From Escherichia coli (GTDB taxonomy: Bacteria; Pseudomonadota; Gammaproteobacteria; Enterobacterales; Enterobacteriaceae), in assembly GCF_029227855.1 (NCBI RefSeq), contig NZ_CP074356.1: a DNA stretch of 64,000 nucleotides; one strand, given 5' to 3'. The notes below the pieces were generated by a model. That model ran no database searches, had not been told where the DNA came from, and worked only from the letters and a program-made list of their open reading frames with translations. Position numbers and translations under genes: made by a program. Positions 1 through 64,000 of this stretch are shown piece after piece; position 1 is the first letter of the stretch, and every line of letters begins with the position of its first letter.

Positions 1-1310
1 TAAATTGCCAACAATGGCTGCAAACTCGGTGCTGTCCAGTCCTGGCGGCAGTTGCGAAAGCTGACTTCCGGGGACGATGACCATTTTTAGCCCCAGTTCG
101 CGGGCGCGCTGCACTTTACCAAAAAGCAGCCCCGCCACCTGGCGATCGGCAAACGCCTCGCGCAGGCTATCAATAAGCTGTTGCTGGGCCTGAGACTCCC
201 CCTGCACCATCGCCAACACGCGATCATACTCTTTCATCTGCAACAGACCATTGAGCGTCGACATCCAATTGAGATGCTCGTGTCGCAATGTGCGCAGGCT
301 CTCGACGTATTGTTTAATTTGCGTCAGTTGCGCATTGAGGGTGGATATTTCGTCTTTACTACGAAAGCTGATAATGGCCCCCAGCAAATCATCACCAGAA
401 CGAATAGCTTCCCGGTTGGCAATAACGCTCAGACCGTTAAAGTTCGCCACCACATCCTGTCGTTTTTCATCAATCTGTTCGGTAAAGAAATCGGCGGGCC
501 TGACCACTTCAGCAATGGGTTTACCCAACCATTGCCGTCCGGGGGAGCTCAGCCCCAGCATCTTTCTTGCGTTACGATTGATGGCGGTAATGTAACCGTG
601 CGGATCCACCGCAATGAGCCCTTCATAAACCGAACTAAACAGCGCCTCTTGCTGACGGACCACGCGTGCGATTTGCTTTGGCTCCATGCCCATCATCTGC
701 CGACGGATATGCGCGGCCAGGAACCACGACAGCAACATCAGAATCCCTAACAGCACGACAAACACGCCAGCCATCGGTAATAAAAACTCAGCCCGCCAGC
801 TATCGATTTTACTCACCAGGTAGCCAATCGACACCACGCCGATGACTTTTCCATCGTCATCAAAGATTGGCGTTTTGGCACGCATCGCCATGCCAATTGA
901 CCCTTTCCCGGTGATGAAGTAGCTCTCCCCTTTCTCCAGCGCGCCCGGTTTGGTGAACTGCATAGGATAACCAATTTTCTCCGGATTAGGATGGTAAAGA
1001 CGAATCGAGTGCCGATCGCCAATCACCACATAATCGAAATCAGTATCTCTTTGTAATTTATCAGCGATGGTCGCCAGCCTCTTGTAGTCACGCGTTTTCA
1101 CTGCGCTGATGATACTGTCATTAGAAGCAATAATTTTTGCCTGATTCATTGCCATATCGCGCACATGAAGCGTTAAATAGTCCTCAAAACTGGCCGTAAA
1201 ATATTGCGCCAGGGCTGCAATGACAAATATTGAGAACACCAGAATCAGCAAAAAGATACGCAGCGGAAATGCCAGTCTTTGGAAAAATGCAAACTGTTTA
1301 TTCTCGTTAA
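1..1310 (-). CDS. dpiB: Sensor histidine kinase DpiB/CitA, partial (N-terminal ~436 codons; 3' end beyond window start)
   Basis: Reverse-strand translation from ATG at 1308-1310 gives MLQLNENKQFAFFQRLAFPLRIFLLILVFS... continuing in frame to position 1 with no stop; divergent from citC as in K-12. Not in the ORF track because it has no stop inside the window. Confidence 0.85.
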
Positions 1311-1699
1311 GCTGCAACATTGTTTTCCTTGCGGGTTGTCCCGAGCCTCTTTGACGAATGTAATTAAAATGTTGAATCAAAATACATAGATATTAAATAT
1401 AATCGTGGCAAATTTTATTCATTAAATCAATTAAATCACTTAAACCTGCGGGTCATTTCGTAATTACATTAATTAAAAAACTTAAAACCATTAAATAAAT
1501 AAAAAACCACTAACTCTATGTGAAATAAATCAAAATTTCACGCTGCAATACTCCTTAGGATGTATAGCGAAAGGAGAAAAAGATATACCTCGATCGCCCC
1601 CCTTTCTCCCAAGTGAAAATAAAAGGTTATCAGTTTGCAACATCGAACAACATTTGTTGCAAATCGATAACAACATGCACCTTCAGGATACTATTTATT

Positions 1700-2758
1700 A
1701 TGTTCGGCAATGATATTTTCACCCGTGTAAAACGTTCAGAAAATAAAAAAATGGCGGAAATCGCCCAATTCCTGCATGAAAATGATTTGAGCGTTGACAC
1801 CACAGTCGAAGTATTTATTACCGTAACCCGCGATGAAAAGCTTATCGCGTGCGGTGGAATTGCCGGAAATATTATTAAATGCGTTGCTATCAGTGAATCC
1901 GTTCGCGGTGAAGGACTGGCGCTGACATTAGCCACCGAGCTAATTAACCTCGCCTATGAGCGGCACAGCACGCATCTGTTTATTTATACCAAAACCGAAT
2001 ACGAGGCGCTGTTCCGCCAGTGCGGTTTTTCCACGCTGACCAGTGTACCCGGCGTGATGGTGCTGATGGAAAACAGCGCCACGCGACTGAAACGCTATGC
2101 CGAATCGCTGAAAAAATTTCGTCATCCAGGGAACAAGATTGGCTGCATTGTGATGAACGCCAATCCCTTTACGAATGGTCACCGTTATCTGATTCAACAG
2201 GCTGCAGCACAGTGCGACTGGTTGCATCTGTTTTTAGTTAAAGAAGATTCTTCACGCTTTCCCTATGAAGACCGGCTGGATCTGGTGTTAAAAGGCACCG
2301 CCGATATTCCACGCCTGACTGTGCATCGCGGCTCCGAATACATCATCTCCCGCGCTACGTTCCCTTGCTACTTCATTAAAGAACAGAGCGTCATTAACCA
2401 TTGTTACACCGAAATTGATCTGAAGATTTTCCGTCAGTACCTCGCTCCCGCGCTGGGTGTAACTCACCGCTTTGTCGGTACTGAACCCTTTTGTCGCGTT
2501 ACCGCCCAGTACAACCAGGATATGCGCTACTGGCTGGAAACGCCGACTATCTCCGCACCGCCCATCGAACTGGTTGAAATTGAGCGGCTGCGTTACCAGG
2601 AGATGCCGATATCCGCTTCCCGGGTACGTCAACTGCTGGCGAAAAACGATCTCACGGCTATCGCGCCGCTGGTCCCTGCAGTCACGCTGCATTATTTGCA
2701 GAACCTGCTTGAGCACTCCCGCCAGGACGCGGCAGCTCGTCAAAAGACCCCCGCATGA
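1700..2758 (+). CDS. citC: [Citrate (pro-3S)-lyase] ligase CitC, 352 aa
   Basis: ORF 1613..2758; internal ATG at 1700 (MFGNDIFTRVKRSENKKMAEIAQF...) matches the CitC N-terminus as I recall it; first gene of the cit operon. Confidence 0.9.
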   Translation: MFGNDIFTRVKRSENKKMAEIAQFLHENDLSVDTTVEVFITVTRDEKLIACGGIAGNIIKCVAISESVRGEGLALTLATELINLAYERHSTHLFIYTKTEYEALFRQCGFSTLTSVPGVMVLMENSATRLKRYAESLKKFRHPGNKIGCIVMNANPFTNGHRYLIQQAAAQCDWLHLFLVKEDSSRFPYEDRLDLVLKGTADIPRLTVHRGSEYIISRATFPCYFIKEQSVINHCYTEIDLKIFRQYLAPALGVTHRFVGTEPFCRVTAQYNQDMRYWLETPTISAPPIELVEIERLRYQEMPISASRVRQLLAKNDLTAIAPLVPAVTLHYLQNLLEHSRQDAAARQKTPA

Positions 2759-2772
2759 GAAACAGGTGAAAA

Positions 2773-3069
2773 ATGAAAATAAACCAGCCCGCCGTTGCAG
2801 GCACCCTTGAGTCTGGGGATGTGATGATACGCATCGCCCCACTCGATACGCAGGATATCGACCTGCAAATCAACAGCAGCGTTGAGAAACAGTTTGGCGA
2901 TGCAATTCGCACCACCATTCTGGACGTTCTCGCCCGCTACAACGTGCGCGGCGTACAGCTGAATGTCGATGATAAAGGCGCACTGGACTGCATTTTACGT
3001 GCACGACTGGAAGCCCTGCTGGCACGCGCCAGCGGTATCCCGGCTCTGCCATGGGAGGATTGCCAATGA
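2773..3069 (+). CDS. citD: Citrate lyase acyl carrier protein (gamma subunit) CitD, 98 aa
   Basis: ORF track 2773..3069, [25 protein letters not shown]...; position between citC and citE. Confidence 0.93.
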
Positions 3070-3974
3070 TTTCCGCTTCGCTGCAACAACGTAAAACTCG
3101 CACCCGCCGCAGCATGTTGTTTGTGCCTGGTGCCAATGCCGCGATGGTCAGCAACTCCTTCATCTACCCGGCTGATGCCCTGATGTTTGACCTCGAAGAC
3201 TCCGTGGCATTGCGTGAAAAAGATACCGCCCGCCGCATGGTTTACCACGCGCTGCAACATCCGCTGTATCGCGATATTGAAACCATTGTGCGTGTAAACG
3301 CGCTGGATTCCGAATGGGGTGTTAACGACCTGGAAGCCGTCGTTCGCGGTGGTGCGGACGTTGTGCGTCTGCCGAAAACCGATACCGCTCAGGATGTTCT
3401 GGATATCGAAAAAGAGATCCTGCGTATCGAAAAAGCCTGTGGTCGTGAACCCGGCAGCACCGGCCTGCTGGCGGCGATTGAATCTCCGCTGGGGATTACC
3501 CGCGCAGTGGAAATCGCTCACGCTTCCGAGCGTTTGATCGGTATCGCCCTCGGTGCAGAAGACTATGTGCGCAACCTGCGTACAGAACGCTCCCCGGAAG
3601 GAACTGAACTGCTGTTCGCACGCTGTTCCATTTTGCAGGCCGCGCGCTCTGCGGGTATTCAGGCGTTCGATACCGTCTATTCCGACGCTAACAACGAAGC
3701 CGGATTCCTGCAAGAAGCCGCCCACATCAAACAGCTGGGCTTTGACGGCAAATCGCTGATCAACCCGCGTCAGATTGATCTGCTGCATAACCTCTACGCA
3801 CCGACCCAGAAAGAAGTGGATCACGCCCGCCGCGTCGTAGAAGCCGCTGAAGCCGCCGCTCGCGAAGGCCTCGGCGTGGTTTCCCTGAATGGCAAGATGG
3901 TGGACGGTCCGGTTATCGATCGCGCCCGTCTGGTGCTCTCCCGCGCAGAACTTTCCGGCATCCGCGAAGAATAA
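3066..3974 (+). CDS. citE: Citrate lyase beta subunit (citryl-ACP lyase) CitE, 302 aa
   Basis: ORF 3051..3974; start taken at ATG 3066 ([27 protein letters not shown]...); overlaps citD stop by 4 nt. Confidence 0.92.
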
Positions 3975-3984
3975 GGCAATCAAA

Positions 3985-5517
3985 ATGACGCAGAAAATTG
4001 AACAATCTCAACGACAAGAACGGGTAGCGGCCTGGAATCGTCGCGCTGAATGCGATCTTGCCGCTTTCCAGAACTCGCCAAAGCAAACCTACCAGGCTGA
4101 AAAAGCGCGCGATCGCAAACTGTGCGCCAACCTGGAAGAAGCGATTCGTCGCTCGGGTTTACAGGACGGTATGACGGTTTCCTTCCATCACGCTTTCCGT
4201 GGCGGTGACCTGACCGTCAATATGGTGATGGACGTCATCGCGAAGATGGGCTTTAAAAACCTGACTCTGGCCTCCAGCTCCCTGAGTGATTGCCATGCGC
4301 CGCTGGTAGAACACATTCGCCAGGGCGTGGTTACCCGCATTTATACCTCTGGCCTGCGCGGTCCACTGGCGGAAGAAATCTCCCGTGGTCTGCTGGCGGA
4401 ACCGGTGCAAATCCACTCTCACGGCGGACGTGTGCATCTGGTACAGAGCGGCGAACTGAATATTGATGTGGCTTTCCTCGGCGTCCCGTCCTGTGATGAA
4501 TTCGGTAATGCCAACGGCTACACCGGTAAAGCCTGCTGCGGCTCCCTCGGCTATGCAATGGTTGATGCCGACAACGCGAAACAGGTTGTGATGCTCACTG
4601 AAGAACTGCTGCCTTATCCGCATAATCCGGCAAGCATTGAGCAAGATCAGGTTGATCTGATCGTCAAAGTTGATCGCGTTGGCGATGCCGCGAAAATCGG
4701 CGCTGGCGCGACCCGTATGACCACTAACCCGCGCGAACTGCTTATTGCCCGTAGCGCTGCGGATGTGATTGTCAACTCAGGCTACTTTAAAGAAGGTTTC
4801 TCCATGCAGACCGGCACCGGCGGCGCATCGCTGGCGGTAACCCGTTTCCTGGAAGACAAAATGCGTAGCCGCGATATTCGCGCCGACTTCGCCCTTGGCG
4901 GTATTACCGCAACGATGGTTGATCTGCACGAAAAAGGGCTGATCCGCAAACTGCTGGATGTACAGAGCTTTGACAGCCACGCTGCACAATCGCTGGCCCG
5001 TAACCCCAATCACATCGAAATCAGCGCCAACCAGTACGCTAACTGGGGTTCAAAAGGCGCATCGGTTGATCGTCTCGACGTGGTGGTACTGAGCGCGCTG
5101 GAAATTGACACCCAGTTCAACGTTAACGTGCTGACCGGCTCTGACGGCGTACTGCGTGGTGCTTCCGGTGGTCACTGCGATACCGCGATTGCCTCTGCGC
5201 TTTCCATCATCGTCGCGCCGCTGGTACGCGGTCGTATTCCGACTCTGGTGGATAACGTGCTGACCTGCATCACCCCGGGCTCCAGTGTCGATATTCTGGT
5301 CACTGACCACGGTATCGCAGTTAACCCGGCACGTCCGGAGCTGGCAGAACGTCTGCAGGAAGCGGGCATTAAAGTGGTTTCCATTGAGTGGCTGCGTGAA
5401 CGTGCGCGTCTGCTGACCGGTGAACCACAGCCGATTGAATTCACCGACCGCGTCGTTGCCGTTGTGCGTTACCGCGATGGCTCGGTGATCGATGTTGTGC
5501 ATCAGGTGAAGGAATAA
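3985..5517 (+). CDS. citF: Citrate lyase alpha subunit (citrate CoA-transferase) CitF, 510 aa
   Basis: ORF 3889..5517; start taken at ATG 3985 (MTQKIEQSQRQERVAAWNRR...), 10 nt after citE stop. Confidence 0.92.
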   Translation: MTQKIEQSQRQERVAAWNRRAECDLAAFQNSPKQTYQAEKARDRKLCANLEEAIRRSGLQDGMTVSFHHAFRGGDLTVNMVMDVIAKMGFKNLTLASSSLSDCHAPLVEHIRQGVVTRIYTSGLRGPLAEEISRGLLAEPVQIHSHGGRVHLVQSGELNIDVAFLGVPSCDEFGNANGYTGKACCGSLGYAMVDADNAKQVVMLTEELLPYPHNPASIEQDQVDLIVKVDRVGDAAKIGAGATRMTTNPRELLIARSAADVIVNSGYFKEGFSMQTGTGGASLAVTRFLEDKMRSRDIRADFALGGITATMVDLHEKGLIRKLLDVQSFDSHAAQSLARNPNHIEISANQYANWGSKGASVDRLDVVVLSALEIDTQFNVNVLTGSDGVLRGASGGHCDTAIASALSIIVAPLVRGRIPTLVDNVLTCITPGSSVDILVTDHGIAVNPARPELAERLQEAGIKVVSIEWLRERARLLTGEPQPIEFTDRVVAVVRYRDGSVIDVVHQVKE

Positions 5518-5520
5518 GCC

Positions 5521-6925
<1,405 letters not shown>

Positions 6926-6974
6926 TAATTTAAGCACTTGATAAAATTGGAATATTAATTGTCGGAGAACCCGT

Positions 6975-8438
6975 ATGTCTTTAGCAAAAGATAATATATG
7001 GAAATTATTGGCGCCCCTGGTGGTGATGGGTGTCATGTTTCTTATCCCTGTACCTGACGGTATGCCGCCGCAGGCGTGGCATTACTTTGCAGTGTTTGTG
7101 GCAATGATTGTCGGCATGATCCTCGAGCCAATTCCGGCAACGGCGATCAGTTTTATTGCGGTTACTATTTGCGTTATTGGCAGTAATTACCTGCTCTTTG
7201 ATGCCAAAGAATTAGCTGACCCAGCGTTTAATGCGCAAAAACAGGCGCTGAAATGGGGTCTGGCTGGTTTTTCCAGCACCACGGTATGGCTGGTATTTGG
7301 CGCATTTATTTTTGCATTAGGGTATGAAGTTTCCGGGTTAGGCCGTCGTATTGCCCTTTTCCTGGTGAAATTCATGGGCAAACGCACGCTGACGTTGGGT
7401 TATGCGATTGTCATTATCGACATTCTGCTGGCACCGTTTACACCGTCCAACACCGCGCGTACCGGGGGTACGGTTTTTCCGGTCATTAAAAACCTGCCGC
7501 CGCTGTTTAAATCATTCCCGAACGATCCGTCCGCGCGTCGTATTGGCGGCTATTTGATGTGGATGATGGTCATTAGTACCAGTCTGAGTTCGTCCATGTT
7601 TGTCACCGGTGCGGCACCAAACGTACTGGGTCTGGAGTTCGTCAGCAAAATTGCCGGTATCCAGATTAGCTGGTTGCAGTGGTTCCTCTGCTTCCTGCCG
7701 GTTGGGGTTATCTTGCTTATCATTGCGCCGTGGCTTTCCTACGTGCTGTACAAACCGGAAATCACACACAGTGAAGAAGTGGCAACCTGGGCGGGTGATG
7801 AACTAAAAACCATGGGTGCGCTGACACGCAGAGAGTGGACGCTGATTGGTCTTGTATTGCTCAGCTTAGGTTTGTGGGTATTTGGCAGTGAAGTCATTAA
7901 TGCTACTGCGGTAGGTCTGCTGGCAGTTTCGCTAATGTTGGCCCTGCACGTTGTGCCGTGGAAAGACATTACCCGCTATAACAGCGCATGGAACACACTG
8001 GTCAACCTGGCAACTCTGGTTGTGATGGCTAATGGCCTGACTCGTTCTGGTTTTATTGACTGGTTCGCCGGTACCATGAGTACGCACCTGGAAGGCTTCT
8101 CACCAAACGCAACGGTGATTGTACTGGTTCTGGTGTTCTACTTTGCGCACTACCTGTTTGCCAGCCTGTCTGCGCACACCGCAACCATGCTGCCGGTTAT
8201 TCTGGCCGTCGGTAAAGGTATTCCGGGCGTACCAATGGAACAACTGTGTATCCTGCTGGTGCTGTCTATCGGTATCATGGGCTGTCTGACGCCGTATGCA
8301 ACCGGTCCTGGGGTGATTATTTACGGCTGTGGCTATGTGAAATCAAAAGATTACTGGCGACTTGGTGCAATCTTCGGGGTGATTTACATCTCTATGCTGC
8401 TGTTGGTTGGCTGGCCGATTCTCGCCATGTGGAACTAA
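6975..8438 (+). CDS. citT: Citrate:succinate antiporter CitT, 487 aa
   Basis: ORF track 6975..8438, polytopic membrane protein MSLAKDNIWKLLAPLVVMGVMFLIPVPDG...; last gene of the cit cluster. Confidence 0.93.
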   Translation: MSLAKDNIWKLLAPLVVMGVMFLIPVPDGMPPQAWHYFAVFVAMIVGMILEPIPATAISFIAVTICVIGSNYLLFDAKELADPAFNAQKQALKWGLAGFSSTTVWLVFGAFIFALGYEVSGLGRRIALFLVKFMGKRTLTLGYAIVIIDILLAPFTPSNTARTGGTVFPVIKNLPPLFKSFPNDPSARRIGGYLMWMMVISTSLSSSMFVTGAAPNVLGLEFVSKIAGIQISWLQWFLCFLPVGVILLIIAPWLSYVLYKPEITHSEEVATWAGDELKTMGALTRREWTLIGLVLLSLGLWVFGSEVINATAVGLLAVSLMLALHVVPWKDITRYNSAWNTLVNLATLVVMANGLTRSGFIDWFAGTMSTHLEGFSPNATVIVLVLVFYFAHYLFASLSAHTATMLPVILAVGKGIPGVPMEQLCILLVLSIGIMGCLTPYATGPGVIIYGCGYVKSKDYWRLGAIFGVIYISMLLLVGWPILAMWN

Positions 8439-8468
8439 TACGTTCGCCAAACGCTGAATAAATCATCA

Positions 8469-8505
8469 CGCCCGCCAGGTAAGCCCACCTGGCGGGCTTT
8501 TTTAT
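8469..8505 (+). terminator. Rho-independent terminator downstream of citT
   Basis: GC-rich inverted repeat GCCCGCCAGGT / ACCTGGCGGGC followed by a T-run (TTTTTTAT), 31 nt after the citT stop. Confidence 0.6.
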
Positions 8506-8551
8506 GATTTAATAGATAGTATTCAGTGTATGTATGAGTTCCACACCCATT

Positions 8552-9358
8552 ATGAAAGCATTCTGGCGTAACGCCGCGTTGCTCGCGGTTTCTCTGCTTC
8601 CCTTCTCTTCTGCCAACGCCGTGGCGTTGCAGGCAAAACAGTATGGCGATTTTGATCGCTATGTCCTGGCCCTCTCCTGGCAAACCGGATTTTGCCAGAG
8701 TCAACACGATCGAAATCGTAACGAACGAGATGAATGTCGCCTGCAAACCGAAACGACCAACAAAGCTGATTTTCTGACCGTACATGGTCTATGGCCAGGA
8801 TTGCCTAAATCGGTTGCTGCCCGTGGTGTTGATGAACGCCGCTGGATGCGCTTCGGTTGCGCTACTCGCCCAATCCCGAATCTACCAGAAGCGCGCGCCA
8901 GCCGAATGTGTTCATCGCCGGAAACCGGGTTATCGCTGGAAACGGCCGCTAAACTAAGTGAAGTCATGCCAGGAGCTGGCGGACGTTCCTGCCTGGAACG
9001 CTACGAATATGCCAAACACGGTGCCTGCTTTGGTTTTGATCCAGACGCATACTTCGGCACGATGGTACGCCTGAATCAAGAAGTTAAAGAGAGCGAAGCC
9101 GGAAAATTCCTTGCGGATAACTACGGTAACACAGTGAGCCGCCGTGACTTTGATGCCGCCTTTGCCAAAAGCTGGGGAAAAGAGAACGTGAAAGCAGTTA
9201 AGCTAACGTGCCAGGGTAACCCTGCGTATTTGACTGAAATTCAGATCTCGATCAAAGCTGACGCCATCAACGCTCCGCTTTCTGCCAACTCATTCTTGCC
9301 ACAACCACACCCAGGCAACTGTGGCAAAACCTTTGTGATTGATAAAGCAGGTTATTAA
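8552..9358 (+). CDS. rna: Periplasmic ribonuclease I, 268 aa
   Basis: ORF 8534..9358; start taken at ATG 8552 (MKAFWRNAALLAVSLLPFSSANA... signal peptide). Confidence 0.92.
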   Translation: MKAFWRNAALLAVSLLPFSSANAVALQAKQYGDFDRYVLALSWQTGFCQSQHDRNRNERDECRLQTETTNKADFLTVHGLWPGLPKSVAARGVDERRWMRFGCATRPIPNLPEARASRMCSSPETGLSLETAAKLSEVMPGAGGRSCLERYEYAKHGACFGFDPDAYFGTMVRLNQEVKESEAGKFLADNYGNTVSRRDFDAAFAKSWGKENVKAVKLTCQGNPAYLTEIQISIKADAINAPLSANSFLPQPHPGNCGKTFVIDKAGY

Positions 9359-9536
9359 TCCTCTGATTTACAAAACACGCTAATTCGTCTTCCATAAACC
9401 ATGACGATTAAGATTTATACATAATGCGCTACATTGAGGAATTCCCTGAATGTGACGCAAATCACTTCAAAGAGTGAGCAACAGTCAGTATCATCATGTG
9501 AGTTAAACCCTCGCCGCCTGACGGTGAGGGTTTTCT

Positions 9537-10248
9537 TGTGCACAGAAAACCCCCAGCTAGGCTGGGGGTTCCGGAAAGCTTTCAGCTTTGAGCCTGTTAT
9601 TAAAACCCCTTTTGATTTGTTAAAACACCTTGCGGTCTGGCAACTGCAAGTGTCAAACAAGAAATCAAAAGGGGGTCCCAATGGGGAACGAAAAGAGCTT
9701 AGCGCACACCCGATGGAACTGTAAATATCACATAGTTTTTGCGCCAAAATACCGAAGACAGGTGTTCTACAGAGAGAAGCGTAGAGCAATAGGCAGTATT
9801 TTGAGAAAGCTGTGTGAGTGGAAAAGCGTACGGATTCTGGAAGCTGAATGCTGTGCAGATCATATCCATATGCTTGTGGAGATCCCGCCTAAAATGAGCG
9901 TATCCGGGTTTATGGGATATCTGAAAGGGAAAAGCAGTCTGATGCTTTACGAGCAGTTTGGTGATTTGAAATTCAAATACAGGAACAGGGAGTTCTGGTG
10001 CAGAGGGTACTACGTCGATACAGTGGGTAAGAACACGGCGAAGATACAGGATTACACAAAGCACCAGCTTGAAGAGGATAAAATGGGAGAGCAGTTATCG
10101 ATTCCCTATCCGGGCAGCCCGTTTACGGGCCGTAAGTAACGAAGTTGGATGCAAATGTCAGATCGTGTGCGCCTGTTAGGGCGCGGCTGGTAAGAGAGCC
10201 TTATAGGCGCATTTGAAAAACCTCCGGCTATGCCGGAGGATATTTATT
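9537..10248 (+). mobile_element. IS200 copy 1 (IS200/IS605 family), ~712 bp, boundaries approximate (+/- 5 bp)
   Basis: Boundaries set by where the sequence stops matching the reverse complement of copy 2 (48334..49046). Contains a left-end hairpin CCCCCAGC-TAG-GCTGGGGG, a 152-aa tnpA, and a right-end hairpin CCTCCGGC-TAT-GCCGGAGG. No terminal inverted repeats, as expected for this family. Confidence 0.85.
9681..10139 (+). CDS. tnpA: IS200 transposase TnpA (HUH Y1 transposase), 152 aa
   Basis: ORF 9630..10139; start taken at ATG 9681 (MGNEKSLAHTRWNCKYHIVFAPKYRRQVFY...HIHMLVEIPPK), the IS200 TnpA signature. Confidence 0.9.
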   Translation: MGNEKSLAHTRWNCKYHIVFAPKYRRQVFYREKRRAIGSILRKLCEWKSVRILEAECCADHIHMLVEIPPKMSVSGFMGYLKGKSSLMLYEQFGDLKFKYRNREFWCRGYYVDTVGKNTAKIQDYTKHQLEEDKMGEQLSIPYPGSPFTGRK

Positions 10249-10299
10249 TTTGGGTATGTTTATCTGCGACACTCGCAGTACCGACGACATGGAGTAAAA

Positions 10300-10710
10300 A
10301 TGTCCAGACCAACTATCATCATTAACGACCTGGATGCCGAACGCATCGATATTCTGCTGGAGCAACCCGCCTATGCTGGTTTGCCAATCGCCGACGCGTT
10401 AAACGCAGAGTTGGATCGCGCCCAAATGTGTTCGCCAGAAGAGATGCCACACGACGTGGTGACAATGAACAGCCGGGTTAAATTCCGCAATCTTAGCGAT
10501 GGCGAAGTGCGTGTGCGCACGCTGGTGTATCCGGCAAAAATGACCGACAGCAATACTCAGCTTTCCGTTATGGCTCCGGTAGGTGCCGCACTGCTGGGGC
10601 TGCGCGTTGGCGATTCCATTCACTGGGAACTTCCGGGCGGCGTTGCAACCCACCTTGAAGTGCTGGAACTCGAATACCAGCCAGAAGCTGCTGGCGACTA
10701 CCTGCTTTAA
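10300..10710 (+). CDS. rnk: Regulator of nucleoside diphosphate kinase Rnk (GreA/GreB-like), 136 aa
   Basis: ORF 10213..10710; start taken at ATG 10300 ([28 protein letters not shown]...). Confidence 0.9.
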
Positions 10711-10852
10711 TCCCATCTGCACAAGCGATAACTCGCTTTGCCCAGAGGATGCACTCGCATCCTCTTTTCGCTCAAATATCAACCAGATTTATCATTTTGC
10801 TCTTAAGCGCAGCATTCTAATCTGAACTGGTTATTCATCTGCGGAACCTCAT

Positions 10853-10942
10853 ATGAGCGAAGCTCTCGGTATCACTGCATTTTATATATTCATAGCCGCG
10901 ATTATTGTTGCTGCAGTGCTATACCTTGAACAACGCTGGTAG
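10853..10942 (+). CDS. Candidate small hydrophobic protein, 29 aa (MSEALGITAFYIFIAAIIVAAVLYLEQRW), hypothetical
   Basis: Short ATG-to-TAG ORF read from the raw sequence in the 355-bp rnk-uspG spacer; one predicted transmembrane helix; weak Shine-Dalgarno. Below the ORF-track size cutoff. Confidence 0.2.
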   Translation: MSEALGITAFYIFIAAIIVAAVLYLEQRW

Positions 10943-11065
10943 CGCCTGGTTTTATTTATTTTCCAGCTCAATAGCAAATTCAGATCAAATCAGCCTCGCA
11001 AATCATAGATTCATAACCAATAATGTGCTGTTATGTATACATGCAAAAACAAGGAGAGAATGCTT

Positions 11066-11494
11066 ATGTACAAGACAATCATCATGCCAGTGGATGTTTT
11101 CGAAATGGAATTGAGCGACAAAGCTGTTCGCCACGCTGAATTCCTCGCCCAGGATGACGGAGTTATTCATCTACTTCACGTACTACCCGGGTCAGCCAGC
11201 CTGAGCCTGCACCGTTTTGCCGCTGATGTGCGTCGTTTTGAAGAGCATCTGCAACATGAAGCAGAAGAACGTCTGCAAACGATGGTCAGCCACTTCACCA
11301 TCGATCCTTCCCGCATTAAGCAACATGTCCGTTTTGGTAGCGTGCGGGATGAAGTCAATGAGTTGGCAGAAGAACTGGGGGCTGATGTTGTAGTTATCGG
11401 TTCGCGCAACCCTTCGATTTCGACCCATCTGTTAGGTTCTAACGCCTCGAGCGTGATCCGCCACGCCAATCTGCCGGTGCTGGTTGTGCGTTAA
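11066..11494 (+). CDS. uspG: Universal stress protein G (UspG/YbdQ), 142 aa
   Basis: ORF 11033..11494; start taken at ATG 11066 ([29 protein letters not shown]...). Confidence 0.9.
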
Positions 11495-11510
11495 TTGCCA
11501 GAATAAATAT

Positions 11511-11548
11511 CCCGCCCTGCCCGGAGCCATCCCGGCGGGGCTTTTTAT
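11511..11548 (+). terminator. Terminator hairpin downstream of uspG
   Basis: CCCGCC...GGCGGGG stem followed by CTTTTTATT, directly after the uspG stop. Confidence 0.5.
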
Positions 11549-11552
11549 TGCC

Positions 11553-11586
11553 ATAAAAAAGCCGCCAGGTTTGACCCCGGCGGCTA
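11553..11586 (-). terminator. Terminator hairpin downstream of ahpF (minus strand)
   Basis: GCCGCC(N12)GGCGGC stem with an A-run on the plus strand (a U-run on the minus-strand transcript), 30 nt past the ahpF stop. Confidence 0.5.
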
Positions 11587-11614
11587 AGCAATTGCAGGTG
11601 AATCTTACTTCTTC

Positions 11615-13180
11615 TTATGCTGTTTTGGTGCGAATCAGGTAGTCAAAAGCACTCAGAGAGGCTTTGGCACCTTCGCCAGTGGCGATGATGATCTGCTTGT
11701 ACGGAACCGTTGTACAGTCACCCGCTGCGAACACGCCTTTCACGTTGGTTTCGCATTTCGCATCAATGATAATCTCGCCCATGCGGTTACGTTCGACTGC
11801 GCCTTCGAGCCAGTTGGTGTTCGGCAGCAGACCAATCTGCACGAAAATACCGGCCAGTTCGATGTTGTGAATATCGCCGCTGACACGATCGCGATATTCC
11901 AGACCAACGACTTTGCTGCCGTCGCCTTTCACTTCCGTGGTTTGCGCATTCAGAATAATGTCGACGTTTTTCAGGCTGCGCAGTTTGTCCTGCAGAACCT
12001 GGTCGGCTTTCATTTCTGGCGCAAATTCCAGCAGAGTTACGTGCTCAACGATACCCGCCAGGTCGATTGCTGCTTCCACGCCGGAGTTACCGCCGCCGAT
12101 AACCGCTACGCGTTTACCTTTAAACAGCGGGCCGTCGCAGTGCGGGCAGTAGGTCACGCCTTTGGTGCGATACTGATCTTCGCCCGGAACGTTCATGTTG
12201 CGCCATTTTGCACCGGTCGCCACGATAATGCTGCGCGCTTTCAGTACCGCGCCGGAAGCTGTTTCAATCTGATGCAGGCCACCTTCAACCGCTGCCGGGA
12301 TCAGTTTGCTGGCGCTCTGGCTGTCGATCACATCAACATCGTATTCATCAACGTGAACTTTCAGTGCCCCTGCCAGCTTCTGCCCTTCGGTCTTCGGTAC
12401 AGAAATGTAGTTTTCGATATCAACGGTATCGAGGATCTGACCACCAAAACGTTCGCCCATCAAACCAGTACGGATACCTTTACGTGCGGAGTAAATTGCT
12501 GCCGCTGCACCCGCCGGGCCGGAACCGACGATTAATACGTCATAAGCATCACGCTTGTTCAGCTCTTCTGCCGCACGTTTTTCCGCGCCAGTATCAATTT
12601 TGGCGACGATTTCAGTCAACGTCATGCGACCCTGACCAAACTCTTTCCCGTTTACGAACACTGCCGGAACGCCCATCACGTTGCGATCGGTGATTTCGTT
12701 CTGGAAGGTGCCGCCGTCAATTGCAGTGTGCTTGATGCGCGGGTTCAGTACGCTCATCAGGTTCAGCGCCTGCACCACGTCCGGGCAGTTGTGGCAAGAG
12801 AGCGAGTAATAGGTTTCGAATTCAAAATCACCGTCAATATGGCGAATCTGCTCCAGCAGAGACTGCGCTTCTTTCGACGGATGACCACCGGTCCACAACA
12901 ACGCCAGTACCAGCGAGGTAAACTCGTGGCCCAGCGGGGAACCTGCAAAACGTGGCCCCTGGTTAGAACCTGGGTTAGTGATCAGGAAAGACGGCTTACG
13001 CACCGGCAAGCTGTTATCTTCTTTAAAGGTGACTTTGTCTGACAGTTCTGCGATTTCAGCCAACAGTTCCTTGATTTCTGCCGATTTAGCGCTGTCATCC
13101 AGCGTGGCAATTAACTCAACAGGCTTGGTCAATTTCTCAAGGTAAGCCTTGAGTTGAGTTTTCATATTTGTGTCGAGCAT
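11615..13180 (-). CDS. ahpF: Alkyl hydroperoxide reductase subunit F, 521 aa
   Basis: ORF 11615..13210; start taken at the ATG at 13180 ([30 protein letters not shown]...) with AGGAG upstream; flavoprotein disulfide reductase motifs. Confidence 0.93.
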
Positions 13181-13350
13181 GTTTATCTCCTGGGCTTTAA
13201 ACATCATCATGCAAGCGGCCTCTGCGGCTACCTGGATGCAGCTTGCATCATGGTGCGGGGAAGAAAATCGGGTGCCGCAGCACCCGAAGAATTAGGTGAA
13301 TTTCCGAAGTATTTCGCGCCGGAGTTGGTAGCGCGAAAGACGAAGGAAAT

Positions 13351-13914
13351 TTAGATTTTACCAACCAGGTCCAGAGACGGAGCCAGAGTTGCTTCACCTT
13401 CTTTCCATTTAGCCGGGCAAACTTCACCTGGGTGAGAAGCTACGTACTGTGCTGCTTTGATTTTACGCAGCAGGTCAGACGCGTCACGGCCAATGCCTTC
13501 AGCGGTAACTTCGATTGCCTGGATGATACCCTGCGGGTCAACAACGAAGGTCGCACGGTCAGCCAGACCTTCATCTTCACGCATGTTGTCGAAGTTACGG
13601 GTCAGGGCGCCAGTCGGGTCGCCGATCATCGCATATTTGATTTTAGCGATGGTTTCAGAGCTGCTGTGCCATGCTTTGTGGGTGAAGTGAGTATCGGTAG
13701 ATACTGCGTATACGTCTACGCCCAGTTTCTGCAGTTCTTCGTAGTGGTCAGCAACGTCACCCAGTTCGGTCGGGCATACGAAAGTAAAGTCAGCCGGGTA
13801 GAAGAAGAAGACGCTCCAGCGGCCTTCGGTATCTTTTTCGGTGATTTCGATGAATTCGCCGTTTTTGAATGCCTGGTTTTTAAAAGGTTTAATTTTGGTG
13901 TTAATCAAGGACAT
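13351..13914 (-). CDS. ahpC: Alkyl hydroperoxide reductase subunit C (peroxiredoxin), 187 aa
   Basis: ORF track 13351..13914, [51 protein letters not shown]... Confidence 0.95.
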
Positions 13915-14285
13915 CTATACTTCCTCCGTGTTTTCGATGAGATGTAAGGTAACCAATTTTTGCCGATTCGGCTAATGCGTTTCCATTATCAAATCGATAA
14001 GTTTTACCTTACAACCTTCGTAAGACAACTTTGTGAACTTTGCACCGCCAGCGGCGATAAAAAGTAAAATGGCCCCCTTTCCAGGTGACCGTGTAATCTG
14101 AACTACCCTTTGGTATCTTCAGCGCCTGCCTGCAGGCTGAGGTGTTGCCCTTACAAATGCAACAACGACATGGATTACAACACCCTCATAAACAAAGGGC
14201 AATCACCTGATCTAAGCTCTTACCTATGACAGTGATAGGTTATGCCTTTTACCCGACTTTTGCACTGACTGAAAAGGACAAATTA
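13915..14285. promoter_or_regulatory. Divergent ahpC / dsbG promoter region (expected OxyR-controlled ahpC promoter)
   Basis: 371-bp spacer between divergently transcribed ahpC and dsbG, the same size as in K-12; individual operator sites not resolved by eye. Confidence 0.5.
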
Positions 14286-15032
14286 ATGTTAAAAAAGATA
14301 CTTTTACTGGCTCTGCTTCCTGCAATCGCCTTCGCAGAGGAACTTCCTGATCCAGTAAAAGCGATTGAAAAACAGGGTATTACGATCATCAAAACATTCG
14401 ATGCTCCCGGAGGAATGAAAGGTTATCTCGGAAAGTATCAGGATATGGGCGTCACCATCTACCTGACTCCAGATGGTAAGCACGCTATCTCCGGTTACAT
14501 GTACAACGAGAAAGGTGAAAACCTGAGTAACACACTTATCGAAAAAGAAATTTACGCACCAGCCGGACGCGAAATGTGGCAACGGATGGAACAATCCCAC
14601 TGGCTCCTCGACGGTAAAAAAGATGCGCCGGTCATTGTCTACGTCTTCGCCGATCCTTTCTGCCCATATTGTAAACAGTTCTGGCAGCAGGCTCGTCCGT
14701 GGGTAGATTCTGGCAAAGTGCAATTAAGAACATTGTTGGTTGGCGTTATCAAGCCAGAAAGCCCGGCGACAGCAGCGGCAATTCTTGCCGCCAAAGATCC
14801 CGCAAAAACCTGGCAAGAATATGAAGCCTCTGGTGGCAAGCTTAAGCTAAACGTGCCTGCAAACGTAAGTACAGAGCAAATGAAAGTGTTAAGCGATAAC
14901 GAGAAACTGATGGACGATCTGGGGGCAAATGTCACGCCAGCTATCTATTACATGAGTAAGGAAAATACACTGCAACAGGCCGTGGGGTTGCCCGATCAGA
15001 AAACGCTTAATATCATTATGGGGAATAAATAA
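14286..15032 (+). CDS. dsbG: Periplasmic thiol:disulfide interchange protein DsbG, 248 aa
   Basis: ORF 14226..15032; start taken at ATG 14286 ([30 protein letters not shown]...); CPYC active-site motif present. Confidence 0.9.
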
Positions 15033-15240
15033 AAGATAATTCATGGATGGTTGAACTATATCCCTGCTTTTCAACCATCCTAAAAAAGCATGAATTGCTC
15101 GCTCTGCCCTAAGTGGCTGTGCTATTTTAGTAAAACTTAATCCTGAGTTAAGCAAAAAAACATAATCAATAAAAATATATACGCAAAAAACATTGATTAA
15201 GTGAATATACCATGGAAGAAAAATATAACCGGAGTAGTGT

Positions 15241-16143
15241 ATGGCCAATCTCTACGACTTGAAAAAGTTCGACTTAAATCTTCTTGTCATATTTGAGTGT
15301 ATTTATCAGCATTTAAGCATTAGCAAGGCTGCTGAATCACTATATATCACCCCGTCAGCCGTGAGCCAGTCGTTACAACGCTTACGTGCGCAATTTAATG
15401 ACCCTTTATTCATTCGCTCAGGAAAAGGTATCGCGCCGACGACGACAGGGTTAAATCTGCATCACCATCTTGAGAAAAACCTCAGAGGCCTTGAACAAAC
15501 AATTAATATAGTCAATAAGTCCGAACTAAAGAAAAACTTTATTATCTACGGCCCTCAGCTCATTTCTTGCTCTAATAATAGTATGCTGATCCGCTGCCTA
15601 CGGCAAGATGCCTCTGTCGAGATTGAGTGCCATGATATCCTCATGTCAGCAGAGAATGCTGAAGAACTGTTGGTTCACCGCAAAGCCGATCTGGTGATCA
15701 CCCAAATGCCAGTGATCAGCCGTTCCGTCATTTGCATGCCATTGCATACAATTCGCAATACTCTAATTTGTAGTAATAAGCATCCGCGAATTACTGACAA
15801 TAGCACTTATGAACAAATTATGACAGAAGAGTTCACCCAATTAATATCCAAATCAGCAGGAGTTGATGATATTCAAATGGAAATAGACGAGAAGTTTATG
15901 AATCGCAAAATTTCATTTCGTGGTTCCTCTTTGCTGACAATCATTAATAGCATTGCAGTTACAGATTTACTGGGAATAGTCCCCTATGAACTTTATAACT
16001 CCCACCGTGACTTTCTTAATTTAAAAGAGATAAAACTAGAACATCCGTTACCTTCAATAAAGCTTTACATTTCCTATAATAAATCTTCTTTAAATAATTT
16101 GGTGTTCTCCCGATTTATTGATCGTCTAAATGAGAGTTTTTGA
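15241..16143 (+). CDS. ybdO: LysR-family transcriptional regulator YbdO, 300 aa
   Basis: ORF track 15241..16143; N-terminal helix-turn-helix (LSISKAAESLYITPSAVSQSLQRLR); synteny between dsbG and ybdN. Confidence 0.88.
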   Translation: MANLYDLKKFDLNLLVIFECIYQHLSISKAAESLYITPSAVSQSLQRLRAQFNDPLFIRSGKGIAPTTTGLNLHHHLEKNLRGLEQTINIVNKSELKKNFIIYGPQLISCSNNSMLIRCLRQDASVEIECHDILMSAENAEELLVHRKADLVITQMPVISRSVICMPLHTIRNTLICSNKHPRITDNSTYEQIMTEEFTQLISKSAGVDDIQMEIDEKFMNRKISFRGSSLLTIINSIAVTDLLGIVPYELYNSHRDFLNLKEIKLEHPLPSIKLYISYNKSSLNNLVFSRFIDRLNESF

Positions 16144-16289
16144 TATATAACCTCAGACAGCTATTATAACTTTCACCTATTTATTCACAGCACGAATGAA
16201 AAATAAAACACTCTGCTTTTCAGTGTTTACTTTATAATTAACAGTCTTATCTCACTGATCACCCCGTAACGTTCAGAGAGCGTTTTCAG

Positions 16290-17510
16290 ATGTCTATTTA
16301 TAAAATCCCGCTTCCACTGAATATTCTGGAAGCTGCAAAAGAACGTATTACCTGGACACTTAACACCCTACCCCGTGTCTGCGTTTCTTTTTCGGGTGGT
16401 AAAGATTCCGGATTAATGCTGCATCTGACCGCCGAACTTGCCCGACAAATGGGCAAAAAAATTTGTGTTTTATTTATCGACTGGGAAGCTCAGTTCTCTT
16501 GCACCATTAACTATGTTCAGTCCCTGCGCGAGTTGTACACCGATGTCATCGAAGAGTTTTACTGGGTTGCGCTCCCGCTTACAACGCAAAATTCCCTATC
16601 ACAATACCAACCCGAATGGCAGTGCTGGGAACCTGATGTCGAATGGGTACGTCAGCCCCCGCAAGATGCGATAACCGATCCTGACTTTTTCTCCTTTTAC
16701 CAGCCTGGCATGACCTTCGAACAATTTGTGCGTGAGTTTGCCGAATGGTTTTCGCAAAAACGTCCGGCGGCGATGATGATCGGCATCCGTGCGGATGAGT
16801 CCTACAACCGTTTTGTCGCCATCGCCAGTTTAAATAAACAACGTTTTGCCGATGATAAGCCCTGGACTACTGCCGCACCAGGCGGTCATAGCTGGTACAT
16901 ATACCCCATCTACGACTGGAAAGTCGCTGATATCTGGACCTGGTATGCTAGCCATCAACGCCTCTGTAACCCACTGTATAATATAATGTATCAGGCAGGC
17001 GTTCCTCTACGTCATATGCGAATTTGCGAACCTTTTGGTCCGGAACAACGGCAAGGATTATGGCTCTATCACGTTATCGAACCGGATCGCTGGGCTGCTA
17101 TGTGCGCACGAGTCAGCGGGGTAAAAAGTGGCGGCATTTACGCCGGACATGACAACCATTTTTATGGTCATCGGAAAATCCTCAAGCCCGAACATTTAGA
17201 CTGGCAGGAGTATGCATTATTGCTACTCAACAGCATGCCGGAGAAAACAGCTGAGCATTATCGCAATAAAATCGCCATTTATTTGCACTGGTATCAGAAA
17301 AAAGGCATCGAGGTTCCACAAACCCAGCAAGGGGACATTGGCGCGAAAGATATCCCCTCCTGGCGGCGAATATGCAAAGTTTTACTCAATAACGATTACT
17401 GGTGTCGGGCATTATCATTTAGCCCGACCAAAGCGAAGAACTATCAGCGTTATAACGAACGAATAAAAGGAAAACGTCAGGAATGGGGGATACTATGCAA
17501 CAACGATTAA
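16290..17510 (+). CDS. ybdN: PAPS-reductase-like (adenine-nucleotide alpha-hydrolase) protein YbdN, 406 aa
   Basis: ORF track 16290..17510; SFSGGKDS P-loop-like motif near the N-terminus; synteny. Confidence 0.88.
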   Translation: MSIYKIPLPLNILEAAKERITWTLNTLPRVCVSFSGGKDSGLMLHLTAELARQMGKKICVLFIDWEAQFSCTINYVQSLRELYTDVIEEFYWVALPLTTQNSLSQYQPEWQCWEPDVEWVRQPPQDAITDPDFFSFYQPGMTFEQFVREFAEWFSQKRPAAMMIGIRADESYNRFVAIASLNKQRFADDKPWTTAAPGGHSWYIYPIYDWKVADIWTWYASHQRLCNPLYNIMYQAGVPLRHMRICEPFGPEQRQGLWLYHVIEPDRWAAMCARVSGVKSGGIYAGHDNHFYGHRKILKPEHLDWQEYALLLLNSMPEKTAEHYRNKIAIYLHWYQKKGIEVPQTQQGDIGAKDIPSWRRICKVLLNNDYWCRALSFSPTKAKNYQRYNERIKGKRQEWGILCNND

Positions 17511-18112
17511 CGCAGGATTTAACCCAATTTCTCGCCAGCTTGCCGGAAGACGATCGCATCAAAGCGATTAATGAAATCCGCATGGCGATCCATCAGGTTA
17601 GCCCCTTTCGAGAAGAGCCAGTGGATTGCGTTCTGTGGGTTAAAAACAGCCAACTTATGCCTAATGATTACAACCCAAACAACGTGGCACCACCCGAAAA
17701 AAAACTGCTGAAAAAATCCATTGAAATAGATGGTTTTACCCAACCCATTGTGGTCACGCATACGGATAAAAATGCCCTGGAAATCGTGGATGGTTTTCAC
17801 CGCCATGAAATTGGTAAAGGCTCATCATCGTTAAAATTACGCTTAAAAGGTTATTTGCCGGTGACCTGTCTGGAAGGTACGCGTAATCAACGCATCGCCG
17901 CGACTATTCGTCATAATCGCGCCCGTGGACGTCACCAAATCACTGCCATGTCAGAAATCGTCCGTGAACTCAGCCAGTTGGGATGGGACGATCATAAAAT
18001 CGGCAAAGAGCTGGGAATGGACAGCGACGAAGTGCTACGCCTGAAGCAAATTAACGGCCTGCAAGAGTTGTTTGCCGACCGTCAATATTCCCGCGCCTGG
18101 ACGGTTAAATAG
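17483..18112 (+). CDS. ybdM: ParB/Srx-like nuclease-domain protein YbdM, 209 aa
   Basis: ORF track 17483..18112; overlaps the ybdN 3' end by 28 nt; ParB-like motif region (IVDGFHRH). Confidence 0.85.
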   Translation: MGDTMQQRLTQDLTQFLASLPEDDRIKAINEIRMAIHQVSPFREEPVDCVLWVKNSQLMPNDYNPNNVAPPEKKLLKKSIEIDGFTQPIVVTHTDKNALEIVDGFHRHEIGKGSSSLKLRLKGYLPVTCLEGTRNQRIAATIRHNRARGRHQITAMSEIVRELSQLGWDDHKIGKELGMDSDEVLRLKQINGLQELFADRQYSRAWTVK

Positions 18113-19273
18113 CTAAAGCTGGCGCAGGCGTTCAGCTGCTGCCAGCAACGTCGATTCCTTCTTGGCAAAACAGAGACGAATCAGTTTATGTGGGAAGGGA
18201 TCGGCGCAAAACACCGATAGCGGAATCGCCGCTACGCCGTGCTCCTGCGTCAGCCACTGGCAAAACTCAACGTCATCCAGCGTAGACACGGCGCTGTAAT
18301 CCACCAGCAAAAAGTATGTACCTTCGCACGGTAAAATCTCCAGCCGACTCTCACTTAAGGCATTCACCAGAATATCGCGTTTCTGGCGATAAAAGTCCGG
18401 TAACGCAAGATAATGCTCAGGTTCTGCACGTAGCATATCCGCAAGTGCCAGCTGTGCCGGGGTATTCACCGAAAAGGTCAGATACTGATGTACCTTGCGA
18501 ATTTCGGCACTGATGGGCGCTGGCGCAACGCAATAACCCACTTTCCAGCCGGTCATATGATAGGTCTTGCCAAACGATGACACCGCCACCGCCCGCTCAC
18601 GCAGCTGCGGATGCGCCAGCACGCTGGCATGGCCCTGTTGTGAAAAGTTGATGTGCTCGTAAACTTCATCGCTAATGACAAAAATCTCGTGCCCGGCAAT
18701 TGCCTGCCACAAAGCGGCGAAATCAGCCTGCTGCCAGACAGTTGCACTGGGGTTATGCGGGGTGTTGAGGATCACCAGTCGGGTGCGCTCGCTTAACAAT
18801 GCGGCAAATTCCTGCCAGTCCACGCGAAAATGCGGTGGTTGCAGTGCAATACGTTTCACTATTCCCCCCGAAAGCGCGATGGCGGGCGCGTAACTGTCAT
18901 AGCTGGGATCAAAGCAGATCACTTCATCACCATTGCGCACCAATGCGGTAATCGCTGCATATAACGCTTCCGTCGCCCCTGCCGTTACGGTGATATCACT
19001 ATCGGCATCCGGTTGATAGCCATACAGACGTTCCGTTTTCTGAGCAATCGCCTCGCGCAAGGCCTGCACGCCAGTCATAGGCGCGTATTGGTTTGCCCCC
19101 TGGTCAACATGGTACGCCAGCCGCTCCTGCAAATAGCGCGGACCATCAAAATCAGGAAAGCCTTGCGACAGGTTAATCGCCTGGTGTTGCTGCGCCAGCG
19201 CGCTCATCTGGGTGAAAATAGTGGTGCCAAGTTGTGGAAGTTTGCTTTGTGGAATCAGAGGGTTATTTGTCAT
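18113..19273 (-). CDS. ybdL: Methionine-oxo-acid aminotransferase YbdL (PLP-dependent), 386 aa
   Basis: ORF track 18113..19273, MTNNPLIPQSKLPQLGTTIFTQMSALAQQ...SSFGKTYHMTGWKVGY (PLP lysine motif). Confidence 0.9.
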   Translation of the reverse strand: MTNNPLIPQSKLPQLGTTIFTQMSALAQQHQAINLSQGFPDFDGPRYLQERLAYHVDQGANQYAPMTGVQALREAIAQKTERLYGYQPDADSDITVTAGATEALYAAITALVRNGDEVICFDPSYDSYAPAIALSGGIVKRIALQPPHFRVDWQEFAALLSERTRLVILNTPHNPSATVWQQADFAALWQAIAGHEIFVISDEVYEHINFSQQGHASVLAHPQLRERAVAVSSFGKTYHMTGWKVGYCVAPAPISAEIRKVHQYLTFSVNTPAQLALADMLRAEPEHYLALPDFYRQKRDILVNALSESRLEILPCEGTYFLLVDYSAVSTLDDVEFCQWLTQEHGVAAIPLSVFCADPFPHKLIRLCFAKKESTLLAAAERLRQL

Positions 19274-19382
19274 TTTTTATTGTGCCTGACGAAGTTGCGT
19301 GTTGAAGGCACTATAACACGATGCTAGTATTTGGCAATCAAGACGTTTAGATGTCTAAATAAAACAATAGGGACAACACAAC

Positions 19383-20471
19383 ATGCCTCACAATCCTATC
19401 CGCGTGGTCGTCGGCCCGGCTAACTACTTTTCACATCCAGGAAGTTTCAATCACCTGCACGATTTTTTCACTGATGAACAACTTTCTCGCGCGGTGTGGA
19501 TCTACGGCGAACGCGCCATTGCTGCGGCGCAAACAAAACTTCCGCCAGCGTTTGAACTGCCAGGGGCAAAGCATATTTTGTTTCGCGGCCATTGCAGCGA
19601 AAGCGATGTACAACAACTGGCGGCTGAGTCCGGTGACGATCGCAGCGTGGTGATTGGCGTCGGCGGCGGCGCACTGCTCGACACCGCGAAAGCCCTCGCC
19701 CGCCGTCTCGGTCTGCCGTTTGTTGCCGTTCCGACGATCGCCGCCACCTGCGCCGCCTGGACACCGCTCTCCGTCTGGTATAACGATGCCGGACAGGCGC
19801 TGCATTATGAGATTTTCGACGACGCCAATTTTATGGTGCTGGTGGAACCGGAGATTATCCTCAATGCGCCGCAAGAATATCTGCTGGCGGGGATCGGTGA
19901 CACGCTGGCGAAATGGTATGAAGCGGTGGTGCTGGCTCCGCAACCAGAAACGTTGCCGCTAACCGTGCGGCTAGGGATCAATAATGCGCAGGCTATTCGC
20001 GACGTCTTGTTAAACAGTAGCGAACAGGCGCTGAGCGATCAGCAAAATCACCAGTTAACGCAATCATTTTGCGATGTGGTGGATGCGATTATCGCCGGAG
20101 GTGGAATGGTCGGTGGTCTGGGCGATCGTTTTACGCGTGTGGCGGCGGCCCATGCCGTGCATAACGGTCTAACCGTGCTGCCGCAAACCGAGAAGTTTCT
20201 TCACGGCACCAAAGTCGCCTACGGAATTCTGGTGCAAAGCGCCTTGCTGGGTCAGGATGATGTGCTGGCGCAATTAACTGGAGCGTATCAGCGTTTTCAT
20301 CTGCCGACTACGCTGGCGGAGCTGGAAGTGGATATCAATAATCAGGCGGAGATCGACAAAGTGATTGCCCACACCTTGCGTCCGGTGGAATCCATTCATT
20401 ACCTGCCGGTCACGCTGACACCGGATACGTTGCGTGCAGCGTTCGAAAAAGTGGAATCGTTTAAAGCCTGA
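19383..20471 (+). CDS. ybdH: Iron-containing alcohol/hydroxycarboxylate dehydrogenase YbdH, 362 aa
   Basis: ORF track 19383..20471, MPHNPIRVVVGPANYFSHPGSF...; glycerol-dehydrogenase-like fold motifs (GVGGGALLDTAK). Confidence 0.88.
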   Translation: MPHNPIRVVVGPANYFSHPGSFNHLHDFFTDEQLSRAVWIYGERAIAAAQTKLPPAFELPGAKHILFRGHCSESDVQQLAAESGDDRSVVIGVGGGALLDTAKALARRLGLPFVAVPTIAATCAAWTPLSVWYNDAGQALHYEIFDDANFMVLVEPEIILNAPQEYLLAGIGDTLAKWYEAVVLAPQPETLPLTVRLGINNAQAIRDVLLNSSEQALSDQQNHQLTQSFCDVVDAIIAGGGMVGGLGDRFTRVAAAHAVHNGLTVLPQTEKFLHGTKVAYGILVQSALLGQDDVLAQLTGAYQRFHLPTTLAELEVDINNQAEIDKVIAHTLRPVESIHYLPVTLTPDTLRAAFEKVESFKA

Positions 20472-20480
20472 CGTACATAT

Positions 20481-20678
20481 TTAGCAGCAGCGCGCGCCGC
20501 CTTTTCCACCGTAGCGCGCGTCCTGCCGCTCACGGAAAAACTCCTCGTAGGTCATCGGCGTTTGATCGGGATGGTTAACCCGCATATGTTCGACATAGTT
20601 GTCGTAATCAGGCATACCAATCATCAGTTTCGCCGCCTGACCTAAATATTTTCCGGCTTTTGCCAGTGAATCAAACAT
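20481..20678 (-). CDS. ybdD: Small protein YbdD (DUF466), 65 aa, downstream partner of cstA
   Basis: ORF track 20481..20678, [58 protein letters not shown]...; immediately 3' of cstA on the same strand. Confidence 0.85.
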
Positions 20679-20790
20679 CTAAACCTCCGGTAATACAAAT
20701 GCCCTCCTGAATTAAGAGGGCTTAATTGCTATCAACACGCTCGGGCTGAGAGTAAGGGGAACGCTCAGCACATCCCCCCTCACTCTGACT

Positions 20791-22896
20791 TTAGTGCGCG
20801 CCTTTCGCCTGCGCCACGATCTCCTCGACATTTTCCGGCATTGGCTCATACGGCGTTTCTTTCGCCGTTGGCTTCGGCTCTTTCAATGCCGCCAGTGCCG
20901 TCTTAATCGAGAACAGCGCCAGAACCACCACGACCACCATAAAGAAGATGGTTAACCCGGCATCCAGACGGTTGTTGAACACCAGTTGCGCCAGCTGTGA
21001 CTCAGTATACTGCGACGGAATATTGCCGCTGTCGATCATTGCCTGGAACTTATTAGCAATGGCCAGGAAGCCGACTTTCGCATCCGGGCTAAACGCTTTC
21101 TGCCAGCCTGCGGTCAGGGTACAAATCAGCAGCCAGGCCGTTGGTACCAGCGCCACCCAGGCGTAACGTTGACGTTTCATTTTGAACAGCACCACAGCAC
21201 AGAGCATCAGCGCCATCCCTGCCAGCATCTGGTTGGCAATACCAAACAGCGGCCACAAGGTGTTAATACCGCCCAGCGGATCGACCACACCCTGATGGAG
21301 GAAATAGCCCCACGCCAGTACGCACAGCGCCGTTGCCAGCAGGTTAGCAGGCAGTGAATCGGTCCGTTTCAGGCCCGGAGACACCACGCCCAGCAGATCC
21401 TGCAACATAAAGCGCGCAGCACGCGTACCTGCATCCACCGCCGTCAGAATAAACAGTGCTTCAAACAAAATGGCGAAGTGATACCAGAACGCCACATCCA
21501 TCATGCCGCCCAGCGCGCCGTGCAGAATGTAGGCCATCCCCACCGCCAGCGTCGGCGCACCGCCCGCACGGGAAATGATCGACTGTTCACCCACTTCGCT
21601 GGCAATCTGGTTGAGCGTATCTGGTGTAATGCTAAAGCCCCAGCTACTCACCACCTGCGCGGCAGAAGCGACTACATCCGCCGTCCCTGCAGGAGCCAGC
21701 ACCGCCATCGGGCTGTTCATGGCGAAGTACACACCTGGATCGATGATACAGGCGGAAACCAGCGCCATAATCGCCACGAAGGATTCCATCAACATCCCAC
21801 CGTAGCCGATAAAGCACGCCTGCCCTTCGTTCGCCAGCATCTTCGGCGTGGTGCCGGAAGAGATCAGCGCATGGAAGCCAGACACCGCGCCACAGGCGAT
21901 GGTGATAAACAGGAACGGGAACAGGTTACCGGTCCATACCGGGCCAGTGCCATCGACAAATTTAGTTAGCGCAGGCATGGTCAGCGTCGGGCGCATAATC
22001 AAAATGCCCACCGCCAGACCGACGATAGTCCCGATTTTCAGGAAGGTAGAGAGGTAGTCACGCGGAGCCAGCAGCAACCACACCGGCAGCACCGCCGCCA
22101 CAAAACCGTAACCCACCAGCATCCAGGTCAGCTGCACGCCGGTAAAGTCAAAGTACGGTGCCCAGGTCGGACTTTCTGCCACCCAGCCGCCAGAGATAAT
22201 GGCGAAAATCAGGAACACCAGACCAATCACCGACACTTCGCCAATACGCCCCGGACGCAAATAGCGCAGGTAGATCCCCATGAACAGCGCCAGCGGAATG
22301 GTGAACGCAACGGTATACGTTCCCCACGGGCTATGAGTCAGGGCTTTCACCACGATCATCGCCAGCACGGCAAGGATAATGACCATGATCATAAAGCAGG
22401 CCACCAGCGCAATCACCCCGGCGGTTGGCCCCATCTCTTCTTTGACCAACTCACCCAGCGAGCGACCATCGCGGCGCGTAGAAACAAACAGCACCATGAA
22501 ATCTTGCACCGCACCGGCGAGAACCACCCCAGCGAGCAGCCAGATCATCCCCGGCAGGTAGCCCATTTGCGCTGCCAGCACCGGCCCCACCAATGGACCT
22601 GCTCCGGCGATGGCCGCAAAATGGTGACCGAACAGCACTTTCTTGTCCGTCGGCACATAGTCCAGCCCGTCGTTATGGCGCACCGCGGGCGTCATACGCG
22701 TCGGGTCAACCGCCAGCACATTTTTGGCGATATACAGACCATAAAAACGGTAAGCGATCAGATAGATACAGACCGACGCCACCACAATCCACAGCGCATT
22801 GATCTGTTCCCCACGATTTAAAGCAATATATCCCAGAGCAAATGCTCCCATTACAGAGAGCACTGTCCAGACGAGGTATTTCCCTGATTTGTTCAT
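20791..22896 (-). CDS. cstA: Carbon starvation protein A (peptide/pyruvate transporter), 701 aa
   Basis: ORF track 20791..22896, MNKSGKYLVWTVLSVMGAFALGYIALNRGEQINALWIVVASVCIYLIAYRFYG...; polytopic membrane protein. Confidence 0.95.
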   Translation of the reverse strand: MNKSGKYLVWTVLSVMGAFALGYIALNRGEQINALWIVVASVCIYLIAYRFYGLYIAKNVLAVDPTRMTPAVRHNDGLDYVPTDKKVLFGHHFAAIAGAGPLVGPVLAAQMGYLPGMIWLLAGVVLAGAVQDFMVLFVSTRRDGRSLGELVKEEMGPTAGVIALVACFMIMVIILAVLAMIVVKALTHSPWGTYTVAFTIPLALFMGIYLRYLRPGRIGEVSVIGLVFLIFAIISGGWVAESPTWAPYFDFTGVQLTWMLVGYGFVAAVLPVWLLLAPRDYLSTFLKIGTIVGLAVGILIMRPTLTMPALTKFVDGTGPVWTGNLFPFLFITIACGAVSGFHALISSGTTPKMLANEGQACFIGYGGMLMESFVAIMALVSACIIDPGVYFAMNSPMAVLAPAGTADVVASAAQVVSSWGFSITPDTLNQIASEVGEQSIISRAGGAPTLAVGMAYILHGALGGMMDVAFWYHFAILFEALFILTAVDAGTRAARFMLQDLLGVVSPGLKRTDSLPANLLATALCVLAWGYFLHQGVVDPLGGINTLWPLFGIANQMLAGMALMLCAVVLFKMKRQRYAWVALVPTAWLLICTLTAGWQKAFSPDAKVGFLAIANKFQAMIDSGNIPSQYTESQLAQLVFNNRLDAGLTIFFMVVVVVLALFSIKTALAALKEPKPTAKETPYEPMPENVEEIVAQAKGAH

Positions 22897-23076
22897 AGTT
22901 GTTATCCGTGTGCGTGTCCATAGAGATGTTACATTTTGTTTCTATAACATCTTTGTGCAATTTAACAACACAGCAACCATGTAAATCGGAGTTGAAACCA
23001 ATATTTAACTTAACAATGTTAACTCGATCACTCCGTTAACCGAGTTTTCCTGCAATCTCATTTAATTCTGTCGGGC

Positions 23077-24238
<1,162 letters not shown>

Positions 24239-24239
<1 letters not shown>

Positions 24240-25096
24240 TATTTCACCTCGCGGGAAAGTAGCTTCCACCAGGCGTCGATGGTCGGGTTTTTCGCCAGCA
24301 TGACAAAGTCGATATCGCCATGCACTTTGCGCCAGCGCGCCGCCAGCGCCATCATCCGCACCGAATCCAGACCGTAGTCGATCAGGTTGTCGTCATCGAA
24401 CGGTTCATCGGACTCGTCCAGCAACGGCAGGATCACCTCACGCAGCGCCGCTTTGCTGGCGGGGACAGGTGCTGGCAGCAATTCTTCGGTCATCACCACC
24501 CGGCCAGAACGTCCGGCCACATATTTCAGCGACATCAAATGCTCGTCACGGCTGAAATCAGCCAGCGCATCCGCCACCATAAACGGTTTAATATCGCGCA
24601 TAAATGCGTCCGTTGCGGTGGTCATACAGCCAATGTGGGCATATACCCCGGTAATAATCAGCTGGTTACGTCCACTCTCTTTCAGCATTTGCTCCAGCGG
24701 GGAACGATGAAACGCGCTGTAGCGCCACTTCACCAGCACCGTGTCGTCGGCATCTGGCGTCAGGCGATCCACCACCTTTTGCTGTTCCGGCGAACGGGTC
24801 AGGCCAGGCCCCCACATATCATTCAACAGCGCCCGATCTTCATCGCTCTGCTCTTTCGGCTGGGCGGTGTAATAAACCGGGATATTGTGCTGTTTGCAGT
24901 AGTCGCGTAGTGCCGCAATATTCGCGATCACCTGCTCCATCATCGGGCAGTTCTCGCCCCAGAAGCTGACAAAATAGTCCTGCATATCATGGATTAACAA
25001 CGCGGCACGTTGCGGTTCAAAGGCCCAGTCAACTTTATTCTGCGGAATATCGTGAGACTCCGGCAGTGCGTAAGCCTGTAATTTTGGAATAGCCAT
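24239..25096 (-). CDS. entB: Isochorismatase / aryl carrier protein EntB, 285 aa
   Basis: ORF track 24239..25096, MAIPKLQAYALPESHDIPQNKVDWAFEPQRAALLIHDMQDYF...; C-terminal carrier domain (DNLIDYGLDSVRMMAL). Confidence 0.95.
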
Positions 25097-25109
25097 CGTG
25101 TTCTCTCCT

Positions 25110-26720
25110 TCAGGCTGATGCGCGTGACGCCAGCCACTGACGTAATTGTTTTTTATCGACTTTCCCGACCGCCGTCAGCGGAAGTGAATCCACACACTCC
25201 ACGCGATCCGGTAATTTAAATTCGGCAATACCCTGTTCACGCAGGAAACGACGCACCTGCACCGCGCGTAGAGGCTCTTTTACCACCAGATAAGCACAGC
25301 TTTTTTCGCCCATCAGCTCATCTTCCATACTCACCAGTGCGGCGTAGATCACCGCCGGATGGCGCAGCAGCAGGTTTTCGATCTCTTCGGCAGCGATCTT
25401 CTCGCCGCCACGGTTGATCTGATCTTTCTCGCGCCCCTGCACGGTGATGTACCCCTCTGGATCAATAGAGATCAGATCACCAGAACAGTAAAAACCGTTG
25501 GCATCAAAGGCGCTGGCATTGTGCTGCGGGCTTTTGTAATAGCCGCGGAAGGTGTACGGACCGCGCGTCATCAGGCGTCCGACTTCCCCTTGCGGCAGTG
25601 GATTTCCTTCGGCATCGGCAACCCACACTTCATCGTCCGGACACATTGGATAGCCCTGGGTATGGATTATTTTCTCCGCGCTATCATCAAGTCGGGTGTA
25701 GTTCACCAGTCCTTCCGCCATGCCGAATACCTGCTGTAACTGGCAGCCAATCTCTGCGGGAATACGCGCCGCAAGCGTGGCAGAAAGACGTGCACCACCG
25801 ACCTGTAACAGTTTCAGCGAGGCAAGCTGCGCCCGGCTTTCGCCTTCGGTCAGCGCCTGTAACCACAGGCTGACTGCGGGTGGCACCAGCGCGGTGACGT
25901 TCACCTGATGTTTTTCAATCAATGGGAAGCAGAGCGTGGCGCTGGGGTCGGCAGCCAGAACGACAGTGCCGCCAGCGAGAAATACGCCCAGCGATCCTGG
26001 CGAACTCATGGCGTAGTTATGAGCCGCCGGGATCGCGCACAGGTAGCGTGTCTGTTGTGTGAACTGACAAATCTCGACGCTACGACGCACGCTGTAGTAA
26101 TAGTCGTTATGAGTGCGCGGGATCAGTTTCGGTGTGCCGGTGGTGCCGCCGGAAAGCTGGAAATAGGCCACTTCATCAGCAGGTGACGGCGTGGCAGTAA
26201 AATCCTCAGCCGGATGGTTAATCGCATCCTGCAAATTATGCTCACCGCTGTCGTTGTGCAGTTGCACCACGCGAATGGAGGAATGCTCTGCAACAAATGT
26301 ATTGAGGAAATCATCTCCGCTAAACAGCGCATGCTGGCGATCGGCAATCAGTAACGCCGGTTCAATCTGGCTGGCATAGGCGTTCAGTTCACTACGCTGA
26401 TGGCTGAACAGCGCCAGCACCGGCGAAACGCCCAGTTTCAGCAGCGCGAAAAAAGTAATGTAAAGTTCAGCGACGTTACCCAGTTGTACCAGCGCAGTTT
26501 CACCAGGTTTAATGCCCTGACGGCGCAAACTACACGCGAGGTTATCCGCCGCCTGATTCAGCTCCCGGTAACTCAACTGCCGCTCGCCGTCGATGACCGC
26601 GATGCTGTCGCTTGCGGCATGACGGGTCAGAATGTCGGTCAGCGGCAAATCCTGCCAGTAGCCTTTTTCCCGATAGCGACGGGCAAACTCTTCCGGCCAG
26701 CGGGTGAATGGAATGCTCAT
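25110..26720 (-). CDS. entE: 2,3-dihydroxybenzoate-AMP ligase EntE, 536 aa
   Basis: ORF 25110..26726 (upstream GTG); start taken at ATG 26720 ([24 protein letters not shown]...); adenylation-domain motifs. Confidence 0.93.
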
Positions 26721-26729
26721 CCTCACTCC

Positions 26730-27905
<1,176 letters not shown>

Positions 27906-27933
27906 ATCATCCTCCACAAAATGATAAAGGCTT

Positions 27934-27953
27934 TAATAATGATTATCATTTAT
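27934..27953. promoter_or_regulatory. Fur box in the divergent entC / fepB promoter region
   Basis: TAATAATGATTATCATTTAT matches the Fur consensus GATAATGATAATCATTATC; lies between the divergent iron-regulated genes. Confidence 0.7.
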
Positions 27954-28093
27954 ATTTTCGGTCGCTAACCTAAAAGCAAACGCGCACTATGTCAACTCTT
28001 GAGGTAACGCAATCTGCAACTCGGGGTTGCATCTGGTTGTGGTTACAATGAAAATGAGAAGCATTAACTTCATTAATAACAGGAAGCTGATTT

Positions 28094-29050
28094 GTGAGAC
28101 TCGCCTCGCTCTACCGCAACGCCCTTCTATTAACAGGACTTTTGCTTTCAGGAATAGTCGCAGTTCAGGCCGCCGACTGGCCGCGTCAGATTACTGACAG
28201 CCGGGGCACTCATACCCTGGAAAGCCAGCCGCAGCGTATTGTTTCCACCAGCGTCACCCTGACTGGCTCACTGCTGGCGATTGATGCTCCGGTGATTGCC
28301 AGCGGCGCGACCACGCCGAATAACCGCGTCGCGGATGACCAGGGCTTTTTACGCCAGTGGAGCAAGGTGGCGAAAGAACGCAAACTGCAACGGCTCTATA
28401 TCGGCGAACCGAGCGCCGAAGCCGTTGCCGCGCAAATGCCGGATTTGATTTTAATTAGCGCAACCGGCGGGGATTCGGCGCTGGCGCTGTATGATCAGCT
28501 TTCCACCATCGCCCCGACATTAATCATCAATTACGACGACAAAAGCTGGCAGTCGCTGTTAACGCAACTTGGCGAAATTACCGGGCATGAGAAACAAGCG
28601 GCAGAGCGGATTGCACAGTTTGATAAGCAACTGGCAGCGGCGAAAGAGCAAATCAAATTACCGCCGCAGCCGGTCACTGCCATTGTCTATACCGCCGCTG
28701 CACACAGTGCCAATCTCTGGACGCCGGAATCAGCACAAGGGCAGATGCTGGAACAACTCGGCTTTACGTTGGCGAAATTGCCCGCAGGGTTAAACGCCAG
28801 CCAAAGCCAGGGCAAACGCCATGACATCATTCAGCTTGGTGGTGAAAATCTGGCTGCAGGGTTAAATGGCGAGTCACTATTCCTGTTCGCCGGTGATCAG
28901 AAAGATGCCGATGCTATTTATGCCAATCCACTGCTCGCGCACCTGCCCGCAGTACAAAACAAGCAGGTTTATGCGCTGGGAACCGAGACGTTCCGACTGG
29001 ATTACTACAGCGCCATGCAAGTGCTGGAACGACTTAAGGCGCTGTTTTAA
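28094..29050 (+). CDS. fepB: Ferric-enterobactin periplasmic binding protein FepB, 318 aa
   Basis: ORF track 28094..29050 (initiates at GTG), [38 protein letters not shown]... signal peptide plus substrate-binding fold. Confidence 0.9.
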
Positions 29051-29053
29051 GCA

Positions 29054-30304
29054 TTAACTGTCGGACGCTGCCACCTGCGGCGGCGTCTGGCGAAAACGTC
29101 GCAACTCCACCAGCACCAGCAACAACAACACGCCGATAATCAACAAACCAAAACCGCTCGCGCTTGCGGAAGCAACCGGTGTCATCATCGCGCCCAAACC
29201 GCCCAGCAGCGCCGCGCCTATGGCATCGCCCGTCACGTTTTGCGCCGTCCACAAACCGTTAATCCGCCCTAACATCGCTTCCGGGGTTTGCGTTTGCAGC
29301 ATTGTGTATTGCAGCAACGAACTAACCGCGCTCAGCCAGCCGAACAGCGCCAGACAAACCACGCCTAAAATCCACATCGGCATCAGGCCAAACAGACCAA
29401 TGGCGAGGAACGATCCCAGCGTGGAAAGCAGCATCAATAACCCTGGTCGCGCGCTATGTGCCAGCTTACCGCTGGTTAACGCGCCAATAGCCGCGCCGAG
29501 CGGGATCGCCGCATAGAGAAAACCAATCTGTGCCGCCGACATCTGCCAGTTGTCAGCCAGCGCCGGATACAGTACCCGCACCGCGCTCGCCATCGTCAAT
29601 AAACCACCCAGCAGCGCAATCCCTCCCACCAGCGGGCTGGCGAGCAGAAAACGAAATCCTGCCAGTAATGATTTCAACGGATGCTCACGCGGCTGCGGTG
29701 GCGGTGGCAACGCCGGAAGGCTTAACAACGGTAGCAAGGTAATAAACGTGCCCGCCGCCGCCAGCCCGTAGTTCCAGGCCACACCGCCGGTCGCCAGCAA
29801 TAAACCGCCAATCATAGGCGAAATCACCGACCCCAGACGCACGGTCAACATGGTGATCGCCCCGGCCTGCATTAAGTTTTCACGCCCTACCAGTGCAGGT
29901 GTCGCCGCCAGTAGCGCCGTAACGCCAAGCGATGCGAAAAAACCATCCCATAATCCGAGTAAATAGATTGCCAGCAAAGATGGCTCCGGCAGCAACGCGT
30001 TCAGGCACAGTCCAATGAAGCCAATGCCACAGGTGCCGCGCGCCAGCAAAATCACTTTTTTGCGCTCATACCGATCCGCCAGCACACCGCCGACCATCAG
30101 GCCAACAAACATCGCCCCGCCGGTCAGCGTTACCGAAAGCCCCACCTGCCAGGTAGAATGCGTCATCATCTGGATCTGCACCGGCACCGCGACGCCGAGC
30201 AAACCCAGAGACACAATTGAGATAAAACGAGCGAGGAATACTGCGCGAAACGCCGGGTGCGTTTTCAACAGGCTGAGGTTAAGCAGCCAGGATTGTTTAT
30301 TCAT
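29054..30304 (-). CDS. entS: Enterobactin exporter EntS (MFS), 416 aa
   Basis: ORF track 29054..30304, [43 protein letters not shown]... Confidence 0.93.
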
Positions 30305-30377
30305 TACAATGCCTTGCCATCAAATATTTTAAATACCTATTCTTAGGCTGCACATGCTAACATATCCAAATAAGATC

Positions 30378-30403
30378 GATAACGATAATTAATTTCATTA
30401 TCA
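30378..30403. promoter_or_regulatory. Fur box in the divergent entS / fepD promoter region
   Basis: GATAACGATAATTAATTTCATTATCA, a Fur-consensus-like AT-rich repeat between the divergent genes. Confidence 0.65.
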
Positions 30404-30414
30404 TGGAAGTTCGT

Positions 30415-31419
30415 ATGTCTGGTTCTGTTGCCGTGACACGCGCCATTGCCGTGCCCGGATTGCTGTTATTACTGATTATCGCGACGGCATTAAGCCTGCT
30501 CATTGGGGCAAAATCACTCCCCGCTTCCGTAGTGCTGGAGGCGCTCTCCGGCACCTGCCAGAGCGCCGACTGCACCATTGTGCTCGACGCCCGTCTGCCG
30601 CGCACCCTTGCCGGTTTACTGGCAGGCGGTGCGCTTGGGCTTGCCGGGGCGCTGATGCAAACCCTCACCCGAAACCCACTTGCCGACCCCGGCTTGCTTG
30701 GCGTGAACGCCGGAGCCAGCTTTGCCATTGTGCTGGGTGCGGCGCTGTTTGGTTACTCTTCCGCACAGGAACAACTGGCGATGGCCTTCGCCGGGGCGCT
30801 GGTGGCCTCATTGATTGTTGCCTTTACCGGCAGCCAGGGCGGCGGGCAGTTAAGTCCGGTGCGTTTAACCCTGGCGGGCGTGGCACTGGCGGCGGTGCTG
30901 GAAGGGCTGACCAGCGGCATCGCCCTGCTTAATCCTGACGTCTACGATCAGTTGCGTTTCTGGCAAGCCGGTTCGCTGGATATTCGCAATCTACATACCT
31001 TAAAAGTGGTGCTGATCCCGGTGCTGATCGCCGGAGCAACCGCGCTATTACTGAGCCGCGCGCTGAACAGTTTAAGCCTCGGCAGTGACACCGCGACGGC
31101 GCTGGGTAGTCGCGTGGCGCGCACACAGTTGATTGGTCTGCTGGCGATTACCGTGCTTTGTGGTAGTGCGACGGCGGTAGTTGGCCCGATTGCCTTTATT
31201 GGCCTGATGATGCCGCATATGGCACGTTGGTTGGTGGGTGCCGATCATCGCTGGTCGCTGCCCGTCACGCTGCTTGCTACCCCTGCCCTGCTGCTGTTTG
31301 CCGATATCATCGGGCGGGTGATTGTGCCCGGCGAACTGCGCGTTTCTGTAGTCAGTGCCTTTATTGGCGCACCGGTGCTGATCTTCCTCGTGCGACGTAA
31401 AACGCGAGGTGGCGCATGA
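30415..31419 (+). CDS. fepD: Ferric-enterobactin ABC transporter permease FepD, 334 aa
   Basis: ORF 30403..31419; start taken at ATG 30415 (MSGSVAVTRAIAVPGLLLLLIIATALSLLIGAK...). Confidence 0.9.
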   Translation: MSGSVAVTRAIAVPGLLLLLIIATALSLLIGAKSLPASVVLEALSGTCQSADCTIVLDARLPRTLAGLLAGGALGLAGALMQTLTRNPLADPGLLGVNAGASFAIVLGAALFGYSSAQEQLAMAFAGALVASLIVAFTGSQGGGQLSPVRLTLAGVALAAVLEGLTSGIALLNPDVYDQLRFWQAGSLDIRNLHTLKVVLIPVLIAGATALLLSRALNSLSLGSDTATALGSRVARTQLIGLLAITVLCGSATAVVGPIAFIGLMMPHMARWLVGADHRWSLPVTLLATPALLLFADIIGRVIVPGELRVSVVSAFIGAPVLIFLVRRKTRGGA

Positions 31420-32408
31420 TTTACGTCTCTCGCCGATTAATCATCACCTGTTTGCTGCTAATTACCGCCTGTGTGGTTGCAGGTATCTGGGGATTACGCA
31501 GCGGTGCCGTCACGCTGGAAACCTCGCAGATATTCGCCGCGCTGATGGGCGATGCGCCGCGCAGTATGACGATGGTGGTCACCGAATGGCGTTTACCACG
31601 CGTGCTGATGGCGCTGTTAATTGGCGCGGCTCTGGGCGTCAGCGGCGCGATTTTTCAGTCGCTGATGCGTAACCCGCTCGGCAGCCCTGACGTAATGGGC
31701 TTTAACACCGGGGCGTGGAGCGGCGTGCTGGTGGCGATGGTGCTGTTTGGTCAGGACCTGACGGCTATCGCCCTGGCAGCAATGGTGGGCGGCATTGTCA
31801 CCTCGCTGCTGGTCTGGCTGCTTGCCTGGCGTAACGGTATCGACACCTTTCGGTTAATTATTATCGGTATCGGTGTTCGCGCCATGCTGGTGGCCTTTAA
31901 TACCTGGTTGTTGCTGAAAGCGTCTTTAGAAACGGCGCTAACAGCGGGTTTGTGGAATGCCGGATCGCTCAACGGCCTGACGTGGGCAAAAACCTCGCCT
32001 TCCGCGCCCATCATTATATTGATGCTCATTGCCGCCGCCTTACTGGTACGCCGGATGCGCTTGCTGGAAATGGGCGATGATACCGCGTGTGCGTTGGGCG
32101 TCAGCGTCGAACGTTCGCGGCTGTTAATGATGCTGGTGGCAGTGGTGCTCACCGCTGCGGCAACGGCGCTTGCCGGGCCGATTTCCTTTATTGCTTTAGT
32201 CGCGCCACACATTGCCCGGCGCATTAGCGGCACCGCTCGCTGGGGGCTGACCCAGGCGGCGCTGTGCGGGGCGTTGTTACTGCTGGCGGCCGATCTCTGC
32301 GCCCAACAACTGTTTATGCCGTATCAACTTCCGGTTGGCGTCGTTACCGTCAGCCTCGGTGGTATTTACCTTATCGTCTTGTTAATTCAGGAGTCTCGCA
32401 AAAAATGA
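31416..32408 (+). CDS. fepG: Ferric-enterobactin ABC transporter permease FepG, 330 aa
   Basis: ORF track 31416..32408; ATGA start/stop overlap with fepD. Confidence 0.92.
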   Translation: MIYVSRRLIITCLLLITACVVAGIWGLRSGAVTLETSQIFAALMGDAPRSMTMVVTEWRLPRVLMALLIGAALGVSGAIFQSLMRNPLGSPDVMGFNTGAWSGVLVAMVLFGQDLTAIALAAMVGGIVTSLLVWLLAWRNGIDTFRLIIIGIGVRAMLVAFNTWLLLKASLETALTAGLWNAGSLNGLTWAKTSPSAPIIILMLIAAALLVRRMRLLEMGDDTACALGVSVERSRLLMMLVAVVLTAAATALAGPISFIALVAPHIARRISGTARWGLTQAALCGALLLLAADLCAQQLFMPYQLPVGVVTVSLGGIYLIVLLIQESRKK

Positions 32409-33220
32409 CCGAATCAGTAGCCCGTTTGCGTGGCGAACAGTTAACCCTCGGATATGGCAAATATACCGTTGCGGAAAATCTGACTGTAGAAATTCCTGAT
32501 GGTCACTTCACGGCAATTATCGGGCCAAATGGCTGCGGTAAATCCACGTTACTGCGTACTTTAAGCCGCCTGATGACGCCTGCTCACGGGCATGTCTGGC
32601 TGGATGGTGAGCACATTCAACATTACGCCAGTAAAGAGGTTGCACGCCGGATTGGCCTGTTGGCGCAAAATGCTACCACGCCGGGCGATATCACCGTGCA
32701 GGAGCTGGTGGCGCGTGGACGTTACCCGCATCAACCGCTGTTTACCCGCTGGCGCAAAGAGGATGAAGAAGCGGTAACGAAAGCGATGCAGGCCACGGGA
32801 ATCACTCATCTGGCAGATCAAAGCGTGGATACCCTTTCTGGCGGACAACGCCAGCGAGCGTGGATAGCAATGGTGCTGGCCCAGGAAACGGCAATTATGC
32901 TGCTCGATGAACCAACGACCTGGCTGGATATCAGTCATCAGATTGATTTGCTGGAACTGTTAAGCGAACTGAACCGCGAGAAAGGCTATACCCTGGCGGC
33001 GGTGCTGCACGATCTTAATCAGGCCTGTCGTTACGCCAGCCATTTGATTGCATTGCGGGAAGGGAAAATTGTTGCTCAGGGAGCGCCGAAAGAGATTGTC
33101 ACTGCTGAATTGATCGAGCGCATTTATGGTCTGCGCTGCATGATAATTGACGATCCGGTTGCCGGAACGCCGCTCGTGGTGCCGCTCGGACGAACGGCAC
33201 CTTCAACCGCAAATAGTTAA
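32405..33220 (+). CDS. fepC: Ferric-enterobactin ABC transporter ATPase FepC, 271 aa
   Basis: ORF 32264..33220; start taken at ATG 32405 (MTESVARLRGEQLTLGYGKY...); Walker A GPNGCGKST and LSGGQRQR signature; ATGA overlap with fepG. Confidence 0.92.
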   Translation: MTESVARLRGEQLTLGYGKYTVAENLTVEIPDGHFTAIIGPNGCGKSTLLRTLSRLMTPAHGHVWLDGEHIQHYASKEVARRIGLLAQNATTPGDITVQELVARGRYPHQPLFTRWRKEDEEAVTKAMQATGITHLADQSVDTLSGGQRQRAWIAMVLAQETAIMLLDEPTTWLDISHQIDLLELLSELNREKGYTLAAVLHDLNQACRYASHLIALREGKIVAQGAPKEIVTAELIERIYGLRCMIIDDPVAGTPLVVPLGRTAPSTANS

Positions 33221-34350
33221 ACTAAGTGCTCTTCCATCACGGCATCCTGTTTTCTGGATGCCATCGCATGGCGCAACAGCACGCCACCACAAGCCACCAT
33301 CCCGCCGATCATCGCAGAAAGGATCACAATAATCGCCTTACCCGGACCGTCTTTTTTCACTGGCAATGACGGGCTTAACTGATATTTAAACGGCGTAAAA
33401 TTCACATCGTTGATATTTGCTTTTGTTAACTGCTCAACAAGATACTGACGATTACGTAATTCACCGTTCAGTTCCGCAACGTCAGTAACCGCTTTTTCAA
33501 TTTCCAGTTTGCGTTCAATACCGTCTGCGCCGAGAGAAATAGAGAAATCGGGGTCATCTTTAACGGCCTGACCATTACTGTAAACGGGCTTTTTAATTCC
33601 TGCCGCGTTAGCAATGTCGAGTGAATAATTGAGGCGCTGAATGTTTGCATCAAGTTGATTTTTCGTTTTAATGCGGTCCTGAGCCAGTTTTTCTTTTTCA
33701 AACTGGGTTTTGATCTCCAGTTTATTACGGACGTTTTCTATCGACTCTTTCACCACCAACGCAGAGATATAATCGATATACCCTCTCAAAACGGTCTGCG
33801 CCTCTTCACTGGTTGGCGCGGTAAAACTTAGCGTCCAGGAGTTATACAGTGACGGTTCATCTTTTTTCTTACTGGCATTGTCATCAACCGCTTTCATTTT
33901 TTCGCTCAATGCGACAATTGCGCGATGCAAATCCAGTTCGTCGATTTTCGCCTCTTTTAATTGGTCCATCACATAAGGTGTTGAGCGCAGGTACTCTTCC
34001 AGCAAGCTAACCGACTGAAACTTCTTGATAAACAGGTTAAATGCTTCTGTACGATCAATTTTGATATCCAGATCCAGCACACGAAGCTTAGTGAATGTTT
34101 TCTCAAGCGCCTGCCACTGAACAGGTTCTGGAGGCGTGACAACCGCCACGCTGGTCCATTTTTGCGGCAGGATGAAAGAGATCAGTAAACCTGCGCAGGC
34201 AAATGCAAAAATGACCGCCATGACCGTTTTTTTGGCCCGCCATAAAACTGCGATTAGATTAAGTAAATCAATTTCATTATTACTGGGCGACGCCAGAGGA
34301 TACTCGGGAAAATGAGCGTCACTTCCCTGTTTAATATTCAGTGATGACAT
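33217..34350 (-). CDS. fepE: FepE, Wzz-family polysaccharide co-polymerase (O-antigen chain-length regulator), 377 aa
   Basis: ORF track 33217..34350, MSSLNIKQGSDAHFPEYPLASPSNNEIDLLNLIAVLWRAKK...; two-TM Wzz architecture. Confidence 0.9.
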   Translation of the reverse strand: MSSLNIKQGSDAHFPEYPLASPSNNEIDLLNLIAVLWRAKKTVMAVIFAFACAGLLISFILPQKWTSVAVVTPPEPVQWQALEKTFTKLRVLDLDIKIDRTEAFNLFIKKFQSVSLLEEYLRSTPYVMDQLKEAKIDELDLHRAIVALSEKMKAVDDNASKKKDEPSLYNSWTLSFTAPTSEEAQTVLRGYIDYISALVVKESIENVRNKLEIKTQFEKEKLAQDRIKTKNQLDANIQRLNYSLDIANAAGIKKPVYSNGQAVKDDPDFSISLGADGIERKLEIEKAVTDVAELNGELRNRQYLVEQLTKANINDVNFTPFKYQLSPSLPVKKDGPGKAIIVILSAMIGGMVACGGVLLRHAMASRKQDAVMEEHLV

Positions 34351-34565
34351 GGGGTATAACCTGAAAATGAGTCCAATAGGGGGAAATCTCCACGGCGCTC
34401 ACTTTACCAGTTGGTGAGAATTATCCGAAGCTGAAGTTTGTAAATTCCTTCCACTGAATGCAACATTCACTCTATTTAAGAGAAATATCCACCAAATCCA
34501 TAAATTAAATAAATGATAAACCCATAATTATTTCCTGTAATTATGGGTTTATCGATAATATTAAT

Positions 34566-37500
34566 TTACCTGTTTAGCGTAGCGCGAATAATCGGCCCAA
34601 TTTTTTCAAACGCCCCTGGAGAGATAATATCCACATGCGCACAATCCTGACGATAGATATCCAGCTCCGCAATCCACGGCGACCAGGCGCGTTCGGGATT
34701 CATACCTTCCTGAAGCGTGCGTTCAGCAACAAACAGCGTCGCTTTACCGTCAAACGGTACACTATGAGCAGTCGTCAGCAGGCGCACAGCATCAGCGTAG
34801 TTGCCTTCAATGGTGGTAAACAACTCCGTTGAAGTACTTCCCTGCTGTGCCGCCAGGAAGGCCTCGCGCTCGCGGTTAATCTCCGCCAGCACTTCCGGGT
34901 CCAGGCCATTAGCCTCTTTTTCCTGCCAGTTTTGCGTTTCTGGCGGCCAGGTATCCAGCAAGCCAAAAAATGCCACCTGTTCGCCACGGGCACGCAGCCG
35001 CGCCGCAATACCCTGCGCCAGCGTACCGCCCAGCGAATAACCCAGCAGGTAATAAGGGCCGTGCGGTTGATGCTCAAGTAACGTTGCCAGATGCGCTTCG
35101 CAGACTTCATCCAGATTTGCCGCGGTCTGCATGGGGCCATTGGGGCGCGGCGACTGAATGCCGATAATCGACCATTGTGGATCGAGATAACGCGAGAGCA
35201 CGCTGAACTGCCAGGCAAAACCGGACGCAGGATGGAAACAAAACAGCGTCGGGCCATTACCTTCACGCAACGGCAGAATGGTTTCGAATCCCATGCGCCG
35301 GGAGCTGTCTTCTTCACCATCAATAATCGTTGCCAGTTTGGCGACAGTTGACGCGACCATCACCTGCCCCGGCGTCACCTGGCGGGTAAACTGCCGACTT
35401 AACTGCGCAGCCAGTTTCATTGCCAGTAGCGAATGACCGCCAAGCGCGAAGAAATCAGCATCGGCATCCTGCACGTCACAACCCAGCAACGACGAGAATG
35501 CCGCGGCGATAATCGTTTCACTGCCCGCTTTCGGCGCACGCCCCGGCGCTTGTGCCTTCAGTTCAGGCAACGGTAAGGCTTTGCGATCCAGCTTGCCGTT
35601 GGCGCTAAGCGGCAACTGCGGAAGTTGCAGCAGAACCACGGGCACCATATGCGGTGGCAATGTTTCGCGCAACTGCGCCTGCAATGCAGTGGTATCCAAC
35701 GGCAGGCCTGATTGCGACACCAGATACCCAACCAACTGACGCGCATCGCCTCCCGTTGCGGCAGCCTGGTTAATAACGCAGGCGTGGGTCACGGCCTGTT
35801 CAACGTCCGGCAGCGCCTGCATCACGCGGTCGATTTCGCCCAGTTCGATACGCTGCCCGCGAATTTTTAGCTGATCGTCACTGCGCCCGAGGTACTCCAC
35901 CGCGCCGTTATCCAGCCAGCGGGCAACGTCTCCGGTACGGTACATCCGTTCACCTGGGGCAAAAGGATCGGCAATAAAGCGGCTGGCGGTCAGATCGGGG
36001 CGTCCGAGATAGCCCTGCGCCAGTTGTATGCCAGTGAGATAGAGATCACCCGCCACACCTGGCGGCACCGGATGCATCATCGCATCAAGAATACGCAGGC
36101 CCGTATTCCACACCGGATAACCAATCGGCACACTACTGCCGCGCACCTGTGCCAGTTCCTCGCCAAAAGCCGGATACCAGCTGACATCTACCGCCGCTTC
36201 CGTCGGGCCATATAGATTATGCAACGGCACGCTGGTTAACTGTTGCCATTCGCGGCATAAATCAGCGGGTAAGGCCTCACCACTACAGAAAACCTGTTTC
36301 AACGTCGCGCAATTCTGGCGAGCGGTTTGCGGCGTCAGCGATGCAACAAATGCCGCCAGCATCGACGGCACAAAGTGCGTAGTCGTTACGCCATATTCGG
36401 CAAAGAATTGCTGCATAGCGAGCGGGTCGCGGTGCGCTTCCGGTTCAGCCATCACCAGTTTAGCCCCGGCAATAAACGGCCAGAAAAACTCCCACACCGA
36501 GACATCAAAACTGCACGGCGTTTTTTGGGCAACGACATCTTCGCCTGTAAGCGGGTAGTGGTTTTGCATCCAAAGCAGGCGGTTAACGATAGCCGTCTGC
36601 CCGACCATTACCCCTTTCGGCCTGCCGGTGGAGCCAGAGGTAAAGATGATATAAGCCGTGTGGTGCGGTTGTGAAAGTTTCAGCGGCGCACTGCCCTGCG
36701 GTGTAAGCGGGGCGTTATAGCAAAGGCTGGTTAAATCTGGAACATCGGCAAAGCGCGGCAGTTGATCGTCGGTGGTGATTAACAGCGACGGACGCGCATC
36801 TTCCAGCATCATTTTCAGGCGATCGTCCGGATAGCCGGTATCCAGCGGTAACCAGGCCGCACCAGCCTCAACAATTGCATGTAGCGCCAGAGTCAAAAAG
36901 ACCGAGCGCGGTAGCGCCACCGCCACGCTGTCGCCTGGTTTAACGCCGCGCTCACGCAGCAGATTCGCCAGCGCCACCACCTGCTCGCGCATTTCCCGAT
37001 AGCTAAACTGGTAACTCGCATCAACCAGCGCCGGAGCATGCGGTGTTTTTGCCGCTTGTTCTGCCACCAGCGCGCTCAGCGTGGTTTCTGGAATCTCAAC
37101 CTGAGTGGCGTTGATCTGCGCCAGCTGCACATATTCACCTGGCAGCATAATATCGACATCGCCGCACAACAGCGCCGGATCCGCGGCGAACTGGGCAATC
37201 AGCATTTTCAGGCGTTCAGCATGCTGGATTAACGTTGGCTCATCGTAACGCTGTTTATTGGCGAGGATCTCAATACTCAAATCACCGTGTTCATCCGGGA
37301 ACAGGGCCAGTTCAAGGTCATTAACCGGACCGGTTGCCAGGGTATGGGTTTGCGTCTGAACACCAGGAATATCCAGTTGGTAATCAAATACCTTGATATT
37401 GAGTACCGGACCGAACAGCGGTTCCTCTCCTGCCGCTCGCCCGCTGTCACGGACAATTTGTTCGGCATCGTAACGTTGATAACGACGCATTTTTTTCAGT

Positions 37501-38447
37501 TGTGCTGCCAGTCGGGTTGCCAGTTCCGGCAGCGTTTCTTGTGCCGCAATGTGAATCCCCAACGGCAAAACGTTGAGCACGGGTCCGGTAGCCGTCAGCG
37601 CCGCCGAGCCCAGTCGACGCATAAAGATAAATCCGGCGGCGTAGTCCATGCGATTGCACAATCGCCCCAGCCACAAGGCTGCCAACGCAAGTGCTAAATC
37701 GGTACGCTGCACACCTGAAAGTTGCGTAGCCAGCTGGCGGAATTCCCCGTCGGTAAACTCCAGTTTCAGGCGCAGAATATCTGCCGAGACGCTGCGCCCC
37801 GGTAAAGGTGCCGGAGAAAGTGACGCGGGCGGCGGCAGTTGACGACGCTGTTCCGTCCAGAATGCCGCATCACGCTGCCAGGCTTCGCTTTCGCGGTATT
37901 GCTGGTACTCTTCCACGACATCAGCGAAAGGCGTAAACGGCGAAGCAGGCGTTGGTTCGCCACGCAGCCATGCGCAGTAAATATTGGCGATCTGGCGGGT
38001 AATGGCCGGGAAACTGAAGCCATCGACCAGCAAATGGTGATAACGCTGATACCAGTACCAGCGGTTATCTGCCACCTGAATGAGCTGATGAAAGACCAGC
38101 GGTTTGCCGCTGTCGGCACGTAGATTTTGCTGTAAATCCGCCTGCATTAATGCCCGCGCAGTACCGTGCGGATCAATGTTGGTTCGCAGGTCGATAATTT
38201 CTGGCAGTTCGAACGTCAGCGCATCATCGACCCACTGCCAGACTTCGCCGTTATCTTCCGTAAAACGCATCCGCAGCGTATCTGCTTGCGCTATTCCGGC
38301 AACCACCGCGCGGGCCAGTAGTGGCGCATCAACCTCTCCGGTTAACTCAACGTAATGCGCCACGCTCCAGGCGGAGGGTAAATCCGACAGTTTTTCTGCC
38401 ATCCAGATGCCGGGCTGTGCGGCGACCAAAGGTAAATGCTGGCTCAT
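34566..38447 (-). CDS. entF: Enterobactin synthase component F (NRPS: C-A-PCP-TE), 1293 aa
   Basis: ORF track 34566..38447, MSQHLPLVAAQPGIWMAEKLSD...; adenylation motifs (FTSGSTGRPKGV), PCP (GGHSLLA), thioesterase GYSLGG. Confidence 0.96.
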   Translation of the reverse strand: MSQHLPLVAAQPGIWMAEKLSDLPSAWSVAHYVELTGEVDAPLLARAVVAGIAQADTLRMRFTEDNGEVWQWVDDALTFELPEIIDLRTNIDPHGTARALMQADLQQNLRADSGKPLVFHQLIQVADNRWYWYQRYHHLLVDGFSFPAITRQIANIYCAWLRGEPTPASPFTPFADVVEEYQQYRESEAWQRDAAFWTEQRRQLPPPASLSPAPLPGRSVSADILRLKLEFTDGEFRQLATQLSGVQRTDLALALAALWLGRLCNRMDYAAGFIFMRRLGSAALTATGPVLNVLPLGIHIAAQETLPELATRLAAQLKKMRRYQRYDAEQIVRDSGRAAGEEPLFGPVLNIKVFDYQLDIPGVQTQTHTLATGPVNDLELALFPDEHGDLSIEILANKQRYDEPTLIQHAERLKMLIAQFAADPALLCGDVDIMLPGEYVQLAQINATQVEIPETTLSALVAEQAAKTPHAPALVDASYQFSYREMREQVVALANLLRERGVKPGDSVAVALPRSVFLTLALHAIVEAGAAWLPLDTGYPDDRLKMMLEDARPSLLITTDDQLPRFADVPDLTSLCYNAPLTPQGSAPLKLSQPHHTAYIIFTSGSTGRPKGVMVGQTAIVNRLLWMQNHYPLTGEDVVAQKTPCSFDVSVWEFFWPFIAGAKLVMAEPEAHRDPLAMQQFFAEYGVTTTHFVPSMLAAFVASLTPQTARQNCATLKQVFCSGEALPADLCREWQQLTSVPLHNLYGPTEAAVDVSWYPAFGEELAQVRGSSVPIGYPVWNTGLRILDAMMHPVPPGVAGDLYLTGIQLAQGYLGRPDLTASRFIADPFAPGERMYRTGDVARWLDNGAVEYLGRSDDQLKIRGQRIELGEIDRVMQALPDVEQAVTHACVINQAAATGGDARQLVGYLVSQSGLPLDTTALQAQLRETLPPHMVPVVLLQLPQLPLSANGKLDRKALPLPELKAQAPGRAPKAGSETIIAAAFSSLLGCDVQDADADFFALGGHSLLAMKLAAQLSRQFTRQVTPGQVMVASTVAKLATIIDGEEDSSRRMGFETILPLREGNGPTLFCFHPASGFAWQFSVLSRYLDPQWSIIGIQSPRPNGPMQTAANLDEVCEAHLATLLEHQPHGPYYLLGYSLGGTLAQGIAARLRARGEQVAFFGLLDTWPPETQNWQEKEANGLDPEVLAEINREREAFLAAQQGSTSTELFTTIEGNYADAVRLLTTAHSVPFDGKATLFVAERTLQEGMNPERAWSPWIAELDIYRQDCAHVDIISPGAFEKIGPIIRATLNR

Positions 38448-38662
38448 TGTGCCTCCTGCAACTGGGTGAAATTCGCCGGTGTCAGAGTACGCCAGTGGGC
38501 TTCAAGCCACTGCTGGCAGGACGCCTGTGACTGCGGCTGACACACAACGACCCAGCCTGCCGGTAAGGCGCATTGTTGCGGCCACAGACTGAATTGCCCC
38601 TGCGCATTGCGCAAAATGTTAAACGCTCCCTGCGGATCATCGAAGGGATTACTGAATGCCAT
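38444..38662 (-). CDS. ybdZ: MbtH-like protein YbdZ, 72 aa
   Basis: ORF 38444..38668 (upstream TTG); start taken at ATG 38662 (MAFSNPFDDPQGAFNILRNAQGQFSLWPQQ...); overlaps the entF start by 4 nt. Confidence 0.88.
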   Translation of the reverse strand: MAFSNPFDDPQGAFNILRNAQGQFSLWPQQCALPAGWVVVCQPQSQASCQQWLEAHWRTLTPANFTQLQEAQ

Positions 38663-38664
38663 AT

Positions 38665-39867
38665 TCAACTCCTGTCATGGAAAAGTGGTTGCCAGAGGTC
38701 GATTAGCCCCTGCATCAAGCCACCGCGCCAACAAAGCGCATCATGTCCGCCGTCAACCTGACGCCAGAAAATGGATTCTTTTATGGGGTGTAATTGCGCA
38801 TACAGCGCCTGATTGGCCCGCATGATCATCGGCTCGCGAATACCCGCTTCCAGCATAATGCGCAGACCTTCGGCGCTAACTTCACCAGCTTTAAGTTGCT
38901 CAAGTAAAACACCTTCTTGCTGCCCGCCCCGATGAGGCCACCAGTACGATCCTGACTGGCTTAATACACAGCCAAAGCGTTCAGGCCAGTGCAGTCCGGC
39001 ATACAGCGCGGAAAGTCCACCAAAACTCTGCCCGGCGACCACGGTGCGATCGGCGCGATCGCTAAAAGGGGCAATAGCTTTCACCAGGGGTAATAACTCT
39101 TGCTGTACTGCCAGCCAGAAATCCGCATTACACGGCAGTTCGTGGGCGCGGTGCGTGGTGTCAATAGCGTCGATCAACACATACACGGCGGGAGGAAGTT
39201 GCTGACGATGGGTCAACGAAGTCAGCACAGGCCAGACAGGCATACTCTGCGCCCAAAATTCGCCATCGAGCAAAACTGCCAGCGGGCGTTCTCCTGCTGT
39301 TGCATCGCCGGTGGTAAAAATCCATACACGGCGTGAATTTTTCAACCGCTCACTTTTCCAGATAATTTCTTTGGCAGGCGTTTCTGGCGCTTGCGGACAA
39401 TCCCATCCCGGTTGTAGGGGCGCTTGCGGCATTTCGAGTGCAGAAACAGCGTGCCCTCGCCCGCCTTTCCAGCTTTGTGGATTCAGCGGATCGGCTATCG
39501 CCTGGGGCAATAGTTTTCGCCAGCCTTCACGTAATTCGAGGCGATCGGGGGATGGTGCAGAAAAAATGTCATCGCGTTCGGTGGGAATAAAACAGTAGCT
39601 GCCGCGCCAGTTGGCATTAAGTTGTGTCGTCCACTGCCAGACGTTGGTACCTGCAATTCGCTGCATCGACTGGGGCTGGCTGTTCTGATGGTGATCGGTC
39701 ACACCAGTGATGTAGACCCATACGCGCTTTATCGTCGAGTATTCTTCAGAACCTTGGGGATCACGCCACCAGAAAGTGACCTCAAACATTTCGTCATTCA
39801 GACGCTGCCATTCCGGGCCATGTTTCGACTGCCACCAGCTCTCACTTCCTACTTTTAACGCCGTCAC
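38665..39867 (-). CDS. fes: Enterochelin esterase Fes, 400 aa (start at GTG 39867; the internal ATG at 39789, MFEVTFWW..., would give 374 aa)
   Basis: ORF track 38665..39867, ...MFEVTFWWRDPQGSEEYSTIKRVWVYITGV...GQSFGG esterase motif; start codon choice uncertain. Confidence 0.88.
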   Translation of the reverse strand: MTALKVGSESWWQSKHGPEWQRLNDEMFEVTFWWRDPQGSEEYSTIKRVWVYITGVTDHHQNSQPQSMQRIAGTNVWQWTTQLNANWRGSYCFIPTERDDIFSAPSPDRLELREGWRKLLPQAIADPLNPQSWKGGRGHAVSALEMPQAPLQPGWDCPQAPETPAKEIIWKSERLKNSRRVWIFTTGDATAGERPLAVLLDGEFWAQSMPVWPVLTSLTHRQQLPPAVYVLIDAIDTTHRAHELPCNADFWLAVQQELLPLVKAIAPFSDRADRTVVAGQSFGGLSALYAGLHWPERFGCVLSQSGSYWWPHRGGQQEGVLLEQLKAGEVSAEGLRIMLEAGIREPMIMRANQALYAQLHPIKESIFWRQVDGGHDALCWRGGLMQGLIDLWQPLFHDRS

Positions 39868-39913
39868 ACCATAACCCCATGTTTACTGTGAAATTTTTCA
39901 TTGATTGCAGAAA

Positions 39914-39943
39914 TATATTGATAATATTATTGATAACTATTTG
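39914..39943. promoter_or_regulatory. Fur box(es) in the divergent fes / fepA promoter region
   Basis: ATATTGATAATATTATTGATAACTATTTGC: overlapping Fur-consensus hexamer repeats between the divergent iron-regulated genes. Confidence 0.7.
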
Positions 39944-40109
39944 CATTTGCAATAGCGTAATGGCGCGCCGTGGGAAGCGCGGACATTAATTAACCAACTG
40001 CACTGCGTGTCTTTCAGGATCAAAGGTTTTCGCGGTAGCGGGATGCGTCGTGTTGATGACGACCATGCCCGACAGTTGCAATTCGTGGCAAAAATGCAGG
40101 AATAAAACA

Positions 40110-42350
40110 ATGAACAAGAAGATTCATTCCCTGGCCTTGTTGGTCAATCTGGGGATTTATGGGGTAGCACAGGCACAAGAGCCAACCGATACTCCTGTTT
40201 CACATGACGATACCATTGTCGTTACCGCCGCCGAGCAGAACTTGCAGGCACCTGGCGTTTCGACCATCACCGCAGATGAAATCCGCAAAAACCCGGTTGC
40301 CCGCGATGTGTCGGAGATCATCCGTACCATGCCAGGCGTTAACCTGACCGGTAACTCCACCAGTGGTCAGCGTGGGAATAACCGACAGATTGATATTCGC
40401 GGCATGGGTCCGGAAAACACGCTGATTTTGATTGACGGCAAGCCGGTAAGCAGCCGTAACTCGGTGCGTCAGGGCTGGCGTGGCGAGCGCGATACCCGTG
40501 GTGATACCTCCTGGGTGCCACCTGAAATGATTGAACGTATTGAAGTTCTGCGTGGTCCGGCAGCTGCGCGTTATGGCAACGGCGCGGCGGGCGGCGTGGT
40601 TAACATCATTACCAAAAAAGGCAGTGGTGAGTGGCACGGCTCGTGGGACGCATATTTCAATGCGCCAGAACATAAAGAGGAAGGTGCCACCAAACGCACT
40701 AACTTTAGCCTCACCGGTCCGCTGGGCGACGAATTCAGCTTCCGCTTGTATGGCAACCTCGACAAAACTCAGGCTGACGCGTGGGATATCAACCAGGGCC
40801 ATCAGTCCGCGCGTGCCGGAACGTATGCCACGACGTTACCAGCCGGGCGCGAAGGGGTGATCAATAAAGATATTAACGGCGTGGTGCGCTGGGACTTCGC
40901 ACCATTACAATCGCTGGAACTGGAAGCAGGTTACAGCCGCCAGGGTAACCTGTATGCGGGCGATACCCAGAACACCAACTCTGACTCCTATACCCGCTCG
41001 AAATATGGCGATGAAACCAACCGTCTGTATCGCCAGAACTACTCGCTGACCTGGAACGGCGGCTGGGATAACGGCGTGACCACCAGCAACTGGGTGCAGT
41101 ACGAACACACCCGTAACTCGCGTATTCCGGAAGGTCTGGCGGGCGGTACCGAAGGGAAATTTAACGAAAAAGCGACACAGGATTTCGTCGATATCGATCT
41201 CGATGACGTGATGCTGCACAGCGAAGTTAACCTGCCGATTGATTTCCTCGTTAACCAGACGCTGACGCTGGGTACGGAGTGGAATCAGCAGCGGATGAAG
41301 GACTTGAGTTCCAACACCCAGGCGCTCACCGGGACGAATACCGGCGGCGCTATTGATGGCGTGAGTGCCACCGACCGTAGCCCGTATTCAAAAGCAGAAA
41401 TTTTCTCGCTGTTTGCCGAAAACAATATGGAGCTGACTGACAGCACCATCGTAACGCCGGGGCTGCGTTTCGATCATCACAGCATTGTTGGCAATAACTG
41501 GAGTCCGGCTCTAAACATATCGCAAGGTTTAGGCGATGACTTCACGCTGAAAATGGGCATTGCCCGTGCTTATAAAGCGCCGAGTCTGTACCAGACTAAC
41601 CCAAACTACATTCTCTACAGTAAAGGTCAGGGCTGCTATGCCAGCGCGGGCGGCTGCTATCTGCAAGGTAATGATGACCTGAAAGCGGAAACCAGCATCA
41701 ACAAAGAGATTGGTCTGGAGTTCAAACGCGACGGCTGGCTGGCGGGTGTGACCTGGTTCCGTAACGATTATCGCAATAAGATTGAAGCGGGCTATGTGGC
41801 TGTAGGGCAAAACGCAGTCGGCACCGATCTCTATCAGTGGGATAACGTACCGAAAGCGGTGGTTGAAGGTCTGGAAGGATCGTTAAACGTACCGGTTAGC
41901 GAAACGGTGATGTGGACCAATAACATCACTTATATGCTGAAGAGTGAAAACAAAACCACGGGCGACCGTTTGTCGATCATCCCGGAGTATACGTTGAACT
42001 CAACGCTGAGCTGGCAGGCACGGGAAGATTTGTCGATGCAAACAACCTTCACCTGGTACGGCAAGCAGCAGCCGAAGAAGTACAACTATAAAGGTCAGCC
42101 AGCGGTTGGACCGGAAACCAAAGAAATCAGTCCGTACAGCATTGTGGGTCTGAGCGCGACCTGGGATGTGACGAAGAATGTCAGTCTGACCGGCGGCGTG
42201 GACAACCTGTTCGACAAACGTTTGTGGCGTGCAGGTAATGCCCAGACCACGGGCGATCTGGCAGGAGCCAACTATATCGCCGGTGCCGGGGCGTATACCT
42301 ATAACGAGCCGGGACGTACGTGGTATATGAGCATTAATACTCACTTCTGA
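40110..42350 (+). CDS. fepA: Ferric-enterobactin TonB-dependent outer-membrane receptor FepA, 746 aa
   Basis: ORF 40050..42350 (upstream GTG); start taken at ATG 40110 (MNKKIHSLALLVNLGIYGVAQAQE... signal peptide); TonB box DTIVVTA; C-terminal aromatic residue. Confidence 0.95.
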   Translation: MNKKIHSLALLVNLGIYGVAQAQEPTDTPVSHDDTIVVTAAEQNLQAPGVSTITADEIRKNPVARDVSEIIRTMPGVNLTGNSTSGQRGNNRQIDIRGMGPENTLILIDGKPVSSRNSVRQGWRGERDTRGDTSWVPPEMIERIEVLRGPAAARYGNGAAGGVVNIITKKGSGEWHGSWDAYFNAPEHKEEGATKRTNFSLTGPLGDEFSFRLYGNLDKTQADAWDINQGHQSARAGTYATTLPAGREGVINKDINGVVRWDFAPLQSLELEAGYSRQGNLYAGDTQNTNSDSYTRSKYGDETNRLYRQNYSLTWNGGWDNGVTTSNWVQYEHTRNSRIPEGLAGGTEGKFNEKATQDFVDIDLDDVMLHSEVNLPIDFLVNQTLTLGTEWNQQRMKDLSSNTQALTGTNTGGAIDGVSATDRSPYSKAEIFSLFAENNMELTDSTIVTPGLRFDHHSIVGNNWSPALNISQGLGDDFTLKMGIARAYKAPSLYQTNPNYILYSKGQGCYASAGGCYLQGNDDLKAETSINKEIGLEFKRDGWLAGVTWFRNDYRNKIEAGYVAVGQNAVGTDLYQWDNVPKAVVEGLEGSLNVPVSETVMWTNNITYMLKSENKTTGDRLSIIPEYTLNSTLSWQAREDLSMQTTFTWYGKQQPKKYNYKGQPAVGPETKEISPYSIVGLSATWDVTKNVSLTGGVDNLFDKRLWRAGNAQTTGDLAGANYIAGAGAYTYNEPGRTWYMSINTHF

Positions 42351-42388
42351 TGCTAACGTCAGATTGTTGACAAAGTGCGCGTAGTTCA

Positions 42389-42487
42389 TGCCGGATGCGG
42401 CGTGAACGCCTTATCCGGCCTACAAAAATCTTGCCAATTCAATATATTGCAGGACCACGTAGGCCTGATAAGCGTAGCGCATCAGGC
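42389..42487. repeat. REP/BIME element (two palindromic units) in the fepA-entD spacer
   Basis: GCCGGATGCGGCGTGAACGCCTTATCCGGCCTAC and GTAGGCCTGATAAGCGTAGCGCATCAGGCA are canonical enterobacterial REP palindromic units. Confidence 0.85.
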
Positions 42488-42524
42488 AGTTTTGCGTTTG
42501 TCATCAGTCTCTAATATGGTCGAC

Positions 42525-43145
42525 ATGAAAACTACGCATACCGCCCTCCCCTTTGCCGGAAATACGCTGCATTTTGTTAAGTTCGATCCGGCGAGTTTTT
42601 GTGAGCAGGATTTACTCTGGCTGCCACACTACGCGCAACTGCAACACGCTGGACGTAAACGTAAAACAGAGCATTTAGCCGGACGGATCGCTGCAGTTTA
42701 TGCGCTGCGGGAATATGGCTATAAATGTGTGCCCGCAATCGGCGAGCTACGCCAACCTGTGTGGCCTGCGGGGGTATACGGCAGTATTAGCCACTGTGGG
42801 GCTACGGCATTAGCCGTGGTATCTCGTCAACCGATTGGCATTGATATTGAAGAAATTTTTTCTGCGCAAACAGCGGCAGAATTGACAGACAACATTATTA
42901 CACCAGCAGAACACGAGCGACTCGCAGAATGCGGTTTAACCTTTTCTCTGGCGCTGACACTGGCATTTTCCGCCAAAGAGAGCGCATTTAAGGCAAGCAA
43001 GATACAGGCCGCTCAAGGTTTTCTGGATTATCAGATAATTAGCTGGAATAAACAGCAGATCATCATTCGACTAGAGGATGAGCAGTTTGCTGTGCACTGG
43101 CAGATAAAAGAAAAAATAGTCATAACGCTGTGCCAACACGATTAA
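42525..43145 (+). CDS. entD: Enterobactin synthase 4'-phosphopantetheinyl transferase EntD, 206 aa
   Basis: ORF 42375..43145 reads through the REP element and is over-extended; start taken at ATG 42525 (MKTTHTALPFAGNTLHFVKFDPASF...); an ATG 9 nt upstream (42516, MVDMKTT...) is an alternative. Confidence 0.85.
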   Translation: MKTTHTALPFAGNTLHFVKFDPASFCEQDLLWLPHYAQLQHAGRKRKTEHLAGRIAAVYALREYGYKCVPAIGELRQPVWPAGVYGSISHCGATALAVVSRQPIGIDIEEIFSAQTAAELTDNIITPAEHERLAECGLTFSLALTLAFSAKESAFKASKIQAAQGFLDYQIISWNKQQIIIRLEDEQFAVHWQIKEKIVITLCQHD

Positions 43146-43266
43146 TTGACAACATCTGGTACGATTCGCCCGCAGCCATTACTGACCGCGGGCGAAAGTG
43201 TAAAGCAGGTGCCTTACCATCCTGACCTGACAACCGGATATGCGGGGATTGCTCCCCGCACAACGG

Positions 43267-43419
43267 CTACTTCTTCGGTTCGTAAGCGAGAACAGCCTTA
43301 AACTCAATATTACGTTCCTTCACCGTAAACTCACACAGCGAGTCGCGGACCAGAAGCGTAAATCCCAGCACCGTTAAACACAGCACTATGACTGCCACAA
43401 GGGCATATTTCGTCAGCAT
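43267..43419 (-). CDS. hokE: Hok-family membrane toxin, copy A, 50 aa (Arg at position 25)
   Basis: ORF 43267..43455; Hok start at ATG 43419 with GGAGG Shine-Dalgarno: [50 protein letters not shown]. Confidence 0.8.
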
Positions 43420-43519
43420 GTTTATATTGCCTCCATGCGAAGAAGGGACTACCATCCGAGTTGTTCAGGTTTGGGTAGGTAGCCCCAGGGTTGATAGAAA
43501 TATCGTCCTGGGGCTTCAT
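43331..43519 (-). CDS. mok-like overlapping reading frame of hok copy A, 62 aa
   Basis: ORF track 43331..43519 ([20 protein letters not shown]...), starts upstream of hok and overlaps it out of frame, the arrangement known for mok in hok/sok loci. Confidence 0.4.
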
Positions 43520-43670
43520 CTTTCCAGACCTCAGAGTTAACCTGAAACCGGAAAGCTTCAGGCACCCGCCGTTATCTTACCCTTCCTCAGCAAAATAGCT
43601 GTTTATTTATACAGTGAATCCTGTTTCGGACTTCTGTTGGCAAAACTGATCATTGCCCTTAAAACGACAT

Positions 43671-44139
43671 CGCCCGCAGCCATTGCTGACCGCGGGCGAA
43701 AGTGTAAAGCAGGTGCCTTACCACCCTGACCTGACAACCGGATATGCGGGGATTACTCCCCGCACAACGGCTACTTCTTCGGTTCGTAAGCGAGAACAGC
43801 CTTAAACTCAATATTACGTTCCTTCACCGTAAACTCACACAGCGAGTCTCCGACCAGAAGCGTAAATCCCAGTACCGTCAAACACAGCACTATGACTGCC
43901 ACAAGGGCATATTTCGTCAGCATGTTTATATTGCCTCCATGCGAAGAAGGGACTACCATCCAAATTGTCTGGTTTGGAGTGGCAGCCCCAGGGTTGATAG
44001 AAATATCTCCTGGGGCTTCATCTTTCCAGACCTCAGAGTAAACCTGAAACCGGAAAGCTTCAGGCACCCGCCGTTATCTTACCCTTCCTCAGCAAAATGG
44101 CTGTTTATTTATACAGTGAGTCCTGTTTCGGACTTCTCA
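43671..44139 (-). other. hok/sok-type type I toxin-antitoxin locus, copy B (hokE-like), boundaries approximate
   Basis: Tandem direct repeat of copy A with a 504-bp period; same stem-loops; differs by several substitutions and small indels in the mok/leader region. Confidence 0.8.
43771..43923 (-). CDS. hokE: Hok-family membrane toxin, copy B, 50 aa (Gly at position 25)
   Basis: ORF 43771..44067; Hok start at ATG 43923 with GGAGG Shine-Dalgarno: [50 protein letters not shown]. In this copy the upstream frame is fused in-frame to hok. Confidence 0.8.
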
Positions 44140-44354
44140 CTCCTAATTTGATCAACTGAAGCTGAACCCGTTTTTTTCTGCATGCCTCAATCGTCAAAAT
44201 TCTTCGCCACCAGCCAGCTCTGCCATAACTTGTCACATTGCAAAAGTAGCCAAATTGCTTCAGTCACCATCACCAAAAAAAAGAAACATTCCAGAACTTC
44301 CGCATCTCGCCCAGCCGCTCCGACTTCTATACTGAATAGAAAACGCCAACATAA

Positions 44355-45482
<1,128 letters not shown>

Positions 45483-45547
45483 GCCGGGAATTGCCTTACA
45501 GAAGAATATCCCTGACAATGGTGTTTTAACTTACATTTAACAATGTT

Positions 45548-45796
45548 ATGAAACACCCTTTAGAAACCTTGACCACCGCAGCAGGCATTTTGCTGATGGC
45601 TTTCCTTTCTTGCCTGCTGCTGCCCGCCCCCGCACTGGGGCTGACGCTGGCACAAAAACTGGTGACCATGTTCCATCTGATGGATCTTAGCCAGCTTTAC
45701 ACTTTATTGTTTTGTCTGTGGTTTTTAGTGCTGGGCGCTATTGAGTATTTTGTTCTGCGCTTTATCTGGCGACGCTGGTTCTCGCTGGCGGATTAA
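45548..45796 (+). CDS. ybdJ: Small inner-membrane protein YbdJ (DUF1158), 82 aa
   Basis: ORF track 45548..45796, [33 protein letters not shown]...; two predicted TM helices; synteny. Confidence 0.85.
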
Positions 45797-45860
45797 ACGT
45801 CGATTATCGCCGAACTTCGCGGCATACTTTGCTTATTCTCCTTCGCCTAAAGGAACGTTT

Positions 45861-46229
45861 ATGGATAAGCAATCACTGCACGAAACGGCGAAACGCCTGG
45901 CCCTTGAGTTACCCTTTGTCGAGCTTTGCTGGCCTTTTGGCCCGGAGTTCGATGTTTTTAAAATTGGCGGCAAGATTTTTATGCTGTCGTCGGAGCTGCG
46001 CGGCGTCCCCTTTATCAATCTGAAGTCCGATCCACAAAAATCCCTGTTAAATCAGCAGATATACCCGAGCATTAAACCAGGATATCACATGAATAAAAAG
46101 CACTGGATTTCGGTTTATCCCGGCGAGGAAATCTCCGAAGCGTTACTTAGCGATCTGATCAACGATTCGTGGAATCTGGTGGTTGATGGTCTGGCTAAAC
46201 GCGATCAAAAAAGAGTGCGTCCAGGCTAA
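45861..46229 (+). CDS. ybdF: Uncharacterized protein YbdF (DUF419/YjbR-like), 122 aa
   Basis: ORF 45741..46229; start taken at ATG 45861 ([27 protein letters not shown]...). Confidence 0.85.
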
Positions 46230-46322
46230 AGCGGAAATCTATAGCGCATTTTTCTCGCTTACCATTTCTCGTTGAACCTTGTAATCTGCTGGCACGCAAA
46301 ATTACTTTCACATGGAGTCTTT

Positions 46323-46976
46323 ATGGATATCATTTCTGTCGCCTTAAAGCGTCATTCCACTAAGGCATTTGATGCCAGCAAAAAACTTACCCCGGAACAG
46401 GCCGAGCAGATCAAAACGCTACTGCAATACAGCCCATCCAGCACTAACTCCCAGCCGTGGCATTTTATTGTTGCCAGCACGGAAGAAGGTAAAGCGCGTG
46501 TTGCCAAATCCGCTGCCGGTAATTACGTGTTCAACGAGCGTAAAATACTTGATGCCTCGCACGTCGTGGTGTTCTGTGCAAAAACCGCGATGGACGATGC
46601 CTGGCTGAAGCTGGTTGTTGACCAGGAAGATGCCGATGGCCGCTTTGCCACGCCGGAAGCGAAAGCCGCGAACGATAAAGGTCGCAAGTTCTTCGCCGAT
46701 ATACACCGTAAAGATCTGCATGATGATGCGCAGTGGATGGCAAAACAGGTTTATCTCAACGTCGGTAACTTCCTGCTCGGCGTGGCGGCGCTGGGTCTGG
46801 ACGCGGTGCCCATCGAAGGTTTTGACGCCGCCATCCTCGATGCAGAATTTGGTCTGAAAGAGAAAGGCTACACCAGTCTGGTGGTTGTTCCGGTAGGTCA
46901 TCACAGCGTTGAAGATTTTAACGCTACGCTGCCGAAATCTCGTCTGCCGCAAAACATCACCTTAACCGAAGTGTAA
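46323..46976 (+). CDS. nfsB: Oxygen-insensitive NAD(P)H nitroreductase NfsB, 217 aa
   Basis: ORF 46272..46976; start taken at ATG 46323 ([31 protein letters not shown]...). Confidence 0.93.
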
Positions 46977-46995
46977 TTCTCTCTTGCCGGGCATC

Positions 46996-47020
46996 TGCCC
47001 GGCTATTTCCCCTCAGATTC
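46996..47020 (+). terminator. Terminator hairpin downstream of nfsB
   Basis: GCCGGGCATCTGCCCGGC perfect hairpin followed by TATTTCC, 20 nt after the nfsB stop. Confidence 0.5.
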
Positions 47021-47035
47021 TCCTGATTTGCATAA

Positions 47036-48331
<1,296 letters not shown>

Positions 48332-48333
48332 TT

Positions 48334-49046
48334 AATAAATATCCTCCGGCATAGCCGGAGGTTTTTCAAATGCGCCTATAAGGCTCTCTTACCAGCCGCG
48401 CCCTAACAGGCGCACACGATCTGACATTTGCATCCAACTTCGTTACTTACGGCCCGTAAACGGGCTGCCCGGATAGGGAATCGATAACTGCTCTCCCATT
48501 TTATCCTCTTCAAGCTGGTGCTTTATGTAATCCTGTATCTTCGCCGTGTTCTTACCCACTGTATCGACGTAGTACCCTCTGCACCAGAACTCCCTGTTCC
48601 TGTATTTGAATTTCAAATCACCAAACTGCTCGTAAAGCATCAGACTGCTTTTCCCTTTCAGATATCCCATAAACCCGGATACGCTCATTTTGGGCGGGAT
48701 CTCCACAAGCATATGGATATGATCTGCACAGCATTCAGCTTCCAGAATCCGTACGCTTTTCCACTCACACAGCTTTCTCAAAATACTGCCTATTGCTCTA
48801 CGCTTCTCTCTGTAGAACACCTGTCTTCGGTATTTTGGCGCAAAAACTATGTGATATTTACAGTTCCATCGGGTGTGCGCTAAGCTCTTTTCGTTCCCCA
48901 TTGGGACCCCCTTTTGATTTCTTGTTTGACACTTGCAGTTGCCAGACCGCAAAGTGTTTTAACAAATCAAAAGGGGTTTTAATAACTGGCTCAAAGCTGA
49001 AAGCTTTCCGGAACCCCCAGCCTAGCTGGGGGTTTTCTGTGCACAA
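48334..49046 (-). mobile_element. IS200 copy 2 (IS200/IS605 family), ~713 bp, inverted relative to copy 1; boundaries approximate
   Basis: Reverse complement matches copy 1 over its full length; I saw one mismatch in the noncoding left part plus one TnpA codon difference. Begins 3 bp after the ybdG stop; its other end abuts the pheP terminator hairpin. Confidence 0.85.
48443..48901 (-). CDS. tnpA: IS200 transposase TnpA, 152 aa
   Basis: ORF 48443..48952; start taken at the ATG at 48901 (MGNEKSLAHTRWNCKYHIVFAPKYRR...); differs from copy 1 at one residue (Ile versus Thr in ...KIQDY[I/T]KHQ...). Confidence 0.9.
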   Translation of the reverse strand: MGNEKSLAHTRWNCKYHIVFAPKYRRQVFYREKRRAIGSILRKLCEWKSVRILEAECCADHIHMLVEIPPKMSVSGFMGYLKGKSSLMLYEQFGDLKFKYRNREFWCRGYYVDTVGKNTAKIQDYIKHQLEEDKMGEQLSIPYPGSPFTGRK

Positions 49047-49078
49047 AAAAACCGCTCTCATCGAATGGATGAGAGCGG
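49044..49078 (-). terminator. Rho-independent terminator of pheP (minus strand)
   Basis: CCGCTCTCATC-GAATG-GATGAGAGCGG hairpin followed on the minus strand by a 7-nt U-run; a degenerate REP-like palindrome lies between it and the pheP stop. Confidence 0.65.
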
Positions 49079-49109
49079 ACATCGTTTTGTCGGATGTAGC
49101 GTGAATGCC

Positions 49110-50486
49110 TTATTTCCGACGCAGCGTTTTAAATGCCACAAACAGGAATACAATCCACACCGGCAGCAGGATCGCTGACAAGCGCATATCATCCATCGTG
49201 CACATCAGCAGCAAAATCATGCCGAGGAAGGCAATACAAAGATAGTTGCCGAACGGATAAAGCAGCGCCTTAAACTGTGTTTCACGTCCCTGACGTCGCA
49301 TCGCCGCGCGAAAACGCAGATGCGCCAGGCAGATCATAATCCAGTTCAACAGCAGCGTTGCTACCACCAGCGCCATCAGCAGACCAAACGCTTTTTGCGG
49401 CAGCAGATAGTTGATTAACACCACCAGCGAAGTGATCGCTCCGGAAAGCATCAGCGAGTTAATCGGCACGCCGCGACGGCTGACGCGAGTCAAAAACTTC
49501 GGCGCATTACCCTGCACAGAAAGGCCAAACAGCATGCGGCTGTTAGAGTAAACCCCGCTGTTATACACCGACAACGATGCCACCAGAATGACGAAGTTCA
49601 GCGCAGAAGCCACTACGTTGCTGTCGAGATTATGGAAAATCATCACAAACGGGCTACTGTTAGATTTCACTTCCACCCACGGATAGAGTGCCAGTAAAAC
49701 CACCAGTGAACCGATGTAAAACAGCAGGATGCGATACACCACCTGATTCACTGCTTTAGGGATGCTTTTTTCCGGATCGCGCGCTTCAGCGGCAGTAATC
49801 CCAATCAGTTCCAGACCGCCGAAGGAGAACATAATCACCGCCAGCGATAAAATCAGCCCATTCCAGCCGGTGGCAAAGAAACCACCGTAGCGCCAGAGGT
49901 TGTCGATACTGGCTTTCTCGCCGCCGTGACCAGAAAACAGCAGCCACAGGCCAAAGCCGATCATGCCGATGATCGCCAGCACTTTAATCAGCGCAAACCA
50001 GAACTCGGTTTCGCCATATAAGCGCACGTTCACCAGGTTAACAGCGTTGATGATAATAAAGAAGGCGGCAGCCCAGATCCAGGTAGGAACATCCGGGAAC
50101 CAGTACTGCATATAAATGCCCGCAGCCGTTAGCTCTGCCATCCCCACCAGCACGAACATCACCCAGTAGTTCCAGCCAGAGAGGAAGCCCGCAAACGGTC
50201 CCCAGTATTTATAGGCAAAGTGGGCAAATGAACCGGATACCGGCTCTTCGACCACCATCTCGCCGAGCTGGCGCATAATCAGGAAAGCGATGATCCCGGC
50301 GACGCCGTAGCCCAGCAATACAGCCGGACCCGCCATCTGAATCGCCGGGCCAATGCCAAGAAACAGACCAGTACCAATTGCGCCACCCAGCGCAATCAGT
50401 TGAATATGACGGTTATGTAATCCGCGATGAAGCGTCGGCTCTTGATTCGACGCAGTATCTTCCGATACGGTTGACGCGTTTTTCAC
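49110..50486 (-). CDS. pheP: Phenylalanine-specific permease PheP (APC family), 458 aa
   Basis: ORF 49110..50522; start taken at GTG 50486 (VKNASTVSEDTASNQEPTLHRGLHNRHIQLIALGGAIGTGLF...), as I recall for K-12; the upstream ATG at 50522 would add 12 residues. Confidence 0.9.
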   Translation of the reverse strand: MKNASTVSEDTASNQEPTLHRGLHNRHIQLIALGGAIGTGLFLGIGPAIQMAGPAVLLGYGVAGIIAFLIMRQLGEMVVEEPVSGSFAHFAYKYWGPFAGFLSGWNYWVMFVLVGMAELTAAGIYMQYWFPDVPTWIWAAAFFIIINAVNLVNVRLYGETEFWFALIKVLAIIGMIGFGLWLLFSGHGGEKASIDNLWRYGGFFATGWNGLILSLAVIMFSFGGLELIGITAAEARDPEKSIPKAVNQVVYRILLFYIGSLVVLLALYPWVEVKSNSSPFVMIFHNLDSNVVASALNFVILVASLSVYNSGVYSNSRMLFGLSVQGNAPKFLTRVSRRGVPINSLMLSGAITSLVVLINYLLPQKAFGLLMALVVATLLLNWIMICLAHLRFRAAMRRQGRETQFKALLYPFGNYLCIAFLGMILLLMCTMDDMRLSAILLPVWIVFLFVAFKTLRRK

Positions 50487-50587
50487 GCCTTTCCCCTGTG
50501 TGTCTTTTTTGTTGAGGGGCACCTTTTAACATTTAGTGCCCATCGTCGCAAGACACAATCCACACGGTTAAACGGGGTATCCTGCTT

Positions 50588-53500
50588 TTATTTCCGTACC
50601 CGATGTCGGTGCAGCCACATCAGCTTATACGCCGCCGGGATAATAAACAGCGACAGCAAAGGCGCGGTGATCATGCCGCCAATCATCGGTGCGGCAATCC
50701 GGCTCATCACCTCTGAACCAGCCCCCGTTCCCCACAGAATCGGCAGCAGACCGGCGATAATCACCGCCACCGTCATCGCTTTCGGGCGCACGCGCAGTAC
50801 CGCGCCGTGATACAACGCCTCATCCAGCTTCTGCTCACTGAATGTTTGCGGATTATTCAACGACGGCTCGGCCTCTATGGCGTGACGTAAATACATCAGC
50901 ATCACCACGCCAAATTCGGCGGCGACCCCGGCAAGGGCAATAAAGCCAGTACCCGTCGCCACGGAAAGATGAAAGCCCATCCACCACAGCAACCAGATGC
51001 CGCCCACCAGCGCAAACGGTACGCTGCTGATAATCAGCAACGCTTCGCCCACCCGACGGAATGCCAGATACAACAGCACGAAGATGATCATCAGTGTCAT
51101 CGGCACCATGAGTTTCAGCTTATGGTTGGCGCGCTCCAGTAGCTCGAACTGCCCGGAGAATGCCACGCTGGTGCCCGGTTTTAACTGCACTTTTTCATCT
51201 ATCGCTTTTTGCAAATCGTGAACCACCGACACCATGTCACGATCGCGGGCATCGATATAAATCCAGCTCGTCGGGCGCGCATTCTCGGTTTTCAGCATCG
51301 ACGGTCCGGTAGAGACTTTAATGTCGGCCACGTCTGCCAGGGTGATTTGCTGCTTCATCGGCGTCAGGATCGGCAACTGGCGCAGTGCCTGCGGACTATC
51401 GCGCCAGCTTTGCGGATAACGCAGATTAATTGGATAACGGGCAATCCCTTCCACCGTTTCGCCAACCATCGCCCCGCCCACCGCAGAAGTCACAAACAAC
51501 TGCACATCCGCCACCGTCATACCGTAACGCGCGGCTTTTTCACGGTTAATCTCAACGTTGATATAGCGCCCACCTTCCAGACGCTCGGCAAGCGCAGAAG
51601 CCACGCCTGGTACCGTTCGTGCCACCTCTTCAATTTGCTCCGCCATCGCGTCGATATCCGCCAGCACAGTGCCGGAAACTTTAATGCCGATGGGGCTTTT
51701 AATGCCAGTCGAGAGCATATCGATACGGTTACGAATTGGCGGCACCCACAGATTCGCCAGCCCCGGCAGCCGCACGGTGTTATCCAGTTCCTCAATGATT
51801 TTGTCCATCGTCATGCCAGGCCGCCACTGATCCTGCGGCTTAAGCTGGATGGTCGTTTCAACCATCTCGAGCGGAGCAGAATCGGTGGCGGTTTCCGCTT
51901 TCCCGGTTTTGCCAAATACCCGCGCCACTTCAGGTACGCTCATAATTAGCTTGTCGGTTTTTTGCAGCATACTCGCCGCCTCTGCTGCGGAAATCCCCGG
52001 CAGCGTCGATGGCATATACAACAAGTCGCCTTCATTGATCTGCGGTAAAAATTCCCCGCCAACTTTATTGAGCGGCCAGAGAACCGTCAGCACCGAAAGC
52101 GCTGCCACCAGCAGCGTGGTTTTTGGCCAGTGCAGTACTTTCAGCAACAGCGGATGATAAGCACGAATCAAAAAGCGATTGAGCGGGTTACTGCTTTCTG
52201 GCGGAATTTTGCCACGGATCCAGTAACCCATCAGGATAGGGATCACTATGATCGCCAGCAGCGCCGCACCCGCCATCGCATAAGTTTTGGTGAACGCCAG
52301 CGGGCCAAACAGACGCCCTTCCTGCCCTTCCAGGGTGAAGATCGGGATAAACGACAACGTGATAATCAGCAGACTGATAAACAGCGCCGGCCCCACTTCA
52401 ACAGACGCATCGGTGATCACCTGCCAGCGCGTTTTATTATCCAGCGTGGCGTCAGGATGCTGGTGCTGCCACTCTTCCAGTCGTTTATGCGCATTCTCGA
52501 TCATGACGATAGCGGCATCGACCATCGCCCCGACGGCAATCGCAATGCCGCCCAGCGACATAATATTGGCATTCAGCCCCTGGAAGTGCATGACAATAAA
52601 AGCAATACACAACCCCAGCGGCAACGAAATAATCGCCACCAGCGCCGAGCGCACATGCCAGAGAAACAGCGCACAGACTACCGCCACCACAATAAACTCT
52701 TCCAGCAACTTGCCGCTGAGGTTGTCGATGGCGCGGTCAATGAGCTGGCTGCGATCGTATGTTGTAACTATCTCCACGCCTTCCGGCAGACTGCTTTTCA
52801 GCGTTTCCAGTTTGTCTTTCACGGCGGCGATCACTTCTCGGGCGTTTTTGCCGGAGCGCAGGATCACCACCCCGCCCGCCACTTCGCCTTCGCCGTTCAG
52901 TTCGGCAATGCCCCGGCGCATCTCCGGGCCAATCTGGACCTTCGCAACATCGCGCAGATAAACGGGCACGCCATTTTCACTGGCTTTTAAAACGATGTGA
53001 TTAAAGTCGTCGAGCGTTTGCAGATAGCCGCTGGCGCGCACCATATATTCCGCTTCCGCCAGTTCGATCGACGAACCGCCCGCTTCCTGGTTTGAAGCAT
53101 CCAGCGCGCTTTTTACTTCGGCGAGACTGATGCCATATTGCGCCAGGCGCTGGGGATCGATAACCACCTGATACTCTTTCACCACACCGCCCACCGACGC
53201 CACTTCCGCAACGTCAGGGATGGTTTTTAGCTCATATTTGAGAAACCAGTCCTGCAATGAGCGTAAATCGGCCAGATCGTGCTTACCGCTGCGATCCACC
53301 AGTGCATATTCATAGATCCAGCCAACACCCGTGGCATCTGGCCCCAGCTCAGCGCTGACTCCCGCAGGCAGCTTACCCTGTACCTGGTTGAGGTACTCCA
53401 GCACCCGCGAGCGCGCCCAGTATGGATCGGTGCCATCTTCGAAAATGACATACACATAAGAGTCGCCAAACTGCGAGAAACCGCGCACAGTCTTCGCGCC

Positions 53501-53731
53501 AGGCACCGACAACATAGTGGTGGTTAGCGGATAAGTCACCTGATTTTCAACGATTTGCGGTGCCTGACCGGGATAGCTGGTTTTAATAATCACCTGCACA
53601 TCAGAGAGATCCGGCAGTGCATCCACTGGCGTGTTAATGATGGTCCAGGTGCCCCAGATACTCAGAAACAACGCGCCCATCAGCACCAGAAAACGGTTCG
53701 CCACCGAGCGACGAATAATCCATTCAATCAT
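50588..53731 (-). CDS. cusA: Cu(I)/Ag(I) efflux RND transporter CusA, 1047 aa
   Basis: ORF track 50588..53731, [47 protein letters not shown]... Confidence 0.96.
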
Positions 53732-53742
53732 TGGTTATTCCC

Positions 53743-54966
53743 TCAATGCGCATGGGTAGCACTTTCAGAGCGCATCCGCTCCAGTGCGCCAGAAATATTG
53801 GCTTCGGAATCAATCAGGAACAGGCCGCTGGAAACCACCTTTTCACCTTCCGCCAGACCAGAGCGTAATGCGGTGACGCCTTGCGATGCCTGGAAAACGG
53901 CAACGCGTTTCGGTACAAAGCGCCCGTCGGCATCAACGGTAATCACCCGCTGTTCGCTGCCGGTATCAATCAGCGCTTGTGACGGAATGAGCAGCATCGG
54001 TTCGCTGGCGGTGTTGAGTTGCAACCAGGCGTTCATTCCCGGCTTTAGCGCCTCGTCGGTGTTGTCGACTTCCAGGCGCAGCTGCAGCGTGCGGGTTGCG
54101 GCATCCACGCCGGGTAGCAGCGTCCATTTGCGGATGGTGAGTGTTTTATCAGGTCGTGCCGGAACGGTGAGCGTAAACTGCGAGGCATCTTTCACCAGCC
54201 AGGCGATGGACTCCGGGATCGCGGCAGTGATCCACACCGGATCCATACCCTGAATTTTCGCGACCACGTTATCTTTGGCGATATTCATTCCCGCGCGCAG
54301 ATCAAACGCGGTGATCACGCCATCAATGGGCGCTTTGAGCGTAAAGCGAGTCTGGATTTTTTGCGTGGCGATCAGGCGGCGAATATCCGCCTCCGGCATT
54401 CCCGCCAGTCTCAGCCGCTCAAGAATGCCTTCAGTCTGGGTCGCCGTACCGCCAGTTTCGCGCAGCAGTAAATACTCACTCTGCGCTTCCACCCAGTCGG
54501 GAATGGTCAGGTCGAGAAGCGGCGCGCCCTTTTGTACTTTATCGCCCACGGTAAGCGGATACACCTTGTCGATAAACCCGGCGGCGCGGGCCTGCACAAT
54601 GGCATACTGATACTCGTTGTAACTGACATTCGCCGGGAAACTTTGGGCAAAAGTCAGCGGCCCGCGCGTGACGGTCGCCGTTTTCACCCCCAGATTCTGC
54701 GTCTGAGTCGGGTCAATGCGCACACCAGACGCAGAACTCTCTTCATCGGCATATTTCGGCACCAGATCCATATCCATAAACGGCGATTTACCTGGTTTAT
54801 CGAACCGCGTATTGGGATACATCGGGTCGTACCAGAATAAGATTTTACGTTCTGCGGTCGACGTTTTTTCTGCGGGCGGTTCCGCCTTTGCAAACCAGGT
54901 AAAACCTGCCGCAGAAATAATACCGCCCGCGATCATGCTGCCGATAATAAGCGCGATTTTTTTCAT
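53743..54966 (-). CDS. cusB: Cu(I)/Ag(I) efflux membrane-fusion protein CusB, 407 aa
   Basis: ORF track 53743..54966, MKKIALIIGSMIAGGIISAAGFTWFAKAEPPAEK... Confidence 0.95.
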   Translation of the reverse strand: MKKIALIIGSMIAGGIISAAGFTWFAKAEPPAEKTSTAERKILFWYDPMYPNTRFDKPGKSPFMDMDLVPKYADEESSASGVRIDPTQTQNLGVKTATVTRGPLTFAQSFPANVSYNEYQYAIVQARAAGFIDKVYPLTVGDKVQKGAPLLDLTIPDWVEAQSEYLLLRETGGTATQTEGILERLRLAGMPEADIRRLIATQKIQTRFTLKAPIDGVITAFDLRAGMNIAKDNVVAKIQGMDPVWITAAIPESIAWLVKDASQFTLTVPARPDKTLTIRKWTLLPGVDAATRTLQLRLEVDNTDEALKPGMNAWLQLNTASEPMLLIPSQALIDTGSEQRVITVDADGRFVPKRVAVFQASQGVTALRSGLAEGEKVVSSGLFLIDSEANISGALERMRSESATHAH

Positions 54967-54981
54967 CTCATTAAACCTGGG

Positions 54982-55314
54982 TTACTGGCTGACTTTAATA
55001 TCCTGTAATAAAGAAAGGTTGCCCTGCTGGACAAAATTAAACGCCACTTTGTCGCCGGTTTTTATTTCGCCCATCTTCGTCTGCGGGGTGATGGTAAAGC
55101 GCATGGTCATCTCCGGCCAGTTCACGGCAGCAATCGGATCGTGATGGATAGTGATTTTTTTGCTTTCCAGATCAATACCTTTTACCACCCCTGTGGCACT
55201 AATGACCTGCGGTTGTGCTTCGCTCATGGTTTCATGATGATGTTCGTTAGCCTGGGCATTAAAGCCAATAACGGTAAACAGACTGAACATTGCGACTTGC
55301 AGTGCTTTTTTCAT
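54982..55314 (-). CDS. cusF: Periplasmic Cu(I)/Ag(I) chaperone CusF, 110 aa
   Basis: ORF track 54982..55314, MKKALQVAMFSLFTVIGFNAQANEHHHETMSEAQPQVISATGVVKGIDLESKKITIHHD... Confidence 0.95.
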   Translation of the reverse strand: MKKALQVAMFSLFTVIGFNAQANEHHHETMSEAQPQVISATGVVKGIDLESKKITIHHDPIAAVNWPEMTMRFTITPQTKMGEIKTGDKVAFNFVQQGNLSLLQDIKVSQ

Positions 55315-55337
55315 TTATTCTCTCCTGGAGTTAAAAA

Positions 55338-56720
55338 TTATTGCTGCCAACCGCCACCAAGTGCGGTATATAAAGAAATTTCGTTAACCTGACGGGCATA
55401 ATTCAGGTCAAGTAAAGTTTGTCGGGTTGCAAATAAAGAACGTTCGGCATCCAGCACTTCCAGATAACTGATTGCGCCGTGCTGATATAATGCCCGCGCC
55501 CGTTGCAAAGTAATTTGCAGCGATGCCAGATAACGCTGCTGGGCGCTAATTTGATCGTTCAGGCTTTGACGTAATGCCAGCGCATCTGCCACTTCTTTAA
55601 AGGCATTCTGGATTTTCTGTTCATAATTCACCACCGACTGCTGCTGGCGAATTTCGGCGATATCCAGATTGGCCTGGTTGCGTCCGGCATTAAAAATGGG
55701 GATCTCAATTTTGGGAATAAAATTCCACATCCCGCTGCTGGCGTTAAATAAGGACGACAGATCGCTGCTGGCGGTCGATATTCCGCTGGTCAGACTGATA
55801 GACGGGAAAAATGCCGCGCGTGCAGCGCCAATATTGGCATTAGCCGCCATCAACGCGTGTTCAGCTTCCATAATATCCGGGCGCTGCAATAAGATTTGCG
55901 ACGACAAGCCCGCCGGTAATTTAACGCTTTGCAGGCTGTCGCTGTTTACTGTTTGCGCTTGCGGCAGCTTGCCGTAGCTTCCCAGCAACAGTTGCAATGC
56001 ATTATTCGCCTGCGCCAGTTCCCCCTGACGTTTAGCGATGTCGCTGCGGGTACTTTCTATCACCCCGCGAGCCTGTTCCAGCGCCAGAACATTGCTGCTA
56101 CCGGTCAACAGTTGTTTTTCGACAAACGCATATGACTGCTGATAATTACGCAGCGTTTCTTCGGCTATTTGCAATTGCGCATACGCCAGTTGCTGATTGA
56201 AATAGCTTTGCGCGACATTAGAAACCAGCAGAATATGCACCGCGCGCTGGGCTTCCTCAGTGGCTAAATAATTTTGGCGCTCGGCTTCGCTCATGTTCTT
56301 TAAGCGACCGAAAAAATCGAGATCAAAGCTGGCGTTAAGGCCGGTCGAAAACTCCCGTGTCGTGGCGGTATTCCCTTTAAGATTACCGCTCCAGCTGCCG
56401 CTGCCCTCGCCATTGAGCTGTGGGTAGCGGTCGGCATCGGTCAGACGATATTGCGCCCGTGCCTCCTGCACTTTCAGCGTCGCCATGCGCAAATCCCGGT
56501 TATTCACCAGCGCCTCGCTAATCAGCGTCTTCACCTGATTATCAATAAAAAAGGTGCGCCAGCCCGCGTTCTGGTAGTTATCTGCTGCGTTAACCAGGCC
56601 GTTCTGGCTGAGTGAGAACTGCTTCGGTACGGGCATTGCCGGACGCTGATAATCCGGTGCCAATGAACAACCGGTTAGCGCAAGGGCCACACAAAATGGC
56701 AGAAGTTTACAAGGAGACAT
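55338..56720 (-). CDS. cusC: Cu(I)/Ag(I) efflux outer-membrane factor CusC (lipoprotein), ~460 aa
   Basis: ORF 55338..56726 (upstream GTG); start taken at ATG 56720 (MSPCKLLPFCVALALTGCSLAPDYQRP..., lipobox LTGC). Confidence 0.93.
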   Translation of the reverse strand: MSPCKLLPFCVALALTGCSLAPDYQRPAMPVPKQFSLSQNGLVNAADNYQNAGWRTFFIDNQVKTLISEALVNNRDLRMATLKVQEARAQYRLTDADRYPQLNGEGSGSWSGNLKGNTATTREFSTGLNASFDLDFFGRLKNMSEAERQNYLATEEAQRAVHILLVSNVAQSYFNQQLAYAQLQIAEETLRNYQQSYAFVEKQLLTGSSNVLALEQARGVIESTRSDIAKRQGELAQANNALQLLLGSYGKLPQAQTVNSDSLQSVKLPAGLSSQILLQRPDIMEAEHALMAANANIGAARAAFFPSISLTSGISTASSDLSSLFNASSGMWNFIPKIEIPIFNAGRNQANLDIAEIRQQQSVVNYEQKIQNAFKEVADALALRQSLNDQISAQQRYLASLQITLQRARALYQHGAISYLEVLDAERSLFATRQTLLDLNYARQVNEISLYTALGGGWQQ

Positions 56721-56789
56721 AGGCACATAATTTCTGGTGATTTTATGCCGCCAACTTTACCCGCCAGGCTCTGATTTTCCGGTGACAGG

Positions 56790-56811
56790 AAAATGACAAA
56801 ATTGTCATTTT
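56790..56811. promoter_or_regulatory. CusR box in the divergent cusC / cusR promoter region
   Basis: Palindrome AAAATGACAAAATTGTCATTTT between divergent cusCFBA and cusRS, matching the CusR operator as I recall it. Confidence 0.75.
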
Positions 56812-56876
56812 ACCAATAAGCGATTGCCATCTGATCCCGCTACTCTAGAATTGCCCGGGCAACATGTGGAGGAAAT

Positions 56877-57560
56877 ATGAAACTGTTGATTGTCGAAGAT
56901 GAAAAGAAAACCGGAGAATACTTGACCAAAGGGTTAACCGAAGCCGGTTTTGTGGTCGATTTGGCCGACAACGGGCTGAATGGCTACCATCTGGCGATGA
57001 CCGGAGATTATGATCTGATAATCCTCGATATTATGCTGCCGGACGTGAACGGCTGGGATATCGTGCGCATGTTGCGTTCCGCCAATAAAGGGATGCCGAT
57101 TCTGTTGCTTACCGCGCTTGGTACCATTGAACATCGCGTCAAGGGGCTGGAGTTGGGGGCGGATGACTATCTGGTGAAGCCGTTCGCTTTTGCTGAACTG
57201 CTGGCGCGGGTGCGCACTCTACTGCGGCGCGGGGCGGCGGTAATTATCGAAAGTCAGTTTCAGGTTGCCGATCTGATGGTCGATCTCGTCAGCCGCAAAG
57301 TCACCCGCAGCGGCACGCGCATCACTCTGACCAGTAAAGAATTTACTCTGCTGGAGTTTTTCCTCCGCCATCAAGGCGAAGTGCTGCCCCGCTCGCTTAT
57401 CGCCTCGCAGGTGTGGGACATGAATTTCGACAGCGATACCAACGCCATTGATGTGGCAGTGAAGCGGCTGCGCGGCAAAATCGACAACGACTTTGAGCCG
57501 AAGCTGATTCAAACCGTGCGCGGCGTGGGTTACATGCTTGAGGTGCCGGATGGTCAGTAA
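56877..57560 (+). CDS. cusR: Copper-responsive response regulator CusR (OmpR family), 227 aa
   Basis: ORF track 56877..57560, [41 protein letters not shown]... Confidence 0.95.
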
Positions 57561-58998
57561 GCCATTTCAGCGCCCGTTTTCGCTGGCAACCCGCCTGACC
57601 TTTTTTATCAGCCTGGCCACCATCGCGGCGTTTTTCGCCTTTGCCTGGATCATGATTCACTCGGTAAAAGTGCATTTTGCTGAGCAGGATATTAATGATT
57701 TAAAAGAGATTAGCGCCACACTCAAGCGCGTTCTTAATCATCCCGAAGAGACACAAGCCCGACGCTTAATGACGCTGGAAGATATCGTCAGTGGTTATTC
57801 CAATGTGTTGATTTCCCTGGCAGATAGCCAGGGTAAAACGGTGTATCACTCCCCCGGTGCGCCGGATATCCGCGAGTTTACGCGTGACGCCATACCCGAT
57901 AAAGACACGCGGGGCGGCGAGGTGTATCTCCTTTCCGGCCCGACGATTATGATGCCGGGCCACGGTCACGGGCATATGGAACACAGCAACTGGCGGATGA
58001 TTAACTTGCCGGTTGGCCCGTTGGTGGACGGCAAACCGATTTATACGCTCTACATCGCGCTTTCGATCGATTTTCATCTTCATTACATAAATGATTTGAT
58101 GAATAAACTTATTATGACCGCATCGATCATCAGCATCCTGATCGTCTTTATCGTGCTGTTGGCGGTACATAAAGGTCACGCACCGATCCGCAGCGTCAGC
58201 CGTCAAATCCAGAACATTACCTCGAAAGATCTCGACGTTCGCCTTGACCCGCAGACCGTGCCGATTGAGCTGGAACAGCTGGTACTGTCGTTCAACCATA
58301 TGATCGAGCGTATTGAGGATGTCTTTACTCGCCAGTCCAATTTCTCAGCGGATATCGCTCACGAAATTCGTACACCAATTACGAATCTCATCACGCAAAC
58401 GGAAATCGCCCTCAGCCAGTCGCGCAGCCAGAAGGAGCTGGAAGATGTGCTCTACTCTAATCTCGAAGAGCTGACGCGAATGGCGAAAATGGTCAGCGAT
58501 ATGCTGTTTCTCGCCCAGGCCGATAACAACCAGTTAATCCCCGAAAAGAAAATGCTCAACCTGGCGGATGAAGTCGGCAAAGTGTTCGATTTTTTCGAGG
58601 CATTAGCGGAAGATCGCGGCGTGGAGTTGCGGTTTGTTGGTGACGAGTGTCAGGTTGCGGGCGATCCGCTGATGCTGCGTCGGGCGTTAAGCAACCTGCT
58701 TTCGAACGCCCTGCGTTATACGCCGCCCGGAGAGGCAATTGTTGTGCGCTGCCAGACGGTCGATCACCAGGTGCAAGTTACCGTCGAAAACCCCGGTACG
58801 CCCATTGCGCCCGAGCACTTACCGCGATTGTTTGACCGTTTCTATCGCGTTGACCCTTCCCGCCAGCGAAAAGGTGAAGGTAGCGGTATTGGGCTGGCGA
58901 TAGTGAAATCGATTGTTGTCGCGCATAAAGGCACGGTTGCGGTAACGTCAGATGCGCGGGGGACAAGGTTTGTGATTATGCTGCCGGAGAGAGAGTGA
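57550..58998 (+). CDS. cusS: Copper/silver sensor histidine kinase CusS, 482 aa
   Basis: ORF 57538..58998; start taken at ATG 57550 ([29 protein letters not shown]...), overlapping the cusR stop; H-box [10 protein letters not shown]. Confidence 0.93.
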
Positions 58999-59734
58999 TT
59001 ATTAAGTTCAAATTCAGGGCGTGGTGCATCACCTCCTGGTATTGTTGATCAACAAATTAGAGAAAAACTTATTAAACATATGAAATATCGAAGGCTTTTA
59101 TTTTTCAAAGTTTCACGAGATGTTTGTATATGAAACTTAGTTAAATCTGTGTTTCTTCCAATTGTAGATCACAATGCCCTTTCTAAATTTTCATCGTTAT
59201 AAACAAGCCATCTATCATATAAAGCAATGAATAATTTAATCGCGATTAATCATCATTAATTGTTATATTATTCACTCAATCTATTTATCAAGTGAATTTG
59301 ATAAATTCCTAATTTAAAATATCCACTATTGAGCCAGTATTTAACAACGTTAAGATGTGCAATGTGCAGATCATGTTATCAGGGTGGAGCGGTAGCATAT
59401 ATTTCTTATGCAATCATTCATTTTAATAATGTTAATTGGATTATTTATTGCTGTGAATAAAAATATATTATGAATATTGGTTTAACTTTGCGTTTTTGTT
59501 ACTCGTTGTGATATGCGTACCTGTCCTGAATAACGCCAAGAAACAAGAGGTTGAGCTTGTGATTATTTTTTTGACTGAACAGACACCCGTTTCTGTAAAG
59601 TAATATTTAAACAAAATTCTCACATAACCATAGCATTTTCTGTTCCTTCCCTAATAACGTCTGAAGTCGTCCCGCTTATCACATTATCCGCAGTTGTACG
59701 GTACGGATCATTATTCATTTTACTGGAGGTTGCT

Positions 59735-61636
59735 ATGTCAACCGGATTACGTTTCACACTGGAAGTGGACGGCCTGCCGCCGGATGCTTTTGCGGTGGTT
59801 TCCTTTCATCTGAACCAGTCACTCTCTTCGCTCTTTTCCCTCGATCTCTCCCTGGTCAGCCAGCAGTTTCTCTCCCTTGAATTTGCGCAGGTGCTGGACA
59901 AAATGGCCTACCTGACGATATGGCAGGGCGATGAAGTACAGCGCCGGGTGAAAGGCGTGGTGACCTGGTTTGAACTCGGGGAGAACGACAAAAACCAGAT
60001 GCTGTACAGCATGAAGGTGCACCCGCCGCTGTGGCGTGCCGGTCTGCGCCAGAACTTCCGTATCTTCCAGAACGAGGACATCAAAAGCATCCTCGGCACG
60101 ATGTTGCAGGAAAACGGGGTGACCGAATGGAGTCCGCTGTTCAGCGAGCCGCATCCTTCCCGTGAGTTTTGTGTCCAGTACGGTGAGACTGATTACGATT
60201 TCCTGTGCCGGATGGCGGCGGAGGAAGGCATCTTCTTTTATGAGGAGCATGCTTACAAAAGTACCGACCAGAGCCTGGTGCTGTGCGACACAGTCCGCCA
60301 TCTGCCCGAATCTTTTGAAATCCCATGGAACCCGAACACCCGTACCGAGGTGAGCACCCTCTGCATCAGCCAGTTCCGCTACAGCGCACAAATCCGCCCT
60401 TCTTCCGTGGTGACCAAAGACTACACCTTTAAACGCCCCGGCTGGGCCGGACGTTTTGAACAGGAAGGCCAGCACCAGGACTACCAGCGCACGCAGTATG
60501 AAGTGTATGACTACCCCGGACGTTTCAAGGGTGCCCACGGGCAGAACTTTGCCCGCTGGCAGATGGACGGCTGGCGAAACAATGCAGAAACCGCGCGGGG
60601 AATGAGTCGCTCGCCGGAGATATGGCCGGGACGACGAATTGTGCTGACGGGGCATCCGCAGGCGAACCTGAACCGGGAATGGCAGGTGGTGGCAAGTGAA
60701 CTGCACGGCGAACAGCCACAGGCGGTGCCAGGACGGCAGGGAGCGGGGACGGCGCTGGAGAACCATTTTGCGGTGATCCCGGCAGACAGAACATGGCGAC
60801 CACAGCCGTTGCTGAAACCGCTGGTCGACGGCCCGCAGAGCGCTGTCGTGACAGGACCGGCAGGCGAGGAAATCTTCTGCGACGAACATGGTCGCGTGCG
60901 GGTGAAGTTCAACTGGGACCGCTATAACCCGTCAAACCAGGACAGTTCGTGCTGGATCCGTGTGGCACAGGCGTGGGCAGGCACCGGTTTTGGCCACCTG
61001 GCGATACCGCGTGTGGGTCAGGAGGTGATTGTAGACTTCCTCAACGGCGATCCGGACCAGCCGATCATTATGGGGCGCACCTACCACCAGGAAAACCGCA
61101 CCCCCGGCAGCCTGCCGGGAACAAAGACGCAGATGACCATCCGCTCCAAAACGTACATGGGCAGCGGATTTAATGAGCTGAAGTTTGATGATGCGACAGG
61201 GAGAGAACAGGTCTACATCCACGCGCAGAAGAACATGGATACCGAAGTGCTCAACGACCGTACCACCACCGTAAAACACGATCACCACGAAACCGTAAAA
61301 AATGACCAGACGGTCACGATCCAGGAAGGTAACCGCCTTCTTACGGTGGAAAAAGGCCACAAGATCACCGGAGTACTGAAAGGGTCTTTATCTGAGGATG
61401 TCTTTCAGGACAGAGGCACGATTGCCGGTTCGGTGCATGTTGACGCTGTAAACAATGGTGGCGAAGGCGACGGTATACAGGCTTATACGGCGATTAAGGA
61501 AATTTTGCTGGCCGTGGAGGAAAGCAAAATTGCGCTGACGCCGGATGGCATTCAGCTACAGGTCGGGGAATCGACGGTAATCAGGCTGTCGAAGGATGGC
61601 ATCACCATCGTGGGCGGTTCTGTTTTCATCAACTGA
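59735..61636 (+). CDS. vgrG: Type VI secretion spike protein VgrG (gp27/gp5-like), 633 aa, no C-terminal effector extension
   Basis: ORF track 59735..61636 with GGAGG Shine-Dalgarno; MSTGLRFTLEVDGLPPDAFAVVSFHLNQSLSSLFSLDLSLVS... N-terminus is the VgrG signature; followed by a DUF1795 gene and a PAAR-Rhs gene. Confidence 0.85.
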   Translation: MSTGLRFTLEVDGLPPDAFAVVSFHLNQSLSSLFSLDLSLVSQQFLSLEFAQVLDKMAYLTIWQGDEVQRRVKGVVTWFELGENDKNQMLYSMKVHPPLWRAGLRQNFRIFQNEDIKSILGTMLQENGVTEWSPLFSEPHPSREFCVQYGETDYDFLCRMAAEEGIFFYEEHAYKSTDQSLVLCDTVRHLPESFEIPWNPNTRTEVSTLCISQFRYSAQIRPSSVVTKDYTFKRPGWAGRFEQEGQHQDYQRTQYEVYDYPGRFKGAHGQNFARWQMDGWRNNAETARGMSRSPEIWPGRRIVLTGHPQANLNREWQVVASELHGEQPQAVPGRQGAGTALENHFAVIPADRTWRPQPLLKPLVDGPQSAVVTGPAGEEIFCDEHGRVRVKFNWDRYNPSNQDSSCWIRVAQAWAGTGFGHLAIPRVGQEVIVDFLNGDPDQPIIMGRTYHQENRTPGSLPGTKTQMTIRSKTYMGSGFNELKFDDATGREQVYIHAQKNMDTEVLNDRTTTVKHDHHETVKNDQTVTIQEGNRLLTVEKGHKITGVLKGSLSEDVFQDRGTIAGSVHVDAVNNGGEGDGIQAYTAIKEILLAVEESKIALTPDGIQLQVGESTVIRLSKDGITIVGGSVFIN

Positions 61637-61663
61637 TTCACTCAGATTATCAGGGAGTATTTT

Positions 61664-62125
61664 ATGCAGTTCACTTTTAATGAAGGCCACATTCAACTGC
61701 CGTCTCAATGGCAGGATCAGTCAATGCAGGTCCTGGTGTCCACAGATAACAGTGGCATCAACCTGGTCATTACCCGCGAAGCCGTTCCACAGGGAACCCT
61801 GACACCAGAGCTGTACCAGGAAACGCTGGCGCTGTACCAGGGCAAACTTGATGGGTACACCGAACATGCCTGCCGGGAAATCACTCTGGCAGAGGCCCCG
61901 GCCTGGCTGCTGGATTATTCCTGGAACGGTCCGGAAGATGAGGGGAATCAGGGGCGGATTAGCCAGATAGCCGTATTCCAGCGGCGTGGAGATACGCTGC
62001 TGACCTTCACTTTCAGCACCTCCTTATCCCTGAAGAACAGTCAAAAGACGATGCTGCTGGAGGTGATAAAGAGCTTCACCCCGTTGCCACCGGAGAATGA
62101 CATCCAAAAGGACCAGCCGCGCTGA
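61664..62125 (+). CDS. DUF1795 / Eag-family (EagR-like) chaperone for a prePAAR Rhs effector, 153 aa
   Basis: ORF track 61664..62125, MQFTFNEGHIQLPSQWQDQSMQVLVSTDNSGINLVITREAV...; size, N-terminal pattern and position between vgrG and a prePAAR-Rhs gene fit Eag chaperones. Confidence 0.7.
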   Translation: MQFTFNEGHIQLPSQWQDQSMQVLVSTDNSGINLVITREAVPQGTLTPELYQETLALYQGKLDGYTEHACREITLAEAPAWLLDYSWNGPEDEGNQGRISQIAVFQRRGDTLLTFTFSTSLSLKNSQKTMLLEVIKSFTPLPPENDIQKDQPR

Positions 62126-62144
62126 CATAAACGAGGGATAACAC

Positions 62145-64000
62145 ATGAGTGAAGGACCAGGCGGGCCACAGGGAGCGACCGCAGGCGGTACGCTGGCAAT
62201 GCGAATGCTGTCACAGCAGGCGATGGTCGCCAGCCAGATGAAACGGGCAGCCAACGACAAAGCCATTGCACAGATGCTGGCATCAAAAAAGTCCGGCCCC
62301 CCCGCCGCCAGGCTGGGCGATGAAATTCAGCACAAGAGTTTTTTGGGGGCGCTGGCAGGGGCCGTGCTGGGGGCGATAGTGACCATCGCAGAAGGTTGCC
62401 TGATTATGGCCGCCTGTGCCACCGGCCCTTATGCGCTGGTTCTGGTGCCTGCGCTGATGTATGCCAGCTATAAGGCGAGTGATTATGTGGAGGAGAAACA
62501 GAACCAGCTTGAATCATGGATAAACAGCTTTTGTGACACGGACGGCGCCATCAATACCGGTTCTGAAAATGTAAACATTAACGGAAAGCCCGCTGCCAGG
62601 GCCGCCGTCACCCTTCCCCCTCCTCCCCCACCTGGAGCAATACCTGAAATCCCACAGGGGGAACCCTCATGGGGTGATATTGCCACTGACCTGCTTGAAT
62701 CGGCAGCGGAAAAAGCAGTACCACTGGCGAAGGCCTGGGGGAACGCTGTTATCACCCTGACGGACAGCAATGCCGGTTTTATGGATCGCGTCAGCGCCGG
62801 CGCATCGCTTCTGTTTCCCGCCGGTCCGGTATTAATGGAGTTTGCCACCATGGTGGGCGGGCGTGGCGAAATCAAAAAAGATGTGGATTTCCCGGAAGCC
62901 GGTGAGGACACGGCGCTCTGCGACAAGGAGAACAAACCACCGAGGATAGCCCAGGGCAGCAGCAACGTCTTTATCAACAATCAGCCCGCCGCGCGCAAGG
63001 GCGACAAACTGGAGTGCAGCGCGGCAATCGTGGAAGGTTCGCCGGACGTCTTTATTGGCGGTGAACAGGTGACCTATCTGGATATCCAGCCAGAGTTCCC
63101 GCCGTGGCAGAGAATGATCCTGGGGGGAATAACGATAGCCAGCTATCTTCTGCCGCCAGCGGGACTGCTGGGAAAACTGAAGAATCTGGCGAGACTCGGC
63201 AAACTGGGGAACCTGCTGGGGAAAAGCGGGAAGCTGCTGGGGGCAAAGCTCGGCGCGTTGCTGGGAAAAACAGATAAGTCGTTAAAAAGTATTGCCAATA
63301 AAGTCATCAGATGGGTAACAGATCCTGTCGATCCGGTAACCGGCGCGTACTGCGACGAACGTACCGACTTTACGCTGGGCCAGACCCTCCCCCTCTCCTT
63401 CACCCGTTTCCACAGTTCTGTACTGCCGCTGCATGGCCTGACCGGCGTGGGCTGGAGCGACTCCTGGAGCGAATACGCCTGGGTGCGTGAACAGGGAAAC
63501 CGGGTGGATATCATCAGCCAGGGAGCCACGCTGAACTTCGCCTTCGACGGTGACAGTGATACGGCGGTTAACCCGTATCACGCCCAGTACATTCTGCGCC
63601 GCCGCGATGATTATCTGGAGCTGTTCGACAGGGATGCACTGAGCAGCCGCTTCTTTTATGACGCCTTTCCGGGAATGCGTCTGCGCCACCCGGTGACTGA
63701 CGATACCAGCGATGACCGCCTGGCACACAGCCCCAATGACCGGATGTACATGCTGGGCGGGATGAGCGACACCGCCAGCAACCGCATCACGTTTGAGCGC
63801 GACAGCCAGTACCGGATCACAGGTGTCAGTCACACCGACGGGATCCGGCTTAAACTGACGTACCACGCCAGCGGCTACCTGAAAGCCATTCACCGCACGG
63901 ATAACGGCATACAGACGCTGGCGACCTACGAACAGGATGCGCGGGGGCGGCTGACAGAAGCGGATGCGCGGCTGGACTACCACCTGTTTTATGAGTACGA
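62145..64000 (+). CDS. Rhs-family T6SS effector, N-terminal part (prePAAR motif, two TM helices, PAAR domain, start of RHS repeat core); partial, continues beyond window end
   Basis: Own translation from ATG 62145 (GAGGG Shine-Dalgarno): MSEGPGGPQG...AARLGDEIQH (prePAAR AARxxDxxxH) ...FLGALAGAVLGAIVTIAEGCLIMAACATGPYALVLVPALMYASY... PAAR-like INGKPAARA / NVFINNQPAARKGDKLECS ... RWVTDPVDPVTGAY (RHS core start); no stop before position 64000. Confidence 0.85.
   Translation, partial: MSEGPGGPQGATAGGTLAMRMLSQQAMVASQMKRAANDKAIAQMLASKKSGPPAARLGDEIQHKSFLGALAGAVLGAIVTIAEGCLIMAACATGPYALVLVPALMYASYKASDYVEEKQNQLESWINSFCDTDGAINTGSENVNINGKPAARAAVTLPPPPPPGAIPEIPQGEPSWGDIATDLLESAAEKAVPLAKAWGNAVITLTDSNAGFMDRVSAGASLLFPAGPVLMEFATMVGGRGEIKKDVDFPEAGEDTALCDKENKPPRIAQGSSNVFINNQPAARKGDKLECSAAIVEGSPDVFIGGEQVTYLDIQPEFPPWQRMILGGITIASYLLPPAGLLGKLKNLARLGKLGNLLGKSGKLLGAKLGALLGKTDKSLKSIANKVIRWVTDPVDPVTGAYCDERTDFTLGQTLPLSFTRFHSSVLPLHGLTGVGWSDSWSEYAWVREQGNRVDIISQGATLNFAFDGDSDTAVNPYHAQYILRRRDDYLELFDRDALSSRFFYDAFPGMRLRHPVTDDTSDDRLAHSPNDRMYMLGGMSDTASNRITFERDSQYRITGVSHTDGIRLKLTYHASGYLKAIHRTDNGIQTLATYEQDARGRLTEADARLDYHLFYEY

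Follow-up and report, generated by a model that had tools for sequence, protein, structure and literature searches.

The 736-bp spacer between cusS and vgrG is probably the left arm of an auxiliary T6SS effector island at the cusS/nfrB Rhs hotspot. This arm is AT-rich and non-coding, and it would carry a control region coated by H-NS. The spacer lies near the end of the window, by which we mean the whole 64-kb stretch of E. coli DNA analysed here. The cusS stop codon TGA occupies 58996-58998 and the vgrG ATG begins at 59735, leaving positions 58999-59734 between the two genes. The features of the locus, with the evidence on which each was placed, are as follows.

57550-58998, plus strand: cusS (Cu/Ag sensor kinase), 482-aa form ending ...VIMLPERE before the stop codon (RefSeq annotation of identical genomes; ORF)
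58974-58986: left edge of the island as defined by comparison with empty sites of the K-12 type (blastn, 3'-end alignment of cusS in 10 genomes, megablast coverage classes)
58999 to ~59253: segment A, AT-rich (about 29-31% GC), non-coding, at the cusS locus only (genome counts, Pfam and protein searches, substitution phase)
~59254 to 59734, plus strand: segment B, vgrG leader or left arm common to the Rhs element of the yncH (rhsE) hotspot (80-81% identity to paralogs)
59298-59307, plus strand: TTGATAAATT, a 9/10 match to the high-affinity H-NS motif TCGATAAATT (motif scan)
59346-59401: 56-bp conserved core, AACGTTAAGATGTGCAATGTGCAGATCATGTTATCAGGGTGGAGCGGTAGCATATA (genome counts, cassette comparison)
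59376-59403, plus strand: candidate sigma-70 promoter, TTATCA-16 nt-TATATT (consensus scan)
59725-59737, plus strand: Shine-Dalgarno sequence GGAGG (59725-59729) and vgrG start codon (59735-59737), invariant in all variants (sequence)
59735-61636, plus strand: vgrG (T6SS spike/tip protein), 633 aa (ORF, RefSeq annotation)
61664-62125, plus strand: gene for a DcrB-related/DUF1795 EagR-type chaperone (ORF, annotation; PMC7216683)
62145-64000, plus strand: 5' part of rhs (PAAR/RHS-repeat toxin), continuing beyond the window (annotation of collinear genomes)

Base composition and coding content

A first-pass annotation had described an abrupt AT-rich step between cusS and vgrG, and this description held. 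The GC content of the spacer was 31.5%, compared with 52.5% for the window and a mean of 52.4% (sd 5.1%) across all 736-bp frames of the window. The lowest-GC frame of this length (31.4%) began at 58987, and the frames as low as the spacer, which amounted to 0.025% of the total, each overlapped it. The spacer is therefore the compositional minimum of the 64 kb and clearly below its local average. Both of its edges were sharp: in 300-bp windows, GC content fell from 56% (58700-58999) to 28% (59000-59299) and returned to 57% by 59750-60049. The vgrG and rhs genes then overshot the step, reaching 60-63% (57-63% for the vgrG/rhs core). At 68.5% AT over 736 bp, the spacer contains 12 runs of at least 8 nt made up of A and T only, and the long A/T tracts seen at first reading are present (e.g., 59456-59471 and 59310-59322). 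In length and composition (more than 65% AT over several hundred bp, and runs of A and T within it), it resembles the DNA that marks H-NS-silenced regions.

Elsewhere in the window, 736-bp frames with 35-39% GC were found at ~14800-16700, which aligns with the dsbG-ybdO-ybdN region of strain YF-1, and at ~820-2100, which sits upstream of the citD end of the YF-1 comparison. The copy number of hokE/IS421 near entD (window ~43166-43760 vs. L010 2181-5851) differs from YF-1, with duplicated pieces in the blast alignment.

The spacer encodes no protein and no detectable structured RNA. Its longest ORFs span 51 aa on the minus strand and 43 aa on the plus strand, and translations of all six frames returned zero Pfam matches at E ≤ 1, in agreement with the initial impression that it holds no convincing ORF. 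Searching 58500-60200 against Rfam (E ≤ 1) yielded just two chance-level matches, to Listeria rliB and snoU13, neither with E < 0.3.

In identical or collinear genomes, RefSeq annotation gives the order cusCFBA/cusRS, spacer, vgrG, DcrB-related (DUF1795/EagR) gene, and rhs. Beyond rhs, the collinear genomes carry an immunity gene and an orphan piece of rhs that includes a zincin toxin domain. Small ORFs and the insertion sequence ISAs1 (ISEc1, 'H-rpt') come next, ahead of nfrB, nfrA, ybcH, envY, and argU. The locus has the components of a T6SS auxiliary vgrG-eag-rhs module, namely vgrG, a DUF1795/EagR chaperone gene, and a PAAR/RHS-repeat toxin with its immunity gene, an assignment that comes from the RefSeq annotation of loci 98-100% identical to this one.

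Occupied and empty cusS-nfrB sites

The 3' flank of cusS is a hotspot for different T6SS-related cargo. The locus between nfrB and cusS corresponds to 'Rhs locus 4' of Jackson et al. 2009 (PMC2935791), to the vgrG1 or vgrG-2 orphan island Z0700-Z0707 of EHEC EDL933 (PMC7216683, PMC12981562), and to S-loop 44 of Sakai (PMC7618764). In strain YF-1, the island runs vgrG-eag-rhs-immunity-orphan rhs tips-ISAs1 and is 13.3 kb long. We found the spacer at 99-100% identity in 2295 complete E. coli genomes; strains with this allele include YF-1 and ARL09/232, and BL21(DE3) has a spacer 99% identical to it. A cassette-free arrangement, in which 149 bp separate cusS from nfrB, occurs in K-12-type genomes, other E. 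coli, the GTDB representative E. coli, and E. whittamii, the last two identified through a CusS-anchored scan of species genomes. No part of the spacer was present in genomes with this arrangement (K-12 type, other E. coli, E. whittamii), and the comparison gave no sign of ancestral DNA kept without the cassette.

When the K-12 site was compared with YF-1 using blastn, the alignment extended to window position 58973 and resumed 13,270 bp further on, upstream of nfrB. Aligning the cusS 3' ends of 10 genomes revealed that the last codons are homologous yet heavily substituted. Mismatches with K-12-type cusS turn dense at 58974 and homology is gone after the Pro codon (~58985), with the K-12 gene ending GTT ATC ACA TTA CCC GCT TAA and that of the window ending GTG ATT ATG CTG CCG GAG AGA GAG TGA. 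Since homology with empty sites ends in the last 25 nt of cusS, the left junction must be placed there, within the last 4-8 codons, and the spacer is therefore wholly island DNA that includes no neutral junction. The first-pass annotation had taken the spacer for the boundary of an acquired island. Its reading as island DNA linked to the cassette stands, but the spacer is not itself the junction, which falls in 58974-58986. Because the left edge of the island lies inside the last cusS codons, CusS C-termini differ between occupied and empty genomes: the protein has 482 aa and ends ...VIMLPERE or ...MIKLPEKG with an island, and has 480 aa and ends ...VITLPA at empty sites. Citrobacter CusS ends ...ILILPKHGN.

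At the right end, we rejected the ISAs1 terminus as the island junction, as the inverted repeats of ISEc1 (CAGGGAAAGATCACG / CAGGGCAAGATTACG) end the element 116 bp short of the resumed K-12 homology. Neither a direct repeat flanking the island nor a copy of the K-12 junction sequence at its right end was found. The site is not at a tRNA gene; argU lies about 7 kb further on. Other hallmarks of a genomic island are present, including presence/absence polymorphism between conserved flanks (149 bp when empty vs. 13,270 bp in YF-1), deviant base composition (31.5% GC in the spacer and up to 63% in vgrG/rhs, against 52.5% in the window), and an insertion sequence at one end (ISAs1/ISEc1, or H-rpt, near the distal end in collinear genomes, beyond the window).

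Stumps of the spacer persist without the cassette in strains OkiPb01679, which retains the first 386 bp followed by IS1 and then ybcH, and PCP06173, where 42 bp remain ahead of IS903B and a truncated nfrA. These stumps are the product of secondary IS-mediated deletion and are no sign that the spacer predates the cassette. In some strains (L006 8387-9137, L009 9192-10192), IS1 and IS903B events removed the whole cassette together with nfrB and part or all of nfrA. In strain D5 (NZ_CP010145.1), IS1 lies within the spacer.

Outside this arrangement, Citrobacter cusS is directly followed by a tRNA-like sequence and fim-type regulators, with no nfrBA, vgrG, or similarity to the spacer. A CusS-anchored scan of 100,044 species genomes returned three Escherichia loci, Citrobacter, and more distant genera. 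As neither segment was present in any of these loci, the scan gave no trace of the leader beyond E. coli. A third occupant of the cusS 3' site (L013 5150-10150) consists of an HNH/EndoVII toxin, two WD40-repeat proteins, a PAAR-like protein, and ISAs1, without vgrG. The cusS-proximal sequence of this HNH/WD40/PAAR island is common to the cryptic-clade strain Escherichia sp. MOD1-EC7003 (L016 7450-8606).

Segments A and B and the 56-bp core

Comparison with other loci indicates that the spacer is a composite of a locus-specific segment A and a portable leader, segment B. Of 5426 complete E. coli genomes, 2801 (52%) carried segment A, each with a single copy that adjoined cusS and none with a copy elsewhere. 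In O157:H7, 17 bp stand in place of 59025-59182. Substitutions between alleles of segment A had no phase bias (24/22/30 by codon position), and a search of 5.8 billion proteins with its reconstructed peptide matched one entry only, an E. coli 'hypothetical protein' annotated at this very locus. We regard segment A as non-coding DNA.

At the yncH-pptA hotspot, the sequence directly preceding rhsE is 80-81% identical to segment B. This paralog abuts a 5'-truncated rhsE in K-12, and in strain 1916D6 it runs to a start (ATGTCAACCGGATTACG...) in which the vgrG start codon is fused to rhs. Given these neighbors, segment B is the left arm, or leader, of a family of vgrG-rhs elements that has been duplicated between two hotspots. 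The last 16 nt of K-12-type cusS (TTATCACATTACCCGC; L007 ~10329-10346, minus strand) match leader positions 59676-59691 (TTATCACATTATCCGC) at 15 of 16 nt. With a rough post hoc chance of ~0.006, this match may be a coincidence or a trace of old recombination.

Segment B contains a 56-bp core (59346-59401), whose 55-nt consensus occurred in 5290 of the 5426 complete E. coli genomes (97.5%) in 1-3 copies; the cusS-locus island holds a second copy. At the ansP/yncGH hotspot, the core was 100% conserved between cassette types whose flanks were about 60-70% identical, and unrelated cassettes begin directly after it (core at L012 6001-6055, L087 ~5001-5037, L088 5001-5038, and L089 5001-5055). It is followed by truncated rhsE in K-12, by an rhs tip and immunity gene and then vgr-eag-rhs in Z1323 and Ec-U14-2, and by an ISAs1 left-end remnant and then PAAR-vgrG-M35 peptidase in UPEC132, while in ST131 ISEc1 is joined at the core's CAGGG. 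The core includes a GATC. Folding it against shuffles gave no RNA structure, and searching a plasmid collection for it returned chromosome-like E. coli records only. A small ORF in the core (MAMCRSCYQGGAVAY...) was rejected, being frameshifted in the window and lacking its start in UPEC132. We tentatively raise the possibility, doubtful as it is, that the core is a dedicated cis-element of T6SS auxiliary effector cassettes, acting either as a common operator/promoter or as a fixed left exchange anchor.

Candidate control elements, alternative readings, and known systems

The left arm would carry the promoter and operator region of the cassette, with the best candidate located in or next to the 56-bp core. 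A consensus scan found 3 promoter-like sites in the spacer vs. 3.1 expected from shuffles, and thus no enrichment. Of these, only TTATCA-16-TATATT (59376-59403) is on the vgrG strand. This candidate is conserved in the window, O157, S1-IND, and rhsE-type leaders; its -10 straddles the 3' edge of the core and is altered in other cassette types (TATACA, TTTACA, TATTTA). A start near 59410 would give a leader (5' UTR) of ~325 nt. In K-12, SELEX with sigma-70 holoenzyme identified a site in the yncH-rhsE interval, directed toward rhsE and flagged 'HNS', for which the hexamers TTGACT-17-TATTAC were proposed (Shimada et al., PMC3946193). In the window, the corresponding -35 is TTAACT and the stretch separating the two hexamers has lost 11 bp, which abolishes the promoter. 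The K-12 promoter call is therefore not transferable to this allele. A PhoB ChIP site has also been reported upstream of rhsE, in an H-NS-bound region (Fitzgerald et al., PMC10294691 Table 1). The K-12 PhoB motif (reverse complement CATGACATTTTTCTGATA) falls within the leader aligned to segment B, and the leader alignment showed that this box is not conserved in the window.

H-NS would cover the arm, as reported for the K-12 paralog, leaving vgrG-eag-rhs transcriptionally silent under laboratory conditions. Such silencing, which the first-pass annotation had thought probable, is a reasonable reading with indirect published support and is well motivated by paralogy and composition, from which we infer it. 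Across the whole window, we counted 9 matches to the H-NS motif vs. 4.2 expected, a count of at least 9 being reached in 4 of 100 shuffles, which we do not take as enrichment above chance. The spacer match at 59298-59307 (9/10 to tCGATAAATT) is nearly invariant in paralogs, although as a single site it is unremarkable relative to shuffles. No Fur or CRP box in the spacer scored above shuffles. Scanning and folding the sequence after cusS identified no conserved terminator, so transcription could read through from cusRS. In the full-length operon of EHEC, the upstream start was reported to be inactive (PMC7618764). When the vgrG1 promoter was replaced in EHEC, neither VgrG1 nor RhsF protein was obtained, and a further, post-transcriptional layer of control was suggested by the authors (PMC13141884). 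Transcriptional silencing may therefore not be the whole story.

We considered whether the leader could instead be a structured regulatory RNA, either a long 5' UTR switch or a small RNA, with control over the translation of vgrG. Such an RNA would account for the lack of VgrG1 protein after a promoter swap alone in EHEC, and it accords with the post-transcriptional repression of vgrG1 proposed in PMC13141884, the ~325-nt UTR expected from a start near 59410, and an invariant small hairpin (GGUUG...CAACC) across the start codon. However, the leader has no Rfam match and folds no better than shuffles (z = +1.4; overall z-scores -0.85 to +1.44, and -0.3 to +1.4 for the core), and RNAalifold recorded a compensatory change in 0 of 80 pairs across four variants, which makes a leader RNA very unlikely. 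Nor does it seem at all probable that the spacer, especially segment A, represents one or more decayed genes, such as an old AT-rich toxin tip or immunity gene. Although a short minus-strand stretch (DENL..AL.STIGRNT) is kept between two alleles, with stops at different places, and a plus-strand frame of 35 codons (59496-59603) is open in three variants, no frame has a Pfam match and the sole match among the 5.8 billion proteins was the one called on this same locus. There is no excess of third-position changes, whether in segment A or in the 35-codon frame (6/8/9, counted by hand from the leader alignment). These frames are not preceded by a Shine-Dalgarno sequence, and indels shift them between alleles. 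Lacking both third-position bias and a Shine-Dalgarno sequence, the 35-codon frame was also rejected as a small ORF.

A further rival reading concerns the age of the occupied site, on which the two spacer alleles bear. Relative to strain S1-IND-02-A (window 58974-59734 vs. L005 7976-8743), identity was 68% in the last 25 nt of cusS, 69.5% in segment A, and 79% in segment B, as compared with 96% in cusS, 99.5% in vgrG, and 99.6% in eag. The switch to near-identity is sharp and falls exactly at the vgrG start codon. The S1-IND (minority) leader is closer to the rhsE-type leader than the window leader is. This pattern fits recombinational homogenisation of the GC-rich vgrG/rhs core, with the AT-rich arm keeping old divergence. 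Such a deep split also leaves room for ancient occupation, in which the occupied cusS-nfrB haplotype would be long-resident or ancestral and the K-12-type empty site would be a derived deletion that clipped the end of cusS. Besides the low identity of the spacer alleles relative to cusS and vgrG, ancient occupation would account for the presence of the 482-aa CusS ending LPERE in three downstream contexts (the vgrG island, the HNH/WD40/PAAR island of L013, and L016 of MOD1-EC7003), and the LPERE ending is nearer in length to that of Citrobacter CusS (LPKHGN) than K-12 LPA is. Against this, the empty arrangement is common to E. whittamii and several E. coli lineages, with NfrB 98% identical, and the tRNA-like sequence and fim regulators after Citrobacter cusS come without a trace of A or B. 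Moreover, a second Rhs hotspot harbours a paralog of segment B, and the composition of the spacer is atypical of backbone. We consider ancient occupation unlikely, the polymorphism being more probably an insertion than an ancient deletion.

AT-rich, non-coding arms of Rhs/vgrG islands at recognised hotspots are a kind of feature that is already known. The island, the hotspot, the GC-rich/AT-rich composite make-up of Rhs elements, and the silencing of such DNA by H-NS were all established previously. Only mildly novel are the precise position of the junction within cusS, the division of the spacer into A and B, the sharply bounded split into two deep alleles, and the 56-bp core. These results carry little weight as a discovery, and their practical value is a sharper map of the locus. 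Should the core prove to be a cis-element that a regulator or recombinase recognises, it would provide a handle on switching on or swapping silent Rhs toxin cassettes in E. coli. The core is the obvious first target for activating the silent vgrG1-rhsF cassette, where promoter replacement in EHEC failed.

Among known systems, the vgrG1/vgrG-2 island of EHEC O157:H7 (Z0700-Z0707 / ECs0603-0607) occupies the same site between cusS and nfrB and has the same order as here, vgrG-eagR-rhsF-immunity-rhsG-ISAs1. Its leader is 94% identical over 59183-59734 and was reported to be silent from the upstream start (PMC7216683, PMC7618764, PMC12981562). The two islands differ in their Rhs toxin tips, and the exchange of 59025-59182 for 17 bp gives O157 a spacer of 593 bp rather than 736 bp. 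The yncH-rhsE intergenic region of K-12, the left arm of the RhsE element (locus 6 of Jackson et al.), is 81% identical to 59282-59678. Like the spacer, it is AT-rich and immediately upstream of an Rhs/vgrG unit, and it was reported to be bound by H-NS and, in vitro, by sigma-70 holoenzyme (PMC10294691, PMC3946193). It differs in its chromosomal locus and in the deletion of vgrG, eag, and the 5' part of rhsE in K-12, and neither the K-12 promoter call nor the PhoB box has a counterpart in the window.

The locus also conforms to the composite structure described for Rhs elements (Hill and co-workers; Jackson et al. 2009, PMC2935791), with which it shares a GC-rich core, AT-rich non-core flanks, a distal ISAs1/H-rpt, displaced orphan tips, and location at fixed hotspots of the chromosome. 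That literature centres on AT-rich 3' core extensions, and the 5' arm, its A/B make-up, and the 56-bp core are undescribed there. Finally, xenogeneic silencing by H-NS of T6SS loci, such as the main cluster of EHEC and SPI-6 of Salmonella, likewise involves AT-rich DNA upstream of a horizontally variable T6SS module, one that stays off in cells cultured in the laboratory. Paralogy and composition are what link the spacer to these loci, and they suggest that it may be silenced in the same manner.

Follow-up and report, generated by a model that had tools for sequence, protein, structure and literature searches.

The window analysed here is a 64,000-nucleotide stretch of Escherichia coli DNA (contig NZ_CP074356.1), and its end cuts the gene of an Rhs effector carried by a type VI secretion system (T6SS). 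The Rhs gene was preceded by vgrG and then, directly upstream, by a gene for an Eag (DcrB/DUF1795) chaperone. The features of the locus are as follows.

59735..61636, plus strand: vgrG, T6SS spike protein carrying the Rhs PAAR tip, 633 aa (NCBIfam TIGR03361, VI_Rhs_Vgr, E 4.4e-188)
61664..62125, plus strand: Eag-family chaperone, DcrB/DUF1795 fold, 153 aa (Pfam DcrB, PF08786, E 1.7e-27)
62145..64000, plus strand: Rhs effector gene, codons 1-618 of 1609 (translation)
62190..62285, plus strand: N-terminal extension helix before prePAAR, residues 16-47 (AlphaFold2 helix 16-47)
62304..62333, plus strand: prePAAR motif AARLGDEIQH, residues 54-63 (fits AARxxDxxxH; Pfam prePAAR_I)
62334..62474, plus strand: transmembrane region 1, a pair of hydrophobic helices with GxxxG motifs, residues 64-110 (hydropathy, AlphaFold2)
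62529..62612, plus strand: PAAR domain part 1, residues 129-156 (Pfam PAAR_motif 132-153, E 0.01)
62613..62939, plus strand: acidic insert of about 109 aa within PAAR, residues 157-265, beginning TLPPPPPPG (gap between the Pfam PAAR matches)
62940..63080, plus strand: PAAR domain part 2, residues 266-312 (Pfam PAAR_motif 266-310, E 4.4e-10; NF033420, E 2e-12)
63093..63158, plus strand: conserved postPAAR helix and Pro-Pro break, residues 317-338, EFPPWQRMILGGITIASYLLPP (aligns to EFSAWERAILIAVEFLVPP of Tre23)
63159..63275, plus strand: cationic Gly/Lys/Leu (G/K/L) low-complexity tail, residues 339-377 (lowest entropy in the window; net charge +7)
63276..63317, plus strand: amphipathic helix K378-V391, by position a counterpart of the RhsA anchor helix (hydrophobic moment 0.60-0.62)
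63321..63326, plus strand: D393-P394, predicted N-terminal autoproteolysis site (motif and experiments on homologues)
63321..63509, plus strand: Rhs N-terminal plug ("cork") domain, residues 393-455 (Pfam DUF6531, PF20148, E 1.2e-12, from residue 393)

RefSeq annotated vgrG as a "type VI secretion system Vgr family protein". The chaperone matched EagT6/PA0094 (6XRF, 1TU1) at E 1e-5 in phmmer; it had no match among the NCBIfam models, but did match Pfam DcrB. The full Rhs gene occupied L001 9001-13830 and encoded 1609 residues. Rhs DNA (1856-nt query) was found in 2468 of the 5426 complete E. coli genomes and the DNA of the G/K/L segment (141-nt stretch) in 1848 of them. This Rhs is very common, with a share of carriers among complete genomes between about one third and nearly one half.

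N-terminal anatomy of the Rhs effector

The order proposed by the earlier note, in which a prePAAR motif is followed by about 45 hydrophobic residues as two transmembrane helices, PAAR motifs and the Rhs core, was borne out. Pfam prePAAR_I (PF25799) covered residues 54-100 (E 6.7e-5), and H63 of the motif was conserved in at least 90% of 109 homologues. In the extension helix before it, the 10-residue blocks over residues 21-40 averaged a pLDDT of 88 in the AlphaFold2 model. Transmembrane segments were assigned from Kyte-Doolittle hydropathy, AlphaFold2 helices and Hessa-type sums, which are throughout simple sums of approximate scale values. The hydrophobic stretch 63-108 had a 19-residue Kyte-Doolittle mean of at most 2.13, its two best 19-mers gave 1.35 and 3.3 kcal/mol, and helices were predicted at 66-91 and 94-110. 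Together with these elements, the PAAR domain followed by an Rhs/YD-repeat cage and the nearby Eag gene and vgrG are those of class I prePAAR Rhs effectors (Ahmad et al. 2020).

As Pfam gave two separate PAAR matches, at 132-153 and 266-310, the domain is split by about 109 residues. Part 1 was modelled as strands with block-mean pLDDT of 94-97 over residues 131-150, and part 2 matched the PAAR protein c1882 of E. coli (4JIW) with a target-normalised TM-score of 0.62 in Foldseek. The insert between them, with a net charge of -9, was predicted to contain helices (block-mean pLDDT 36-71) and was also present in an orthologue from Erwinia tracheiphila (P0015). The Foldseek search of the N-terminal model against the PDB recovered the plug and PAAR and returned nothing for the insert or the tail.

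Behind PAAR, the postPAAR helix was predicted at residues 320-335, with mean pLDDT of 92 and 81 for the blocks over 311-330. E317 was conserved in at least 90% of the 109 homologues, as part of a conserved E-x-P-x-W junction. Next to the single transmembrane region, N-terminal to PAAR, that is expected of class I effectors, this helix provides a second, marginally hydrophobic one (324-342 in the hydropathy sums) with a Kyte-Doolittle mean of 1.62 and a Hessa-type sum of 4.3 kcal/mol.

The plug, starting with RWVTDPVDPVTGAY, came after the G/K/L segment. A D-P-[VI]-D-x-x-T-G motif is conserved among Rhs homologues and reads D393-P394-VDPVTG here, and D393-P394 is the predicted N-terminal autocleavage site. 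The plug matched 7PQ5, 8QJB and 8QJD at E 2e-4 to 5e-4 in Foldseek. The cage behind it carried the YD repeat TIGR01643 and C-terminal DPLGL motifs at 1444 and 1466. The AlphaFold2 model of the cage (residues 300-1472) had a pLDDT of 83.8 and a pTM of 0.83, with block means of 83-92 over the plug region 390-469. Residues 300-388 were all below 50 in this model, and neither the tail nor the anchor was packed confidently in the cage. Residues 377-391 aligned in HMMER opposite the RhsA anchor helix 289-302 with low posterior probability, and for this helix the block-mean pLDDT, 53-65 in the N-terminal model, fell below 50 in that of the cage. Since AlphaFold2 placed nothing before residue 389 confidently, the assignment of a seal and an anchor draws only on this low-posterior RhsA alignment.

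Composition and amphipathicity of the G/K/L segment

The G/K/L segment, LLGKLKNLARLGKLGNLLGKSGKLLGAKLGALLGK, spanned residues 341-375 and nucleotides 63165-63269, close to the range of roughly 63160-63265 given in the earlier note, and the translation reproduced every string quoted there; the odd stretch is real. The entropy scan took in every open frame of 150 codons or more in the 64 kb, which gave 23,780 windows of 35 residues, and the eight windows with the lowest entropy (2.30-2.57 bits) all lay on this segment. Neither Pfam nor NCBIfam had a model covering the gap from about 310, the end of PAAR, to 393, the start of DUF6531. The view that no domain could be assigned thus held for the model libraries, but not for the literature, as a postPAAR counterpart has been described in Photorhabdus laumondii Rhs1. 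The earlier note would have given up its reading had the segment fallen on a standard domain boundary; as no model lay over it, this condition did not arise.

The segment had been described as a repeat. Low complexity and degenerate copies were found, but a true tandem peptide repeat was rejected: Tandem Repeats Finder reported nothing at the segment, its DNA contained only degenerate 21-nt and 11-nt repeat families (66-91% identity; 66-76% for the 21-nt copies), and repeated 4-mers were not above composition-preserving shuffles (1944/20000). The word is too strong, because what is present is a compositional bias with weak 9-nt periodicity (9/21 nt at the DNA level). A length polymorphism of a single GKL unit among E. 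coli alleles hinted at slippage, and the G/K/L character was retained among the alleles despite substitutions and this indel. The 141-nt tail stretch was somewhat more divergent, with 572 of 1848 genomes at 90-95% identity versus 207 of 2468 for the 1856-nt query.

The segment was strongly basic, with seven lysines and one arginine in 35 residues and only one D/E in the tail 339-377; leucine accounted for 20% of the post-PAAR region. Residues 339-393 carried a net charge of +10, versus -41 for the Rhs core. The tail is not transmembrane-competent, because its best 19-mer gave a Hessa-type sum of 11 kcal/mol. The amphipathicity claimed in the earlier note applied to the whole tail, which was more helically amphipathic than its shuffles (p 0.022), and was rejected for the 35-mer core alone (885/5000 shuffles at 100 degrees); much of the E. 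coli signal came from the helix 378-391. Four glycines, G362-x3-G366-x3-G370-x3-G374, lay in register, a spacing seen in 562 of 20000 shuffles (2.8%). For the tail, AlphaFold2 gave block-mean pLDDT of 23-36 in the cage model and of 45-53 in the N-terminal one, where short helices were predicted at 338-350 and 361-372. The low values with short helices, beside 81-97 for PAAR and the postPAAR helix, fit a tail that would fold conditionally.

PostPAAR homology and the cationic subclass

The best solved homologue was P. laumondii Rhs1/Tre23 (7PQ5), to which residues 254-618 aligned in HMMER at E 3.5e-66 for the whole match. When the 88-residue post-PAAR stretch alone was compared with PDB sequences, only Tre23 came near significance (E 0.013). 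Matches of this stretch to proteasome beta-4 and BPIFA1 (E at least 0.29) were dismissed as chance. The postPAAR region is defined by a conserved alpha-helix between PAAR and the D-P site (Jurenas et al. 2021), and such a helix was found here, aligning to Tre23 193-256. The segment aligned to the Tre23 postPAAR region as well, which contradicts its description as unusual and without a described counterpart. The G/K/L segment is the form taken in E. coli by a region already known from related toxins, the cationic end of postPAAR, which links the spike-binding tip of an Rhs toxin with its protein cage. It thus varies an established anatomy and does not found a domain of a new kind.

The distribution was read from a representative search of 1.84 billion proteins and from the cluster names. 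The layout of helix, Pro-Pro break and cationic tail was common to 26 of 105 homologues, with named members coming from Erwinia tracheiphila, Xenorhabdus, Pectobacterium parmentieri, Muribacter muris and a Nannocystaceae MAG. The positive charge was conserved, the post-PAAR net charge of the 26 members ranging from +5 to +18 (median +12), compared with medians of +2 in other Rhs proteins and -2 in short class II-like proteins. Amphipathic periodicity was likewise shared: in 22 of the 26 tails the mean helical hydrophobic moment ranked above 95% of the shuffled versions of the same tail, with a median p of 0.008. Tail length varied from 35 to 95 residues with poor positional conservation, and outside Escherichia the homologue alignments contained almost none. 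Judged from these alignments, the exact GKL pattern is specific to Escherichia; on whether the linker is conserved or lineage-specific, a check suggested by the earlier note, the layout is thus shared and the pattern is not. Ten of the 26 proteins with a cationic tail had no Rhs plug motif behind it, and several of these were complete small effectors with the toxin domain directly downstream of the module. As the postPAAR module lies directly before toxin domains in small non-Rhs effectors, its role is taken to be independent of the cage.

A separate homologue search with residues 255-451 returned mostly E. coli fragments and frameshift products with little taxonomic reach. It also revealed G6-tract frameshift variants.

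Possible role of the tail and comparison with known systems

The earlier suggestion of a flexible or membrane-associating linker is the most reasonable reading of the G/K/L segment. What is observed here is the anatomy, a homology with postPAAR of P. laumondii, a positive charge that is conserved and an amphipathic periodicity. Beyond this, we propose, with a probability of roughly 0.55, that in this class I prePAAR Rhs effector the segment forms the cationic tail of a postPAAR module and acts as a tether that is drawn to the membrane and so opens the plug. The module would begin with the conserved E-F-P-P-W cap, a moderately hydrophobic helix (317-336) and the Pro-Pro break. These would be followed by about 40 G/K/L residues (339-377, net +7), presumably unstructured alone and able to form amphipathic helices, by the strongly amphipathic helix 378-391, and by D393-P394 at the entrance to the Rhs plug. 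Within the producing cell, PAAR would sit on the VgrG tip, Eag dimers would shield transmembrane region 1 and the postPAAR helix, and the tail would serve as a flexible tether from the tip to the acidic cage (core -41), leading into the plug. After autocleavage, the N-terminal fragment would be held to the cage only via its C-terminal end. Binding of Eag to postPAAR and D-P autocleavage were shown for homologues. Upon firing, the hydrophobic helices may insert in the target inner membrane and the cationic amphipathic tail may be attracted to its anionic lipid surface, so that tension on the tail would dislodge the plug seal and let the toxin exit the cage. We infer both the contact of the tail with the membrane and the opening of the cage by its pull.

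A stronger version, which we regard as improbable, makes the tail a dedicated translocation device. The hydrophobic helices would enter the target inner membrane first, the inside-negative potential would draw the tail into or across the bilayer, and membrane potential and anionic lipids together would pull the Lys-rich tail, extract the seal and start to thread the unfolded toxin. If this were true, prePAAR effectors would have two solutions behind PAAR, either a tail that is cationic and amphipathic or a TMD2 that is hydrophobic and has a glycine zipper, cutting across classes I and II, and the cationic version would be a portable module used by Rhs and small non-Rhs effectors.

The tail may also be a passive flexible spacer, an explanation we hold to be doubtful but to deserve attention. 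Only length and solubility would then be needed to keep PAAR on the VgrG tip and the cage beside the spike, and the composition would reflect drift and slippage. Such a spacer would yield the same picture of poor positional conservation, variable length and low pLDDT in both models, and the GKL-unit indel, the weak DNA periodicity and the greater divergence of the tail stretch are in line with it. However, drift does not sit well with a positive charge that was high in all 26 members, with the single acidic residue of the E. coli tail, or with non-random amphipathic periodicity in 22 of 26 tails. A leucine content of 20% is also atypical for disordered spacers. 

A second true transmembrane region, like TMD2 of Tse6 and Tas1, in which helix 320-335 and glycine-zipper helices form a hairpin or pore, appears more unlikely still. 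It would occupy the position of TMD2, as residues 265-374 aligned to Tas1 (6OX6) 100-208 in phmmer; the post-PAAR family consensus repeats GxxxG about five times, the four E. coli glycines are in register, and the 4.3 kcal/mol of the postPAAR helix is near the value for the second helix in transmembrane region 1 (3.3). In Agrobacterium tumefaciens Tde1, consecutive GxxxG motifs are required for membrane permeabilisation and for translocation across the target inner membrane, and a membrane hairpin or pore has been proposed for its glycine zipper (Ali et al. 2023, PMC10240207). Among the marks of a glycine zipper (Kim et al. 2005; Ali et al. 2023), the in-register GxxxGxxxG was present in the E. 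coli tail, but a hydrophobic membrane-spanning helix conserved among relatives was not found: the best tail 19-mer cost 11 kcal/mol in a lysine-rich segment, and at least three glycines in register occurred in only 5 of the 26 cationic members versus 25 of 39 and 27 of 40 for the subclasses of hydrophobic type. The glycine-zipper matches that Pfam gave at 354-374 were noise (E 8.5). A conserved zipper was therefore dropped as a finding and kept as part of this alternative. Docking to the cage as the main role of the tail seems very unlikely. Here the tail lysines would bind the negative surface or lumen of the Rhs container, and a part of the tail would form a seal peptide through the plug that retains the cleaved N-terminal fragment. 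The opposite charges of core and tail agree with this, as do the solved Rhs containers, reported to be negatively charged inside and outside (bioRxiv 10.1101/2024.02.26.582050), and HMMER placed K268-L275 (KGKFLSNL), the seal peptide of RhsA, opposite residues at about 344-351 of the E. coli Rhs and the RhsA anchor helix opposite 377-391. Against it stand the low posterior probabilities there, the cage-context model without a confident place for the tail, and the 10 of 26 tail proteins, several of them complete small effectors, that lack the plug motif.

The locus contains no system of a new kind. Between PAAR and cage, a very common E. coli Rhs has a stretch that falls in a recognisable subclass, with helix, Pro-Pro break and cationic amphipathic tail, which extends to small non-Rhs effectors, and the description of class I effectors as having one transmembrane region omits a conserved second element.

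Among known systems, A. tumefaciens Tde1 likewise has consecutive GxxxG motifs in a chaperone- or adaptor-bound N-terminal region of a T6SS effector, but it is without PAAR or prePAAR and uses the adaptor Tap1, and its zipper is not conserved in the cationic Rhs subclass. The prePAAR and transmembrane region of the E. coli Rhs matched Pfam prePAAR_I, which was built on Salmonella Typhimurium Rhs1, solved with SciW (6XRR); the chaperone family is the same, and the Salmonella structural study covered Rhs1 residues 1-59 only. The class II effectors Tse6 and Tas1 (Ahmad et al. 2020, PMC7773334; 6OX6) also have a second chaperone-bound region right after PAAR and share the xYLxIxxE-x-P-x-W junction with the E. 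coli Rhs. In contrast, theirs is a genuine TMD2, hydrophobic and Gly-rich, with a median Kyte-Doolittle maximum of 2.08 and a net charge near -2, and the proteins are about 400-450 aa long without an Rhs cage.

In Pseudomonas protegens RhsA (7Q97), which belongs to class I of the prePAAR Rhs effectors, a seal peptide (268-275), an amphipathic anchor helix (289-302) and the site of N-terminal autocleavage, at P305, lie directly upstream of the plug (Gunther et al. 2022, PMC8765631). [quoted passage not shown] The anchor helix has been reported only in RhsA, and the closest homologue 7PQ5 has a loop there (bioRxiv 10.1101/2024.02.26.582050).

The closest counterpart was P. laumondii Rhs1 (Plu0353, Tre23 toxin, 7PQ5), whose postPAAR region is a second EagR-binding site according to pull-down and cross-linking mass spectrometry, and in which D288N, at the equivalent D-P position, abolishes cleavage (Jurenas et al. 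2021, PMC8636562). These data on EagR binding, cross-links and cleavage come from the Photorhabdus protein only. The E. coli protein differs in its N-terminal extension of about 50 residues, its PAAR insert of about 109 residues and its C-terminal toxin, and its tail is Leu-rich with a four-glycine zipper, while that of Tre23 is richer in Lys, Ala and Gly. Both proteins have the order of prePAAR, TMD1, PAAR, postPAAR and shell, with the D-P cleavage motif before the plug and an Eag chaperone gene upstream, and their alignment runs from the post-PAAR helix (EFSAWERAILIAVEFLVPP versus EFPPWQRMILGGITIASYLLPP) into a G/K-rich basic tail.

The vgrG-eag-rhs island and the N-terminus of its Rhs protein

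When translated, the rhs gene stays open for 618 codons and continues past the window end. It belongs to a small island:

59735-61636, + strand: vgrG (TIGR03361, E 4e-188)
61664-62125, + strand: Eag-type chaperone, 153 aa (Pfam DcrB/DUF1795, E 1.7e-27; EagT6, E 1e-5)
62145-64000, + strand: rhs gene, third gene of the vgrG-eag-rhs island

The island adjoins cusS, directly after cusRS (window 53555-62125), and the cus operon separates it from the 50-kb upstream stretch. No T6SS core genes were found in the 50 kb of upstream sequence examined, which held only housekeeping operons (cit, ent/fep). The 1856-nt query DNA was 100% identical to E. coli JNEC-KY178, whose rhs gene (4830 nt, 1609 aa) is annotated as 'RHS repeat-associated core domain-containing protein', and was matched in 2468 of 5426 complete E. 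coli genomes. The C-terminal toxin carried on this N-terminus varied by strain (zincin-like metallopeptidase, AHH nuclease or restriction-endonuclease-fold toxin). In the reference strain, orphan PAAR/Rhs fragments, a DUF4304 gene and an ISAs1 transposase lay 3' of the island.

The prePAAR motif, hydrophobic transmembrane stretch, PAAR-like motifs and following Rhs core that an earlier note had read from the sequence were all recovered. AARLGDEIQH occupies residues 54-63 (Pfam prePAAR_I matches 54-100, E 6.7e-5), residues 63-108 reach a Kyte-Doolittle mean of up to 2.13, PAAR was matched in two pieces (residues 132-153 and 266-310, Pfam), and DUF6531 (Rhs plug) begins at residue 393 (E 1.2e-12). 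AlphaFold2 placed helices at 66-91 and 94-110 within the transmembrane region, and simple Hessa-type insertion sums for 63-108 were 1.35 and 3.3 kcal/mol, on the scale of Hessa et al. 2005. As PAAR was matched as two pieces, the domain contains an insert of about 109 residues (157-265, nt 62613-62939), which is acidic (net -9), opens with TLPPPPPPG and was modeled with helices at block-mean pLDDT 36-71. The Erwinia tracheiphila orthologue shares this insert, and two metagenomic Rhs proteins (P0028, P0033) carry an analogous one at the same PAAR position, likewise opening with PPPP. Ahead of prePAAR lies an extension of about 50 residues (1-53, nt 62145-62303) with a confident AlphaFold2 helix at 16-47 (block-mean pLDDT 88 over 21-40); in the Salmonella Rhs1 construct of the SciW structures, the prePAAR region is at residues 9-13. 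Tandem Repeats Finder detected a 31-nt unit in the early Rhs core (63763-63820; 1.9 copies, 78% matches, score 72).

The G/K/L segment and the post-PAAR region

The low-complexity segment reported between PAAR and the core was located at residues 341-375 (nt 63165-63269) and is rich in Gly, Lys and Leu. All open frames of 150 codons or more across the 64 kb together supplied 23,780 windows of 35 residues. Ranked by entropy, the bottom eight lay without exception on this G/K/L segment; it is no chance fluctuation. The term "repeat" in the earlier note was overstated, as Tandem Repeats Finder gave no report there. Repeated tetrapeptides in the segment were no commoner than in shuffles, and its DNA repeat families consisted of degenerate copies only (66-91% identity, spacings of 9, 18 and 21 nt). 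Slippage by a 9-nt unit nevertheless probably occurs at the tail, because the allele of E. coli TW10828 has one added GKL unit there. The stretch between PAAR and the plug is built as follows:

Residues 320-335: postPAAR helix (AlphaFold2; block-mean pLDDT 92 and 81 over 311-330)
Residues 339-377: G/K/L tail (net +7, one acidic residue)
Residues 378-391: helix after the tail, strongly amphipathic (helical moment 0.60-0.62)
D393-P394-VDPVTG: plug start, after helix 378-391

The junction after PAAR, xYLDIxxE-F-P-P-W, is conserved family-wide, with E317 at least 90% conserved. The postPAAR helix is moderately hydrophobic (Kyte-Doolittle mean 1.62, Hessa-type sum 4.3 kcal/mol) and closes in LLPP. 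The tail was modeled at block-mean pLDDT 45-53 with short helices at 338-350 and 361-372, and its Hessa-type sum of 11 kcal/mol is far from transmembrane-competent. HMMER aligned helix 378-391 with the RhsA anchor helix, though with low posterior probabilities. The claimed amphipathic character held for the whole tail (p 0.022 versus shuffles), whereas the 35-residue core alone fell short of significance.

Distribution and alleles of the cationic tail

Residues 1-451 served as query for a phmmer search of 1.84 billion representative proteins, which returned 1042 matches, many spanning 255-445; 109 of them were aligned, and the 105 with enough sequence were scored.

Post-PAAR regions of the scored homologues, by type
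Cationic type (helix / Pro-Pro / basic tail), n = 26 (16 Rhs, 10 without plug motif): median net charge +12 (range +5 to +18); median Kyte-Doolittle maximum 1.20-1.29; three or more Gly in register in 5
Other Rhs, n = 39: median net charge +2; median Kyte-Doolittle maximum 1.65; three or more Gly in register in 25
Short class II-like, n = 40: median net charge -2; median Kyte-Doolittle maximum 2.08; three or more Gly in register in 27

Named sources of the cationic type were Erwinia tracheiphila, Xenorhabdus, Pectobacterium parmentieri, Muribacter muris and a Nannocystaceae MAG. Measured against composition-preserving shuffles, 22 cationic tails out of 26 had a mean helical hydrophobic moment higher than 95% of the shuffled versions (median p 0.008). 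In several members, all complete small effectors (about 360-420 aa), the toxin domain comes straight after the tail, so the module is independent of the cage. Seven non-Rhs prePAAR effectors of 354-422 aa (P0038, P0041, P0042, P0062, P0063, P0087 and P0103) have one N-terminal transmembrane region and, after PAAR, the helix, Pro-Pro and cationic tail followed directly by varied toxin domains. Two of the proteins bear a C-A-E...P-C-x-x-C signature of deaminase-like type, and the seven sit awkwardly in the published division into class I and class II.

The exact GKL pattern is restricted to Escherichia. Leucine makes up 20% of the E. coli post-PAAR region versus 5-14% in other members, which do not share the four-glycine zipper of the E. 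coli tail. The nearest non-Escherichia relative, from Erwinia (50% identity), has an Arg/Ala/Leu/Gly version with zero positional identity. The 141-nt stretch was found in 1848 of 5426 E. coli genomes, and E. coli substitutions in the tail were conservative (K346G, R350K, D377G). At the equivalent of 63165-63320 in loci L005 (TW10828) and L004, alleles differed in length by one GKL unit (GLLGKLGKLGNLAKLG...). In a mosaic allele, the helix that precedes the D-P site is SRTKNALKNTYNVLKKFIKD and not GKTDKSLKSIANKVIRWVTD, which suggests that recombination broke in where the G/K/L tail ends. In strain MS 115-1, the feature at the G/K/L match (NZ_CP146665.1, 3472086-3472226; H23) was labelled 'nrfB: cyclic di-GMP-activated glycosyltransferase NrfB', not Rhs; this is probably a quirk of annotation, or of a fusion, at the edge of the island. 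A G6 tract lies at 63122-63127 (codons L326-G327-G328), and nine proteins from E. coli assemblies (P0165-P0169, P0022, P0175, P0179, P0183) change frame at or near it, mostly just after 'MILGG'. Two ORFs result, one encoding prePAAR, TMD and PAAR and the other Rhs; the cause may be real slippage, pseudogenisation or sequencing error.

Proposed role of the tail, and its counterparts in known Rhs proteins

It is well supported that the G/K/L segment is the cationic tail of a postPAAR module, and that the protein is a class I prePAAR Rhs effector; the mechanism given here is the likeliest one, but inferred. In the producing cell, transmembrane region 1 would be covered by Eag dimers, as would the postPAAR helix, going by its P. 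laumondii homologue, and the tail would be a flexible connector from PAAR on the VgrG tip to the cage, running into the plug. Self-cleavage at D393-P394 would leave the N-terminal fragment attached to the cage through the tail end only. In the target cell, the hydrophobic helices would insert into the inner membrane, and the Lys-rich tail, unstructured in solution, would be attracted to anionic lipids because it could form amphipathic helices. Tension on the tail would remove the plug seal, as proposed for RhsA by Gunther et al. (PMC8765631). Caution is called for, since AlphaFold2 modeling of residues 300-1472 gave a good cage (pLDDT 83.8, pTM 0.83) and left residues before 389 unplaced, and since weak positional conservation and low pLDDT would suit a passive spacer just as well.

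That the tail is simply a passive spacer nevertheless seems doubtful, as its charge and periodicity are conserved. A glycine-zipper pore, or a genuine second region spanning the membrane, is improbable. The insertion energy contradicts it, and the zipper is not conserved in the cationic subclass; in its favour are the position, which equals that of TMD2 in class II effectors, and the precedent of Tde1 (PMC10240207). Docking of the tail onto an acidic cage would suit the Rhs core net charge of -41 and Rhs containers reported to be negative inside and outside (bioRxiv 10.1101/2024.02.26.582050), but is very improbable given that cage-less effectors have the same tail.

The main value of identifying a cationic post-PAAR tail is that it opens a simple mutational test of the tail's role. 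No Pfam or NCBIfam model covers the G/K/L segment, and the earlier note considered it unassignable to a described domain. Its interpretation stands in part: the observation itself is confirmed, but the segment has a described counterpart, because the postPAAR region of P. laumondii Rhs1 (Tre23, 7PQ5) and the seal/anchor stretch of P. protegens RhsA correspond to that region. Tre23 is the nearest solved protein (E 3.5e-66), its alignment runs unbroken from the second PAAR half through the post-PAAR region into the cage, and it was the only protein picked out when the 88-residue post-PAAR stretch was searched alone. The isolated postPAAR region of P. laumondii Rhs1 was pulled down by, and cross-linked to, EagR, and Jurenas et al. 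concluded that TMD1 and postPAAR are embedded by two EagR molecules (PMC8636562). Its N-terminal fragment terminates at the D-P motif, whose Asp is required for self-cleavage (PMC8636562). In RhsA, the corresponding stretch carries the seal peptide (residues 268-275) and, at 289-302, the amphipathic anchor helix, and the protein is cleaved at P305 (PMC8765631). According to a preprint, the anchor helix is observed in RhsA alone and is a loop in 7PQ5 (bioRxiv 10.1101/2024.02.26.582050), a further ground for caution. The G/K/L segment is a lineage-specific sequence variant of an already known type of region, and Tre23, when aligned, has the same layout of helix, Pro-Pro and basic tail.
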